From contig CAZQDR010000002.1 in NCBI GenBank assembly GCA_964591715.1, forward strand, positions 3,614 to 57,135: a stretch of 53,522 bases of DNA, written 5' to 3'. Made by a program: the position numbers and the translations under genes. This DNA is from an uncultured Candidatus Saccharibacteria bacterium. Lineage in GTDB: Bacteria; Patescibacteriota; Minisyncoccia; Phycocordibacterales; JACOZG01. Shown here piece by piece: positions 1-53,522 of this stretch (within the stretch, counting starts at the first letter, position 1; the number at the start of each line of letters is the position of its first letter). The notes beneath the pieces were generated by a model that was not told the DNA's origin, did not search any database, and worked only from the letters and a program-made list of their open reading frames with translations.

Positions 1-127
1 GATGATCAAAGATCGATTTGGTTACTCATTCGAACTAGAAGAGGTAAGAGTTAATCTCTTGTACTTACTCAGAAGGGAAAAAATAAAGCGAGAAAAGGTT
101 GGCAAGATCTACAAATACCGAACTTAA
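1..127 (+). CDS. 3' end of a gene that starts upstream of the window (partial)
   Basis: Frame +2 is open from the window edge to TAA 125..127 (...ELEEVRVNLLYLLRREKIKREKVGKIYKYRT*). The stop lies 3 nt before the ATG at 131, which is operon-like spacing. No function can be assigned from 41 residues. Confidence 0.35.
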   Translation, partial: MIKDRFGYSFELEEVRVNLLYLLRREKIKREKVGKIYKYRT

Positions 128-130
128 TCT

Positions 131-793
131 ATGGACAACGAAACAACCCCTCGCTCTTGTGTTAAGTCGCTTTGGAGTGAAAGTTTTTTCAAAGATGCCA
201 AGACCCTAGGAGAAACTCGCCAGCGAATCGAAGAAAAATGGAGTCATAATTTTCCTAACCCGGAATTAAGCAAGGCTTTAAGTGATTCGATTTTTTTAAT
301 CTCGACAGGAAAACGGGGTTCTTTTCGTTATAAGCAAAAGATTAATCCGCAAAGCGGCAGAATCGAAAACATTCAGGAACAATTGTTTTCGGATGATTTG
401 CTTTCCAGATTAGGTAGCCGTTTTAAGGCCGATATAGATGATCTACATCTAAATTTTGGCCGAAGCGGCACGTGTACAGCATTTCTTTTGCGTAAGATTT
501 TAGAGAAGGCCATATTTCTCGTATTTGCTCAAAATGGTTTTTCTTCCAAGCTGGAAGATGCTGGCGGGATGGGAAAAATTATTGGTCTAGAGGCCATGCT
601 GGATGCCGCTGCCCGCGAAAAAATTTTTGGTATTCCAATTTTAATTCCCAAAACAGCAGAAAAAATAAAAGGCATCAAGTTTCTGGGGGACACTTCAGCA
701 CACAATCCACTCACGGGCGTAGACATGGAAACCATTTTACCTCAAATGCCTTACATAATTACAGCCTACAAAGAACTTGCAGAACGACTTTAG
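131..793 (+). CDS. hypothetical protein with DUF4145-like C-terminal helical domain
   Basis: ORF track, 220 aa. The region is AT-rich (hand count of line 181: 25/60 GC). The C-terminal half shows LLRKILEKAIFLVF ... IKFLGDTSAHNP, which resembles the DUF4145 pattern (conserved R..gN..aH). This is recognised from memory only. Confidence 0.6.
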   Translation: MDNETTPRSCVKSLWSESFFKDAKTLGETRQRIEEKWSHNFPNPELSKALSDSIFLISTGKRGSFRYKQKINPQSGRIENIQEQLFSDDLLSRLGSRFKADIDDLHLNFGRSGTCTAFLLRKILEKAIFLVFAQNGFSSKLEDAGGMGKIIGLEAMLDAAAREKIFGIPILIPKTAEKIKGIKFLGDTSAHNPLTGVDMETILPQMPYIITAYKELAERL

Positions 794-900
794 CCTCAGA
801 TACTTTCTAACTAATTTTGGCTATAATTAACTCATTATGGAAGTATGTAAAACGTTCTAAAATCGCTCAAAGTGGTATTTTAAATCAAAACGAGATTAGA

Positions 901-928
901 TTGACTTTTGGGGGGAGCGGGATAGGGT
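901..928 (+). promoter_or_regulatory. sigma70-like promoter TTGACT-N16-TAGGGT
   Basis: TTGACT 901..906, 16-nt spacer, TAGGGT 923..928. It lies 40 nt upstream of the SD/ATG of the 970 gene. Confidence 0.45.
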
Positions 929-969
929 AAAGCAAGAATTTGGTAATACAATCCTTTGGAGGTAAAGAG

Positions 970-1272
970 ATGGACGCGCAATTTGGGGTACGAGTACTGG
1001 AGGCCGAGGCGGGCGCTAAGCCTCATCTGGCTAAGCTGGGGTGGGAGGAGACCCTGAAGCGGATCTGGTTGCTGTCGTGCAAAAGTATCCACGAGAACGA
1101 AGTGGCCATGCACGAATGCGAGCCCGGGCTTAACGACCTGGTGAAGGAGTCGGAGTTGCTCAAGAGCCGTTTGCCCAAGGACCAGCAGGCGGTGATGGTG
1201 CGAGCGTACTATGAGGCGATATGTACTCTGGCGGCGGCTCATCTGGAGATCTTGAGGAAGCTGGCGCGGTAA
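970..1272 (+). CDS. hypothetical small protein (100 aa), orphan
   Basis: The ORF track gives 940..1272 (TTG start). I prefer ATG 970 because GGAGG at 958..962 lies 7 nt upstream. GC-rich. Followed by a terminator. Confidence 0.6.
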   Translation: MDAQFGVRVLEAEAGAKPHLAKLGWEETLKRIWLLSCKSIHENEVAMHECEPGLNDLVKESELLKSRLPKDQQAVMVRAYYEAICTLAAAHLEILRKLAR

Positions 1273-1302
1273 GGGCAGTCCACCGAGCGCGGTTTATTGA
1301 GG

Positions 1303-1328
1303 GCGGCTGGTAATCCAGCCGCTTTTTA
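1303..1328 (+). terminator. intrinsic terminator
   Basis: gcggctgg (1303..1310) / taat loop / ccagccgc (1315..1322), then TTTTT. Confidence 0.75.
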
Positions 1329-1355
1329 TTTGCCTTTTGTTTGTCCTGGCTGATG

Positions 1356-1383
1356 TTGACTATTAGGAGGATTGTGGTAGTTT
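1356..1383 (+). promoter_or_regulatory. sigma70-like promoter TTGACT-N16-TAGTTT
   Basis: TTGACT 1356..1361, TAGTTT 1378..1383, preceded by tgtgg (the same ttgtggtagtt 11-mer recurs at 17221). Confidence 0.45.
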
Positions 1384-1434
1384 GGTGGCGGAAGTTCAAT
1401 CATTGTTCCACTATCATCACGAAAGGGGTATGGT

Positions 1435-1845
1435 ATGAGCGCAACGGATTGTGAGGTTGGGGTTCAAGGGCTGTTGGTTCGTCGGATTTCGATTCGGCGA
1501 CGAGACGAGTTGATGCAGCGCCAGATGGCGGCTGATATCCAGGCTCGGTTGGACCAGGAGGATGAGGAGGCGGTCAACAGGTTGTACAACGTCGCGCCTG
1601 AGGGTCTCTCCGAATGGCTGGTAAACGAGCGAGTGCTCGAGCGCCTCATGGAGGCCGACGGCTTCGTGCTCTGCTTCGAGGTGCCGTACGGCGAGGAGCT
1701 GGGACCCGATCTCTTCTGCAACTACGGCAGTTCGTTCGGCTATTTTATGGATCTGCAGAAGGCGTGGGCCGGCAACGTCAATGTCTATGTGGGCACCAAC
1801 TTGCCGGGCAAGTTGCAGATCAACTTAAGCTTGTTCACCCCCTGA
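1435..1845 (+). CDS. hypothetical protein, paralog of 5520..5870
   Basis: ORF track, 136 aa. SD aagggg lies 6 nt upstream. It shares RLYNVAPEGLSEWLVNERVLERLM / GKLQINLSLFTP blocks with the 5520 product. Confidence 0.7.
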   Translation: MSATDCEVGVQGLLVRRISIRRRDELMQRQMAADIQARLDQEDEEAVNRLYNVAPEGLSEWLVNERVLERLMEADGFVLCFEVPYGEELGPDLFCNYGSSFGYFMDLQKAWAGNVNVYVGTNLPGKLQINLSLFTP

Positions 1846-1871
1846 TCATTGACGGGTGAGCGGGCGCACTG

Positions 1872-1904
1872 GTGGGGTTAGTCTTCGGACGACCCCACTT
1901 TTTT
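1872..1904 (+). terminator. intrinsic terminator
   Basis: gtggggt (1872..1878) ... accccac (1892..1898) with an inner gtc-ttcg-gac, then TTTTTT. Confidence 0.75.
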
Positions 1905-1920
1905 GTATCTATGCCAAAGG

Positions 1921-1948
1921 TTGACTAATCAGATAAAAATAGTAATTT
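1921..1948 (+). promoter_or_regulatory. sigma70-like promoter TTGACT-N16-TAATTT
   Basis: TTGACT 1921..1926, TAATTT 1943..1948. Confidence 0.45.
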
Positions 1949-2070
1949 GAGGGTGGCGTTGGAACTTTGAAAGATTGATTGGCACTAATTCCTGAAAGGG
2001 GGAATCATGAGACTGGCCAGAATGAATCTCAGTTTGTGTCGGGCCCTCGTCTATAGAGTCGCCCCGGGAA

Positions 2071-2403
2071 GTGTACTACTTGGAATTGCGAGGACCCAAG
2101 GATACCAAGTGGCGCTTGGCTACGGGGATTAACTTGAACAACTGGATCCAGGGCGACGGTTGTGACGAAGAGAAGTATAACATCGTCAATACTTGGGGTA
2201 ACCAGTATCCTTACCGCAGCCTCGTTGAGTTTATGAAGGTGGGTGGACGACTAATCGCCGCGCGCTCCTTTAGGCTGATCAGTGAGAGTGACTGGGAGCC
2301 ACTTGAGAAGCGGCGACATGCGGCCCGGTCGGCGGCTGATACGCTGGTGGCGATGTATCGAAAATACGATTTAGCCAAACTCATAAACCTAGAGAGAGAC
2401 TAG
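2071..2403 (+). CDS. hypothetical protein (110 aa), start uncertain
   Basis: ORF track, GTG start with no SD. A strongly SD-led ATG at 2007 opens a different frame that overlaps it (see findings). The stop lies 16 nt before the next gene. Confidence 0.5.
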   Translation: MYYLELRGPKDTKWRLATGINLNNWIQGDGCDEEKYNIVNTWGNQYPYRSLVEFMKVGGRLIAARSFRLISESDWEPLEKRRHAARSAADTLVAMYRKYDLAKLINLERD

Positions 2404-2419
2404 GAGGAAAGGAGTCTGT

Positions 2420-2812
2420 ATGACTAAGGAGAAGAGGAAGATAGTCGTTCGGGTTAACTGGGCGACTGGTCGGGCGCTGGTGAAGGATGAGAAGGGCGGG
2501 GTCTTCCTGCTCGACAACAAACGGCCGAATATGCCCAAGCGATTGCCGGCGCCCAAGTGGGACAAGCTGGATTTGCTCTTTAACTCCAGTGGCTCTACCA
2601 CTTTTTCCAGCGAAACGTTAGAGGAGTCGGCGCCGTTTGTGGCGCTTTACTGGCGACTGCGAGTGGCACAGCTTCGGCACTCGATGGATTTGCTCTTTGA
2701 TCAGGCGCTGGATCCGAAGTGGCCGATCCCATTGCGAGATCAGGCCGTTCGCGACCTGATTGAGATGGGCGCCGCTTTGCCCAAGCTCCTGGCGCTGAAG
2801 GAGGAAGGGTAG
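2420..2812 (+). CDS. hypothetical protein (130 aa), orphan
   Basis: ORF track. SD aaggag 2409..2414 lies 5 nt from the ATG. Co-transcribed with 2071..2403. Confidence 0.65.
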   Translation: MTKEKRKIVVRVNWATGRALVKDEKGGVFLLDNKRPNMPKRLPAPKWDKLDLLFNSSGSTTFSSETLEESAPFVALYWRLRVAQLRHSMDLLFDQALDPKWPIPLRDQAVRDLIEMGAALPKLLALKEEG

Positions 2813-2850
2813 CGAGACGCAAAAGAAGAGCCGTCATGAGGCGGAGGGTT

Positions 2851-2891
2851 GGCGCGAGGAGGGGCAGGCTTTCCCCACCTCGCGCCTTTTT
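2851..2891 (+). terminator. intrinsic terminator (copy 1 of a duplicated module)
   Basis: ggcgcgaggagggg (2851..2864) / ccccacctcgcgcc (2873..2886), then TTTTT. Near-identical to 3332..3373. Confidence 0.8.
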
Positions 2892-2904
2892 ATATTTACC
2901 TCGT

Positions 2905-2932
2905 TTGACAGCGGGAACAGAAGGAGTATTTT
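2905..2932 (+). promoter_or_regulatory. sigma70-like promoter TTGACA-N16-TATTTT
   Basis: TTGACA 2905..2910, TATTTT 2927..2932. Confidence 0.45.
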
Positions 2933-2984
2933 GAATATGGATCATCATTCACGCTATTAGCAGTTCTTAATCAAGGAGAGGGCC

Positions 2985-3326
2985 ATGCCAGGGTTGGAAG
3001 TGACCGAGGAGATGTTGAAGCGGTCTCTGATTGCCACTATCGCAATCGAGAGGTTTGAGGCTCAGTGCTTTCAGTGTCGTCGGCATCACTACAAAAAGGA
3101 GGGCGCGCCTGTCCACGTTATCTATGATGGCGGGCGCCAACTTGTGGTTGGCTGTGAGTGTGGCGAGGCGCTACGCTATGCTCACCAGCTGTGGGAGCGC
3201 CGTTCCTTCGTGGTTGAGCTGCTCGGTCAAACCGAGGCGGCGAAAAGTCCAGGAGTGTCGATGGTCAGCGAGGCCTGCGGCTCGGAGTGTCGAACGCTGA
3301 CGAAGGTTGAGCTCTCGTCAACCTAA
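2985..3326 (+). CDS. hypothetical protein with zinc-ribbon-like Cys pattern
   Basis: ORF track, 113 aa. SD aaggagagg. It carries CFQC...(29 aa)...CEC, a possible 4-Cys site. Confidence 0.6.
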   Translation: MPGLEVTEEMLKRSLIATIAIERFEAQCFQCRRHHYKKEGAPVHVIYDGGRQLVVGCECGEALRYAHQLWERRSFVVELLGQTEAAKSPGVSMVSEACGSECRTLTKVELSST

Positions 3327-3331
3327 CGCCG

Positions 3332-3373
3332 GGCGCGAGGAGGGGAAGGCTTTCCCCACCTCGCGCCTTTTTT
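3332..3373 (+). terminator. intrinsic terminator (copy 2 of a duplicated module)
   Basis: ggcgcgaggagggg (3332..3345) / ccccacctcgcgcc (3354..3367), then TTTTTT. Confidence 0.8.
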
Positions 3374-3437
3374 ATATTCACTAGTAATTCAAGTTCAGTT
3401 TGATAAACTAAAACATTATTCATTAAAAATATTTATT

Positions 3438-3836
3438 ATGAATCGAGTTGTCCATTTCGAAATTCAGGCTGATGAGCCAGAGCGTGCGGCTAAGTTTTAC
3501 ACCGACGTGTTTGGTTGGGAGTTTAGCAAGTGGGAGAACCCAGGCAGTGATTACTGGTTAATTATGACCGGCCCTAAAGATACCAAGGAGCCAGGGATTA
3601 ACGGCGGCTTGTTGAAGCGGCCGACGGCTCGTCCGGGGCAACAACAGGGGACAAACGCTTACGTTTGTACGCTCCAAGTTGATAACTTTGACGAAATGGC
3701 CGCCAAAATCTTAGCCGCTGGGGGGATTGTAGCGATGCCAAAATATGCAATTCCCGGTATGGCTTGGCAGGGCTACTTCCTTGATACTGAGGGCAACACC
3801 TTCGGGATTCACCAGGCCGACAAAACCGCCGCCTAG
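3438..3836 (+). CDS. VOC (glyoxalase/bleomycin-resistance/dioxygenase) family protein
   Basis: 132 aa. VVHFEIQADEPERAAKFYTDVFGWEF ... GYFLDTEGNTFGIHQ is typical of small VOC-fold proteins. Confidence 0.8.
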   Translation: MNRVVHFEIQADEPERAAKFYTDVFGWEFSKWENPGSDYWLIMTGPKDTKEPGINGGLLKRPTARPGQQQGTNAYVCTLQVDNFDEMAAKILAAGGIVAMPKYAIPGMAWQGYFLDTEGNTFGIHQADKTAA

Positions 3837-3855
3837 CCAAAGTTTTACTCCACCC

Positions 3856-3883
3856 TTGACATCTCATTGTTAGAGCATAAGGT
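3856..3883 (+). promoter_or_regulatory. sigma70-like promoter TTGACA-N16-TAAGGT
   Basis: TTGACA 3856..3861, TAAGGT 3878..3883. Confidence 0.45.
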
Positions 3884-3943
3884 AAGACTAGAGGCGAACT
3901 AGTGTTTGCTAGTTCAAGGACTTTTATTTCGAGGAGACGGCAG

Positions 3944-5389
3944 ATGCAAAAGATGAACAGGGGACGAGGTCTGATGTTTGCGGCCTTCGGTATTTTGGCC
4001 GCGCTCTCACTGGGACAAGGCTGTCCCAGCTCCACGACGATTGTGACTCCGCCGGGTGAGACTGGACCCCAGGGGCCGCAAGGAATCCAGGGATTGCAGG
4101 GCGATACGGGTCCGGTTGGACCCGTTGGCGAAGCGGGAGCTCGAGGGCCGATCGGTCCAGTTGGTTTGACGGGTGCTATTGGTCTGACTGGTGATACGGG
4201 CCAACCCGGTACTCCGGGAGCTCAAGGTCCGTGGGGTGAGCAAGGACCGCAAGGTGATGCTGGACCGCGGGGTGAGCAAGGACCACAAGGCGAGCCTGGC
4301 GTGCAGGGGCCACAAGGGCCGAAAGGTGATCCAGGTGACCAAGGACCGCAAGGTGAGCAGGGGCCGAAAGGTGACACCGGTGCAACTGGTGCCGCTGGGG
4401 CAACTGGTGCCACTGGCGCGACAGGCGCAACCGGAGCCACTGGTGCTACCGGACCTACTGTTTTCACTTTCGTCACGGATGTTAACCAGGTGAACGCGGC
4501 TGTCAATGCGCTGCCCGCAGCGGGCGGTACCGTCATGTTGGCGCGAGGTGATCATTATCCCTCCGCGCCCATCAACATTGCTCGTAACAACGTGACCTTC
4601 TGTGGTGAGGGCTTGGGCACACGGATCCACCTACTTAACGGTGGACTGTTTCCACTGATCGTGATGGGCATCATGGCGCCCTACGATACCAACAACATTG
4701 CCTGTAGTGGGATTGTCGTCAAAGACCTGTATCTCGACGGCAATCGCCTCAATCAGTCGAGCGAGTTGTGCAAACTCCCGAATCTGGGTCACCTGCGCGT
4801 TAATGACATCACGGGTCGTCGCATCCAAAACTGCACGATCAGTAACGTGATCTGCGAAGGTGCGCGCAGCGGCGGCATTGTGCTCGAGTTGCCGTGCGAG
4901 AACGTTCTCATTACCTGGGTTATCTCCCGCGATAACCACTTTGATGGGATTGCGCTCGATGCCGTGGTTACGCGGATTTCCATCATCGGTTGCTGGTTGA
5001 TCAACAACCGCGCCTCGGGCTTGTCGCTTGATCTGGGTGTTCGCTACATTACGGTGGCTGACACAGTGATTTCGAACAATATCGACAATGGCGTGTTCAT
5101 GCGTAACAGCCAGTACGTCCTCTACGATGGCTGTCAGATCAACGGCAATGGCAACTACGGCATCTACATTGCCAACGGCGACGGCGCGACCGACAAGTGC
5201 GTCTACAACGTGTTCTCCAGCTGTCTGATCTCGGGCAACTTCCGCAGTGGCATCTTCCAGGACGGCAGTCGAAGTATCAACAACGTGCTGGCTGGCGTGG
5301 TGTTCCAGGGTAACGGTACCCCCAACATTAAGGAGACCTATCCGACAACGGCACCGCTCGTTCGTCAGGGTGTCAGTGAGTTCCCGTAA
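3944..5389 (+). CDS. secreted (possibly lipo-)protein: collagen-like triple-helix stalk + right-handed parallel beta-helix (PbH1/pectate-lyase-like) domain
   Basis: The ORF track gives 3902..5389 (GTG). ATG 3944 has gaggag 7 nt upstream and yields the signal peptide [27 protein letters not shown]. There are 45 uninterrupted G-X-Y triplets. Six ~22-aa PbH1-like repeats follow ([60 protein letters not shown] and others). Confidence 0.8.
4055..4459 (+). repeat. collagen-like G-X-Y coding repeat (45 triplets), ending in (GAT)n
   Basis: [15 protein letters not shown]...[27 protein letters not shown]. The 9-bp periodicity explains the long spurious antisense and alternate-frame ORFs at 4007..4630. 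Confidence 0.9.
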
Positions 5390-5400
5390 ATTCGGGCGTG

Positions 5401-5430
5401 GGTGGGAAGCAACGGCTTCCCACCTTTTTT
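5401..5430 (+). terminator. intrinsic terminator
   Basis: ggtgggaagc / aacg / gcttcccacc, a perfect 10-bp stem, then TTTTTT. Confidence 0.85.
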
Positions 5431-5437
5431 CGTACTC

Positions 5438-5465
5438 TTGACAAAATATTAATTATAAGTATAGT
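5438..5465 (+). promoter_or_regulatory. sigma70-like promoter TTGACA-N16-TATAGT
   Basis: TTGACA 5438..5443, TATAGT 5460..5465. Confidence 0.55.
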
Positions 5466-5519
5466 AGAAGGGCGTCTAAAGTTCATTCAGATCAAACAGA
5501 TCAAAACACGGAGGTAGCT

Positions 5520-5870
5520 ATGAGTACGTTGAATCGGGGTATGTTGGCCGAATCGATGACCAATCGCTTGGCTGCTCTTGAGCGTTTGCGGGAGCAGTTG
5601 TCGGCCCAGGACGAGCAAGACAAGCTCGCCTGCGACCAGCTCTATGAGGCGGCGCCTGCGGCACTCTCGGACTGGCTCATTAACGAGCTCGTCGTCGAGA
5701 AGCTCATTCGCCGAGGTATCTGTTGCCTCACGATTGACGAGCTGTCGCGGCCGCTCAAGGGCCAGCTCGAGGCCCTGCGCGAGGCGTGGAAGGATGTCGT
5801 GGCCATCGACAGCTACGAGGTTAACGGCCAGCTGCGCGTCAACCTGAGCATTATTCACCCCAAGTGTTAA
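5520..5870 (+). CDS. hypothetical protein, paralog of 1435..1845
   Basis: ORF track, 116 aa. GGAGG lies 5 nt upstream. It carries QLYEAAPAALSDWLINELVVEKLI and GQLRVNLSIIHP blocks. Confidence 0.7.
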   Translation: MSTLNRGMLAESMTNRLAALERLREQLSAQDEQDKLACDQLYEAAPAALSDWLINELVVEKLIRRGICCLTIDELSRPLKGQLEALREAWKDVVAIDSYEVNGQLRVNLSIIHPKC

Positions 5871-5887
5871 GCCCTACCACTTGGCGG

Positions 5888-5916
5888 ACAGGAGGCAATG
5901 TGCCTCCTGTTTTTTA
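5888..5916 (+). terminator. intrinsic terminator
   Basis: acaggaggca / atg / tgcctcctgt, then TTTTT. Confidence 0.8.
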
Positions 5917-5933
5917 TTTGGCCAAAAGTGGAG

Positions 5934-5939
5934 TAGAAT
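5934..5939 (+). promoter_or_regulatory. -10 box TAGAAT 6 nt upstream of ATG 5946 (leaderless-type)
   Basis: gagTAGAATaaaatcATG, with no SD between the box and the start. Confidence 0.4.
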
Positions 5940-5945
5940 AAAATC

Positions 5946-6368
5946 ATGACTTGGGCTATTTACGCGGTGCTCTCCGCTTTCTTTGCATCGCTCGTCGCTA
6001 TCTTTGCCAAGATCGGCATTAAGGGGATTGATAGTAATTTAGCGGTCGCCATTCGCACGCTAATTATTGTGGTCTTTGCGTGGGCGATTGTTTGGTTCCA
6101 GGGTAACGCCCGTGACTTATATAAAATTTCGAAGTATTCGTACACTTTTATTATTCTCTCGGCGATTGCCACGGGGCTCTCGTGGTTGTTTTACTACAAA
6201 GCGCTGCAGCTCGGTGAGGCCTCGCGCGTCGCGCCGATCGACAAGCTCTCGGTGGCTCTGACGCTGATCCTCGCCTTCCTGGTGCTCGGCGAGCGCGCCA
6301 CGCTCGGCAATGTTTTAGGCGGCGCCCTGGTCGCGGCCGGCGTTTTGGTGACCGTTTTAGTTAAATAA
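5946..6368 (+). CDS. EamA/DMT-superfamily small membrane transporter (single EamA domain)
   Basis: 140 aa with about 5 TM helices. IFAKIGIKGIDSNLAVAIRT ... YYKALQLGEASRVAPIDKLS is typical of EamA. Confidence 0.8.
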   Translation: MTWAIYAVLSAFFASLVAIFAKIGIKGIDSNLAVAIRTLIIVVFAWAIVWFQGNARDLYKISKYSYTFIILSAIATGLSWLFYYKALQLGEASRVAPIDKLSVALTLILAFLVLGERATLGNVLGGALVAAGVLVTVLVK

Positions 6369-6377
6369 TTTTCCTGG

Positions 6378-6770
6378 GTGATGCTTTGGCGATTGCGACT
6401 TCGGCGGGTGCGGCGTCGCCGGCCACGTTCTAAAACATCGCAAGCCGAGTTTGCCGAGCATGCTTCGGCGGCGCGCGCGCTAGTCGCCGCGCGCCTGGCC
6501 CACTTTAATCAGCATTATCAATTTACTTATCACCGGGTTAGTATTCGCAATCAGCGCACGCGCTGGGGGAGTTGCTCGCGTCAGGGCAATCTCAATTTTA
6601 ATTACAAAATCGCGCTCATTCCGCCACCTTTGGCTGACTATTTAATTGTTCACGAACTTTGTCATTTGGGTCAACTTAATCATTCGGCCAAGTTTTGGGC
6701 TTTAGTCGCCGAGACGATTCCCGATTGGCGCGAGCGCCGCCGCGCGCTTAAGGCTATCCCTTTATCTTGA
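6378..6770 (+). CDS. YgjP/DUF45-like zinc metallohydrolase (short form)
   Basis: 130 aa. [19 protein letters not shown]...[19 protein letters not shown] carries the HExxH core of the family. GTG start. Confidence 0.75.
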
Positions 6771-6800
6771 CAGACCCCACCAAAGGTATACTTTTAAACT

Positions 6801-7817
6801 ATGACTACCAATAAACAATTTAACCGCGGAATTGCGACCTCCGCTCTGATGGTGCTTGTGGTTGCTATTTTAGTAGCGGGCTTGGGCATCTATGAGGCGC
6901 AAAAGAAAGTGTCTGGCGAGCCCGGCCCAAACGGCAGCTCAACCTTAACAACGGTTGTGCCAACGGGTTGGAAGACCTACCAGGATGCAGTCTGGGGCTT
7001 TACTCTTGCTCACCCCGCCACTTGGCAAAGCACTGTCTCCACCGAGAGCGGTCGCATTGTTGAGCTCTCTGGCGGCAGCGAGGGTCAAGTGCGACTTTAC
7101 GCGGTCACTATTCCGATGAACCAAGAGCTCGAGGCCTACTTGAGCGAGAAGGATCGTCTTAACGCGACCGGTTACGAGGGTCAGCCTTCAGCCACCATTC
7201 ACAGCAGTAATCGTATTAGTCTTGATGGCTTACCAGCGATTGAGCGCGAGGAGAGTTGGAACGCGGCTGGTTTTTCTCGGATCTTGGTAACTTACTTAAA
7301 GCGCGGCGACAAAGTAATTGTTTTGCACCAAATGCCAATCGCGGATGATGGCAGTGTCACTAGCGCCGAGCGCTCGCTGTATCGCCAGATTGTTCGGTCG
7401 CTCACCTTTGCGGTAGCAAAGCCGGTCGTTACGCCAGCCACCAGTACGCCAGTGGTAAGTACTGGGACAAAGTTGCGCTTACACTTTCAAGATTTGAAGG
7501 GGATCGCCATGGACTGCGAGGCAACGATGTTGGTTGAGCGCACGATTGCTCCAACCCCGCGCGTGGCCTCAGCCGCGCTCGACATTTTGTTTACGGAGAA
7601 TTTGCCTAAAATTCGTTCCGCCTTCAACTCAATCACAATTGCGAACGGGGTAGCCACCCTCGACTTTAAGCCGGCGGCACTCGAGTATCTAAATGGTCCA
7701 GCTTGCGAGCAAGCTAGTTACAAGACACCGATCGAGCAAACGCTTAAGGAGTTCTCCACCGTCAAATCCGTTCAGTATTCTATCGACGGCAAGCTCCACA
7801 CCGAGTGGGACGCCTAA
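6801..7817 (+). CDS. membrane-anchored protein with C-terminal GerMN-like domain
   Basis: 338 aa with an N-terminal TM helix. The C-terminal ~110 aa (LRLHFQDL...VERTIAPTPRVASAALDILF...ITIANGVATLDF...VKSVQYSIDGK) resembles GerMN domains. From memory. Confidence 0.6.
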   Translation: MTTNKQFNRGIATSALMVLVVAILVAGLGIYEAQKKVSGEPGPNGSSTLTTVVPTGWKTYQDAVWGFTLAHPATWQSTVSTESGRIVELSGGSEGQVRLYAVTIPMNQELEAYLSEKDRLNATGYEGQPSATIHSSNRISLDGLPAIEREESWNAAGFSRILVTYLKRGDKVIVLHQMPIADDGSVTSAERSLYRQIVRSLTFAVAKPVVTPATSTPVVSTGTKLRLHFQDLKGIAMDCEATMLVERTIAPTPRVASAALDILFTENLPKIRSAFNSITIANGVATLDFKPAALEYLNGPACEQASYKTPIEQTLKEFSTVKSVQYSIDGKLHTEWDA

Positions 7818-7843
7818 GTCAGTTTATCCACTTTTCCTAAAAG

Positions 7844-7884
7844 AATGTCCTGGGCTATACTACGGTAGCCGAGGACATTTTTTG
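7844..7884 (+). terminator. intrinsic terminator
   Basis: aatgtcctgggcta (7844..7857) / tagccgaggacatt (7866..7879) with one mismatch, then TTTT. Confidence 0.7.
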
Positions 7885-7924
7885 TCATCATCTCTGTCTT
7901 TTTAGATCGATTGGAGGAAGAACC

Positions 7925-8368
7925 ATGCCAGGCACCAGTCCGAGAAGTCGACCCAAGCCGAAGGTTTATTTGATTGGTCAAGGCCTACCCAAAGGCGAAC
8001 AGGCCTATCCTGTGAGCTGGCTGATCCGGGAGTTGCCTTTGCTGGTGGACCTGGTTAGCTCGCCTCGCGACTGCGATCTATTGGTGGCGATCTCACCGAT
8101 CGAAACGGGCGATCTCGCGACCACAGTGATCATGATCGAGGAGCATCTGGGTTACGGTGGTCGAGTTCTGGTCATTCAGCCGATCGCCGAAGCGGGGAGT
8201 AGCTGTTTCCTCGTCCAGCTTGCCAGGAGTTATCCCGACCAAGGTGATGTGGAGCGCTTCATTAATTGGCCGGACGCCATGCAAACGATTTACCGTCGCG
8301 CCCATGCGATCGCTCAAGCAAGCACAGAAGAGCTCCCCCTGTTAACCCTGCGACGCTGCCGCGTCTAG
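7925..8368 (+). CDS. hypothetical protein (147 aa), GC-rich orphan
   Basis: ORF track. GGAGG 7913..7917 lies 7 nt upstream. It has its own terminator. No family recognised. Confidence 0.6.
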   Translation: MPGTSPRSRPKPKVYLIGQGLPKGEQAYPVSWLIRELPLLVDLVSSPRDCDLLVAISPIETGDLATTVIMIEEHLGYGGRVLVIQPIAEAGSSCFLVQLARSYPDQGDVERFINWPDAMQTIYRRAHAIAQASTEELPLLTLRRCRV

Positions 8369-8380
8369 TGTCGCCGCCGC

Positions 8381-8417
8381 CCCCCGTCTGATCAAGGATG
8401 ATCAGTCGGGGGTTTTT
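8381..8417 (+). terminator. intrinsic terminator
   Basis: cccccgtctgat / atcagtcggggg with one mismatch, then TTTTT. Confidence 0.7.
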
Positions 8418-8444
8418 CACCTAAAATTTATTTAGGTATATAAT

Positions 8445-8834
8445 ATGAGCATGATGCAAACATACATTGGTAATATTGAGGAGGCAACCAGAGCTAACGA
8501 GACGTTCCGAACAGTTATTCACACCGCGCCGCACAGTCAATTGGTCGTGATGGCGCTCAAGCCGGGCGAGGATATTGGTCTGGAGATTCATCCCGACAAC
8601 GATCAGTTTTTGCGGATTGAGGCGGGTGAGGGCAAGGCGATTGTGGCTGGTGTTGAGCACGCTATTGCTGATAGTTTCGCGGTCGTGGTTCCGGCTGGCA
8701 CCGAGCACAATATTATTAACACTGGCACGGCGCCGCTTAAGCTCTACACGATTTACTCACCAGCACACCACGCCCCAGGCACCGTGCACGCTACCAAGGC
8801 TGATGCCGAGGCGGCCGAAGCTCTTCATCAATAG
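8445..8834 (+). CDS. cupin-domain protein
   Basis: 129 aa. GEDIGLEIHPDNDQFLRIEAGEG ... VVVPAGTEHNIINTG matches cupin motifs 1 and 2. TATAAT 8439..8444 abuts ATG 8445, so the in-frame ATG 8451 or 8454 may be the real (leaderless) start. Confidence 0.8.
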   Translation: MSMMQTYIGNIEEATRANETFRTVIHTAPHSQLVVMALKPGEDIGLEIHPDNDQFLRIEAGEGKAIVAGVEHAIADSFAVVVPAGTEHNIINTGTAPLKLYTIYSPAHHAPGTVHATKADAEAAEALHQ

Positions 8835-8894
8835 TTCACTCCTTCCGAGCAGAATCGGATCGTTATTAAGCAAATAAAATAACGATAGAACGAT

Positions 8895-9047
8895 ATGCAA
8901 AAAAACACGATGTGGGCGGTCATCATTGTCGTAGTCCTCGTGCTAGTCGGCTTGCTCTTGTGGAGCAACTGGTCAATCACACCAGATACGACTGAAACGG
9001 CAACCACGACGAGCCCAGTGAGTACCTCGACGCTCGACCTGCAATAG
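8895..9047 (+). CDS. possible 50-aa single-pass membrane peptide
   Basis: Translated by hand: MQKNTMWAVIIVVVLVLVGLLLWSNWSITPDTTETATTTSPVSTSTLDLQ*. It has a clear TM helix plus a Thr-rich tail, lies below the ORF-track size cut-off, and fills an otherwise empty 230-bp gap. No SD. Confidence 0.35.
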   Translation: MQKNTMWAVIIVVVLVLVGLLLWSNWSITPDTTETATTTSPVSTSTLDLQ

Positions 9048-9065
9048 GGTATACTGACACGCTGT

Positions 9066-9857
9066 ATGGCAGAGCCAATTATTGAAATTGAAAATTTAAC
9101 GCGGAAGTTCGGCGACTTCACAGCCGTCGATAATATCTCGCTCTCGGTTAACCGAGGCGAGATTTTCGCGTTTCTCGGACCTAACGGCGCTGGTAAAACC
9201 ACGACGATTAAAATGCTAACGACGTTGTTGTGGCCGACCAGTGGTAAGGTGCGCATTGCCGGACATGACCCGGTCCATGAGCACAACGAGGTGCGCCGCT
9301 CGTTTGGCATTGTCTTTCAGGATCCCAGCTTAGATAACGAGCTAACTGCCTACGAGAACATGGAGTACCACGCTATCCTCTACGGCCAGTCCGCCACCGT
9401 GTATCGTCCCCGAATTATCGAGTTACTTAAGTTAGTGGAACTCTGGGATCGCAAGGGTGACTATGTTAAAAACTTTTCTGGTGGTATGAAGCGCCGACTC
9501 GAGATTGCCCGCGGCCTGCTCCATCATCCTAAAGTGCTCTTTCTCGACGAACCAACCATTGGCTTGGATCCGCAGACCCGCAATCACATTTGGAGCTATA
9601 TCCGCAATTTAAACCAGGAGGAGCAGATCACCATTTTCTTTACTACTCACCACATGGAGGAGGTCGAGCGTAACGGCGCACGGATTGCCATTATTGATCA
9701 TGGCAAGATTATTGAGACGGGGACACCCGAGGAGATTATTGCCAAAGCCAAGAAGGATAATTTAGAGGACGCCTTTATTGAGCTGACCGGTCGCAACATT
9801 CGCGCCGAGGCCTCAAACTTTAGCAAAAGCACCATGCGCGGCTTTTCCCGCATGTAA
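9066..9857 (+). CDS. ABC transporter ATP-binding protein (ABC-2/DrrA-like exporter)
   Basis: Walker A GPNGAGKTT, signature FSGGMKRRL, Walker [12 protein letters not shown]. -10 TATACT 9050..9055. Confidence 0.9.
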   Translation: MAEPIIEIENLTRKFGDFTAVDNISLSVNRGEIFAFLGPNGAGKTTTIKMLTTLLWPTSGKVRIAGHDPVHEHNEVRRSFGIVFQDPSLDNELTAYENMEYHAILYGQSATVYRPRIIELLKLVELWDRKGDYVKNFSGGMKRRLEIARGLLHHPKVLFLDEPTIGLDPQTRNHIWSYIRNLNQEEQITIFFTTHHMEEVERNGARIAIIDHGKIIETGTPEEIIAKAKKDNLEDAFIELTGRNIRAEASNFSKSTMRGFSRM

Positions 9858-9862
9858 TTATT

Positions 9863-10609
9863 ATGAGAGCAATATATATATTATGGTTACGGCAGTTGAA
9901 GCGCTTTATTCGCAAGAAGGCGAGCTTGGTGGGTGCGCTTGGTCAGCCGGTAATCTTTCTCTTAGCTTTTGGCTTTGGCCTCTCACCAATTTTTGCGCGC
10001 GCTGGGGCTGGTAATTACATGCAGTTTTTGGCGCCCGGTATTATTGCCATGACGGTGCTCTTTACCTCGATTTTTACTGGTGTCGAAATTATTTGGGATC
10101 GGCAGTTTGGATTTTTGAAGGAGACTTTCGTGGCGCCGATCTCGCGCTTCGAGATTTTGCTCGGCAAAACCTTCGGTGGCGCAACGGTGGCGATAGTCCA
10201 GTGCTAGTTGGTATTTTTAATTACTCATTTGGTCGGCTTCCGTCCCGTGAGCTGGGCCATGTTACCACTAGCCTTCTTGTTCCTGGTAGTGGTCGCCTGT
10301 TTGTTCTCCGCCCTGGGTACCGTCATTGCCGCGCGGCTTGATGACATGCAGGGCTTTCCTTTGATCATCAACTTCGTGATTCAACCTCTATTTTATCTTT
10401 CGGGCGCGCTCTTTCCCTTGGCTGGTCTGCCCAAAGTGTTAGAAATAATCACCCAACTTAACCCGCTGTCTTACGGGGTGGATGGTTTGCGCGGCACTCT
10501 TACAGGCGTGGTCCAATTTTCGCTCTGGCTCGATATGGGCGTGTTGGTGGGTGTGACTTTGTTGCTATTGTGGATTGGCTCGTTACTCTTTTCTCGAATT
10601 CAAATTTGA
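9863..10609 (+). pseudogene. ABC-2 type transporter permease interrupted by an in-frame TAG (10205..10207)
   Basis: ORFs 9863..10207 and 10208..10609 are contiguous and in the same frame (345 nt apart). Joined they give a ~248-aa, 6-TM ABC-2 permease (...ATVAIVQC*LVFLITHLVGF...). The second piece would otherwise need a TTG start directly after the stop. Confidence 0.7.
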
Positions 10610-10636
10610 CAGATCTATAAAAAGTGCTAGTTTTTA

Positions 10637-10666
10637 AAGGTCGGCTAGTGTTAGTCGGCCTTTATT
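10637..10666 (+). terminator. putative intrinsic terminator of the ABC operon
   Basis: aaggtcggcta / gtgt / tagtcggcctt (two G-U pairs), then tattg. Confidence 0.5.
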
Positions 10667-10759
10667 GATTGCATCCCATTGCTTTGGTGATGGCGCTATT
10701 AATAAAGTAATTGCGCTAACCCCGCAAAAAATCACAGTTCTTTTACAGGAGATTGTTTA

Positions 10760-11512
10760 ATGTCTGCTAACTCCAGACAAATTGACCCCACGTTTCTCGA
10801 GCTCGTCAGACGATTTACGGTTCTTGTGGCCGACGCTACCATTCTAATCAATAGATTGGCCCGGCCTAGGGAGATGATCGAGGCACTTTTGCGCGCCCTC
10901 CAGCTTTTCAAAGAAGGACGACTGGGCGGAGTGCTTGCTTCAGACCAACATTTCGAGCTAAACAAAATTGGAGGTAAGAATACGGCTGGAATCGAGCAGC
11001 GTCGAGCCCGATTCAAAGAAAGATTGGCGACGTTTGGCCTGGAATTGGTTACCAATGAGTTTTTGACACGTTTACCGAAGCGCGCTCGGAGGGCTCTGGT
11101 TGATTACGATGGCCGATTTTTCACCTCCTTGCCTGAATTGGTGCTTGCTCAACCAGGGCTGGAGACCGAAAGTTTAAGGAGAAAAAACTTCGGTGTCCAA
11201 TCTTTGACTGTTCTTGAGGCGGCTCTGGATGAGCTGGGGCTTTATATTGGTATGTCTCTGGAAGAGGTGGCAGATGCGTTCCACACTGTCCCGTCAAGGG
11301 AGTGGCTTGAGGAAAGTAGGCGCTACCACCATGATGAGGAGGTTCAGCAAGACTTCACCAAGTTAACAGAGGGTTTAGATCTTACTCAAGAAGAGCGTGA
11401 CGCTTTACGAAATATTTGGTTTTTACGGAATCCAGATAGATATATGGCTCACTGGGAGCTAGGGCAATCTGTGCGTTCAATTCTCTGGAAGTTGAGAGAT
11501 AAATCTCCTTAA
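10760..11512 (+). CDS. hypothetical protein with RNA polymerase alpha-subunit C-terminal-domain (alpha-CTD)-like helix-hairpin-helix module
   Basis: 250 aa. SD caggaga. Residues ~101-164 (LTRLPKRARRALVDYDGRFFTSLPELV...LRRKNFGVQSLTVLEAALDELGLYIG) follow the alpha-CTD pattern (LsvRa.N.L...i.ti.dL......L...knfGkkSl.Ei...L.elGL). Confidence 0.6.
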   Translation: MSANSRQIDPTFLELVRRFTVLVADATILINRLARPREMIEALLRALQLFKEGRLGGVLASDQHFELNKIGGKNTAGIEQRRARFKERLATFGLELVTNEFLTRLPKRARRALVDYDGRFFTSLPELVLAQPGLETESLRRKNFGVQSLTVLEAALDELGLYIGMSLEEVADAFHTVPSREWLEESRRYHHDEEVQQDFTKLTEGLDLTQEERDALRNIWFLRNPDRYMAHWELGQSVRSILWKLRDKSP

Positions 11513-11532
11513 AAAAGAGAGCTAATCAAAAC

Positions 11533-11567
11533 GGCCCCCGAGCATCGTGCTCGCGGGGCCTCTTTTT
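11533..11567. terminator. hairpin terminator between convergent genes
   Basis: ggcccccgagca ... tgctcgcggggcc, then ctctttttat. It sits between 11512(+) and 11593(-). Confidence 0.6.
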
Positions 11568-11592
11568 ATGCTTAAATTTTCATTTAATGCAC

Positions 11593-12675
11593 TCACTGCT
11601 TACTCACATTCAAATTTAAGCGGTCCAAATAGTTGGCCAAAGCTTGGTGGGTAATACAATAGACATCGGGTTGGCCGCAAACCTGATCCGCAAAATCCTT
11701 CATGGCTTGCCAGTAAAGGCCGTCGTTCCAGGTGCTGAAGTGGTGGCCAATAAAAATCGGTGCCCGCTTCCCACGATAGTGCGTATTAAAATAATCAAGA
11801 TAGCCAGACAAAACATCATGCTGGGCGGCACTCCATTCGGGCGTGCCGCGTTTTAAAATATTGTGACCGCCAGTCTGAAGCACAAAAATACTGTAATCCA
11901 TGCTAATGGTACTGCGACCGCTAGGCAAAGTAATTGTTGATAGGGGGAATTCCCACAAACCGTCAGCATTCTTTTTGGGCCAGCCTGGATTATGGCCGCT
12001 CACCCCACTGGCATCGTAGCGGAAGTTCGCTTTGGCTAGCACTTCGTCCAAGGCTTTGTTGGCACCAAGTTGTGGGGCACGAAAGCCGATAACATCCTCG
12101 GGCTTAACGGCGAGCGGCTCGGGTAAAACTAAGCCGGGATTATTGCGCTCAAGATTGAAGAATAAATCATTGAAAGTGGCGAACTCTTGGATCCACTCAT
12201 CATTAGTCCAATGACTGCCGTCAAAATGTCCGTTTGCATGCGAGGCGATCTCGTGGCCGTCGCGGAAGGCCGCGTTGACCTCGCGCACCCGATTAGCAAT
12301 GTCGTCGTTTGAGGCGGCGAAGCCGATAAGAGAGGTACCTGGTGAGTGAGCTGGCGGCTGGTAATGGGCAGCTAGAGCTTGGTTTAAAAAGTAGACCCCA
12401 CTAACGAAGTAGGTAAAGTAGACTGGCTTACCTTTGGCCGCTAGCTCCCGGGCAAACTGGCGCGTCGCTTGCCACATGGGAATGGAGGCCGAACCGTCAA
12501 AGGCCAGCAAGACAAATTGCGGCCGCTCGCCGTAAACTGCAAGCGGTGGCGGGGGTGGCACCGGTTTTTGGAGGTCTCCCAGGCGGACGGGTAGCCAGGC
12601 CGCGGCCACCAAAGTCGCACCGACAATGGTGCCGCTCACAATTAGTTGTCGATAGTAGCGCCTCATTTTTTTCAA
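11593..12675 (-). CDS. polysaccharide deacetylase (CE4/NodB-homology) family protein, membrane-anchored
   Basis: 360 aa with an N-terminal TM helix. NodB-like motifs: LLAFDGS, HEIASHANGH, FRAPQL. Confidence 0.7.
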   Translation of the reverse strand: MKKMRRYYRQLIVSGTIVGATLVAAAWLPVRLGDLQKPVPPPPPLAVYGERPQFVLLAFDGSASIPMWQATRQFARELAAKGKPVYFTYFVSGVYFLNQALAAHYQPPAHSPGTSLIGFAASNDDIANRVREVNAAFRDGHEIASHANGHFDGSHWTNDEWIQEFATFNDLFFNLERNNPGLVLPEPLAVKPEDVIGFRAPQLGANKALDEVLAKANFRYDASGVSGHNPGWPKKNADGLWEFPLSTITLPSGRSTISMDYSIFVLQTGGHNILKRGTPEWSAAQHDVLSGYLDYFNTHYRGKRAPIFIGHHFSTWNDGLYWQAMKDFADQVCGQPDVYCITHQALANYLDRLNLNVSKQ

Positions 12676-12738
12676 TTATACCCACAGCCCTAATATATTC
12701 ATAGACTTTTCATTTGGTGGTATACTGAAATCACGTTT

Positions 12739-13947
12739 ATGAACTTGTCGGTGCTGATGTTTGGCTGGGAATTCCCCCCGCATAATAGCGGTGGGTTAGG
12801 AACAGCGTGTGAGGGGTTAACGCGGGCTTTGTCGGAGAAAAGTGTCCGCACAATTTTCGTTTTACCCAAGAAGGTCGGCGTGGATGCCGACTTTGTTGAC
12901 ATGCGTTTTGCTAATTTACAAAACGTGGAGTTTAAACGCGTCCCCGGCTTCCTTTACCCTTATCTGACGCCGCAAGAGTATCGCGAACAGCGTCTAGCTT
13001 CCGGCGAAGAGGTCTACGGTTTGTCACTTTTGGACGAGGTTAAGATGTACGCCATCCGGGCACGCAAGATTGCCCAGAAGGAACTCTTTAATGTGATCCA
13101 TGCTCACGATTGGTTGGCCTATCCCGCTGGCATGGTGGCGCAGGAGGTCAGTCACAAGCCGCTCGTGGCCCATGTTCACGCCACCGAGTTTGATCGGGGT
13201 GGCGGTAATGGCATCAATAGTGACGTTTATCAAATTGAGAAGGAGGGGATGGAGCGAGCGGACGGCATCATTGCCGTGAGTCAATGGACCAAGGATATTG
13301 TTCATCATCAGTACGGTATCCCCGCCAACAAAATTTCGGTTGTTCACAATGGTATTGTCTCCAGCCAGTATCCGCGTTTGAGTTGTAGTTTGGAGAAGTT
13401 AAAAAACGGCGGTAATAAAATTGTGCTTTTCGTGGGCCGGATCACTTTGCAAAAAGGGCCGGATTACTTTGTTCGGGTCGCAGAGCAGGTTTTGCGCTAC
13501 GCTCCTAAAACTTATTTTGTGATGGTTGGCTCGGGCGATATGCAGGCGCAGATTATGCAGACGGCGGCTTTTCTTGGCATCTCTGATCGTTTTATCTTTC
13601 CCGGCTTTTTGCGGGGCGAGGAATTAAATCGGGTTTATCAAGCGGCAGATTTATATATTTTACCTTCCGTTTCCGAACCGTTTGGCATTACGCCGCTAGA
13701 GGCGCTTGCTAACGGGACGCCTGTGATGGTCTCTAAGCAGTCGGGGGTGGCCGAAGTCTTGTCCCACGCTTTAAAAGTTGATTTTTGGGATATTGATGAA
13801 ATGACGAATCAGATTTTAGCGGTTTTAGAACACTCGACTCTCCAGCAAACGTTGGCCAGCTTTGGTCAGCAGGAGGTCCACAAAGTTACCTGGAGCGAGG
13901 CCGCCCGCAAGGTGATTGATGTCTACCAAAAGTTTGTCCCGGCCTAA
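12739..13947 (+). CDS. GT4-type glycosyltransferase (glycogen/alpha-glucan synthase-like)
   Basis: 402 aa. FGWEFPPHNSGGLGTAC at the N-terminus, EPFGITPLEALANGTPV (E-x7-E region) at the C-terminus. Adjacent to GH57 and GH15 genes. -10 TATACT 12721..12726. Confidence 0.8.
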   Translation: MNLSVLMFGWEFPPHNSGGLGTACEGLTRALSEKSVRTIFVLPKKVGVDADFVDMRFANLQNVEFKRVPGFLYPYLTPQEYREQRLASGEEVYGLSLLDEVKMYAIRARKIAQKELFNVIHAHDWLAYPAGMVAQEVSHKPLVAHVHATEFDRGGGNGINSDVYQIEKEGMERADGIIAVSQWTKDIVHHQYGIPANKISVVHNGIVSSQYPRLSCSLEKLKNGGNKIVLFVGRITLQKGPDYFVRVAEQVLRYAPKTYFVMVGSGDMQAQIMQTAAFLGISDRFIFPGFLRGEELNRVYQAADLYILPSVSEPFGITPLEALANGTPVMVSKQSGVAEVLSHALKVDFWDIDEMTNQILAVLEHSTLQQTLASFGQQEVHKVTWSEAARKVIDVYQKFVPA

Positions 13948-13972
13948 TTAACTTCTTTTCGAGGGAGTTTTA

Positions 13973-15220
13973 TTGCTAAAGCAGAGGCTGTGGTACAATA
14001 AATCAATTATGGCTTCCGTCTGTTTTTACTTCCAAGTTCATCAACCTCGACGAGTTAAAAAGTATCGTGTCTTTGATATTGGCAATGATCCGCATTACTT
14101 TAATGACGCCTCCGAATCCAAAACGAACAATCGCAAAATTGTTGAGAAGGTGTCGACTAAGTGTTATCTCCCAGCCAACCAACTAATGCTGGAGCTGTTG
14201 CAAAAGTACCCCGAGTTCAAAGTGACTTATTCGCTCTCTGGCATTTTTCTCGAACAGTTAGAGGAGTTTGCGCCCGAAGTGCTTGACTCGTTCCGGGCCC
14301 TAGTGGCAACCGGCCAGGTGGAGCTTTTAAACGAAACCTATTATCACTCATTGTCATACCTTTTCTCACCGTCGGAGTTTCGCCGCCAAGTGCGGATGCA
14401 CCGCAAAAAGATATTGGACCTCTTTAATTATGAGCCGCAATCTTTTCGTCATACCGAATTAATTTACAGCAATCAGTTAGCTAAGGAGGTTGAGGATTTG
14501 GGTTATCGGAGTATTTTAGCCGAGGGCGCCGATCATATTTTAGGCTGGCGTAGTCCTAACTTTGTTTACAAACCAAAAGGTGGGCGCAATCTCCGGCTCT
14601 TACTCAAGAATTACAAATTGTCAGATGACATTGCCTTCCGCTTCTCCTCCAAGGAGTGGAGCGAGTGGCCGCTAACGGCGCCAAAGTTTGCCAATTGGGT
14701 TAATGCGGTCAATGGCAACGGCCAGGTGGTCAATCTCTTTATGGATTACGAGACTTTTGGCGAGCACCAATGGTCGGATACCGGTATTTTTGATTTTCTC
14801 CGCGCGCTACCTGAGGAGGTGTTAAAGCATCCAGACAATAATTTTGTAACCGTAACCGAAGCGGCCGACAAATACCCAGCCATGGACGAAGTGGATGCGC
14901 CTGACTATTACTCCTGGGCTGACACTGAGCGTGACTTATCGGCCTGGCTCTCCAATCCAATGCAGCATGACGCCGCCAAAAAATTGTATGAGCTCGAAGA
15001 GTCAGTTTTAAAAACTAAAGATGAACATTTGATCAACAGTTGGCGTCGACTCGGCACCTCCGATCATTTATACTATATGTGCACCAAGTGGTGGAACGAT
15101 GGGGATGTTCACAAATATTTTAGTCCGTACGAGTCACCCTATGAGGCCTTTATTTCTTATATGAATGTTTTGCGCGATTTAAAATTACGAATTGAAGAAA
15201 GTTTAGCTCTTCATGTCTAA
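13973..15220 (+). CDS. glycoside hydrolase family 57 protein (alpha-amylase/amylopullulanase-like)
   Basis: 415 aa. CFYFQVHQPRRV..., ...MDYETFGEHQW are GH57 hallmarks. TTG 13973 has gagggag 5 nt upstream; ATG 14009 is an alternative start. Confidence 0.85.
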   Translation: MLKQRLWYNKSIMASVCFYFQVHQPRRVKKYRVFDIGNDPHYFNDASESKTNNRKIVEKVSTKCYLPANQLMLELLQKYPEFKVTYSLSGIFLEQLEEFAPEVLDSFRALVATGQVELLNETYYHSLSYLFSPSEFRRQVRMHRKKILDLFNYEPQSFRHTELIYSNQLAKEVEDLGYRSILAEGADHILGWRSPNFVYKPKGGRNLRLLLKNYKLSDDIAFRFSSKEWSEWPLTAPKFANWVNAVNGNGQVVNLFMDYETFGEHQWSDTGIFDFLRALPEEVLKHPDNNFVTVTEAADKYPAMDEVDAPDYYSWADTERDLSAWLSNPMQHDAAKKLYELEESVLKTKDEHLINSWRRLGTSDHLYYMCTKWWNDGDVHKYFSPYESPYEAFISYMNVLRDLKLRIEESLALHV

Positions 15221-17198
15221 AGCTTTAAGTTTAGGTAATGGCGTGGCCTTGGTTAACCTCGACAGCCGAGGCCAAGTGCGCGATTTTTATTTCCCCTATG
15301 TTGGCTTGGAGAATCACGTTGGCAATGACTTGGTTCATCGTTTGGGTGTTTGGGTTGATGGTCAACTTAGTTGGACCAGTGATCCGGCTTGGCAAATCTC
15401 GATCACAATGTCGGACGAGGCGCTGGTGGGTCAGTTTACCGCTACGCACGCGGGCCTGGAGATCAAACTAGAGAGTACGGATTTGGTCTTTCATGAGAAG
15501 AATATTTTTGTTCGTCGTATCAAGGTGCAAAACTTAGCCTCACGTGAGCGCTTGATTAAAGTTTTCTTTGGCCAAGAGTTTGAGATGTATCAGTCGCATA
15601 TGGCGCACACGGCCTACTTTGATCCGCATCATCATTGTGTGGTTCATTATCGCAACAAACGCGCTTTTGCGATTAACGCTCAACTGGAAGGCAAAAAATT
15701 TGACGAGTTTTGTACGGGCGTCTTCGGTAGCGAAGGTAAACAAGGAACCTTCCTGGATGCTGGTGATGGCAAGCTGGAGAAGAATCCCATCGAGCACGGC
15801 CGCGCCGACTCGGTGATTGGGGCGAGCGATACCTATCGGGCGGGTGAGGCCAAAATTGTAAGCTACTGGGTGGCCGTGGGCTATGCCATTAAGGAAGTTT
15901 TGGCTCTAAATCAGATGGTAATTGAGCGGGGGATCGGCCACATGATTGAGACGACCGCCAACTACTGGCGTGCTTGGGTCAACCGTCGCAATTTTAACTT
16001 TCATGGTTTGGCTCCCGAAACAGTGGGTTTATTTAAAAAATCACTTTTGATTATTCGCGCTCATGCCGATAGTACCGGTGGCATTATTGCGTCCTGCGAC
16101 TTTACCAATCTCCAGCAAGGCAAGGATACTTATAATTATGTCTGGCCACGCGATGCGGCGATTGCGGCGCAAGCTTTAACTCGCGCTGGTGATACGGCGA
16201 TTGCCCGCAACTTTTTTGCCTTCTGTAATGACGTTTTAACCGAGGAGGGGTACTTGATGCACAAATATAGCCCCGACAAATCGCTCGGTAGTTCGTGGCA
16301 TCCGTGGCTGCGCAAAGGTAAGCCGGAGCTGCCGATTCAGGAGGATGAGACAGGACAGGTGCTGTGGAATTTGTGGCAGTATTACCAGGTCTCTAAAGAT
16401 TTGGAATTTATTGAGTCAATTTATACTTCACTAATAAAACGGGCGGCTGACTTTATGGTGTTGTATCGGGATAATAAAACTGGTTTGCCCAAACCGAGCT
16501 ATGATTTGTGGGAGGAGAAGTTCGGAGTTTCGACCTACACTGCGTGCTGTATTTACGCGGCACTAACGGCGGCGGCTAACTTTGCCCGCCTGCTGGGCAA
16601 AGTTAAAAATGAGGACACCTACACTAAGGCCGCCGCCGAAGTCAAAGCGGCGATTCTTAAGTATTTGTATAACGAGACGACGGGCCACTTTTATAAAATG
16701 ATGATGGTGGGCGAAGGCGAGATTGTTTATGACACCACCGTGGATATCTCCACCGCTTATGGTTTGTGTGTCTTTGGAGTTTTAAGTTATACCGATGAGC
16801 GAACAAAGAGAATGTTTGATCAAGTTAAGGAGCATTTGGAGCTACCATTACCAGTTGGCGGTTTGGCTCGCTATGAACGGGACGTTTACTGCCGTGTTGC
16901 GGGACCAGACTACCCGGGTAACCCGTGGTTTATTACGACGCTCTGGCGAACACAGTATTGGATCAAAATTGCAACCAGTGAAAAAGATTTAGAACGCGCT
17001 CGGGCTGATTTGGCTTGGACGGTCCGTTGGGCCCAAAGCTCCGGACTGCTCGCCGAACAGATTGATCCCTTTACGGGAGCCCAACTTTCGGTCTCACCAT
17101 TAGTTTGGAGCCATTCGGAGTTTGTCTTGACGGTGATCGCTTATTTGGACAAACTGGAGGAACTGGGCGTCTGCAAAGCCTGTAACCCAGTCTATTAA
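15213..17198 (+). CDS. glycoside hydrolase family 15 (glucoamylase/glucodextranase-like)
   Basis: 661 aa. YNYVWPRDAAIAAQAL, LPIQEDETGQVLW, DLWEEKFGVSTYT are GH15 catalytic-domain motifs. The start overlaps the GH57 stop (ATGTCTAA, 15213..15220). Confidence 0.9.
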   Translation: MSKALSLGNGVALVNLDSRGQVRDFYFPYVGLENHVGNDLVHRLGVWVDGQLSWTSDPAWQISITMSDEALVGQFTATHAGLEIKLESTDLVFHEKNIFVRRIKVQNLASRERLIKVFFGQEFEMYQSHMAHTAYFDPHHHCVVHYRNKRAFAINAQLEGKKFDEFCTGVFGSEGKQGTFLDAGDGKLEKNPIEHGRADSVIGASDTYRAGEAKIVSYWVAVGYAIKEVLALNQMVIERGIGHMIETTANYWRAWVNRRNFNFHGLAPETVGLFKKSLLIIRAHADSTGGIIASCDFTNLQQGKDTYNYVWPRDAAIAAQALTRAGDTAIARNFFAFCNDVLTEEGYLMHKYSPDKSLGSSWHPWLRKGKPELPIQEDETGQVLWNLWQYYQVSKDLEFIESIYTSLIKRAADFMVLYRDNKTGLPKPSYDLWEEKFGVSTYTACCIYAALTAAANFARLLGKVKNEDTYTKAAAEVKAAILKYLYNETTGHFYKMMMVGEGEIVYDTTVDISTAYGLCVFGVLSYTDERTKRMFDQVKEHLELPLPVGGLARYERDVYCRVAGPDYPGNPWFITTLWRTQYWIKIATSEKDLERARADLAWTVRWAQSSGLLAEQIDPFTGAQLSVSPLVWSHSEFVLTVIAYLDKLEELGVCKACNPVY

Positions 17199-17202
17199 TT
17201 AA

Positions 17203-17232
17203 TTGACAAAATAGATATATTTGTGGTAGTTC
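17203..17232 (+). promoter_or_regulatory. sigma70-like promoter TTGACA-N18-TAGTTC
   Basis: TTGACA 17203..17208. The ttgtggTAGTTc -10 region is identical over 11 nt to the one at 1372..1382. Confidence 0.4.
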
Positions 17233-17281
17233 TGATAAGGGAATCTTTGAAAAACAAAAACCTAAAAACAAGGAGCTTGCG

Positions 17282-18619
17282 ATGTGGATTATCGATTGGT
17301 GGCGGAATCGCAGAATTAGACGCGAAGCGAAGGAGATTCAACGGGCCGTTGCTGGCTTGAATCAGGGACTAAGTGATGCTTTGTCTGGTCGCTGGCAGCC
17401 CCCATTGGAGCAGGCCGTAGAAAGGGCTAAGAAGGAGGTGGCTACCCTCAGGGAAGGAAAAATGTACCTGACGGGTTACGACGATATGTATATCCGTAAG
17501 GCGGTGGCGCTTGGGATTTCGTATGAGATCCTGGGGACGTCAGCGGCAGAGGTGGAACTGCTTGTGCGACTAGGTGGCACATATAAAAATGCCGCCAGTA
17601 AATTGTTGACCAAAGCTCGAAACGATCCATCTTTCGTGTTTTCCTCTCTAACTGATTTGGCTAAAAAAGGAGGTTTTACTTTAGCCGATATTGGCACGAA
17701 CGAATCCGAACTGAAGGCGATTGACCACCTTTTTGAAGTCCAACTTTGTCGAAGAGGGCTGGATGACCTTAGGAGGTGGAGTGCGGGGTGTAGATCACCC
17801 GCCGCGAGTGATCTCGATTTTCTTTGCGAAGATGTTCAAAAGCAGATGACGGAAGGTCAAATCGGCTGGGAGGAGCTCGAAATATCCGAAGCAGAATTTC
17901 TTGAGTTGCGTCGGCTAGCTCACGAGCAAGAAGCGCGAGACCGACTGAAAATCTTCCGTGATTACGCGGAGATTGGCCATGCGCACGATCGACCGGATTT
18001 GCTCCAGAACTTAGAGAAGCATTTAATGAGTGCCAATCTGACTCTGGAGAACATTGGCTCGAGTGTGGAAGAAATCACAACTCTTCGTCTGCTGTCTTGG
18101 CGGGTGCATGCTAGGAATCGTTTGATCAAACTACGTGAGCCGGACGCCGACTGGTTTTTTGGAATCAGCCGTCCGGGCTTTCCTGTCTACGATCCAGACG
18201 AGGAAGAGGCAGCTTTGCGTGAGGAGGTAAGCAAATCAAAGGCAACCCTCTCTGATCTTGGAGTGAGTGAAGATGAGTTGGCAGAAATCCTCGTCAGGGC
18301 TCATAAGTTTCGGGCGGAGTATCTGCTGAATCACTTGCGCCAGCTGGCAAATACTCCCCGGAGAACTATCGGAGGTATTGTTGGATCGGTCTTGAGTCAC
18401 GCTCAGGGTCGGAAAGGTTTGGCGCAGTTGCTACATTCATCTATTGTTCAGCCTGGGGTGGCGACGGCTCTCGCTCAGCGCGAAGAGAATTATCAGAATA
18501 CTGATCGTGATCTTCAGGCAATTAGGCTTTCTGCGAGTCGGTTGGGGGTAAGTCTTGCGCAGCTTGGTACTAGCGAAGACGAGCTCTCCGAACTGGTTTC
18601 TAAGATTGCACAAAGATAG
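17282..18619 (+). CDS. hypothetical protein with six copies of a ~19-aa L-x-x-[LI]-G-x-S-x-x-E-[LI] motif
   Basis: 445 aa. AAGGAG lies 6 nt upstream. Motif copies: ISYEILGTSAAEVELLVR, FTLADIGTNESELKAIDH, GWEELEISEAEFLELR, LTLENIGSSVEEITTLRL, ATLSDLGVSEDELAEILV, VSLAQLGTSEDELSELVS. Confidence 0.7.
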   Translation: MWIIDWWRNRRIRREAKEIQRAVAGLNQGLSDALSGRWQPPLEQAVERAKKEVATLREGKMYLTGYDDMYIRKAVALGISYEILGTSAAEVELLVRLGGTYKNAASKLLTKARNDPSFVFSSLTDLAKKGGFTLADIGTNESELKAIDHLFEVQLCRRGLDDLRRWSAGCRSPAASDLDFLCEDVQKQMTEGQIGWEELEISEAEFLELRRLAHEQEARDRLKIFRDYAEIGHAHDRPDLLQNLEKHLMSANLTLENIGSSVEEITTLRLLSWRVHARNRLIKLREPDADWFFGISRPGFPVYDPDEEEAALREEVSKSKATLSDLGVSEDELAEILVRAHKFRAEYLLNHLRQLANTPRRTIGGIVGSVLSHAQGRKGLAQLLHSSIVQPGVATALAQREENYQNTDRDLQAIRLSASRLGVSLAQLGTSEDELSELVSKIAQR

Positions 18620-18629
18620 GGAATAGTCT

Positions 18630-18661
18630 GCCGGGTTGCCTTAGGGTGACCCGGCTTTTTT
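18630..18661 (+). terminator. intrinsic terminator
   Basis: gccgggt ... acccggc, then TTTTTT. Confidence 0.75.
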
Positions 18662-18697
18662 ATATTTTACTATAATCTGCTAAAGTACAAATGTTAG

Positions 18698-19927
18698 ATG
18701 CTTAAATTCACGATTCAGCAAAAGCTCGCCAATAGTTTAGGGCGAGCGGGGAGAATTGAGACCGCGCACGGCGTCATTGAAACGCCGGCTTTCGTGGTGG
18801 TGGGGACTAAGGCTACCGTCAAAGCGGTAACACCCGAGCAGGTGCGCGAGCTCGGCGGCCAGGTGGTTCTGGCCAACACTTACCACTTATATTTACAGTC
18901 CGGCTCAGAGCTAATCCATCAGGCTGGTGGGATCCACAATTTTATGAACTGGCCTGGACCAACGATGACGGACTCGGGTGGCTTTCAAGTCTTCTCTCTG
19001 GGTGCAGCGTTTGGACAAGTAGTGTCTAAAGTTAGCGGAGGAGACACTCGGGAATTTTTAGCTTCGTCGGAGCCCGTTAGCAAACGGGTAAAGAAGGAAA
19101 AATTCGCGAGTGTTCCGGAGAGGGAATTACCTTTGGCTAAAGTTGACGATGAGGGGGTGACTTTTAAATCTCACATTGATGGCAGCACGCATCGCCTCAC
19201 GCCGGAACGCTCAATTGAGATTCAACATCAAATTGGCGCTGATATTATTTTTGCCTTCGATGAGTGTACCTCGCCGCAAGCCTCGAGAGAGTATCAAGAG
19301 CAAGCTTTAGCTCGCACTCACGCCTGGGCTAAACGCAGTTTGGCCGAACACCAAAAGTTGGGTGGCGAACAGGCGCTCTATGGTATTGTCCAGGGCGGAA
19401 ATTTTAAAGACTTGCGCGAGCAAAGTGCTAAATTAATTGGCGGCCTTGGCTTCGACGGCTTTGGGATTGGTGGCTCGTTTACCAAGGAGGATATTGGTAC
19501 AGCCGTGGCCTGGGTCAATCAGACATTACCAGAGGATAAGCCGCGCCATCTTTTAGGAATTGGTGAGCCAGAGGATTTGTTCGCGGGCGTGGAGCAGGGG
19601 GTGGATACTTTTGATTGCGTGATCCCCACGCGGATGGCGCGTCACGGGCAACTCTTTACCACACGGGGCAAGCTAAATATTTTAAATGCTAAGTTCCGCA
19701 CCGACTTTACGCCGATTGAATCAGGCTGCGGTTGCCAAACTTGTAAAAGTTATACCCGCGCTTACTTGGCGCATCTCTTTCGTGCCAAAGAAATGTTGGC
19801 TGGCACGCTGGCCTCCATTCACAATCTCTATTTTCTCGTTAATCTTACCAAGCGTATCCGCCAGTCTATCTTGGATAACAACTTCGCGCAGTTTAAAAAA
19901 GATTTCCTCATTCGGTATCAAGGATAA
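18698..19927 (+). CDS. tgt: queuine tRNA-ribosyltransferase
   Basis: 409 aa. LANTYHLYLQ, MTDSGGFQVFSL, FAFDECT, Zn site CGCQTCKSYTRAYLAHL. It carries a ~45-aa insertion after the DSGGFQ strand. Confidence 0.9.
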   Translation: MLKFTIQQKLANSLGRAGRIETAHGVIETPAFVVVGTKATVKAVTPEQVRELGGQVVLANTYHLYLQSGSELIHQAGGIHNFMNWPGPTMTDSGGFQVFSLGAAFGQVVSKVSGGDTREFLASSEPVSKRVKKEKFASVPERELPLAKVDDEGVTFKSHIDGSTHRLTPERSIEIQHQIGADIIFAFDECTSPQASREYQEQALARTHAWAKRSLAEHQKLGGEQALYGIVQGGNFKDLREQSAKLIGGLGFDGFGIGGSFTKEDIGTAVAWVNQTLPEDKPRHLLGIGEPEDLFAGVEQGVDTFDCVIPTRMARHGQLFTTRGKLNILNAKFRTDFTPIESGCGCQTCKSYTRAYLAHLFRAKEMLAGTLASIHNLYFLVNLTKRIRQSILDNNFAQFKKDFLIRYQG

Positions 19928-19936
19928 AATTAGTGT

Positions 19937-19965
19937 TTGACGGACGTGTCCGCTTATTGTAATCT
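19937..19965 (+). promoter_or_regulatory. sigma70-like promoter TTGACG-N17-TAATCT
   Basis: TTGACG 19937..19942, TAATCT 19960..19965. Confidence 0.4.
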
Positions 19966-20024
19966 AAAAATGGATGGGTATTGCGTAATACCCTAGGTTT
20001 TTCTCACACACAGGGGAGTGGATC

Positions 20025-20930
20025 ATGAAAACCTCAGCCGTTATCGCGTACGTGGTCATTGGTGTCGCGGTGGGCTTCCTGGTTAGGGGGCAACTGCAAT
20101 CAGCGGTGCCGGTTCAGACGATGGTGCCAGCGGTGTTGCCGGTGGCCCAAACGGTACCGCCACCGATTCCGGCCGCGGCGCCGATTGCACCCGCGCCGGT
20201 TCAGCCTGTGGCTCCAGCACCGAGTGCGCCAGTGCAGCCCATCGAACCAGTATCGAAGCTGGGCCCGGCTGGTCAAGCAGTCGAAACGTTCTTCCGGAAC
20301 CTGGAATTTGAACGCTACCGAGAAATGTGGGGTCAGACTGTTCATTCGCGCAATGAAGATGTTTTCGTGGACTGTCTCAAAAACACGCCTATTCGGTGCA
20401 CTAACTACCGAGTGGTGTCGGAAGAGAAAGATGGCGAGAACTGGAGTGTTTCCGTCGCCGCCGACTTGACCGAGGTTACCTCGGCCTTTGCCGCCTGCAT
20501 GATCAACACCCAGATAACGGATGACGACAAGGTGGCTCGTTTCAGATTTAAACCGTTGATGCTCGGGATCGAGGCGATGGCTCCCTTCAAACAACAGTGG
20601 CGCGTGATCAAACTGGACAACCATTATCTCATTGATCTGGGGGCCGGTGAATCCAAGGTTTTGCGGCAAAGCAACTTTATGAATTATGTGCTGGATGCGG
20701 CGAGAATCATGGATTTTGGTGCCGCGGCGAGAGGATCAACGAATCGTGGTGTCAGTCAAGCGGCCGCCTGGTTAGCCATTGTTTCAAACGACCTTGGGTT
20801 GACTCAAGAGCAAAATGATAAGGTGATCGAGGACTCAGTGCCACTGGTCAATCGCGGCTTGCTCAAGTTGAAGGAGTTTGTTGACCAGTCGAAGGCTCTC
20901 AAACAGAATCCTGGCGCCAAGGTTTACTGA
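20025..20930 (+). CDS. membrane-anchored hypothetical protein with Pro/Ala-rich linker
   Basis: 301 aa. TM helix, then (PV/PA)-rich region PVQTMVPAVLPVAQTVPPPIPAAAPIAPAPVQPVAPAPSAPVQP, then a globular domain of unknown family. SD aggggag. Confidence 0.65.
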   Translation: MKTSAVIAYVVIGVAVGFLVRGQLQSAVPVQTMVPAVLPVAQTVPPPIPAAAPIAPAPVQPVAPAPSAPVQPIEPVSKLGPAGQAVETFFRNLEFERYREMWGQTVHSRNEDVFVDCLKNTPIRCTNYRVVSEEKDGENWSVSVAADLTEVTSAFAACMINTQITDDDKVARFRFKPLMLGIEAMAPFKQQWRVIKLDNHYLIDLGAGESKVLRQSNFMNYVLDAARIMDFGAAARGSTNRGVSQAAAWLAIVSNDLGLTQEQNDKVIEDSVPLVNRGLLKLKEFVDQSKALKQNPGAKVY

Positions 20931-20959
20931 CAACTGAGATCGAGATAGATGTGCAAAGT

Positions 20960-20987
20960 GACCCCGCCTACGGACGGGGTCTTTTTT
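20960..20987 (+). terminator. intrinsic terminator
   Basis: gaccccg / cctacgga / cggggtc, then TTTTTT. Confidence 0.75.
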
Positions 20988-21001
20988 ATCTGATAAATTT
21001 G

Positions 21002-21010
21002 TGGTAAAAT
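21002..21010 (+). promoter_or_regulatory. extended -10 TGgTAAAAT 8 nt upstream of uvrB ATG (leaderless-type)
   Basis: ttgTGgTAAAATgcggagtcATG. Confidence 0.45.
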
Positions 21011-21018
21011 GCGGAGTC

Positions 21019-23043
21019 ATGTTTAAACTTAAATCACCATTTGAGCCAGCGGGGGATCAACCCAAGGCGATTGCAGAGCTCCTGTCCGGACTAAGAAAGG
21101 ATTTGCGTCATCAAACCCTGCTCGGCGTTACGGGTTCTGGTAAGACTTTTACTATGGCCAATGTTATTGCCGCGGTGCAAAAACCGACACTGGTGATTGC
21201 TCACAACAAAACCTTGGCTGCCCAGCTGGCGCAGGAGTATCAGGACTTCTTTCCCGAGAATGCGGTGCATTATTTTGTTTCCTATTACGACTACTATCAG
21301 CCTGAGGCTTACATTGCTCACAGTGACACTTATATTGAAAAGGATGCTCAAATTAACGAAGAGATTGATCGCTTGCGCCACGCCTCCACTCAAGCGCTCT
21401 TAACGCGCAAGGATGTCATCATTGTCGCTTCAGTTTCTTGTATTTACGGTTTGGGTAGTCCGGCCGAGTATGAGGAGGAACATGTTAAGTTAGAGGTGGG
21501 GCAAAAATACTCTCGTGATCAACTGATCCGCAAATTAATTTCGATTTACTATACCCGCACGAATGCGGAGTTGGATAAGGGGGGTGTCTTTCGCGCTATT
21601 GGTAACTCGGTCGAGATTATTACCCCCAGCGCGCGCGAAATTTATAATATTGTTATTAGTGGCGGGGTGATTGATGAGATTATTACCGTCGATCCGGTTA
21701 GTCGCTCCATTTTGGATCGGCCCAATCACGTCTTTCTTTTTCCCGCGAAGCACTTTATTACCAATTTGGCCAAACGGGATCGGGCAATTGCTTCTATTCG
21801 ACAAGAATTAAAGGAACGACTCGAGGTGCTGGAGAAGGCCGGCAAACTACTTGAGGCTGATCGGCTAAAGCGCCGCACCAACTATGACTTAGCCATGATT
21901 GCCGAGGTGGGTTATTGCAGTGGGATTGAAAATTATTCCCGTCACCTCTCGGAGCGGCCTGCTGGTTCGCCACCCGACACGCTGTTGTCCTACTTTCCTC
22001 ACCAGTCGGATGGCACGCCCGACTTTTTAACAGTGATTGATGAGTCTCACGTTGCTGTACCCCAGGTTTCCGGAATGTATGCTGGTGATGAGAGCCGTAA
22101 AAAAAATCTGGTGGAGTATGGCTTCCGTTTGCCCAGCGCCATGGATAACCGACCGCTTAAGTTTAACGAGTTTGAGGAGCGCGTTGGCCAAGTAGTTTAC
22201 ACCAGCGCCACGCCGGGTAAGTACGAGCTGGAGCACAGTCAGCAAGTGGTTGAGCAGATCATTCGTCCGACCGGTTTGATTGACCCGGAGATTTTTGTTC
22301 GGCCGATCATGGAGCGCGACAGTTACCCCGGCCAGATCAAAGATTTTATTGCTGAGGCGGAGAAGGAGATTAAAGCCGGTCGCCGCGTTATTGCCACCAC
22401 GCTAACCAAAAAAATGGCCGAGGACCTCTCGACCTATTTAAAGCAAGGGGACCTGCCTGCCGGCAGGCAGGTGAAGGCCGAGTATTTACATAGCGAGGTT
22501 AAGACATTGGATCGGATCAAAATTTTAACTGAGTTTCGCAAGGGCGTCTTTGACTGCTTGGTCGGTGTTAACCTTTTGCGTGAAGGTTTGGATTTGCCTG
22601 AAGTGAGTTTGATCGGCATTTTGGATGCAGACAAGGAAGGCTTTTTGCGATCAGAAACTTCCCTGATTCAAACAATCGGTCGCGCAGCTCGTAATCTTTT
22701 TGGTCGCGTTATTTTATATGCTGATACAGTGACTGGCTCGATGGATCGGGCAATTAAAGAGACGACGCGCCGCCGGACGATTCAGTTGGCTTACAATAAA
22801 AAGCACAACATTACTCCTAAAACAGTTATTAAAAATATTAAAGACATCACCGAGGCGTTAGAGACCGAGCGTGATAAGACTGTCCGCAGTATGGTAATGA
22901 TGGACCGGCAACTTTACGGAAAAAACTTAAGTAAATTGATTAAAGAGAAGGAGAAGCAGATGAACGCCGCGGTCAAAGAACTCGACTTTGAAACGGCGGC
23001 TCTGTTGAGAGACGAAATCAAGGCTTTGACCCAAAAGGACTGA
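21019..23043 (+). CDS. uvrB: excinuclease ABC subunit B
   Basis: The ORF track gives 21001 (GTG). ATG 21019 gives the canonical N-terminus MFKLKSPFEPAGDQPKAI. GVTGSGKT Walker A, DESH box, C-terminal UVR motif (LDFETAALLRDEI). Confidence 0.95.
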   Translation: MFKLKSPFEPAGDQPKAIAELLSGLRKDLRHQTLLGVTGSGKTFTMANVIAAVQKPTLVIAHNKTLAAQLAQEYQDFFPENAVHYFVSYYDYYQPEAYIAHSDTYIEKDAQINEEIDRLRHASTQALLTRKDVIIVASVSCIYGLGSPAEYEEEHVKLEVGQKYSRDQLIRKLISIYYTRTNAELDKGGVFRAIGNSVEIITPSAREIYNIVISGGVIDEIITVDPVSRSILDRPNHVFLFPAKHFITNLAKRDRAIASIRQELKERLEVLEKAGKLLEADRLKRRTNYDLAMIAEVGYCSGIENYSRHLSERPAGSPPDTLLSYFPHQSDGTPDFLTVIDESHVAVPQVSGMYAGDESRKKNLVEYGFRLPSAMDNRPLKFNEFEERVGQVVYTSATPGKYELEHSQQVVEQIIRPTGLIDPEIFVRPIMERDSYPGQIKDFIAEAEKEIKAGRRVIATTLTKKMAEDLSTYLKQGDLPAGRQVKAEYLHSEVKTLDRIKILTEFRKGVFDCLVGVNLLREGLDLPEVSLIGILDADKEGFLRSETSLIQTIGRAARNLFGRVILYADTVTGSMDRAIKETTRRRTIQLAYNKKHNITPKTVIKNIKDITEALETERDKTVRSMVMMDRQLYGKNLSKLIKEKEKQMNAAVKELDFETAALLRDEIKALTQKD

Positions 23044-23068
23044 CAATTGACCTGATTTATGGTATAGT
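23040..23068 (+). promoter_or_regulatory. promoter CTGACA-N17-TGgTATAGT
   Basis: CTGACA 23040..23045 (overlaps the uvrB stop), extended -10 tggTATAGT 23060..23068. Confidence 0.5.
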
Positions 23069-23111
23069 CTCCATTGGTTCAGGTCATCACGATGGATTGT
23101 GGAGGCCAGTC

Positions 23112-23219
23112 ATGAGGTTGATTGCGCGCGCACTGTTCCTGTTGCTGTGGCTTACTTCGGGTCGGCCATCGTCGGAGGAGTCGAGGCTCCTGCCAACGGA
23201 GAAGGGTTTCAGAGAATGA
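23112..23219 (+). CDS. possible 35-aa hydrophobic/secreted peptide
   Basis: Translated by hand: MRLIARALFLLLWLTSGRPSSEESRLLPTEKGFRE*. GGAGG 23101..23105 lies 6 nt upstream. Its own promoter lies upstream and a strong hairpin immediately downstream. Confidence 0.4.
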   Translation: MRLIARALFLLLWLTSGRPSSEESRLLPTEKGFRE

Positions 23220-23222
23220 AAA

Positions 23223-23254
23223 ATCGCGGGGGTGACATCTGTCACACCCGCGAT
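23223..23254. terminator. bidirectional intrinsic terminator
   Basis: 14-bp stem atcgcgggggtgac / gtcacacccgcgat with one mismatch and loop atct. It is flanked by AAAAA (23219..23223, a T-run on the minus strand) and by tatttgtt on the plus strand. Shared by convergent genes. Confidence 0.75.
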
Positions 23255-23538
23255 TATTTGTTCGCCTTACTTTCAAACGAGTAATCGCTTTCCGGCTCGG
23301 CTTTGCCTTCCTTCTTTTTCTTCTTGGCGCGCAATTTGCGGGCCTTGGCCAGCGCCTTCTTCAGGTAGCCGGTTTTGCGGGGAACGATCTCTCCCTCCTG
23401 GATTTCTACCCGGCCGCGATGCAACAGGAAGCGGATCATCCGCTTTAGCCGATGAACTGCTGGATCGCCGGGCTTGAGTTTGGCCAAGAGGTCAAGTAAG
23501 ACCCGAATGGACAAGAATTTAATTGCCAATTTGGGCAT
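23254..23538 (-). CDS. hypothetical basic protein (94 aa)
   Basis: ORF track. On the minus strand, aaggggg lies 5 nt upstream of the ATG. Lys-rich tail (KALAKARKLRAKKKKKEGK). No family recognised. Confidence 0.55.
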   Translation of the reverse strand: MPKLAIKFLSIRVLLDLLAKLKPGDPAVHRLKRMIRFLLHRGRVEIQEGEIVPRKTGYLKKALAKARKLRAKKKKKEGKAEPESDYSFESKANK

Positions 23539-23591
23539 GAGGCACCCCCTTTCAGCTCTGCTATTTACGCTATCACAAATTCGTGGGATGT

Positions 23592-23599
23592 GCTAGAAT
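23592..23599 (+). promoter_or_regulatory. extended -10 TGcTAGAAT upstream of uvrA
   Basis: gtgTGcTAGAATcgg. The ~36-nt leader contains the hairpin cccctat/caccac/atagggg (23610..23629). Confidence 0.4.
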
Positions 23600-23641
23600 C
23601 GGACCGTACCCCTATCACCACATAGGGGCCAATTTTAGTTC

Positions 23642-26254
23642 ATGCAAGATAAAATAAAAATCAAAGGCGCTCGGACGCACAATTTAAAGAATATTGATCT
23701 CGAAATACCCCGCAATAAAATGGTGGTTTTTACTGGTTTGTCTGGTTCCGGCAAGTCCTCGCTGGCTTTCGATACGATTTTTGCCGAAGGTCAGCGGCGC
23801 TACGTTGAGTCACTCTCTGCTTATGCGCGGCAGTTTCTCCATCAAATGCAAAAACCAGACGTGGATGAGATTGAGGGTTTGTCACCAGCCATTTCAATCG
23901 ACCAAAAGACGCGTTCCAATAATCCGCGTTCAACCGTGGCGACGATTACCGAAATTTATGATTATCTCCGCGTGCTTTATGCTCGTATTGGCCGACCCTA
24001 TTGTTTGGAGTGTGGGGAGGAAATTAAACGTTTGTCCCATGCGGAAATTGTCGCTCTAATCCATACCCGCATTGGCTCGCCGGAGGCAGTGGTGCGCGTT
24101 TATTCGCCGGTCGTGCGGGGTCGCAAAGGTGAGTACTATCAATTGCTTTATGATTTGCTCGACAAGGGTTATCGCGAGGTTTTGGTTGATGGTGCGCGCA
24201 AAAAGTTACGCGAGCAAATTTTACTCGATAAGAATAAAAAGCACGACATTGATGTTTTAGTGGATGAGATTGATGCGGTGGATTTGCTCAAGCCCGCCAA
24301 AGTGGAAAAGAAAACCAAGAAGTTGGGCGAGGCTGTGGCCGAGGCGGTTGGCGATGGCGCGCGTGATCGCTTAAGTGAGGCGGTAGAGCGGGCATTGAAT
24401 GAGTCGGACGGTTTAGTGCGCGTAGTTATCGGTCAGTCGAGTGAGGAAGTTAACTTTGTGGTCTCGGCCCGCTTTGCCTGTCCTAATGACGGCTTTTCGT
24501 ACCCGGAGATCGAGCCCCGCTTATTCTCCTTTAACTCGCCCTACGGTGCTTGTCCGTCCTGTCATGGTTTGGGGACTAAGTATTTTATGGGAGCCGAAGT
24601 TTGTGATGAGTGTCAGGGCGCTCGCTTGCGTCAGGAGGCGCTCCATGTGCGCTTGGGCGGTGATCCGGCCGATAATAAGGAGTCGGGTTTAAATATTGTG
24701 GAGCTGACCTCGCAGTCAATTAGTAAGGCGAACGAATTTTTCAAAAAACTTAAGTTAAACCCCAAAGCCAAAACAATTTCGTTGCCAGTTCTTCGAGAGA
24801 TTGAAGCGCGACTAAAATTCTTGTTAGATGTTGGTCTGGATTACATTACACTTGATCGCCGGGCTAACACACTTTCGGGCGGCGAGAGTCAGCGTATTCG
24901 CTTGGCGTCACAATTGGGCTCACGGCTGGTGGGAGCTTTGTACGTGCTTGATGAGCCCACCATTGGTTTGCACTCACGCGACAATGATCGTCTCATCAAA
25001 ACCCTGCACGAACTGCGTGATTTGGGGAACACGATTGTCATTGTGGAGCACGATGAGGACACCATCTATGCCTCCGATTACTTGGTCGACATTGGTCCAG
25101 GCGCGGGCGTGCATGGTGGCAATATTGTGGCGACAGGGGAGACCGAGAAGTTGCTCACGGCGAAGAAAAATACTTTTAATTCTTTGACGGTTGATTACTT
25201 GCGCGGCGATAAGACGATTCCGATTCCGGATGAGCGACGGACGAACGACAAGGGCAAGATTCGCATTCGGGGCGGCAAGTTGTTCAACATTAAAAATTTG
25301 AATGTCGATATTCCGCTCGGGAAGCTTGTAGCCATTACCGGTGTTTCTGGTTCAGGTAAGTCAACTTTTGTTTACGAAATTTTATACAAAAACCTGCAGG
25401 CCCGCTTTGATCGTCGTTATCGGACGGCGCAAATCTTTAACTGCAGTGAGTTTAGTGGGACCGAATATTTTAGCCGCTCTATTTTAATTGACCAGTCACC
25501 AATTGGCCGCACGCCGCGCTCTAACCCCGCAACTTACACTGGTGCTTGGACGCATGTTCGCGACCTGTTTGCCTCAAGCGAGGAGGCTCGCGTTCGGGGT
25601 TGGAAGGCGAATCGCTTCTCCTTTAACGTTAAAGGCGGCCGCTGTGAGGCCTGCCAGGGTAATGGCATGATTGCCGTCGAAATGCACTTCCTGCCAACGG
25701 TTTATGTTCAGTGTGACGTTTGTCGCGGTAAGCGTTTCCAAAAGGAGACGTTGGAGGTAACCTATCGGGGAAAAAATATTGATGACATTCTCCACATGAC
25801 GGTCGAGGAGGCACTTGGATTTTTTGCAGATATTCCGGCGGTGGCGGATCGGCTGCAAACCTTAAATGATGTCGGCTTGGGCTACTTGGAACTTGGTCAG
25901 TCGGCCACCACGCTCTCGGGTGGCGAAGCCCAGCGGGTTAAAATTTCTTCCGAACTTTACCGACCAATGACCGAGCGCACCATGTATGTGCTCGATGAAC
26001 CAACGGTTGGCCTCCATTACGAAGACGTTAAAAACTTGATTGAAATTTTACAAAAACTAGTTGATCGGGGTAACAGTGTCTTGGTGATTGAACATAATCT
26101 CGACATTATTAAAAGCGCCGACTATTTAATTGATATGGGTCCAGAGGGCGGGGATGGTGGTGGCCAAATTGTGGCGACCGGCACGCCTGAGGACGTCGCT
26201 CGTTCCAAAGACTCGCACACGGCCAAGTACTTACGACGCATGTTACAGAAATAG
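23642..26254 (+). CDS. uvrA: excinuclease ABC subunit A
   Basis: 870 aa. Two ABC modules ([18 protein letters not shown]; [18 protein letters not shown]) and zinc-finger Cys clusters ([16 protein letters not shown]...CDVCRG). Confidence 0.95.
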
Positions 26255-26258
26255 AAAA

Positions 26259-26284
26259 GCGCCCCCGACTTATGACGGGGGCGC
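26259..26284 (-). terminator. intrinsic terminator of the minus-strand dehydrogenase gene (hairpin also closes uvrA)
   Basis: gcgcccccg / acttatga / cgggggcgc. The T-run (ttttct) is present only on the minus strand. Confidence 0.65.
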
Positions 26285-26292
26285 AGAACCTA

Positions 26293-27609
26293 TTAAATCC
26301 GACCAATGGAGGCGTACGCGAAGCCGAGCTTACGCAGAGCCTCAGGCTGGAACAGGTTGCGCCCATCTACCACAACCTTTGATCGCATTAGCTCACCCAA
26401 CGCGACGAAGTCGTGAGTTTTGAATTCGTTCCAGTCGGTGACGATCACCAAGGCGTGAACGCCGACGACCGCGTCGTCAGCACTCTCGCAAAAATCGAGA
26501 ACGTGATGAAACGAGTGTTCACCGAGCACCCTGGCGAAGTTGTTGTTGGCCTTGGGGTCGTAGGCTTGGACCCTTGCTCCCGCTCGCAGTAATGAGTTAA
26601 TGAGCGGGAAGGCCGGCGATTCCCTGACATCATCTGTCTCTGGTTTGAAGGCCAAGCCCCAAACCGCGATTCGCTTGTCCTGCAGATCTGGTATCAGTGT
26701 CTGCAGCTTGTGGAACAAGACCTGCTTCTGCTGCAGGTTTACCAACTCCGTCGCCTCGATCAGGGGCACGGCGACGCGACATTCCTTTCCTAAGGCAACG
26801 AGGGCGCCCACGTCCTTGGGGAAGCAGGAGCCGCCATAGCCTGGCCCCGGGTAGAGAAAGTGCGGGCCAATCCGTTTATCGGAGCCGACAACCTTGCGGA
26901 CGTCATCGATATCAGCGCCAGTTGCCTCCGCCAGCCCGGCAAACTCATTCATCAGACTGATGCGGGAAGCTAAAGCGGCATTGGCAGCCAGCTTGCTGAA
27001 CTCTGCTGTCTCGAGCGAAACGGAATACAGCGGATTGCCGCTTCTCAAAAATGGGGCATACAACTCCTTCAGTTTGTCGGTGGCATAGTCGGCTTGAGTG
27101 CCGATCACGACGCGGTCGGGACGCTTGAAGTCCTCGATCGCCCGCCCCTCCTTCAGAAACTCGGGATTGGAGGCGATGGCAGCGGGTACACCACCACCCT
27201 CCTTCATAATCCCCGCGAGCATTCGGCAGGTTCCTACCGGCACCGTACTCTTGATCACGACAATGGTTTCCCGTCTGCCCAAGGCCGGCGCCAGCTGGCG
27301 CACGATCTCTTTGATTGGCTCAATGGCCAACGAGCCCACAAGGTCAGGGGGAGTTCCGACCGTGATAAAGATCAGGTCGAAAAACCGGTTGAACTCTGGC
27401 TCACCAACAAAGCGAAGATGGCCACTCTCAATGGTGCTATCGAGGATCTCAGCCAGGCCTGGCTCGTAGATGGGGCTCTCTCCCCGCATTAGCTTGGCGA
27501 CCTTATCGGGATCAGCATCGACGCCAACGACTTCGTGTCCAGCCTCAGCGAGGCAGGCGGCGGTGACCGATCCGACATAGCCGGCGGCACCGATAATTTG
27601 GATTTTCAA
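26293..27609 (-). CDS. UDP-glucose/GDP-mannose dehydrogenase family protein (NDP-sugar 6-dehydrogenase)
   Basis: 438 aa. N-terminal Rossmann IIGAAGYVGSVTAACLAEAGHEVVGVD, catalytic region GGSCFPKD. TTG start with aggaga 6 nt upstream. GC-rich relative to its neighbours. Confidence 0.9.
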   Translation of the reverse strand: MKIQIIGAAGYVGSVTAACLAEAGHEVVGVDADPDKVAKLMRGESPIYEPGLAEILDSTIESGHLRFVGEPEFNRFFDLIFITVGTPPDLVGSLAIEPIKEIVRQLAPALGRRETIVVIKSTVPVGTCRMLAGIMKEGGGVPAAIASNPEFLKEGRAIEDFKRPDRVVIGTQADYATDKLKELYAPFLRSGNPLYSVSLETAEFSKLAANAALASRISLMNEFAGLAEATGADIDDVRKVVGSDKRIGPHFLYPGPGYGGSCFPKDVGALVALGKECRVAVPLIEATELVNLQQKQVLFHKLQTLIPDLQDKRIAVWGLAFKPETDDVRESPAFPLINSLLRAGARVQAYDPKANNNFARVLGEHSFHHVLDFCESADDAVVGVHALVIVTDWNEFKTHDFVALGELMRSKVVVDGRNLFQPEALRKLGFAYASIGRI

Positions 27610-27800
27610 GCTTCATCTCCTATATAGAGGAACTATTGACACATCTGGTATGATTCAAGCATGCGACTGGCAGTTTGTAAAATAAAAAAGAAAGCTACGG
27701 AGCGTCGCGAAGGGCAACTGCTCGGTAGCTTTCCGGAGGGGAAAGAAGCATTGGTGCTTCTGTAAGCGTTAAAAGAAAGAACAGATACATAAATAAGTAT

Positions 27801-29057
27801 ATGCCGATAGCTGACAACATCAAGCAGGCTGTGGATAAACTGCCGGACGCGCCGGGGGTCTACTTTTTTAAGCGTGGCCGCTCTGGCCGGTCTGGTCAAA
27901 TCTTATATATCGGCAAGGCAACTTCTTTGCGGGATAGAGTGCGGAGCTACTTCCGTGGCGATATTGCGAGTGCCCGCTCCAATTGGATTGCCAAGATGGT
28001 CGAGTTGGTTGATAACGTTGAATATGTGGCCACGGACTCGGTGCTTGAGGCGCTGCTCTTGGAATCATTTCAAATCAAAAAACATCAGCCGCCTTATAAT
28101 ATTCGAGAGAAGGATGATAAAAGTTACTTGTATGTTGGAATAACTAAAGAAGATTTCCCTCGGTTGGTGACGATCCGAGGCAAAGACCTAACACCTAGTC
28201 CCTATAAGCTAAAGACTATTTTTGGACCGTTTCCTCACGGCGGGGAACTGCGCGAGGCGCTAAAGATTATCCGACGAATTTTTCCTTATCGAGATGAGAA
28301 GTGTCAACCAAATCAGGGTCGCCCCTGCTTCAATGCCCAAATCGGACTTTGCCCCGGAGTTTGTAGTGGTGCCGTAACGTCGCGCGAATATGGCCGCACC
28401 ATCCGTAATCTGGCCCTCTTCTTCCAGGGTCGGAAGGCGGCTGTGCTCAGAAATTTGGAACGAGAGATGAAGTCCTTAGCCAAGAGTCTCAAATTTGAAG
28501 CCGCCGAGCAAATTAAGCGCAAAATTTTTGCCCTGCAGCATATTCATGACGTCGCATTAATTAAGCGTACCAGTCCGCATGACTTTGCGGCGGCGGCGTC
28601 AGGCGAGCACCACTTTAGACTAGAGGCTTATGACGTGGCGCATTTAAGTGGAAAAAATACCGTTGGGGTGATGGTGGTTAGTCACAACGCTGAGTTGGTT
28701 AAGGACCAGTACCGCAAGTTTAAACTTCGGGGCAGTTCGGCCGACCGAGCCGATGACACCGGCAACTTGCTCGAGATCTTAAATCGTCGCCTTAAGCACG
28801 CCGAGTGGCCTTTGCCGAACGCAATTGTAGTGGATGGGGGTACAGCCCAAGCCAACGTCGCGGAGAAAATTTTGCATGGCCACAAGTTAAACATTCCGGT
28901 GATTAGTGTAGTGAAAGACAGTAAGCACAAAGCTCGAGATTTGAATGGCCCAAAAGAGATTATCGAGAAGTATCGCGATAGCATTATTGCCTTAAATGCT
29001 GAGGCGCACCGCTTTGCGATTAATTATCATCGCTTGCTACGCGGCCGGATGCTATAA
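27801..29057 (+). CDS. uvrC: excinuclease ABC subunit C, short form lacking the C-terminal (HhH)2 domain
   Basis: 418 aa. GIY-YIG (GVYFF...ILYIGKATSLRDRVRSYF), UVR motif (MKSLAKSLKFEAAEQIKRKIFALQ), RNase-H-like nuclease domain (YDVAHLSG...EAHRFAINYHR). The protein ends right there. Confidence 0.85.
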   Translation: MPIADNIKQAVDKLPDAPGVYFFKRGRSGRSGQILYIGKATSLRDRVRSYFRGDIASARSNWIAKMVELVDNVEYVATDSVLEALLLESFQIKKHQPPYNIREKDDKSYLYVGITKEDFPRLVTIRGKDLTPSPYKLKTIFGPFPHGGELREALKIIRRIFPYRDEKCQPNQGRPCFNAQIGLCPGVCSGAVTSREYGRTIRNLALFFQGRKAAVLRNLEREMKSLAKSLKFEAAEQIKRKIFALQHIHDVALIKRTSPHDFAAAASGEHHFRLEAYDVAHLSGKNTVGVMVVSHNAELVKDQYRKFKLRGSSADRADDTGNLLEILNRRLKHAEWPLPNAIVVDGGTAQANVAEKILHGHKLNIPVISVVKDSKHKARDLNGPKEIIEKYRDSIIALNAEAHRFAINYHRLLRGRML

Positions 29058-29058
29058 T
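29053..29058 (+). promoter_or_regulatory. -10 box TATAAT 6 nt upstream of ATG 29065 (leaderless-type)
   Basis: gcTATAATaaaaacATG. It overlaps the uvrC stop codon. Confidence 0.45.
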
Positions 29059-29064
29059 AAAAAC

Positions 29065-30114
29065 ATGCGGCGCTCGCTTGGCTTTTGGTATTACTTCGCG
29101 GTGGCTATCGCGCTAATTCTTGGACTGATCTTTAGTGATTTTTCCACCCTGACTGCTTCGGTCCGTCTACTGATGCTCTCGTTCTTGGGACTGGCCATCA
29201 TTGGGCCGGCCATTTTTATATTTCGCAGCCGGCAGAGTGCGCGGCCGGTGCCTCCGGCTACCGGCCGCGTAACTATCTCTGGTGACCAGGCAGTTCAGCT
29301 CGCCTTATTGCAAAATGTTAATCAGGAGCTAGAGGGTAAACTGCAGCAGTTAAAGATCAAAGAGCGCGAGTTGACCAGTGCCAATGAACACCTCTTGGAT
29401 ATCGATAAAGCTAAATCGCAATTTGTCTCGATGACCACCCACCAACTACGCACGCCATTGGCGGCGATTAAGTGGACGTTCCATATGATTATTAACGGTG
29501 AACTGGGGCCGGTGACGGATGATCAAAAACACTTCTTGCAGAAGGGTTATGAGAGCGCTGATCGCGTCATTACCGTGATTAATGATTGGCTAAATGCTGA
29601 TTATATTGAGGCTAATCGTGACGAGTACAAATTTGTGCCGGTAAATATTGCCGAGATGATTGATAGTGTGGTCTTCGAATTTACCGGTCGTCTGACCGAG
29701 CGCAATGTTAATTTGATCGTTAATCGGCCCAAGAGTAATTTGCCGTCTATTGCTGTTGATCCGATTAAACTAAGTATGGCGATCGAGAACCTGCTCGATA
29801 ATGCGCTGAAGTATACCCCCAAGGGTGGTCAGGTGACGGTTGATATTATTGATGATAAAATTAACTCAGCCGAGAAGGTCCTGGAAATTGATGTGAGCGA
29901 TAATGGTATTGGCATTCCTAAAGACGAACAGGCTAAAATCTTTGGTCGGTTCTTCCGCTCATCGAACGCCGGCAAGATTGCGGCACACGGTTCGGGCTTA
30001 GGTCTGTTTATTGTTAAGGATATTATCGAGAAGCACGGGGGTAAGATTTGGTTTGATAGCGAGGAGGGCAAGGGGACCAAGTTCCACCTCACTATTCCCA
30101 TTAAACAAAAATAA
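29065..30114 (+). CDS. sensor histidine kinase
   Basis: The ORF track gives 28996, which would overlap uvrC. ATG 29065 gives a 2-TM N-terminus. HisKA H-box THQLRTPLAAI; HATPase_c (DNGIGIP, GSGLGLFIV). Confidence 0.9.
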   Translation: MRRSLGFWYYFAVAIALILGLIFSDFSTLTASVRLLMLSFLGLAIIGPAIFIFRSRQSARPVPPATGRVTISGDQAVQLALLQNVNQELEGKLQQLKIKERELTSANEHLLDIDKAKSQFVSMTTHQLRTPLAAIKWTFHMIINGELGPVTDDQKHFLQKGYESADRVITVINDWLNADYIEANRDEYKFVPVNIAEMIDSVVFEFTGRLTERNVNLIVNRPKSNLPSIAVDPIKLSMAIENLLDNALKYTPKGGQVTVDIIDDKINSAEKVLEIDVSDNGIGIPKDEQAKIFGRFFRSSNAGKIAAHGSGLGLFIVKDIIEKHGGKIWFDSEEGKGTKFHLTIPIKQK

Positions 30115-30116
30115 CG

Positions 30117-30122
30117 TATACT
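30117..30122 (+). promoter_or_regulatory. -10 box TATACT 6 nt upstream of ATG 30129 (leaderless-type)
   Basis: cgTATACTagtagcATG. Confidence 0.4.
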
Positions 30123-30128
30123 AGTAGC

Positions 30129-30515
30129 ATGACTAATCAATCCAAAGGGAAAGTACTAATTGTCGAAGATGACGAATTTCTTCGCACGCTCACGGCCAAG
30201 CGACTTGAGAAAGAGGGTTACGGTTTGGCCGTCGCTGTTGATGGCGACACCGCGCTTAACGTGGCGATCGAAGCTAAGCCTGATCTGATTTTACTGGACT
30301 TACTTTTGCCGGGCATCGATGGTTTTGAGGTTTTAAAACGCATTCGGGCTAACGATGAACTTAAGAAGGTGCCAGTAATAGTGTTCTCAAACTTGGGCCA
30401 GCGCGAGGATGTGGAGAAAGCCACCCAGCTTGGAGCCGATGACTTTTTGGTCAAAGCAAACTTTACGCTCGACGACTTAGTCGTGAAGCTGAACGACCGT
30501 CTGAGTAAGAAATAA
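30129..30515 (+). CDS. response regulator, receiver domain only (CheY-like)
   Basis: 128 aa. VLIVEDDEF..., DLILLDLLLPGIDG, VIVFSNLG, FLVKA. No output domain. Confidence 0.9.
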   Translation: MTNQSKGKVLIVEDDEFLRTLTAKRLEKEGYGLAVAVDGDTALNVAIEAKPDLILLDLLLPGIDGFEVLKRIRANDELKKVPVIVFSNLGQREDVEKATQLGADDFLVKANFTLDDLVVKLNDRLSKK

Positions 30516-30518
30516 AGT

Positions 30519-31493
30519 ATGGCCTCCGTTCGGGTTGGAGTACTACGCGGCGGACCCTCTAGTGAATACGACGTCTCGCTTCAGACGGGTAAAAGTGTTT
30601 TGGCTCATTTGCCGGAACACTATCGAAAGCACGACATTCTTATAACCAAGGATGGTGTTTGGCATTGGCAGGGCTTACCCACCACTCCGGCCAAAGTGGC
30701 ACGTCAGGTGGATGTCTTTTTTAATGCTCTGCATGGTGAGTATGGCGAGGACGGTCGCTTGCAAAGCCTGCTCGATCAACTGGGCACGCCGTATACCGGA
30801 TCGGGCACCTTCGCTTCCGCTATTGCCATGAACAAGGTGATGGCCAAAGAGGTCTTTCGTCGGCAAGGTTTAAAGGTGCCACAAGGAGTGTTATTAAAAC
30901 CAACCTACGGCGAGATTATTGATCTCGAGCTATACGCCAGTCAGATTTTTAAAAAGATCGCGCCGCCCTGGGTGGTAAAACCAGCCGATCGTGGCTCCTC
31001 GGTTGGCCTCTATTTTGCCCGTACCTTTCCCGAGCTAGTGGAAGCGCTTCGTCAGTCGTTTGCTGTTTCTCAGAAGGTGCTGGTTGAGGAGTATATCCGT
31101 GGCCGCGAGGCAACCGTGGGTGTTGTTGACCACTTCCGCGGTCAGCCGCGTTATGTTTTGCCTATTATCGAAATTCGTCGCCCCAGTGGTAAGCAAGTGT
31201 GGGATTACACCGACAAGTACAGTGGTGGTACGGAAGAAATTTGTCCCGGCGCTTTTAGTGTTAACGAGAAGGCGGCCATGGAACAAATGGCCGTTCAGGC
31301 CCATGAGGCACTCGGCTTGCGGCATTACTCGCGCTCTGATTTTATTATTTCACCGCGGGGAATTTATATACTAGAGACAAATACTTTACCTGGGATGACT
31401 GCCGAATCTCTTTTACCGAAGGCGCTGTTGGCCGTGGGTTGTCGCTATCCAGACTTTTTAGATCACTTAATTAAGCTCGCTTATAATAAATAG
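30519..31493 (+). CDS. ddl: D-alanine--D-alanine ligase
   Basis: 324 aa. GGPSSEYDVSL, HGEYGEDGRLQSLL, ATP-grasp core (VVKPADRGSSVG, EVNTLPGMT-type ETNTLPGMT). Confidence 0.9.
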   Translation: MASVRVGVLRGGPSSEYDVSLQTGKSVLAHLPEHYRKHDILITKDGVWHWQGLPTTPAKVARQVDVFFNALHGEYGEDGRLQSLLDQLGTPYTGSGTFASAIAMNKVMAKEVFRRQGLKVPQGVLLKPTYGEIIDLELYASQIFKKIAPPWVVKPADRGSSVGLYFARTFPELVEALRQSFAVSQKVLVEEYIRGREATVGVVDHFRGQPRYVLPIIEIRRPSGKQVWDYTDKYSGGTEEICPGAFSVNEKAAMEQMAVQAHEALGLRHYSRSDFIISPRGIYILETNTLPGMTAESLLPKALLAVGCRYPDFLDHLIKLAYNK

Positions 31494-31501
31494 TAAAGAC
31501 G

Positions 31502-32416
31502 ATGTCACTTTTAAATATTGCCGAAGCGCATGAGGTCTATGTTTTGACTCCGGCTGAAGTGGCGACTGCTCAAGCCGAGCAGGCCTTACCTTTCGGTCCG
31601 GTCGTTGCCAGTCATGCTAAGGAGTTTGCGGGCTGGGGACTATTAATCGCGGGATTAATGCTTTTGACCTTCGCGATATCACTCTCACGCTGGTGGCAGA
31701 CTAAAATCACCGCTAAAATCGACCGCTGGCAGGGGAGAGCCTCGCGTATTACCGAGGTTACCGTTGGCTTGGCTCTGATCGCCTCCGCGGTCTACGATGC
31801 CGCGTTTGGTCCTGAGATTTCCTTAAAAATCTTTGGTGACTCAAATCTGCTGACTCAGATTCTATTTATGCTCTCCGGTGCCACGCTAGTCTTGGGTCGC
31901 TGGGCCAAACTTGGCGCTTTGCTCGGTCTTGGATTATATGTGGCGGTAGGAGTACAGCGAGGCTGGTACGTGCTCATGTATGGCGTTTACTTTGGTGACT
32001 TGCTCGTCAGCCTTTTCCCGAACGCCTGGCAAAAATATAAATTTGTTATTTTGCGAGTATTGTTTGGGTTTTCTCTAATCTTCGCTTCTATATACGCCAA
32101 GTTTTGGTTTAATCAGCTCGCCCTTGAGACGATTGCCAAGTTTAGCTTGACTAACTATTTCCCTTTTTCACCAGAGTTTTTGTTGCTCGGTGCCTTCTGT
32201 GTTGAGATTCTAATTGGCGTCGCTTACATTCTTGGCTTCCAAGTCCGCCTTACCTCCATTGTCTTCACGGTGTTTTTGGTTCAGTCGGTGCTCTTTTTTA
32301 AAGAGGCGGTGTGGCCTCACGTCATCCTTTTTGGTACTGCGGTGGCGATGCTCGCTCATGGGGACGGAGAGTACTCGCTGGGTGGGTATTTAAAACGGCG
32401 GTTGAGAAAAATCTAA
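31502..32416 (+). CDS. polytopic membrane protein, unknown function
   Basis: 304 aa with about 7 hydrophobic segments. No family recognised with confidence. Confidence 0.6.
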   Translation: MSLLNIAEAHEVYVLTPAEVATAQAEQALPFGPVVASHAKEFAGWGLLIAGLMLLTFAISLSRWWQTKITAKIDRWQGRASRITEVTVGLALIASAVYDAAFGPEISLKIFGDSNLLTQILFMLSGATLVLGRWAKLGALLGLGLYVAVGVQRGWYVLMYGVYFGDLLVSLFPNAWQKYKFVILRVLFGFSLIFASIYAKFWFNQLALETIAKFSLTNYFPFSPEFLLLGAFCVEILIGVAYILGFQVRLTSIVFTVFLVQSVLFFKEAVWPHVILFGTAVAMLAHGDGEYSLGGYLKRRLRKI

Positions 32417-32439
32417 ATCTGTGTTTTAATGACCCTCAC

Positions 32440-32512
32440 GGGCCGGTAGCTCATCTGGTAGAGCGCCTCATTTGCACTGAGGAGGCAGGGGGTTCGAGTC
32501 CTCTCCGGTCCA
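32440..32512 (+). tRNA. tRNA-Ala (anticodon UGC)
   Basis: Folded by hand: acceptor gggccgg/ccggtcc with G3:U70; D arm gctc-atctggta-gagc; anticodon arm cctca-ttTGCac-tgagg; variable aggca; T arm ggggg-ttcgagt-cctct (two G-U pairs); discriminator A. No encoded CCA. Confidence 0.85.
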
Positions 32513-32528
32513 CACACGAAACAAATCC

Positions 32529-32553
32529 GGCTGCCAGTTTGGTAGTCGTTTTT
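32529..32553 (+). terminator. putative terminator after tRNA-Ala
   Basis: ggctgcca / gtt / tggtagtc (two G-U pairs), then gTTTTTg. Confidence 0.5.
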
Positions 32554-32587
32554 GTTTATACGAATTGTGCTAAGACGGGTAAAATAC

Positions 32588-32593
32588 TATAAT
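32588..32593 (+). promoter_or_regulatory. -10 box TATAAT 7 nt upstream of ATG 32601 (leaderless-type)
   Basis: acTATAATgtttaggATG. The box overlaps the first ATG (32592), which argues for 32601 as the start. Confidence 0.4.
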
Positions 32594-32600
32594 GTTTAGG

Positions 32601-35600
32601 ATGACCTGCGCTCAAATTTGCGTGAGAGTTTATGCCCTCCGCATTTTTTCTTCATTGATAACTGTGCTGGTGGTAATCATTAGCCTCGGTTTTTTATTCT
32701 CGCCAACCACCGCCTCCGCTTTTGCTTGCCAATCAAACGCCACTGGTAATTGGAGCGTGGCAGGGACTTGGACAAACTGTAATGGCACGACGCCGCAAAC
32801 CAGCGATACCATCCAAATTTTGAATGGGCACACGGTAACCCTCAACACCAGTGCTACTGTCGCCAGCACTACGATTGACGTCGGAGGCACGCTTACCGAG
32901 GATGGCAATGGTCGGACTTTAACCAATGCCAGTGGCTGGTTAAACAACGGAACTTTTACGGCTAATCAGAGTACCGTCAGATTTACTGGCACGCAAACTA
33001 TTAGGGGCGGGACGACATTTAATAATCTGGAGTTCTATTCATCGGGGACTGGTCGGTATTTTACAATTGCGGCGGGAACTTACGCGACAACGACTGGCAC
33101 CCTAATTTTGAGTGGTGACGATATTATCGGTCTCTTTACGGGCAATATTGATGTCCAGGGTAATATCACGATAACCAATACCCGCAGTCACGCGAATGCC
33201 AACGGTTCCGCAACAGTCACCATTAAGGGCTCTGGTGATCAGACGGTTACCGGTAATTCTACGGTTGGTTTTGGTCGCTTGCCTAATGTGGTTATAAATA
33301 AGCCAAGTGGTAATTTAACTTTTGCTAACACTATTACCGTCGGTGGTAACTGGACCTTCACTTCAATAGGATCTGGCTCAATTATTAGTACTGGGTCCAC
33401 GGTGGCTTTTATTAAAAGCGCTACAATTACTGGTTCCATGACCTTCAATAACCTAACCTTTGCCCCCGATGGCTCCGGTGGCGCCTTCACCATTGCCGCG
33501 GGCACTTTTGCCACGACTACTAATCTAACTTTATCGGGCAGTGAAGTTTTGACTTTAAATACAGGTAATATTGATGTTTTAGGCAATCTGACTTTGAGTA
33601 ATGCCACCGCTCACCCCAATGCTAATGGTTCCGCCACGATCACCGTGATTGGTACTGGTGATCAGGTGCTTACTGGCGCTTCCGCTCCTCGACTGTCGCG
33701 CGTGCCAAACTTCGTGATCAACAAATCATCTGGCACCCTCTCATTATCAGGCTACCTGAACGTGGGCGGCAATTTTACTTATACTGCCGGTACGGTGGAT
33801 GCCACAACAGCCAGTAGTACGGTCGTAATGCTTCTCACTAGCAAAACTCTTGATGGAGAGGGTACGTCAGCGACGATGGCTTTTGATAATTTACAATTGG
33901 GGGCCGTCGGTGGGGAAAATGCCTCGATTACCAATAACGGTATTCTCGATATTAACGGTAGCCTCAACATTATCACCAGTTCCACACTCAACAATGCGGG
34001 CAATCATGCCATTTATGTGGCTCGTAACTGGACTAATGGTGGCGCCTTCACCTCGGGCTCAGGCACAGTCACGTTTGACGGCTCGGCTGATTCTATAATT
34101 ATTACGGGCGGAACGGGCACGACTCAGGATTTTGCCAGCACAACAATTGCTAAGACAGGAAGTGGGGTAGCGCAGCTCTCAACGAATGGGATGGATATAG
34201 ATAACGTGCTCACTGTGACCTCGGGAACTTTTAATCTGAATGGCCAAAATCTGTCAACGATTACAACTTGCAATATTACGGGCACGATCAAATTAACTGG
34301 CGATGAAACTATTTCTTGTACCCCCACGCTGAACGCGGGTAGTACGGTAGAATATTCTGCGACCTCTGGTTCTCGCGCTGTTAAAAGCTGGGATTACAGT
34401 AATGCGAGTACTACGATCAGTGGTAATGGCGGTACCTTTACGGACTCAGGTACGCGAACGGTGGGCGGCAATTTTACTATCGCCGCGGGCACCTACTCGG
34501 CGCCAAGCACGCTAAATGTGGGAGGGAATTGGACAAAGTCTGGCGGTACTTTTACTCACAACAGTGGCACGGTAGTTTTAAATGGCTCCAACCAAAGCAT
34601 TGCTGGTTCTACCACTTTTTACAATCTAACTAAATCCGAGAGTACCGATAACACCTCAGACGTCACGCTAACTTTTGAAGCTGGTTCCACGAGCACGATT
34701 GATACTGGTGGTTTATTGACGCTAACAGGCTTGGATGATTCGGACCGACTGAATTTAGTTTCCTCGGTGCCTAGCACCGCTTGGTATTTGAATGTTGACG
34801 GCGGAATGTTAATTGACTATGTGCGGGTGACTGATTCGGATGCCAGTGGTGGCAGTCAAATTCTTGCCACTAATTCCTTGGGGGTTTCCGGAAATGTTAA
34901 CTGGAGTTTGCCGGGCGCTAATCAAGCACCAACAGTTTCCTCACTGGCTCCGGCCCTTGGGGATTGGACTAATGATTCCACACCCGCCTTTACCTTTACT
35001 ACTGCCGATGATGATGCGGATACGGTGGCCTACGAGTTGGTTGTAGATGACACCAGCAACTTCTCTTCGCCCGTTTATCGGGCCACCTCCACCTATGCGG
35101 TGGCCGGGAGCGTTAGCACCACCACGCCGGTTTTGCCTGATGCGGCCGGGTATTATTGGCGAGTGATGGTTGGCGATGGCTCGGCCACCTCGTCATATTC
35201 GACCGCTAACTCGGGAGCGATCGCCTTCAAATTAGACACCACCGCCCCAACGGCTGGCGCGATTACTTTTAATACGGTCACTGCAACCGCGATAACGGCT
35301 ACGACTACCGGTGCTTCGGATGCGGCGTCTGGTCTTGCGGCTACTCCTTTTTACTACCGCAACGTCACCCAAGACACTTATGCCGCTGCCACCATTGCCG
35401 CCGCCAGTTTCTCCTCTCTAACGCCTAATACCACCTATAACTACGAAGTGGGAGTTCTTGATCTAGCCGGAAATTGGGCCACCACCACGGCAGACGCCAC
35501 GACAACTCTAGCCAACAGTCCAGCCACCCTCACTCTTACTCCTGGCGCCAGCTCCATTAGTGCCAGTTGGGGGGCCAATTCCAATCCGGGCGACACTGAG

Positions 35601-36185
35601 TACTATGCCGAAAATATTGAAGCGGGGACTAACTCTGGTTGGATTACGACGACCAGCTGGAACTCGACTGGACTTACTACCGAGACGGAGTACACGATTA
35701 ATGTTAAGGCCCGCAGTCGCGAGGGGGTTGAAACTGCTGTTGTGGATGAGACCACTACCACCACACTTACACCGCCGCCTGCCGAGACCACTCCCGAACC
35801 ACTCAGTCGATCGGGTTCTTCACGGCGGAATTCTTCCTTCAGCGTAGTCAGTGGATCGTCGTTAAAATTAAATTCACCCCTGTATGTTGGTCTAAGATCA
35901 CCTCAAGTGACCGCCTTACAACAAATGCTGGCTCAAGACCCAACCATTTATCCGAATCCCCAGATCACGGGTTATTACGGTTTGCTCACTAAGGCTGCTG
36001 TCGCTCGCTTCCAACAAAAGTACGGCATTATTACCACCCCTCAAACTCTCGGTCTGGCGGGACCAAATACTCGGGCCAAGCTAAATGCGGTATATGCTAA
36101 CGGTTTGAGTTTTGTTCAGCCCATTACTACCCCCGTTCTACCAATTTCGCAACTGCAGCTACTTTTGAGACTACTTTCCCGTTAG
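32601..36185 (+). CDS. giant cell-surface protein: signal/TM anchor, beta-helix-like GGNWT/GGNFT repeat region, three FN3/Ig-like modules, C-terminal peptidoglycan-binding (PG_binding_1-like) domain
   Basis: ORF track 32592..36185 (1197 aa). N-terminal hydrophobic helix. Recurrent VGGNWTFTS / VGGNFTYTAG / VGGNFTIAAG / VGGNWTKSGG. FN3-like segments (TPNTTYNYEVGVLD, TETEYTINVKARS). C-terminus LRSPQVTALQQMLAQDPTIYPNPQITGYYGLLTKAAVARFQQKYGI. Confidence 0.8.
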   Translation: MTCAQICVRVYALRIFSSLITVLVVIISLGFLFSPTTASAFACQSNATGNWSVAGTWTNCNGTTPQTSDTIQILNGHTVTLNTSATVASTTIDVGGTLTEDGNGRTLTNASGWLNNGTFTANQSTVRFTGTQTIRGGTTFNNLEFYSSGTGRYFTIAAGTYATTTGTLILSGDDIIGLFTGNIDVQGNITITNTRSHANANGSATVTIKGSGDQTVTGNSTVGFGRLPNVVINKPSGNLTFANTITVGGNWTFTSIGSGSIISTGSTVAFIKSATITGSMTFNNLTFAPDGSGGAFTIAAGTFATTTNLTLSGSEVLTLNTGNIDVLGNLTLSNATAHPNANGSATITVIGTGDQVLTGASAPRLSRVPNFVINKSSGTLSLSGYLNVGGNFTYTAGTVDATTASSTVVMLLTSKTLDGEGTSATMAFDNLQLGAVGGENASITNNGILDINGSLNIITSSTLNNAGNHAIYVARNWTNGGAFTSGSGTVTFDGSADSIIITGGTGTTQDFASTTIAKTGSGVAQLSTNGMDIDNVLTVTSGTFNLNGQNLSTITTCNITGTIKLTGDETISCTPTLNAGSTVEYSATSGSRAVKSWDYSNASTTISGNGGTFTDSGTRTVGGNFTIAAGTYSAPSTLNVGGNWTKSGGTFTHNSGTVVLNGSNQSIAGSTTFYNLTKSESTDNTSDVTLTFEAGSTSTIDTGGLLTLTGLDDSDRLNLVSSVPSTAWYLNVDGGMLIDYVRVTDSDASGGSQILATNSLGVSGNVNWSLPGANQAPTVSSLAPALGDWTNDSTPAFTFTTADDDADTVAYELVVDDTSNFSSPVYRATSTYAVAGSVSTTTPVLPDAAGYYWRVMVGDGSATSSYSTANSGAIAFKLDTTAPTAGAITFNTVTATAITATTTGASDAASGLAATPFYYRNVTQDTYAAATIAAASFSSLTPNTTYNYEVGVLDLAGNWATTTADATTTLANSPATLTLTPGASSISASWGANSNPGDTEYYAENIEAGTNSGWITTTSWNSTGLTTETEYTINVKARSREGVETAVVDETTTTTLTPPPAETTPEPLSRSGSSRRNSSFSVVSGSSLKLNSPLYVGLRSPQVTALQQMLAQDPTIYPNPQITGYYGLLTKAAVARFQQKYGIITTPQTLGLAGPNTRAKLNAVYANGLSFVQPITTPVLPISQLQLLLRLLSR
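32970..33791 (+). repeat. tandem duplication of a ~140-aa module inside the surface-protein gene
   Basis: aa ~127-268 (STVRFTGTQTIRGGTTFNNLEF...NIDVQGNITITNTRSHANANGSATVTIKGSGDQTVTG...VGGNWTFTS) versus aa ~269-400 (STVAFIKSATITGSMTFNNLTF...NIDVLGNLTLSNATAHPNANGSATITVIGTGDQVLTG...VGGNFTYTAG). Confidence 0.8.
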
Positions 36186-36275
36186 ACTCTTCTAAATTTT
36201 GTGGTAAACTCCGGCTAGAGCTTGCTCTTAATTTTTAGACTTTTCGAAACTCATAAGAATAGGGAGGAGATAAAA

Positions 36276-36689
36276 ATGACCAAGAGAAATGTCGAGCAGC
36301 GTTTCAATAAGCTAGTGCGGGACAGAGTTCCGACTATAATTCGGAAAACGGGGGCACAAGTACGGGCTCGGCCAGCTCACCCCGAGGAGCGAAGGCCTCT
36401 GTTGCGGGCGAAACTGCAGGAGGAGCTGAGAGAGTTTATAGACGCCAGAAACTCAGATGAACGTCTGGAAGAGTTGGTTGACTTGCTTGATGTGCTCGAG
36501 GCGGTTCGTCGGGACGAGAACATTACCCGCTCGGAGTTGGAGTTGGCCCGCTGTCGTAAGCAGCATGCCAAAGGCGGCTTTAGAAAGTTTTTGATCCTGC
36601 AGACGGTAACTGCTACCTACCGAGAACCCAAGCTGCGTCTGCTGCGAGCGCTGCCTCCCCTTAAGTCATCGAGCGGTAAGAAAGTCTGA
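36276..36689 (+). CDS. MazG-like/PRA-PH-like nucleoside triphosphate pyrophosphohydrolase family protein
   Basis: The ORF track gives 36222. ATG 36276 has gggaggag upstream. KLVRDRVPTII...KLQEELREFIDA...LEELVDLLDVLEAV...RCRKQHAKGGFRKFLIL fits the small all-alpha NTP-PPase pattern (from memory). Confidence 0.65.
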   Translation: MTKRNVEQRFNKLVRDRVPTIIRKTGAQVRARPAHPEERRPLLRAKLQEELREFIDARNSDERLEELVDLLDVLEAVRRDENITRSELELARCRKQHAKGGFRKFLILQTVTATYREPKLRLLRALPPLKSSSGKKV

Positions 36690-36697
36690 TTAATGAA

Positions 36698-36727
36698 AAG
36701 CCCCCACCGATGGGGGCTTTGTTTTTT
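36698..36727. terminator. hairpin terminator between convergent genes
   Basis: aagccccca / ccga / tgggggctt, then tgTTTTTT. Confidence 0.75.
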
Positions 36728-36730
36728 GCC

Positions 36731-36991
36731 TCAAAGTCGCCAGGGAAATCCGGCTGGGCCGGAGACGATTTGGCCATGGTGGCCCGAGTGCTCGTCGCAA
36801 GCTTTGAACTGATAGACGGTGGGAGCAATTTCGAACATTCTAATTAGGATTAGCTTGGTCCAAAATTTCTCACAGTTGTTGTGGTCACAGATGGCGCTTT
36901 CGAAAAGCGGCTGAGCCAAAAGATTCAGGCGACGAAACTCGTTACCAAATAAGGTCCGAGCTTCAAGCTCAACAGGATTAAGGCTACTCAT
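36731..36991 (-). CDS. hypothetical protein (86 aa), possibly a DinB-superfamily C-terminal fragment
   Basis: ORF track. GGAGG lies 8 nt upstream on the minus strand. The C-terminal DEHSGHHGQIV resembles the H..HxGQ(i/l) metal-binding helix of DinB-like proteins, but the ORF is about half their normal length. Confidence 0.45.
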   Translation of the reverse strand: MSSLNPVELEARTLFGNEFRRLNLLAQPLFESAICDHNNCEKFWTKLILIRMFEIAPTVYQFKACDEHSGHHGQIVSGPAGFPWRL

Positions 36992-37104
36992 TTGAAAAAC
37001 CTCCGTGTTAGGGAAATACTGATCTCGAGTTAGCCTAGCACAACAATTTTTTTTGAGCTAGCCCGGCTTAATCGCTAATTCAGCCGTACGTGCTCTACTA
37101 AAAT

Positions 37105-38856
37105 ATGCTTAAGAAAATATTCAGCCTCGTTTTGGTGTTAGCTGTCGCCGTTGTTCCCTTTACTAACGTTTTAAATACTGAAGCTGCTGTTAGCTCGTGG
37201 CAGAAGGGTGTAACTTTTTTCCCCAACTCAGCGGGTGATTATAGTAGCGAATCTTTTCGCCAGTCGCTTAGCCGAGCTCGAGACTCAGGCGCGACTCACG
37301 TGGGGTTAGTTATTCCATATTATCAATCAAATATCTTTTCCAGTGACGTGGGTGCCGGTTGGAATACTCCCTCCGACGAAGCGTTAGCCGCGGGAATTGA
37401 TTATGCTCACAGTATTGGGATGAAGGTGATGCTTAAGCCGCACGTTGAGAGTTATGGCGGCGAGTGGCGAGCGCAAATTAATCCCAGCGACCGCGATGCC
37501 TGGTTTAGAAACTATGGCAATATTCTTGTCCACCTGGGCAACATTGGTCAGGATCACGGAGCGGAAATCTTCTCGCTCGGTACCGAACTGGTTAGCTTGG
37601 CTATTCGCACCACGCCTGGTAATACCGAGCGCTGGCAGGCACTGATTGCCCGCGTCCGGGCGGTATATAGTGGTCAACTAACTTACGGCGCCAACTCTAC
37701 CAATAACAATGAGGATCCCTTTTCCAATGAAAAAAAGTTTATTGATTTTTGGCCCCAGCTCGACTTCGTTGGTATTTCGGCTTACTACTCCCTGGATTCA
37801 CGAAATACCGGCACCAGTAACTTGGCGGCTCTCAAGGCCTCTTGGGATGGTTGGAACAATCATGACCTTAAAGCTTTTGCCCAGAGTGTCGGTAAGCCGG
37901 TCATCTTCACCGAAATTGGTTATCGGAGCTTAACTGGTTCGCACATTGAACCTTGGAACTGGGCTCAGAGTGGCACCCCCGACGAGCAGGAGCAGGCCAA
38001 TGATTACCAAGCCCTTTTTGAGTATTGGAATGATTATGACTATATGCAGGGCGTCTATTGGTGGTATTGGGATATGAATCCAAATGCTGGTGGTAACGGC
38101 GATACGGGCTATACACCGCAAAATAAATTAGCCGAAGGTGTCATGGCGAAGTGGTTTGGCAACCCGACCCCGCCGGTTGGTGGTGATCCTGAAGTTCCAG
38201 CGGCCTTCATGGCTGATGGCAGTGCCAGTCCCGCTAGCCCCAAAGCGGGTGAGCGAGTGACAGCGACTATGACCGTCCATAATTCTGGCGGCGCCGCCAA
38301 CAACATGGTCACTGATATTGAGGTTTATGATCACAACAACAATCTCGTTCTGCAAAAGTTTTTTGAGGGCGAGAATTTTGCGGCCAACAGCACCCGGTCA
38401 TACAACGTTGACTGGACCGCCGATAGCGCCGATAAGCAACTTTATCGAATCGCGGTAGGGGTATTTACTGGCAGCTGGAGCCAAAACGTTTATTGGAATA
38501 ATGAAGCGCTAAAAGTTGTTGTTCAGCCCGGCGGTAGTACTGGCGACCCAACAACCGGTCCCGTCACGACCAATATTTGGTGGCCCACCAATGGTGCCAC
38601 GGTGGTGGATACCCAGCCATTTAAAGCCATGTTAGAGGGGCGAGACATCTCCACCTACCGCATGTTCTGGCAAGTTGATGGCGGCCAACTAAATCCGATG
38701 TACGACAGTTCAGAGGATTATCCTCATAAAGAGGCCTGGGTTGATGTGTCTAATTGGCGCTGGCAGCCTAGTCAGCAATACCAGCTTAACTTTGTTAGCC
38801 AAGATAATAGCGGCGTCGTGATCGGCGAGAAGTCAGTAATGATTACAGTGCAGTAG
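37105..38856 (+). CDS. secreted (beta/alpha)8 glycoside hydrolase (clan GH-A-like; family not assignable by eye) with C-terminal beta-sandwich domains
   Basis: 583 aa. Signal peptide MLKKIFSLVLVLAVAVVPFTNVLNTEAA. TIM-barrel-like segment with candidate catalytic Glu residues in FSLGTELV and IFTEIGYRS. Two Ig/CBM-like C-terminal modules. Confidence 0.6.
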   Translation: MLKKIFSLVLVLAVAVVPFTNVLNTEAAVSSWQKGVTFFPNSAGDYSSESFRQSLSRARDSGATHVGLVIPYYQSNIFSSDVGAGWNTPSDEALAAGIDYAHSIGMKVMLKPHVESYGGEWRAQINPSDRDAWFRNYGNILVHLGNIGQDHGAEIFSLGTELVSLAIRTTPGNTERWQALIARVRAVYSGQLTYGANSTNNNEDPFSNEKKFIDFWPQLDFVGISAYYSLDSRNTGTSNLAALKASWDGWNNHDLKAFAQSVGKPVIFTEIGYRSLTGSHIEPWNWAQSGTPDEQEQANDYQALFEYWNDYDYMQGVYWWYWDMNPNAGGNGDTGYTPQNKLAEGVMAKWFGNPTPPVGGDPEVPAAFMADGSASPASPKAGERVTATMTVHNSGGAANNMVTDIEVYDHNNNLVLQKFFEGENFAANSTRSYNVDWTADSADKQLYRIAVGVFTGSWSQNVYWNNEALKVVVQPGGSTGDPTTGPVTTNIWWPTNGATVVDTQPFKAMLEGRDISTYRMFWQVDGGQLNPMYDSSEDYPHKEAWVDVSNWRWQPSQQYQLNFVSQDNSGVVIGEKSVMITVQ

Positions 38857-38871
38857 TAGCCAACTCTCTGC

Positions 38872-38877
38872 TATACT
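38872..38877 (+). promoter_or_regulatory. -10 box TATACT 6 nt upstream of ATG 38884 (leaderless-type)
   Basis: gcTATACTttacaaATG. Confidence 0.4.
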
Positions 38878-38883
38878 TTACAA

Positions 38884-39210
38884 ATGAGTCTAGCTGAACA
38901 AAAATGTGTTCCTTGCGAAGGGGGTACGCCGCCGCTGGATCAAGCCGCGATTGAAATGAACTTGGCCGCAGTGCCCGGATGGCAGCACTCGGGTAACACC
39001 ATCAAACGAGACTTAAAGTTTAAGGATTTTGTTGAAGCTATGGCCTTTGTAAATCAGGTGGCGGCCATTGCGGAAGCGGAAGGTCATCATCCCGATCTGG
39101 CACTCTCGTACAATCAATTAACGATTACGCTCTCCACGCATGCCATTGGCGGTCTGTCGGTTAATGATTTTATTGTCGCGGCGAAGATCAATAAGTTATG
39201 TTCGGCCTAA
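38884..39210 (+). CDS. 4a-hydroxytetrahydrobiopterin dehydratase (pterin-4-alpha-carbinolamine dehydratase)
   Basis: 108 aa. CVPCEGGTPPL...W......I.R...F.DF..A..F...VA..AE..GHHPD......N...I.L.TH..GGLS is the classical PCD pattern. Confidence 0.85.
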   Translation: MSLAEQKCVPCEGGTPPLDQAAIEMNLAAVPGWQHSGNTIKRDLKFKDFVEAMAFVNQVAAIAEAEGHHPDLALSYNQLTITLSTHAIGGLSVNDFIVAAKINKLCSA

Positions 39211-39803
39211 CGACGACAGAACTTCGCCAGCTTAAGCGCCTCACTACACCAATTAAGATCCAGGACTATTTGGATCGGTTGCCGATTAACTTTGAGGAGA
39301 ATGGTTACAGTTATATGTCGCCACGTCGCGTTTTGCGTGAGCGGCGCGCCCACTGCTTGGAGGGCGCGCTTTTGGCGGCCGCTGCCCTGTGGGTAAATGG
39401 CGAGCCACCACTACTGCTCGATCTTAAAACGCTCGATCACGATGATGACCACGTGGTGGCGCTGTATCGGCGCGGCGGCCGCTGGGGCGCCATTAGTAAA
39501 ACCAATCACGCCAGTTTACGCTTTCGCGATCCCATCTACCGGAGTGTGCGCGAACTGGCGGCCTCCTACTTTCACGAATACTTTATTAACCGCACGGGAG
39601 AGAAAACTTTGCGCAGCTTTTCCTCACCACTCCGGCTCAAAAAGTTCGGTAGCGACTGGGTGACGGCTGAAGCCGATTTAGATTTTATCGCCGAGGCGCT
39701 GGATGCTTTGCCGCATCAGTCGCTTTATCCGCGAGCTAACGAGATGTTTATTCGCAAAGCCGATCCGATGGAACGACGCGCTGGGGAAATCACCGAGTGG
39801 TGA
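39198..39803 (+). CDS. hypothetical protein, possible transglutaminase-like Cys-His fold
   Basis: 201 aa. The start overlaps the PCD stop by 13 nt. RRAHCLEGALLAAAAL ... DDDHVVALYRRGGRWGAISKTN suggests a papain/transglutaminase-like Cys/His pair. Weak call, made by eye. Confidence 0.5.
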   Translation: MFGLTTTELRQLKRLTTPIKIQDYLDRLPINFEENGYSYMSPRRVLRERRAHCLEGALLAAAALWVNGEPPLLLDLKTLDHDDDHVVALYRRGGRWGAISKTNHASLRFRDPIYRSVRELAASYFHEYFINRTGEKTLRSFSSPLRLKKFGSDWVTAEADLDFIAEALDALPHQSLYPRANEMFIRKADPMERRAGEITEW

Positions 39804-39805
39804 TG

Positions 39806-39814
39806 TGATATAGT
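39806..39814 (+). promoter_or_regulatory. extended -10 TGaTATAGT 6 nt upstream of ATG 39821 (leaderless-type)
   Basis: gtgatgTGaTATAGTacactcATG. Confidence 0.45.
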
Positions 39815-39820
39815 ACACTC

Positions 39821-40195
39821 ATGACTGCAAAACATTTTTTATTGGGCGGGGGAGTACTTTTAATTTTATTAGGGATTACCGGCATGGTTGGCTTGTTGGG
39901 GCCAACGGCGGTTGATAGTTATTTTGGCGCGAACTGGTGGTTTAATCCTACCGAAAACTGGGCCTATTTAATTGCAGGCATTGTGGCAGTGGTTAGCTCA
40001 ATGATCTTGCCCGTAAACGGTCAAAAAAATCTTGCTGTGGCTTTTGGTGTCGCGGGAGTGGCTCTGGGTTTGTATAGCATGTTTAACCCGGCCTTAGGTG
40101 GCGCCCACTTTGAGAAGCCGGTGGATACCATTCTTTATACAGTACTTGGCCTTACGGCTCTGATTGCCGCTCGTAAACCGGTTGTGTTAGGGTAG
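39821..40195 (+). CDS. small membrane protein (4 TM), unknown function
   Basis: 124 aa with four hydrophobic segments. Confidence 0.6.
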   Translation: MTAKHFLLGGGVLLILLGITGMVGLLGPTAVDSYFGANWWFNPTENWAYLIAGIVAVVSSMILPVNGQKNLAVAFGVAGVALGLYSMFNPALGGAHFEKPVDTILYTVLGLTALIAARKPVVLG

Positions 40196-40199
40196 AGAT

Positions 40200-41159
40200 A
40201 TGCGCCGTCATCTCGATCTTATTATCCCGGCTGTTCTGCTTGTTCTCCTATTTTGTTTGGCGATGTTGACGCCGGTTTTACTTAACGGCAAGTCGCCCAA
40301 AACTTTAGAACCAGTGGCAGCAAATCTGGTAAAAGAAGTTAGTCCACCATCAATCTTGCCCGGCTCTCCGCCGATCGCCATACCGGTGCCAAAACCAAAG
40401 CCCGGCTATACCGCGCGGGCCTTGCTCTCGGTTTACCGAAATCCGGCTGGCGAGAGCGAGGTGGTGCTGGCCAAGAATGCTGATGCCGCTTTGCCAATTG
40501 CTAGCATTACCAAATTAGTTACGGCGCTGGTGGCCAGTGATTATTACGCGCCAGATCTCGCGATTACTGTTAAGCAATCGGATTTACTCGGCTTTATTGA
40601 CCCCAGTGTTTTAAAAGAGGGTGACAACTTTACCGCACGGGCGCTGTTGTATCCACTCTTGGTTGAGTCAAGCAACGATACAGCGATGGTTTTGGCTGCC
40701 CAATCCGACTCGAAAAAATTTGTGGCCGATATGAATGCCTGGGTGCAAGAAATTGGCATGAATGATTCGCATTTTTACAATCCAACCGGCTTGGATGGTA
40801 CAAATCTTAATCGAGCGAGCGCTTTTGATTTAGCACGCTTGGCGATCTACATGCTTGATAATCATCCCGAACTTTTAAGTATTACTACCTTGCAAGGTTA
40901 TGATTTGTATACCAGTGATGGTCGTTTGCATCACCGGCTTGTAAACACGGATCAACTTTTAAACTACCGTGGTTGGCCGGCCGAGATTGTGGGTGGCAAA
41001 ACGGGAACAACGGATCAGTCTAAGCGCTCCCTACTCCTGATCTTAAGAGATAAAGATACCGGCGGCTATTTAATTAACGTTGTTCTTGGCGCCGATGACA
41101 ACTTTGCGGATATGAAGATGTTGATCGACTGGGCCTACGCCAACTATGATTTTTTGTAG
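40200..41159 (+). CDS. D-alanyl-D-alanine carboxypeptidase (peptidase S11, PBP5-like)
   Basis: 319 aa. SxxK (ASITKL), SxN (SSNDTA), KTG (GKTGTT). N-terminal TM anchor. Confidence 0.85.
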   Translation: MRRHLDLIIPAVLLVLLFCLAMLTPVLLNGKSPKTLEPVAANLVKEVSPPSILPGSPPIAIPVPKPKPGYTARALLSVYRNPAGESEVVLAKNADAALPIASITKLVTALVASDYYAPDLAITVKQSDLLGFIDPSVLKEGDNFTARALLYPLLVESSNDTAMVLAAQSDSKKFVADMNAWVQEIGMNDSHFYNPTGLDGTNLNRASAFDLARLAIYMLDNHPELLSITTLQGYDLYTSDGRLHHRLVNTDQLLNYRGWPAEIVGGKTGTTDQSKRSLLLILRDKDTGGYLINVVLGADDNFADMKMLIDWAYANYDFL

Positions 41160-41209
41160 CTTAAATTGTGGACAGTGTTAAAAACTGTTTGAAGAGATAA
41201 TTTAGAAAT

Positions 41210-41246
41210 AGAAAACCCGCCGCCGATAAGACCGACGGAGGGTTTC
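41210..41246 (-). terminator. putative terminator of the 41291..41608 gene
   Basis: Minus-strand hairpin aaaccctccgtcgg...ccggcggcgggttt (imperfect), followed by ttttctattt. Confidence 0.45.
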
Positions 41247-41290
41247 CGTTGTCGTCTCGGGGCGGGGTGGTTCTGGTACCTGTGTTGCGA

Positions 41291-41608
41291 CTATTCGTTG
41301 AACAGAGTCGCAACCGCCGCTATCTCGGCCTGATCTTCGGCGAAGGCGTTCTCGGAGATCGCTTCGCGAACTCTCTTCGGAATCTTGCCGTCGGGTACAG
41401 GCTTGCTCTTGGCGGACAGGCGTTCGAGAAGGTTGTCGCTGTAGAGGCTTCGCGCTGCCACAATCTTCTTGTTGCTGGTCGCACCGATCCTGTAGAGCCA
41501 CTTCCCAACCCTGATTTCCTTGGCGGTATTTCCCACGAAATGACGGCCAATCCACATGTGGGGGGCGTAGTCCTTGTCCGTGTTACTTCCACCGTGTGAG
41601 CCTGGCAT
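41291..41608 (-). CDS. hypothetical protein (105 aa), GC-rich orphan next to tRNA-Ala
   Basis: Chosen among four overlapping ORFs because gggaggt lies 4 nt upstream of its ATG and a TTGACA-N16-TACCAT promoter lies upstream. No family recognised. Confidence 0.55.
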   Translation of the reverse strand: MPGSHGGSNTDKDYAPHMWIGRHFVGNTAKEIRVGKWLYRIGATSNKKIVAARSLYSDNLLERLSAKSKPVPDGKIPKRVREAISENAFAEDQAEIAAVATLFNE

Positions 41609-41664
41609 ACGTACCTCCCTTTTTTTGGGTCTTTCTCGGTTTTTATAAAGAGCGATTCAAAAAG

Positions 41665-41692
41665 ATGGTACCATTTAATAAAAAAATGTCAA
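41665..41692 (-). promoter_or_regulatory. sigma70-like promoter TTGACA-N16-TACCAT (minus strand)
   Basis: Plus-strand tgtcaa 41687..41692 and atggta 41665..41670. Confidence 0.45.
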
Positions 41693-41713
41693 ATGCAAAA
41701 GTTGCTTATATTG

Positions 41714-41784
41714 TGGACCTACCGGGAGTCGAACCCGGACCTCGTCCATGCCATGGACGCATTCTACCGCTGAACTATAGGCCC
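41714..41784 (-). tRNA. tRNA-Ala (anticodon GGC)
   Basis: Folded by hand from the reverse complement: gggccta-ta-gttc-agcggta-gaat-g-cgtcc-atGGCat-ggacg-aggt-ccggg-ttcgact-cccgg-taggtcc-a. G3:U70 present. No encoded CCA. Confidence 0.85.
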
Positions 41785-41855
41785 AATTTTTGATATTATA
41801 CATAACAATTTACTAACGCCAACAGCCCAGCCAGAGACTGGTCCGCCTCTGGCGG

Positions 41856-41897
41856 AAAAAAAAGAGCCAGTCGTCGAGATGAAGCGACGAGAGGCTC
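41856..41897 (-). terminator. intrinsic terminator of the 41915..42229 gene
   Basis: Minus strand: gagcc-tc-tcgtcg / cttcatct / cgacga-ct-ggctc, followed by TTTTTTTT (A8 at 41856..41863 on the plus strand). Confidence 0.75.
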
Positions 41898-41914
41898 CGG
41901 GGGTAAACACTGGC

Positions 41915-42229
41915 TCATGCGGGACTCCTTTCCGCGGTCTGGGGGGAATAATAGGTGACACTAATTCCCCGAACCTGGAGAAATCCTTTGATCCGACCAA
42001 CTATAATGTCGGGTTTGGGCGCCTGTTGGCTAACCATCAGCGCCACTCCTTGGGCTCGATTGCGCGGGAGCTCGAGGCGCAATTTCGCGCCCGACATACT
42101 CGCCAGAGTCACTGGCAGATTGCCCAGTTCCCGTGCGACACTTTCCGCAAAGTCCACATTTTCTGGACCCAAGGCAATTACGAGCGTAAATTTGCCTTTT
42201 GATCTAATGGTCTCTAACGCCTTTTCCAT
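41915..42229 (-). CDS. hypothetical protein (104 aa)
   Basis: ORF track. A near-perfect SD aaggaggtga lies 3-4 nt upstream on the minus strand, with a strong terminator downstream. No family recognised. Confidence 0.6.
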   Translation of the reverse strand: MEKALETIRSKGKFTLVIALGPENVDFAESVARELGNLPVTLASMSGAKLRLELPRNRAQGVALMVSQQAPKPDIIVGRIKGFLQVRGISVTYYSPQTAERSPA

Positions 42230-42293
42230 CTCTCACCTCCTTTCAAGTATTAAAAAGTAGAGACCGGTGCCTCTTTCACCCTAGCACAAGACC

Positions 42294-42302
42294 TGATATA
42301 GT
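42294..42302 (+). promoter_or_regulatory. extended -10 TGaTATAGT 7 nt upstream of ATG 42310 (leaderless-type)
   Basis: accTGaTATAGTaaagcccATG. Confidence 0.45.
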
Positions 42303-42309
42303 AAAGCCC

Positions 42310-42528
42310 ATGTTTAAAGATTTTTTAATCAAAAAAATGTTGAAGGCCAAGGGCGCCAGCGACGAGCAGGCTAGCATGATGGTCGCCATGATGAACAAGA
42401 ATCCCGAGCTCTTCAAGCAAATTGCCGCCGAGACCGAGGTTAAGGTTAAGGCTGGTATACCGCAAGAGCAAGCCGCGATGGAGGTGATGATGGCCCACCA
42501 AGCCGAGCTCCAGGAGCTGATGAAATAA
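42310..42528 (+). CDS. small helical hypothetical protein (72 aa)
   Basis: ORF track. The stop lies 1 nt before the ychF start. Met/Ala/Glu-rich. Confidence 0.55.
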   Translation: MFKDFLIKKMLKAKGASDEQASMMVAMMNKNPELFKQIAAETEVKVKAGIPQEQAAMEVMMAHQAELQELMK

Positions 42529-42529
42529 T

Positions 42530-43519
42530 ATGGGCTTATCAATTGGTATTGTGGGGTTGCCCAACGTGGGGAAGTCGACGCTGTTTAACGCGCTGACTAA
42601 AAAAAGCGTGCCGGCCGAGAACTACCCGTTCTGCACCATTGATCCAGCGGTGGGTGTGGTCGCCGTGCCTGATCCACGGCTGCAAAAGTTGACCGACTTT
42701 TCTAAATCCAAGAAAACGGTGCCCGCCGCGATTGAGTTTGTGGACATTGCGGGCCTGGTGGCCGGAGCGGCCAAGGGCGAAGGTTTGGGTAATAAATTTT
42801 TAAGTCACATCCGCGAGGTGGATGCGATTGCGCACGTGGTTCGTACTTTTGAGGATCCAAATGTTATCCACGTCGCTAACAAAATTGATCCGCTAAATGA
42901 TATTGAGGTAATTAACTTGGAACTAGTGCTAGCTGATGCTGAAACGGTGAGCAAGCGCTTGGTGGGCGTTAGTCACGATGTAAAACGCGGTGTTAAAACA
43001 GCCGTGGCCGAGGAGCAGGCACTGCTTAAGGTGGCGGCGGCGCTTGATGAGGGTAAGTCTGCGACGGCCGCTAATTTGAATGCCGAAGAAAAGTTAATTT
43101 TAAAAATGCTCAACCTGCTGACCTTAAAGCCAATGCTCTATGTGGCCAACACTTCGGAGGCGGCCACCAATGTGGAGGTCACTTTTCCGGGCTTGACTGT
43201 TAAAGTAGACACCGTGTTTGAGGCCGGCCTTGATGACTTAATCCGCGCCAGCTATGAGCTCTTGGGTCTGATGACTTATTTTACCACTGGTGAGGATGAG
43301 ACGCGGGCTTGGACTATTAAAAAGGGGAGCACTGCGCCAGAGGCGGGGACAGCGATACATACTGATTTTAAAGAAAAATTTATCCGGGCCGAGGTAATTA
43401 ACTGGCAGGAGTTATTAACGGCCGGTTCCTACGCGGCGGCTCGTGAGAAGGGACTACTGAGAATTGAAGGTAAAGAATATATCGTCAAAGACGGCGACGT
43501 CATTGAGTTTAGGATTTAG
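42530..43519 (+). CDS. ychF: redox-regulated/ribosome-binding ATPase YchF (short form)
   Basis: 329 aa. GIVGLPNVGKSTLFNALT, FVDIAGLV.GA..GEGLGN.FL, C-terminal TGS-like ...YIVKDGDVIEFR. Confidence 0.9.
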   Translation: MGLSIGIVGLPNVGKSTLFNALTKKSVPAENYPFCTIDPAVGVVAVPDPRLQKLTDFSKSKKTVPAAIEFVDIAGLVAGAAKGEGLGNKFLSHIREVDAIAHVVRTFEDPNVIHVANKIDPLNDIEVINLELVLADAETVSKRLVGVSHDVKRGVKTAVAEEQALLKVAAALDEGKSATAANLNAEEKLILKMLNLLTLKPMLYVANTSEAATNVEVTFPGLTVKVDTVFEAGLDDLIRASYELLGLMTYFTTGEDETRAWTIKKGSTAPEAGTAIHTDFKEKFIRAEVINWQELLTAGSYAAAREKGLLRIEGKEYIVKDGDVIEFRI

Positions 43520-43534
43520 GAAAAATTAACGAGC

Positions 43535-43996
43535 GTGTTACTCGTAAAAACCAAAATTAAAGAGAGTGAGGTCCATGGAGTTGGTTTGTTTGCAGACCAA
43601 TTCATTCCGAAAGGAACTGAAATCTGGAGATTTACACCAGGCTTTGATCAAAAATTTACAAGGGAACAAATCCTAAGTTTTCCAGACTTACTTCAAATCT
43701 ATATCTACAAATATTGCTGGAGAAGCAAGAAAAGTAAATTGTATTGTTTATCTGCCGATAATGGAAAATACTTTAATCACTCTGAAAATCCGAATATCTT
43801 ATCCGGATACAGAGATAATGAGGAGGAAGTGGTTACCGTCGCTGTCCGAGATATAGAAACTGGAGAAGAAATTCTAGACAACTATTCATTTTTTGAAGAC
43901 GAGAAAAGCGAGAACAATGTTCTAGATGAAATTGCCGAAAAATTTCAGCTAAAAGATGAACTCGATCCTCGTTTTAAGAAGACGGTGGTGCGGTAG
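43535..43996 (+). CDS. SET-domain protein (putative protein-lysine methyltransferase)
   Basis: 153 aa, GTG start. ESEVHGVGLFADQFIPKGTEIWRF ... YFNHSENPN ... ETGEEILDNY are the SET motifs. Strongly AT-rich (line 43621: 20/60 GC). Confidence 0.7.
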   Translation: MLLVKTKIKESEVHGVGLFADQFIPKGTEIWRFTPGFDQKFTREQILSFPDLLQIYIYKYCWRSKKSKLYCLSADNGKYFNHSENPNILSGYRDNEEEVVTVAVRDIETGEEILDNYSFFEDEKSENNVLDEIAEKFQLKDELDPRFKKTVVR

Positions 43997-44008
43997 AGTT
44001 TAAGATTT

Positions 44009-44040
44009 AAAAAAATAGCCCCGTCTTTTATTGACAGGGC
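44009..44040 (-). terminator. intrinsic terminator (minus strand) of the 30-aa mini-ORF
   Basis: Stem 44018..44025 / 44033..44040. Its single mismatch is C-A on the plus strand but a G-U pair on the minus strand. A7 at 44009..44015 gives U7 on the minus-strand RNA. Confidence 0.55.
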
Positions 44041-44051
44041 CAGTAGCTTTC

Positions 44052-44144
44052 TCATCTCTGCTTGCGATGAAGTGCTCGTTGCTGCTTGGAGCAACAGCGG
44101 TGGCCCCAATGACAGCGACGTTCAAACCAGGCAGTTTTGGCCAT
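44052..44144 (-). CDS. possible 30-aa basic Cys/His-rich peptide
   Basis: Translated by hand: MAKTAWFERRCHWGHRCCSKQQRALHRKQR*. aaggag lies 6 nt upstream, with a minus-strand terminator directly downstream. Confidence 0.4.
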   Translation of the reverse strand: MAKTAWFERRCHWGHRCCSKQQRALHRKQR

Positions 44145-44216
44145 GCGGATCTCCTTTCTGTTAAGAGATTAGCATACACAAGATAGTGGTGCTGCAGAGT
44201 TTAAAATTTAGGCTAC

Positions 44217-44245
44217 TTGACGCATTGTGTAATTAGATGTATGAT
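44217..44245 (+). promoter_or_regulatory. sigma70-like promoter TTGACG-N17-TATGAT
   Basis: TTGACG 44217..44222, TATGAT 44240..44245, preceded by an AT-rich block. Confidence 0.5.
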
Positions 44246-44275
44246 AGGTTTTGAACCCATACAGAAAGGACATTT

Positions 44276-44467
44276 ATGCGAAAGTTTTGGCTTCTGATTG
44301 CTCTTTGGAACACTGTGGTTATGTGTGTGAATCTGAATGTTCTGCCGCACTTCGGTCCGGCAGCGATGACCTACATCACACCTCAATCGCAGATGCTTCC
44401 GATCATGATTCCGCTTGCTCTCTACGCGCTTTCCTTCGAACGAGTTCGAAGGAAAGCGCGTAGTTGA
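44276..44467 (+). CDS. possible small membrane protein (63 aa)
   Basis: ORF track: MRKFWLLIALWNTVVMCVNLNVLPHFGPAAMTYITPQSQMLPIMIPLALYALSFERVRRKARS. aaagga SD, with a promoter 30 nt upstream. Preferred over the overlapping 44251 ORF. Confidence 0.45.
   Translation: MRKFWLLIALWNTVVMCVNLNVLPHFGPAAMTYITPQSQMLPIMIPLALYALSFERVRRKARS
44422..44463. repeat. perfect 19-bp inverted repeat (4-nt spacer)
   Basis: ctacgcgctttccttcgaa (44422..44440) cgag ttcgaaggaaagcgcgtag (44445..44463). It lies in the last 15 codons of the 44276 ORF. Confidence 0.9.
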
Positions 44468-44493
44468 GATCAGTCGCCATCAAGCAATCAAGA

Positions 44494-44533
44494 GGGCGGC
44501 CTGTATCAACTCTAGGCTGCCCTTTCTTCTTTT
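44494..44533 (+). terminator. intrinsic terminator
   Basis: gggcggcct (44494..44502) / aggctgccc (44514..44522) with one G-U pair, then tttcttctttt. Confidence 0.6.
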
Positions 44534-44628
44534 AGAATATGGCAGTGTCATAATATTGTGCTAAATTAATGACGGACCAGGATTTTATCCTAATGCTGTC
44601 CAGCACAATCCAGCCAACGGAGGAATTT

Positions 44629-44820
44629 ATGTCAGGATCTGAAGATTCTATTATTGCCGGGATTTTGAGAGTCGAAGAAGGGAATGATCGGACCAATATG
44701 GTCAAGGTTCATAAACCCAGCCTCGGCCCTTACACCTCGAGCAATCCAAAAGTTTGCCTTGATTGCGACAAGCTGCTCGACGGGGTTCAAATCGACGAAC
44801 ACTGTCTTGCGAAAAAATAA
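44629..44820 (+). CDS. possible small protein (63 aa; 83 aa if started at 44569)
   Basis: The ORF track gives 44569..44820. The in-frame ATG 44629 has ggagga 5 nt upstream. It contains a CLDC...HC pattern. No family recognised. Confidence 0.4.
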   Translation: MSGSEDSIIAGILRVEEGNDRTNMVKVHKPSLGPYTSSNPKVCLDCDKLLDGVQIDEHCLAKK

Positions 44821-44906
44821 CACCCACCAACTCAACCCAGGAAACCCCTGTCGCGAGATGGTGGGTTTTCTGTTGGATGAAGATGGTAGTGTAATAGATT
44901 TTAAAA

Positions 44907-45062
44907 TCTAGGCAAAAAAGGTCGCGACACTGACAAACGTTTTGTCCTCGCTTGCGAGGGAGCGGTAGTCAATGTCCGACCAGTGAGTTGCTGAGATTTT
45001 GGTCGTTAGGGCTTCGCCTTCACCGACCGATCTACATGGGTTGGTAGTCAAAACAACCTTTT
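44907..45062 (+). ncRNA. candidate structured RNA (sRNA or 5' leader), unclassified
   Basis: TTGGAT(44873)-N16-TAGATT(44895) promoter. Nested helices ggtcg(44920..44924)/cgacc(44977..44981), gacactgac/gtcaatgtc, and cctcg-CUUG-cgagg (44946..44959). A second ggtcg...cgacc hairpin at 45001..45028. A weak ggttg/caacc+TTTT terminator at 45039..45062. No ORF. Confidence 0.2.
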
Positions 45063-45183
45063 GCAACTATATAGATACTATCAAAGAAGATAGTGATCCC
45101 ATAGAATTTAGAATCTTGCGCTCAAAGTCTACTACGGTTGAGTTAGCTGGAGGGGAAAAAGGATCTAGGTTATAGTTAGGGGC

Positions 45184-45975
45184 GTGAGTATTGTGGTTAT
45201 TACAACCGATGATAGCGCTAAGCGGGAATTTGTAAACCGATTACATCAACAAACTGGTGAGCAGGTTAAACTGGTGCTGGTCTACCGCAACCCTCGGGCT
45301 CGCTGGTGGCAGCGCTTTCAGCGTCGCCTAAAAACAGTTGGCTGGCCTAAGCTTTGGCACGAGTTTTGGTTTGCGCTAAAGTTGCGCATCTCGCGTCGCA
45401 CTCAGCAGGCGCTTAATTATTTTCATCGGGCGACGGTTAGCCCAGAACTGTCAGGGCAATTTATCCCGCCCACTAAATCAATTGTGACGGTTAACACTAA
45501 CGAGATTCACAAACTACTTCGTGAACTCTCGCCGGACTTAATTGTTGTCTGGGGCAGTCCAATTTTGCAGCCGCACATTATTAATTCGGCTAAAAAGGTG
45601 ATTAATTTACATATGGGCTACTGTCCGCACTATCGCGGCTCAATCTCTAATCAGTGGGCGGTGCTCGATAATCGCTGGGAGTGTATTGGCGCAACTATTC
45701 ACTATGTGGAGCAGGAGGTAGATAGTGGCCAAATCTTAAGTATTATTCCCGCCGACCACAGTAAGCCGCCAGAGGAACTTTTTTTGGATCTCAACAATCG
45801 CGCTCGCGAGCAGTACTTGGATATTGCCACTCGACTTTACAATGGAGAGGATTTGCCTGGGGTGCCACAGGATATCTCGCTTGGCCGCAAGACTTTTATT
45901 AAAGACTGGACGCATGAGCGTCGCTATCGGGTCGCGAAAGCCATTTTGGATTGGGAGCAGCATTATTCTAATTGA
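45184..45975 (+). CDS. formyltransferase-fold protein (Fmt/PurN N-terminal-domain-like)
   Basis: 263 aa, GTG start (uncertain). DLIVVWGSPILQPHII...VINLHMGYCPHYRGSISNQWAVL...GATIHYVEQEVDSGQIL follows the formyl_trans_N pattern (H...P.yRG, D.G.I). Confidence 0.6.
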   Translation: MSIVVITTDDSAKREFVNRLHQQTGEQVKLVLVYRNPRARWWQRFQRRLKTVGWPKLWHEFWFALKLRISRRTQQALNYFHRATVSPELSGQFIPPTKSIVTVNTNEIHKLLRELSPDLIVVWGSPILQPHIINSAKKVINLHMGYCPHYRGSISNQWAVLDNRWECIGATIHYVEQEVDSGQILSIIPADHSKPPEELFLDLNNRAREQYLDIATRLYNGEDLPGVPQDISLGRKTFIKDWTHERRYRVAKAILDWEQHYSN

Positions 45976-45999
45976 CATCTCGCTCCTGGGTGCTACGGT
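45972..45999 (+). promoter_or_regulatory. sigma70-like promoter TTGACA-N16-TACGGT
   Basis: TTGACA 45972..45977 overlaps the stop of the preceding gene. TACGGT 45994..45999. Confidence 0.4.
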
Positions 46000-46016
46000 A
46001 GTAATGGAGGTGAGCC

Positions 46017-46154
46017 ATGATTCAGTGGATTCATCAGGCCGCTGAGTGGATCAGTCGGACAACTAGTTGGGGAATTATGTTTTTTGTAATCTGGGGCGGC
46101 ATTGCCTTCCTCCAGATTTGGTTCGGTAACCGAGCCGCCCGTCGCAGCAAATGA
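46017..46154 (+). CDS. possible 45-aa Trp-rich membrane peptide
   Basis: Translated by hand: MIQWIHQAAEWISRTTSWGIMFFVIWGGIAFLQIWFGNRAARRSK*. ggaggtga lies 4 nt upstream. Followed by hairpins and a T7 run. Confidence 0.45.
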   Translation: MIQWIHQAAEWISRTTSWGIMFFVIWGGIAFLQIWFGNRAARRSK

Positions 46155-46214
46155 CGGGCCCGCCTGCAACGTTATGCGTCGCATTTCGGGCAGGCTTTTT
46201 TTATGCCCGAAACG

Positions 46215-46223
46215 TGGTATAGT
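46215..46223 (+). promoter_or_regulatory. extended -10 TGgTATAGT 7 nt upstream of ATG 46231 (leaderless-type)
   Basis: acgTGgTATAGTaagacacATG. Confidence 0.45.
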
Positions 46224-46230
46224 AAGACAC

Positions 46231-47172
46231 ATGAATCCAATCAAAACCAGTGCGCGCGACTTCTTTTTGCATTTGGGGGTAATCGTCACTTTGTATGTTA
46301 GTGCGGTGAGTTTATTAAGACTCCTGTTTGAGATTATTAATATTTCGTTTCCCGATCAGCTAGCGTATCAGTATTACGGCAATCCGTATTCGACTGGCAT
46401 CCGGATGGCGATCGCCTCGCTTCTGATCATGTTCCCGCTTTATCTGATTTTAACTTGGCTCTTAAACCGAGACTACGCCCGCGTACCCGAGAAGCGTGAG
46501 CTCTGGATCCGCAAGTGGTTAATTTACATTACTCTTTTCGTGGCTGGACTGACGCTCGCCATTGATTTGATTGTTTTACTGCATTACTTTTTGGGTGGCG
46601 AAATTACCACCCGTTTTGCGCTTAAAGTTTTAGCGGTGCTAATGGTGGCGATTGGCATCTTTACTTATTATCTCTTTGATGTGCGCCGTCCGGCTGGTGT
46701 AAGTGCTAAAGCCCGTCGCAGCAGTGCGGTGGCGGCAATTGTGGTGGTGCTAGCCTCAATTATTACTGGCTTTATGATCATGGGCTCACCGTTTACGGTT
46801 CGCCTCATCCGCTTAGATGAGCAAAAGGTCAATGATCTGACCAATATTCAGTGGCAGATTATCCGTCATTGGCAAAGTAAAGGTACTTTACCCAACAATT
46901 TAGGCGAGCTGTCCGACTCGATCTCTGGTACGGTCACCCCAGTTGATGCTCAAACTGGTGCAGCTTACGAGTACCGAGCCTTGGCGGCAGAGCAGTTTGA
47001 GTTGTGTGCCACCTTTAATCGACCCAACTCGACCAAGCTCGCTAACAGCAACACCCGGCCGATCGAGCGAATGAGCCCTGACAGTGAGAACTGGCAACAT
47101 GGTGCAGGCCGCTCCTGCTTTACGCGCACGATTGACCCCGAGCTTTATCCGGTAACGCCGCGCAAGGTTTAA
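46231..47172 (+). CDS. membrane protein (DUF5671-like N-terminal 4-TM region)
   Basis: The ORF track gives 46102. ATG 46231 (MNPIKTSARDFFLHLGVIVTLYVSAVSLL...) follows the -10 box. The call is from memory of CPR annotations. Confidence 0.55.
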   Translation: MNPIKTSARDFFLHLGVIVTLYVSAVSLLRLLFEIINISFPDQLAYQYYGNPYSTGIRMAIASLLIMFPLYLILTWLLNRDYARVPEKRELWIRKWLIYITLFVAGLTLAIDLIVLLHYFLGGEITTRFALKVLAVLMVAIGIFTYYLFDVRRPAGVSAKARRSSAVAAIVVVLASIITGFMIMGSPFTVRLIRLDEQKVNDLTNIQWQIIRHWQSKGTLPNNLGELSDSISGTVTPVDAQTGAAYEYRALAAEQFELCATFNRPNSTKLANSNTRPIERMSPDSENWQHGAGRSCFTRTIDPELYPVTPRKV

Positions 47173-49400
47173 TGGAGGCCTACGATCATCAAAAAATCGA
47201 AAGTAAGTGGCAGGCCGAGTGGGCGAAGCTGGGTTTATATCAAGCTGCCACCGAAAGCACTAAACCAAAGTTTTACGGCTTAATTGAATTTCCGTATCCG
47301 TCGGGTGAGGGCTTACATGTGGGTCACATTCGTTCCAATACGGCGATGGACATTATTGCCCGCAAGCGCCGGATGGAAGGCTTTAATGTCTTGTATCCGA
47401 TTGGTTGGGATGCTTTTGGCTTGCCAACCGAGAACTATGCGATTAAGACCGGCAAGAAGCCGGCCTTGGTGACGAAGGAGAATACAGATAACTTCCGGCG
47501 GCAGCTTCAGGCGCTTGGCTTCTCGTTTGATTGGTCACGCGAGATTAACACCACGGATCCCAATTATTATCGCTGGACCCAGTGGCTCTTTTTGCAGTTC
47601 CATAAGCAGGGACTGGCTTACAAAAAGAAGATGACGATAAACTGGTGTCCCAAGGATTTAACGGGCTTGGCTAACGAGGAGGTGATTAATGGTTGTTGCG
47701 AGCGCTGTGGGACGCCGGTTGAGAAGCGAGAGAAGGAGCAGTGGATGCTCGCGATCACTAAGTACGCTGACCGGCTCGACAAAGATTTAGATGATGTCGA
47801 TTACTTACCGCAAATAAAAACCCAGCAGCGTAACTGGATCGGCCGCTCGGAAGGCGCGGAGTTTGATTTCTCTGGAATTAAAGTTTTCACTACGCGACCG
47901 GACACGATTTTTGGGGTTACTTTTGTGGCCGTATCGGGAACGTTGGCGGAACTATTGACGGGTAAAAAATTTGATATACCGGTAGCGGTTGATCGGGAAG
48001 AGAAGGAGAAGGTTGGATTTGATACCGGTTTGAAAGTAAAAAATCCCGCCAGTGGCGAGGAGGTGCCGGTTTGGGCAGTTAATTATGTCGCCAGCGATTA
48101 TGGCACCGGCGCCGTGATGGGCGTACCCGCCCATGATCAGCGTGATTTAGAGTTTGCCAAAAAATATAATTTACCAGTTTCTGAGGCAGCTCTTGTGGAA
48201 AAAGAAGTTGGAATCACCAAGGGTAGCGGAATTAAAAAAGTAAATTACAAACTTCGCGATTGGGTGTTCTCGCGACAGCGCTACTGGGGCGAACCAATCC
48301 CAATGATTAACTGTCCTAGTTGTGGCTGGGTGCCAGTACCCGAGGAGCAATTACCTGTCACCTTGCCCGATGTGGAGCGTTACGAACCCACTCAAACAGG
48401 GGAGTCGCCTTTGGCCGCCATTGAGTCTTGGGTCAACACCACTTGTCCGAAATGTGGTGGCGCGGCTAAACGGGAGACTGACACGATGCCTAACTGGGCC
48501 GGATCTTCCTGGTATTACTTGCGCTATACCGATGCCCAAAACGAAAAGAGTTTTGCTAGTAGCGAAGCGCTAAAGTATTTTACACCCGTGGATTGGTACA
48601 ACGGCGGGATGGAGCATACCACTCTTCACTTGCTTTACTCACGTTTTTGGCACAAGTTTTTGTTTGATCAAGGTTTGGTGCCGACCGCCGAGCCGTACCT
48701 CAAACGGACCTCGCACGGCCTTATTTTGGCCGAAGGGGGCGAGAAGATGTCTAAGTCGAAGGGGAATGTGGTAAGCCCCGATAAGCTGGTTGAGCTTTAC
48801 GGCGCGGACACCCTGCGGCTTTACGAGATGTTTATGGGTCCCTTTGACCAGCCGATTGCCTGGAGCACCGAAAGTCTGATTGGTCCGCGCCGGTTTTTGG
48901 AGCGGGTCTGGAAGTTGCAATCCAAATTGAGTCCCGGAGCTGATGAGTTAGGCAGCTCACTTAATCAGACCATTAAAAAGGTCTCCGAAGATATCGAGGC
49001 ATTAAAGTTTAACACCGCCATTTCCGCTTTAATGATTTTAGTTTCCGAAATGGAGAAGGCTCCGGTCTTGGGTCATCAAAGTTACGAAGTTTTGCTTAAG
49101 CTTTTGTTTCCGTTTGCGCCGCATGTGTCGGAAGAGCTCTGGCAATCACTCGGCCACCAACAGTCAATTGGTCTCGAGACCTGGCCCAGCTACGATGCCA
49201 CGGCAATTTTGGCTGAACGACGGATTATTGTTCAGGTTAACGGTGTTAAAAGAGCCGAATTAGAATTGGTCGCCGAGACGGATGAGGCGATGATTGAGAA
49301 AATGGCTCAAGCTAGCCCCCTAGTAGCTAAGTGGCTCGACGGTAAGGAGATTAAAAAGATAATTCATGTGCGGGGTAAGTTAGTCAACCTTGTGGTCTAA
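47172..49400 (+). CDS. leuS: leucine--tRNA ligase
   Basis: 742 aa. HVGH (GLHVGHIRS), KMSKS, CP1 editing-domain signature TTRPDTIFG, GTGAVMGVPAHDQRD. The ATG overlaps the upstream TAA by 1 nt. Confidence 0.95.
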   Translation: MEAYDHQKIESKWQAEWAKLGLYQAATESTKPKFYGLIEFPYPSGEGLHVGHIRSNTAMDIIARKRRMEGFNVLYPIGWDAFGLPTENYAIKTGKKPALVTKENTDNFRRQLQALGFSFDWSREINTTDPNYYRWTQWLFLQFHKQGLAYKKKMTINWCPKDLTGLANEEVINGCCERCGTPVEKREKEQWMLAITKYADRLDKDLDDVDYLPQIKTQQRNWIGRSEGAEFDFSGIKVFTTRPDTIFGVTFVAVSGTLAELLTGKKFDIPVAVDREEKEKVGFDTGLKVKNPASGEEVPVWAVNYVASDYGTGAVMGVPAHDQRDLEFAKKYNLPVSEAALVEKEVGITKGSGIKKVNYKLRDWVFSRQRYWGEPIPMINCPSCGWVPVPEEQLPVTLPDVERYEPTQTGESPLAAIESWVNTTCPKCGGAAKRETDTMPNWAGSSWYYLRYTDAQNEKSFASSEALKYFTPVDWYNGGMEHTTLHLLYSRFWHKFLFDQGLVPTAEPYLKRTSHGLILAEGGEKMSKSKGNVVSPDKLVELYGADTLRLYEMFMGPFDQPIAWSTESLIGPRRFLERVWKLQSKLSPGADELGSSLNQTIKKVSEDIEALKFNTAISALMILVSEMEKAPVLGHQSYEVLLKLLFPFAPHVSEELWQSLGHQQSIGLETWPSYDATAILAERRIIVQVNGVKRAELELVAETDEAMIEKMAQASPLVAKWLDGKEIKKIIHVRGKLVNLVV

Positions 49401-49445
49401 TACTTGACTATAATTTAGCGCCATGATAGAAATAAGCCATTAATT

Positions 49446-50486
49446 ATGACAAACATGACTAAAGAAGTAATCACTTTCAAGCCCAAGAAGGTCACCAAGG
49501 ACCTGTTGGCCGGTTTGCCTGAGCGCGCGCGCCAAATTATCAAAATGCGTTACGGTTTGGACGAGAAGGACGGCATGACGCTTGAAGCGATCGGCCAAAC
49601 CTACAATATTACTCGTGAGCGCGTTCGCCAAATCGAAGATTTTACTTTGAAGTCAATCCGCAAGTCACCAGCGATGGGTTCAACCTTGGATGTTTTCAAC
49701 GAGCTCCACGCGGCCATGGAGGAATACGGCGGCATTGTCCACGAACAGGAGTTTTTAAACTTCTTAACTAAGGATCGGGTCACTCAAAACAATTTACACT
49801 TTTTGCTCGTGTTGGGTGAGTCATTTGATAAGCTGCGGGAGGACGACTCCTTCCATCACCGCTGGACCGTTGATCAGGATTTTGCCCAGTCGGTCCACCA
49901 GTCATTAAAAAACCTTTGCACCAAGCTGACCGAGGATGACTTATTGAGCGAGGGTGAGATGGTCAATAAATTTTTAGAAAATCTAAATAGCGAAATTAAG
50001 CCCGAGGCAGCCAAGCCCCACGCGCGCCGTTGGCTTGCCATCTCCAAGGACATTGGCCAAAGCCCGATTGGTGAGTGGGGTCTAACCAAGTCGCCCAATG
50101 TTAAAGTTCGCGGTATTCGTGACTACGCTTACCTGATCATGCGTAAGCACGGTTCACCAATGCACTTTACCGAGGTAGCTAAGGCTATCGAATCAACTTT
50201 TAGTCGCAAGGCTAATCCAGCTACTTGTCATAACGAATTAATCAAGGATAACCGCTTTGTGTTAGTTGGCCGCGGCATGTACGCGCTGGCTGAATGGGGT
50301 TACTCCAAAGGTGTCGTCCGTGACGTTATTCGATCGATCATCAAGGAGGGTGGTCCAATGACCAAGGAGGACATCTTAAGCAAAGTGATGAAAGAACGTT
50401 ACGTCAAAGAGAACACGATTTTGGTTAATCTCAAGAACCCAAAACACTTCAAGGAGGACAAGCAAGGCCGCTTCTCCATCGCCTAA
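49446..50486 (+). CDS. sigma-70 region-4-like HTH protein with C-terminal HARE-HTH-like domain
   Basis: 346 aa. LPERARQIIKMRYGLDEKDGMTLEAIGQTYNITRERVRQIE matches sigma region 4.2. IRDYAYLIMRKHGSPMHFTEVAKAIE...FVLVGRGMYALAEWGY matches the HARE-HTH (RNAP delta N-terminal-like) pattern. No sigma region 2 was seen. Confidence 0.65.
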   Translation: MTNMTKEVITFKPKKVTKDLLAGLPERARQIIKMRYGLDEKDGMTLEAIGQTYNITRERVRQIEDFTLKSIRKSPAMGSTLDVFNELHAAMEEYGGIVHEQEFLNFLTKDRVTQNNLHFLLVLGESFDKLREDDSFHHRWTVDQDFAQSVHQSLKNLCTKLTEDDLLSEGEMVNKFLENLNSEIKPEAAKPHARRWLAISKDIGQSPIGEWGLTKSPNVKVRGIRDYAYLIMRKHGSPMHFTEVAKAIESTFSRKANPATCHNELIKDNRFVLVGRGMYALAEWGYSKGVVRDVIRSIIKEGGPMTKEDILSKVMKERYVKENTILVNLKNPKHFKEDKQGRFSIA

Positions 50487-50501
50487 AGTTTACAAATTGA
50501 A

Positions 50502-50537
50502 AGTCCCCACCAACTCAACACTGGTGGGGACTTTTTA
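50502..50537 (+). terminator. intrinsic terminator
   Basis: agtccccacca / actcaacac / tggtggggact, a perfect 11-bp stem, then TTTTT. Confidence 0.85.
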
Positions 50538-50542
50538 ATTAT

Positions 50543-50550
50543 TGTAGAAT
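50543..50550 (+). promoter_or_regulatory. -10 box TGTAGAAT 6 nt upstream of ATG 50557 (leaderless-type)
   Basis: attTGTAGAATatactcATG. Confidence 0.45.
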
Positions 50551-50556
50551 ATACTC

Positions 50557-51906
50557 ATGCACACGTTTTTGGAGCTGATGGAAGATCTTTGGTTGGTAAT
50601 CGTAATCTTTGTTGCTGCCGCCGCTTTGATTATTTGGCTCTCATTTAAAGTCTCGACTGGTTCGGTGTTCGGGCTAGCTCTATACTATCTGCTCATCTTC
50701 TCTCCAGTTTGGATCTCCTTTTTGCTGGCGATCGTTGGCTGGGATCTGTGGTTGGTCTATATTCGTTCGCTGTCGGTTAGTAAAATTAAGCCGGTCTTAC
50801 TTGAAATTAAATTGCCGAAGGAGGTGCGGCGTTCGCCAATGGCCATGGAGGTCTTTTTTAGCGCCCTATACCTAACGGGCAGCTCCTCCTTTTTGGAGCA
50901 GTACTGGCATGGCAAAATTCGCCCCTGGTTCTCACTTGAGCTGGTATCGCTTGGGGGCGCGGTGCACTTTTATGTTTGGACTGATGATAAGAACCGCGCC
51001 ATCGTTGAGGCCCAGCTTTACGCTCAATATCCCGAAGCAGTAATTCAGGAGGTTGATGACTATACCAAAAACGTGACCTGGGATCCGGTCAAATGGGGGA
51101 TGTGGGGCACCTACTTCCGTCTTGGCGAAATGGATGCCTATCCGATAAAAACCTACGTTGATTATGGTTTGGACAAGCCAAGCGCCGAGGAAGAGGAGAA
51201 GGTTGACCCGCTGACCTCAATGCTCGAGTATCTTGGATCACTAAAGCCACACGAGCAAGCTTGGGTCCAAATCCTGATCCAGGCCCACAAGAAGGAAGGC
51301 CTTAAAGAGGGTCGCTTGTTTGAGCGTCCGGATTGGAAAAAGGAGGCTCGAAAGGAGATAGAGAAGATTCGCGAGGAGGCGACTCCAGAACGGCCCGGTT
51401 CTGAGTACCCGGGCTTTCCCAATCCCACCAAGGGACAGGTTGAGAAGATTGCTGCCATCGAACGCAGTATTAGTAAGTATCCGTTTGAAACGGTTATTCG
51501 TTGCATGTATGTAGCCAAGGATAATAAGTTTGGTCCCTCGAGTATTCCTGGTTTGATTGGTAGTATTCGACAATACAATTCTCGCGAGCTTAACGGTTTT
51601 AGCCTCGGCTGGTTGACCGATCACGCTGATACGGCTAAGGATTTAGTTACCGCGTTTGGCTGGCTGCCATTTTTTGGTAGCTACATGGCCAGCCGGGTTG
51701 ATAAAATGAAGCGTCAGATGCTAGATGCTTACAAAAAGCGATCTATCTTCCAGCCCCCTTACAAAAACTTTCACATCAAACCATTTATTTTAAACACTGA
51801 GGAGTTGGCCACCATCTTCCACTTGCCAGGTCAGGTAGCCTCTACCCCGACACTGCAGAAGATCGAGTCCAAGCGCGCCGAGCCGCCCACAAATTTACCC
51901 CTTTAA
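50557..51906 (+). CDS. membrane protein of unknown function (3 N-terminal TM + large soluble domain)
   Basis: 449 aa. No Walker motif seen. The segment LLEIKLPKEVRRSPMAMEVFFSALY...FSLELVSLGGAVHFYVW...AQLYAQYPEA recalls the N-terminal modules of some CPR ATPase-fused proteins, but this is an unverified memory. Confidence 0.55.
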   Translation: MHTFLELMEDLWLVIVIFVAAAALIIWLSFKVSTGSVFGLALYYLLIFSPVWISFLLAIVGWDLWLVYIRSLSVSKIKPVLLEIKLPKEVRRSPMAMEVFFSALYLTGSSSFLEQYWHGKIRPWFSLELVSLGGAVHFYVWTDDKNRAIVEAQLYAQYPEAVIQEVDDYTKNVTWDPVKWGMWGTYFRLGEMDAYPIKTYVDYGLDKPSAEEEEKVDPLTSMLEYLGSLKPHEQAWVQILIQAHKKEGLKEGRLFERPDWKKEARKEIEKIREEATPERPGSEYPGFPNPTKGQVEKIAAIERSISKYPFETVIRCMYVAKDNKFGPSSIPGLIGSIRQYNSRELNGFSLGWLTDHADTAKDLVTAFGWLPFFGSYMASRVDKMKRQMLDAYKKRSIFQPPYKNFHIKPFILNTEELATIFHLPGQVASTPTLQKIESKRAEPPTNLPL

Positions 51907-51908
51907 TA

Positions 51909-52796
51909 ATGCTCACACCCAAACTAACCAAAAAGGAAACTGTTTTTCTGGTCCTACTACTTGCCTTAATGGTGGTTGGTCTTTTTTTTATGCCACCAAA
52001 GGACTTTCCGGTTAACACCGTGGTCCGTGTGGTAACAGGAGAAAGTCTTGACGATACCGCCGACCGCCTCCATCGGCGGGGTGTCATTAGTACCCCAGCC
52101 TTGTTCAAATCATTGGCTCGCTTGATGGGTAATGGTCAGGTGCAAGCCGGCTATTATCAGTTTGAGGAGCCGCTACCACTCTTGGCGGTCATAAATCGCT
52201 TGCGACGCGGAACCTCGACTCTTAATCCGGTACGCGCGGTGTTGTTTGAGGGATTTACCAATCAGCGGATGGCTGACGCTTTAGCCAAGCTTAAGTTGCC
52301 GCAGTTTAAAAAAACTGAATTTTTGGCGCTGGCCTCGAGTTCGCAAGGGTATCTCTTCCCGGATACCTACTTTTTTCCGAGTCAGCTTAGTGCAGCAGAT
52401 ATTATTGATTTGATGCAGGCAAATTTCGAGCGGCGCACAAAAACGATCCAAGCGGGGTTAAAGTACTCCAATCGCAGCTTGGACGAGATAATTAAACTGG
52501 CCTCAATTATTGAGCGCGAGGCGTCAGATCCTGCCGACCGACGGATGATTGCGGATATTTTGTGGCGACGCTATGATGTTGGCCATCGGTTACAAGTGGA
52601 CGTGGCACGAGAGACTTACCGGCAGAGCGGCTTCCCTAATCAGCCGATCGCTAACCCGGGACTCGATTCGATTAACTCGACCCTTGAGCCGACACCCAAC
52701 GATAACTGGTTTTACTTGTCAGACCGCCGGGGTGTTACGCACTACGCCGTTACGTACAAGGATCATCTAAAGAATATTAATACTTACTTACGCTAA
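51909..52796 (+). CDS. mltG: endolytic murein transglycosylase MltG (YceG-like)
   Basis: 295 aa. N-terminal TM. GYLFPDTYFF, LASIIEREA, ...NPG..SI.A.L.P......YF motifs. Confidence 0.85.
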   Translation: MLTPKLTKKETVFLVLLLALMVVGLFFMPPKDFPVNTVVRVVTGESLDDTADRLHRRGVISTPALFKSLARLMGNGQVQAGYYQFEEPLPLLAVINRLRRGTSTLNPVRAVLFEGFTNQRMADALAKLKLPQFKKTEFLALASSSQGYLFPDTYFFPSQLSAADIIDLMQANFERRTKTIQAGLKYSNRSLDEIIKLASIIEREASDPADRRMIADILWRRYDVGHRLQVDVARETYRQSGFPNQPIANPGLDSINSTLEPTPNDNWFYLSDRRGVTHYAVTYKDHLKNINTYLR

Positions 52797-52802
52797 AATC
52801 TG

Positions 52803-53354
52803 ATGAAGAAGCATAATCTAGCTTTTATTGATTTGGAAACGACGGGTACCGATCCCGAGCGTCACGAGATTGTGGAGATTGGTTGCTTGATTGCCAAGCA
52901 GGTGCCCCGGCCGGGCAAGGGACCAACTGTCGAGATGATTGAAGCTTTTGATATTAAAGTCCAGCCCGAGCACATTGAGACCGCTGAACCCGAAGCCCTC
53001 CAAATCAACGGCTATAATAGCGCCGACTGGCTGTTTGCGGTGTCGCTACCTCAGGCACTAAAGATGTTGGCCGACAAAACTGGCGGAGCCATTATGGTCG
53101 CCCAAAACGTAACCTTCGATTGGAATTTTTTAAACAAGGCTTTTGCCAAAACGGGGATTGCTAACCCGATGCACTTTCCGAAAATTGATTTAATCTCGAT
53201 GGCTTTTGCCAAGCTTTATCATGACGAGCGGGTTCAACGTTTTGGTCTCGGCGCTCTGACGGATCACTTTGGCCTAAAAAATGACCAGGCTCACACGGCG
53301 CTAGCCGACATCAAGGTAACCTTTGAAATTTATAAAAAACTACTGGACTTATAG
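52803..53354 (+). CDS. DEDDh 3'-5' exonuclease (DnaQ/epsilon-like)
   Basis: 183 aa. Exo I FIDLETTG, Exo II VAQNVTFDWNFL, Exo III HTALADI. Confidence 0.8.
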   Translation: MKKHNLAFIDLETTGTDPERHEIVEIGCLIAKQVPRPGKGPTVEMIEAFDIKVQPEHIETAEPEALQINGYNSADWLFAVSLPQALKMLADKTGGAIMVAQNVTFDWNFLNKAFAKTGIANPMHFPKIDLISMAFAKLYHDERVQRFGLGALTDHFGLKNDQAHTALADIKVTFEIYKKLLDL

Positions 53355-53522
53355 GCCGGCGATACTAGTTGCCGCATAGAGGACACTAATACCAAAAATA
53401 GTTGCAACGGTGGTCCAAACTGTTGGATGTTGATGATGGCTCTCTGGTAATAAGTCGCTAGCGCCGAGATAGAGGAAGAAGCCCGTAAAGACCGCCAGCA
53501 CCATACCGACAGTCTGCTCCGG
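53349..53522 (-). CDS. ZIP-family metal transporter, C-terminal 57 codons (partial; continues beyond the window)
   Basis: Translated by hand from the reverse complement: ...VLAVFTGFFLYLGASDLLPESHHQHPTVWTTVATIFGISVLYAATSIAGL*. The GFFLY.GASDLLPE motif is typical of ZupT/ZIP proteins. The stop overlaps the exonuclease stop region by 6 nt. Confidence 0.6.
   Translation of the reverse strand, partial: PEQTVGMVLAVFTGFFLYLGASDLLPESHHQHPTVWTTVATIFGISVLYAATSIAGL

Follow-up and report, generated by a model that had tools for sequence, protein, structure and literature searches.

What kind of locus is the strip of short genes at positions 880-5920 of the window (the whole stretch of 53,522 nucleotides that was analysed), in which genes are tightly packed on the + strand and are each preceded and followed by signals of their own? 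The first-pass annotation took it for phage-moron-like, acquired accessory material and for a candidate undescribed system. Our analysis makes it fairly probable that these ~5 kb form a plasticity strip on the chromosome of a probable Patescibacteria (CPR) member, where insulated one-gene cassettes are interleaved with native genes. The comparison behind this reading rests on one related genome, referred to as genome B (loci L003-L005), which was located through the homolog of one of the orphans and whose backbone proteins are 80-99% identical to those of the window. All eight ORFs that had been proposed for the strip were found in place (8/8). The genes, together with one insert, are as follows.

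970..1272, + strand: o970, a 100-aa orphan, 92% identical in amino acids to its genome B ortholog; GC3 0.77
1435..1845, + strand: o1435, a 136-aa orphan of a rare family, paralog of o5520; cassette missing from genome B
2007..2403, + strand: insert between promoter P3 and o2420, holding a 41-aa ORF (2007-2132) and o2071; missing from genome B
2420..2812, + strand: o2420, a 130-aa orphan; genome B positional ortholog 45% identical, dN 0.53
2985..3326, + strand: o2985, a 113-aa Cys-rich orphan ORF, singleton cluster; cassette missing from genome B
3438..3836, + strand: VOC/glyoxalase-family gene (Pfam PF00903, E 1.6e-9, 38.6 bits against a cut-off of 20.6)
3944..5389, + strand: collagen/beta-helix gene with a predicted exported product (Pfam, AlphaFold, Foldseek); missing from genome B
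5520..5870, + strand: o5520, a 116-aa orphan, paralog of o1435; genome B positional ortholog P0009, 37% identical

The six small products (100-136 aa) are orphans as claimed, with zero matches in Pfam, PHROG, PADLOC and NCBIfam, and a remote-homology comparison shows the orphan families to be mutually unrelated. Clustered at 90% identity, each product stands by itself, except for o970, which groups with its genome B ortholog. The CxxC...CxC pattern that had been noticed is present in o2985. The strip is indeed GC-richer than the backbone, but the difference is moderate (GC 0.52-0.60 versus ~0.49). Tetranucleotide and GC3 profiles both depart from the backbone, with a tetranucleotide distance of z = 1.3-2.4 and a strip GC3 of 0.70 (0.65-0.79 for the orphans, 0.63-0.79 for the units missing from genome B) versus 0.55±0.06, and GC3 of the orphans is high in genome B too. 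On the left, the strip is bordered in both genomes by an AT-rich, foreign-looking gene, for which the label 'DUF4145-like' could not be reproduced (zero Pfam matches at E<0.1). The VOC gene is 92% identical to the genome B copy and backbone-like in GC3 (0.59). Its homologs are found in 25 genomes, mostly CPR MAGs, with copies 57-73% identical in MAGs that include Saccharibacteria, Parcubacteria and Magasanikbacteria, and some of these copies lie close to EamA, YgjP or cupin genes. Judged from its sequence and distribution, it is a native backbone gene, conserved across CPR genomes and lying outside any cassette.

A check of presence and absence in genome B divides the strip genes into two groups. 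Four of the eight genes (o1435, o2071, o2985 and the collagen/beta-helix gene) are absent, whereas o970, o2420, the VOC gene and o5520 are retained in the same order, adjoining EamA-YgjP. Two of the four missing-gene slots carry other genes in genome B, an unrelated 89-aa membrane-protein gene in the slot of o1435 and a 137-aa secreted DUF5666-like gene in that of the collagen/beta-helix gene. Even among the retained genes, o2420 and o5520 reach only 45% and 37% identity between the two genomes versus 92-99% for their neighbours. The left synteny breakpoint lies at ~948, just 3' of promoter P1, and gene order is broken repeatedly outside the strip as well, as expected for general gene flux. 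By this sequence comparison the strip is a hotspot of gene turnover: between the two genomes, short orphan genes appear to have been acquired, deleted or quickly rewritten.

The signals predicted around these genes, all of them on the same strand, are listed below.

901..928, + strand: P1, predicted promoter TTGACT-N16-TAGGGT of o970 (motif match)
1299..1330, + strand: T1, predicted terminator (hairpin 1299-1326; fold -22 to -25 kcal/mol)
1356..1383, + strand: P2, predicted promoter of o1435 (motif match)
1871..1905, + strand: T2, predicted terminator (hairpin 1871-1898; fold -19.9 kcal/mol)
1921..1948, + strand: P3, predicted promoter 5' of the 2007-2403 insert and o2420 (motif match)
2851..2903, + strand: T3, predicted terminator, repeat copy 1 (hairpin 2851-2886; fold and repeat search)
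2905..2932, + strand: P4, predicted promoter of o2985 (motif match)
3332..3385, + strand: T4, predicted terminator, repeat copy 2 (hairpin 3332-3367; repeat search and comparison with genome B)
3856..3883, + strand: P5, predicted promoter of the collagen/beta-helix gene (motif match)
5400..5431, + strand: T5, predicted terminator (hairpin 5400-5425; fold and T-run)
5438..5465, + strand: P6, predicted promoter of o5520 (11/12 consensus positions)
5886..5918, + strand: T6, predicted terminator (hairpin 5886-5912; fold, with the conserved EamA start region directly 3')

The motif TTGACW-N16-TAnnnT has 11 matches in the window versus 0.50±0.69 expected (0/100 shuffles reached 11), and six of these are the strip promoters that had been proposed, each located 35-60 nt 5' of a GGAGG-type SD and start codon. 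Backbone genes have this motif upstream too, at 6767, 10606 and 45972, and it can therefore be regarded as the ordinary promoter of this genome, enriched ~12-fold in the strip. The predicted strip promoters are of the consensus sigma-70 type. P3 is part of a promoter module that is kept in genome B in two copies (window 1918-1961 matches L003 8276-8319 and 7523-7564), and P6 has a similar promoter counterpart there.

The six hairpin/T-run terminators are likewise all present, folding at about -20 to -32 kcal/mol, and the ortholog of the T1 hairpin in genome B carries compensatory stem changes. The hairpins at 2851 and 3332 are 41-nt copies, 98% identical, within a ~50-bp direct repeat; the other strip hairpins are heterogeneous in sequence. 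The o2985 cassette is thus flanked by both copies of a ~50-bp terminator of which genome B holds one, and its position between them shows that this unit was gained or lost at a terminator. An A at the ninth position is common to both window copies and differs in the single copy of genome B, which favours a duplication of the terminator after the split of the two lineages.

Each cassette, as predicted from sequence, consists of a promoter straight after the preceding terminator, a leader of ~35-55 nt that has a strong SD, one short ORF and a strong intrinsic terminator. In the comparison with genome B, a conserved scaffold of o970, o2420, the VOC gene and o5520, continuing into EamA-YgjP and onward, stays in place, and cassettes (those of o1435, o2985 and the collagen/beta-helix gene, and the o2071 insert) are inserted, deleted or swapped at terminator/promoter junctions. 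The retained small genes either diverge >10x faster than their neighbours, as o2420 and o5520, or look recently exchanged, as o970, and one promoter module (P3) is reused. Because every unit has its own signals, an incoming gene might be expressed without disturbing its neighbours. This would be the logic of phage morons, acting in a cellular chromosome. The evolutionary pattern leads us to infer that the strip products act independently of one another, as accessory proteins that the cell can do without and that are under selection of a lineage-specific or conflict type, and not as parts of one machine. The accessory and compositionally deviant nature of the material, as originally described, is upheld, and the strip is variable as well, but its acquisition as one island is not, with the VOC gene native and four genes syntenic.

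This proposal presupposes that the small genes are real. A lack of function in at least some of the orphan ORFs, which would then be annotation artefacts, fragments in decay or young ORFs without adaptive value, appears unlikely to us, though o2071 lends itself to such a view. Its GTG start (2071, 110 aa) is doubtful because a well-placed SD and ATG at 2007 open the 41-aa ORF in another frame; its product is a singleton cluster, and a short stretch at its N-terminus resembles the adjacent VOC gene. The 2007-2403 insert may be frameshifted or decaying. A search for homologs of o2071 and o2985 found none, which also fits non-functional ORFs. However, o970 has a dN/dS of 0.19, and o2420 and o5520, only 37-45% identical to their genome B counterparts, still have open reading frames with conserved motifs, although with dS near saturation for most genes the dN/dS values of these two are rough. 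All orphans have the coding-type pattern GC1>GC2<GC3, together with strong SDs and predicted promoters and terminators. The dS of o970 is 0.235 versus 0.5-1.1 in backbone genes, and on this low value the gene looks recently exchanged.

The paralogs o1435 and o5520 belong to a rare family: a set of 1.84 billion representatives yielded 11 distant relatives, and these further members are full-length with conserved motifs. The AlphaFold model of o1435 is confident (pLDDT 89.5), and it has zero fold matches in PDB or among viral structures. Divergence between o5520 and P0009 is mainly in the C-terminal half (dN 0.62). The family would be cytoplasmic, its members combining a long N-terminal helix that is conserved with a small alpha/beta domain that varies; speculatively, the helix may serve oligomerisation and the variable domain binding specificity. 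The selection on o970, together with the full-length members and confident predicted fold of this family, makes the small genes look real.

The small proteins could also be orphan immunity or antidote-type proteins arranged as an array, with a different host or competitor toxin as the target of each, much as in gene arrays acquired for interbacterial defence; the concept of diverse standalone cassettes is reviewed in PMC3482391. Size (100-136 aa), cytoplasmic character, lack of mutual relationship, hypervariability or presence/absence between relatives and predicted individual expression all agree with it. However, this is support from pattern, and with zero matches to known immunity families and no toxin gene or recombinase nearby we consider it improbable. 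More doubtful still is that the strip genes act as one functional system, such as a defence/anti-defence or toxin-immunity set. Tight packing on one strand, the bracketing of the block by the paralogs o1435 and o5520 and the conflict-like fast evolution of o2420 and o5520 speak for it. Against it, the genes are separately promoted and terminated, half of them are absent in genome B, PADLOC gives no real match (only two marginal ones, E 0.036 and 0.064), and members of the families, like the homologs of the beta-helix domain, are found singly in varying neighbourhoods. No remote homology links the orphan families, and a check across genomes found no co-occurrence among them, so the undescribed 'system' of the first-pass annotation does not hold.

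The collagen/beta-helix gene has also been linked to phages. Its product comprises a hydrophobic N-terminus ending in GQGC, a stalk of 45 uninterrupted G-X-Y triplets (nt 4055-4459; Pfam Collagen E 6.7e-22) and a right-handed beta-helix domain, which is matched by the Beta_helix/NosD profiles PF13229 (37.2 bits, cut-off 25.9) and PF05048 (30 bits, cut-off 23.6) and modelled by AlphaFold at pLDDT 95. Foldseek gave 207 PDB matches at E<=0.001 for this domain, the best being AlgE6/AlgE4 (E 1e-11), with phi29 gp12 and the CBA120 tailspike at E 1e-8 to 1e-7; no solved structure reaches 20% sequence identity. Homologs are 53-55% identical with the same N-terminus, the GQGC-ending hydrophobic segment being kept in homolog P0015, and invariant residues were recognised in the beta-helix domain. 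The closest beta-helix homologs occur in ordinary CPR-like chromosomal contexts with a conserved Dus-DnaX neighbourhood. Most likely, the product is an exported trimeric cell-surface stalk with a polysaccharide-binding or -modifying head.

Could the whole strip have arrived horizontally as a single island, or be a prophage in decay that carries morons, with this gene as a former tail fibre? Its atypical composition, the moron-like anatomy of its units, the AT-rich foreign-looking gene at the left border in both genomes, PHROG tail-fibre matches up to E 1e-31 and the phage tailspikes among the fold matches would agree with such an origin. However, the block contains the VOC gene, a conserved CPR gene of backbone composition, and shares o970, o2420, VOC and o5520 in synteny with genome B. 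No integrase or phage Pfam domain occurs in the 49 scanned window ORFs of >=100 aa, nor any transposase, a tblastn search with the genome B integrase as query found nothing, a search for repeats flanking the strip found none, and the only tRNAs of the window, at 32.4 kb and 41.7 kb, do not border the strip. The PHROG matches are confined to the collagen repeats, the beta-helix domain matches nothing in 50,697 phage genomes or IMG/VR, the orphans have no viral matches, and the closest beta-helix homologs have the Dus-DnaX chromosomal context. We regard this origin as very unlikely and already largely refuted. Of the tail-fibre-like protein that had been proposed, the collagen stalk and beta-helix thus stand but the phage link does not; of the phage-moron-like units, the promoter-ORF-terminator anatomy stands but phage origin does not.

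Among known systems, integron cassette arrays resemble the strip in having short one-gene cassettes in one orientation with imperfect palindromes between them, and one strip cassette (o2985) is bounded by a repeated palindromic sequence. Such an array was rejected, as the scanned window ORFs have no Phage_integrase match, there is no IntI-type tyrosine recombinase or attI, the palindromes are GC-rich stems with T-runs typical of intrinsic terminators without a shared attC-type core, and each strip cassette has its own predicted promoter whereas integron cassettes are promoterless. The long uninterrupted G-X-Y stalk of the collagen/beta-helix protein, joined to a globular domain, is like that of bacterial collagen-like surface proteins of the Scl/BclA type, and its modelled C-terminal right-handed parallel beta-helix is like those of the AlgE4/AlgE6 mannuronan C-5 epimerases and phage tailspikes. 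Likeness to the AlgE4/AlgE6 enzymes is at the level of the fold, and, unlike in these known proteins, the combination of collagen stalk and beta-helix head turned up in this analysis solely in a handful of metagenomic proteins, all uncharacterised.

Genomic plasticity zones, or accessory islands of small genes, of which the hypervariable regions holding AcrIIA22 are an example in the account of PMC8545432, share with the strip conserved flanks, a variable interior with small orphan genes and the filling of one slot by different genes in related genomes. The strip differs from them in being very compact (5 kb), with every gene individually insulated, native genes interleaved and no mobile-element gene associated. 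Phage morons, as PMC3594210 describes them, are insertions between the genes of a phage, each an independent unit of promoter, gene and terminator. Unlike morons, the strip is carried by a cellular chromosome with housekeeping neighbours and no phage genes within 53 kb, and the ~50-bp duplicated terminator flanking the o2985 unit is not a defining moron trait. Like morons, the strip units each have a predicted promoter and terminator and are atypical in composition; those of o1435, o2071, o2985 and the collagen/beta-helix gene are missing from the corresponding position of a close relative, and units sit at gene boundaries with their neighbours undisturbed. The strip is best described as moron-like cassettes in a chromosome, neither a phage remnant nor a single coordinated system.

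The strip between positions 880 and 5920 of the window is best read as a plasticity strip, in which moron-like, individually insulated cassettes (each with its own promoter, a short ORF and a terminator, comparable to the morons of phages) are interleaved with native genes. Turnover would take place at the terminator/promoter junctions, and the small proteins that are retained would evolve fast. This reading is based on a slot-by-slot comparison with one related genome, genome B, which was reached through P0009, the positional ortholog of o5520 found on contigs of three samples (L003-L005). The eight ORFs, all on the + strand between 970 and 5870, and their counterparts in genome B are as follows.

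Genes of the strip and state of each slot in genome B
970, + strand: small orphan ORF o970; kept, 92% amino acid identity
1435, + strand: small orphan ORF o1435; missing, with an unrelated 89-aa membrane-protein gene instead
2071-2403, + strand: small orphan ORF o2071; about 420 bp missing, with the same promoter module directly 5' of the o2420 ortholog
2420, + strand: small orphan ORF o2420; positional ortholog, only 45% identical
2985, + strand: small orphan ORF o2985; missing
3438, + strand: VOC/glyoxalase-family gene; kept, 92% identity
3944, + strand: collagen/beta-helix gene; missing, with a 137-aa secreted DUF5666-like gene instead
5520, + strand: small orphan ORF o5520; ortholog 37% identical, N-terminal half about 50% identical and C-terminal half nearly unrelated

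The backbone proteins of the window share 80-99% identity with those of genome B (EamA 96%, YgjP 94%, o6801 80%, cupin 92%, ABC ATPase 96% and GT4 99%), and both have the gene order VOC ... o5520-ortholog-EamA-YgjP-o6801-...-cupin-ABC-...-GT4. The first-pass annotation had taken the strip as an acquired accessory block, and this holds in part: four genes are variable with respect to genome B, but o970, o2420, the VOC gene and o5520 are retained there. Left of o970 nothing is common to the two genomes and each carries different AT-rich genes. These genes (window 131-793; L003 5066-7519) have a GC content of 0.38-0.42 and are mutually dissimilar, the window encoding a 220-aa protein without Pfam match and genome B a 353-aa protein together with DUF559 and Exo_endo_phos genes; they are a second kind of foreign DNA at the same hotspot. 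Scans with o6801 for relatives in GTDB genomes and JGI metagenomes found none, exact look-ups of window proteins returned no other contig, and an EamA scan gave 80 loci (52-86% identity), none syntenic with the strip.

Analysis of the expression signals confirms in the sequence the eight ORFs, near-consensus promoters and terminators that had been claimed, as predicted signals. The 53.5-kb window has 11 matches to the motif TTGACW-N16-TANNNT, where 0.5 are expected from shuffles, and six of the 11 are located on the + strand of the 5-kb strip (901, 1356, 1921, 2905, 3856 and 5438), all six lying 35-60 nt upstream of a GGAGG-type ribosome-binding site and start codon. Because the same motif also precedes backbone genes at 6767, 10606 and 45972, it is the normal promoter of the organism, merely very dense in the strip. 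Six hairpins (folding energy -20 to -32 kcal/mol) with T-runs starting at 1323, 1899, 2887, 3368, 5425 and 5910 follow the stop codons, and only 7-30 nt separate a terminator from the next promoter. The terminator 3' of o970 differs from its counterpart in genome B by compensatory stem changes, which argues that the strip hairpins may well be functional. Recoding of TGA is ruled out, since terminators come right after TGA stops. EamA (5913-5948; L003 10405-10447) lacks a Shine-Dalgarno sequence and has a TAGAAT box ending 7 nt upstream of its ATG, consistent with its earlier description as leaderless; the 40-nt segment upstream of it is 97.5% conserved in genome B.

A shift in composition, also claimed before, is visible in both GC3 and tetranucleotide profiles, although its size is moderate and not dramatic. 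The small ORFs have a GC3 of 0.65-0.79, compared with 0.55±0.06 in 41 other genes; the VOC gene resembles the backbone (0.59), and the tetranucleotide distance of the strip is raised (z = 1.3-2.4). The orphan orthologs in genome B are GC3-rich as well (0.72-0.76). Elsewhere in the window, the most tetranucleotide-deviant segment (z = 2.9) is 32592-36185. It encodes a 1197-aa protein with peptidoglycan-binding and G8 domains, and its composition by codon position is odd (GC2 0.56). A SET-domain gene (43535-43996; GC 0.37, GC3 0.35, backbone about 50% GC) is probably foreign.

Footprints of cassette movement surround o2985. A segment of about 50 bp, made up of a hairpin plus TTTTTATATTnAC, is present twice in the window, as the terminators at 2851 and 3332. 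Genome B has a single copy of this segment, flanked on the left by the end of o2420 and on the right by the VOC leader, so that the window carries a 481-bp unit (promoter 2905, o2985 and terminator) between direct terminator repeats. One base is common to both window copies and different in the genome B copy, which favours duplication in the lineage of the window. A simple tandem duplication is ruled out as the origin of the two terminators, since the intervening sequence is unrelated to o2420. A promoter module of 33-44 nt is present in two copies in genome B and in one copy in the window (1918-1961).

The region around o2071 is irregular. A well-placed Shine-Dalgarno sequence with an ATG at 2007 opens an ORF of only 41 aa (2007-2132), while o2071 itself (110 aa) starts with GTG in another frame and without a proper Shine-Dalgarno sequence, and the GC3 phase changes around 2010-2040. 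Possible explanations are a frameshift around 2007-2071, decay of a gene or a leader peptide. The N-terminus of o2071 (YYLELRGPKDTK..GIN) bears a likeness to the VOC protein of the window itself (YWLIMTGPKDTKEPGIN; 2068-2140 versus 3540-3600), with 15 of 18 bases matching in the DNA. The protein score is 55 (shuffles 26±4.7, maximum of 500 shuffles 57) and a VOC-family HMM does not match this N-terminus; the likeness reflects either chance or conversion over a small patch.

Rates of evolution differ sharply among the retained genes. Backbone genes show dS of 0.5-1.1 and dN of 0.01-0.13 between the window and genome B, whereas dN of o2420 (0.53) and o5520 (0.62) is more than 10 times that of conserved neighbours such as EamA, YgjP and VOC. 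For o970, a dN/dS of 0.19 indicates a constrained protein-coding gene, and its dS of 0.235 suggests DNA younger than its surroundings, which fits a recent exchange. Outside the strip, o7925 (7925-8368; 147 aa, without family match) behaves like o2420 and o5520: its positional ortholog in genome B shares only 44-48% identity with it, where its neighbours are at 80-92%. Synteny with genome B is also repeatedly broken there (window 10606-11512; L003 15120-18222 and 19556-20372): genome B has a VTT-domain gene where the window has o10760 with a consensus promoter of its own (10606), it carries two additional genes (ABC_tran and BPD_transp_1), and GT4 is followed by a tyrosine integrase in genome B and by a GH57 gene in the window. 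The ABC-2 permease gene (9863-10609) is split by an in-frame stop (10205-10207) into ORFs of 114 and 133 aa, while the genome B ortholog, 95-98% identical, is intact (248 aa). The stop may have arisen by nonsense mutation or reflect an error in sequencing.

As first proposed, the small products belong to no recognised family: o970, o1435, o2071, o2420, o2985 and o5520 match no Pfam, PHROG, PADLOC or NCBIfam model. Except for o970, their 90% clusters are singletons in a collection of 15 billion proteins, and our searches found no homolog of o2071 or o2985. Profile-profile comparison reveals no hidden relationship among the orphans apart from the paralogous pair o1435 and o5520 (30% identity across 112 residues). 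A word-index search with o1435 returned only itself, and the o1435/o5520 profile retrieved just 11 further proteins from 1.84 billion representatives (119-139 aa, E 1.7e-6 to 9e-4, aligned across most of their length), with L..AP..L..WL and L..AW..V as common motifs. AlphaFold modelling on the family alignment is confident (pLDDT 89.5) and predicts an N-terminal helix of 50 residues together with two short helices and one small alpha/beta unit. Foldseek found nothing similar to this model (best E 0.19 in PDB and 0.027 in BFVD, TM-scores about 0.5 or lower), and sequence searches of PDB gave no match. Consistent acidity of the family, considered with a DNA-mimic role in mind, is ruled out by pI values spanning 4.4 to 9.8. 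A YgjP-like metallopeptidase gene lies within about 1 kb of a family member in three of six distinct readable genomic contexts (L001 3294-4285; window 5520-6770; L003 10001-11269) and is absent in the other three (L002, L006 and L118). To judge by their evolutionary pattern, the small proteins would be dispensable and have lineage-specific or conflict-related roles.

The collagen/beta-helix protein consists of three parts.

Parts of the product of gene 3944 (+ strand)
Part 1: hydrophobic N-terminus, last residues GQGC
Part 2: 45 uninterrupted G-X-Y triplets
Part 3: right-handed beta-helix with Pfam Beta_helix and NosD matches, model pLDDT 95

In structure, the beta-helix comes closest to two alginate C-5 epimerases, AlgE6 and AlgE4 (E about 1e-11); an alginate epimerase/lyase, phi29 gp12, phage tailspikes and polysaccharide lyases rank next. 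Its invariant residues include D167, R141 and N188. The nearest homologs (53-55% identity) share the GQGC N-terminus and are encoded on contigs of 57% GC, in conserved surroundings of Dus, DnaX and a small membrane protein, which makes the family chromosomal. The window copy may come from a GC-richer relative. The most plausible role of the protein is that of a fibre on the cell surface whose head binds or modifies glycans.

Other readings of the strip were weighed as well. That the orphans form a co-occurring, undescribed system, as the first-pass annotation suggested, is not supported, since o1435/o5520 family members occur amid varied neighbours and no other orphan was found near them. A single island is ruled out because VOC homologs (57-73% identity) are widespread, mainly in Saccharibacteria, Parcubacteria, Magasanikbacteria, Paceibacterota and other CPR MAGs, some with EamA, YgjP, cupin or ABC genes within 10 kb, and none of the loci examined contains any strip orphan. 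A prophage or integrated island is rejected too. PHROG 'tail fibre' matches, in line with the tail-fibre-like character proposed earlier, are confined to the collagen repeats; no integrase, transposase or phage domain is present in 49 scanned window ORFs (at least 100 aa), no tRNA lies at the strip border, and strip proteins match neither phage genomes nor IMG/VR.

Returning to the plasticity strip of insulated cassettes, it is conceivable, though we consider it improbable, that the hairpins of intrinsic terminators in these reduced genomes double as landing sites for small promoter-ORF-terminator cassettes. On this reading, a cassette with a terminator copy would recombine at the copy in the chromosome, as suggested by the duplication of about 50 bp around o2985. 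The result would be integrase-less, integron-like arrays of self-expressed orphan genes with hypervariable products, among them the new o1435/o5520 fold and the fibre encoded by gene 3944. In an episymbiont, these products would mediate conflict with a host or with phages.

Patescibacteria, to which the organism is assigned on the basis of the VOC neighbours and its gene content, have small genomes with a large share of genes without known function, and the ways in which they take up new genes and try them out are, to our knowledge, poorly understood. The strip is a clean case, in two genomes, of gene turnover resolved to the single cassette, with a clear mechanistic footprint in the insertion bounded by duplicated terminators and in the reused promoter module. 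It also contributes a small protein family whose confidently modelled fold has no PDB or viral (BFVD) match. It is not a new kind of system, and its value is that of a starting point for pangenome and structural follow-up. Its collagen-stalk/beta-helix surface protein is a reasonable candidate for host-envelope contact in a group in whose cultivated members host recognition has so far been ascribed mainly to type IV pili (10.1101/2024.11.25.624915).
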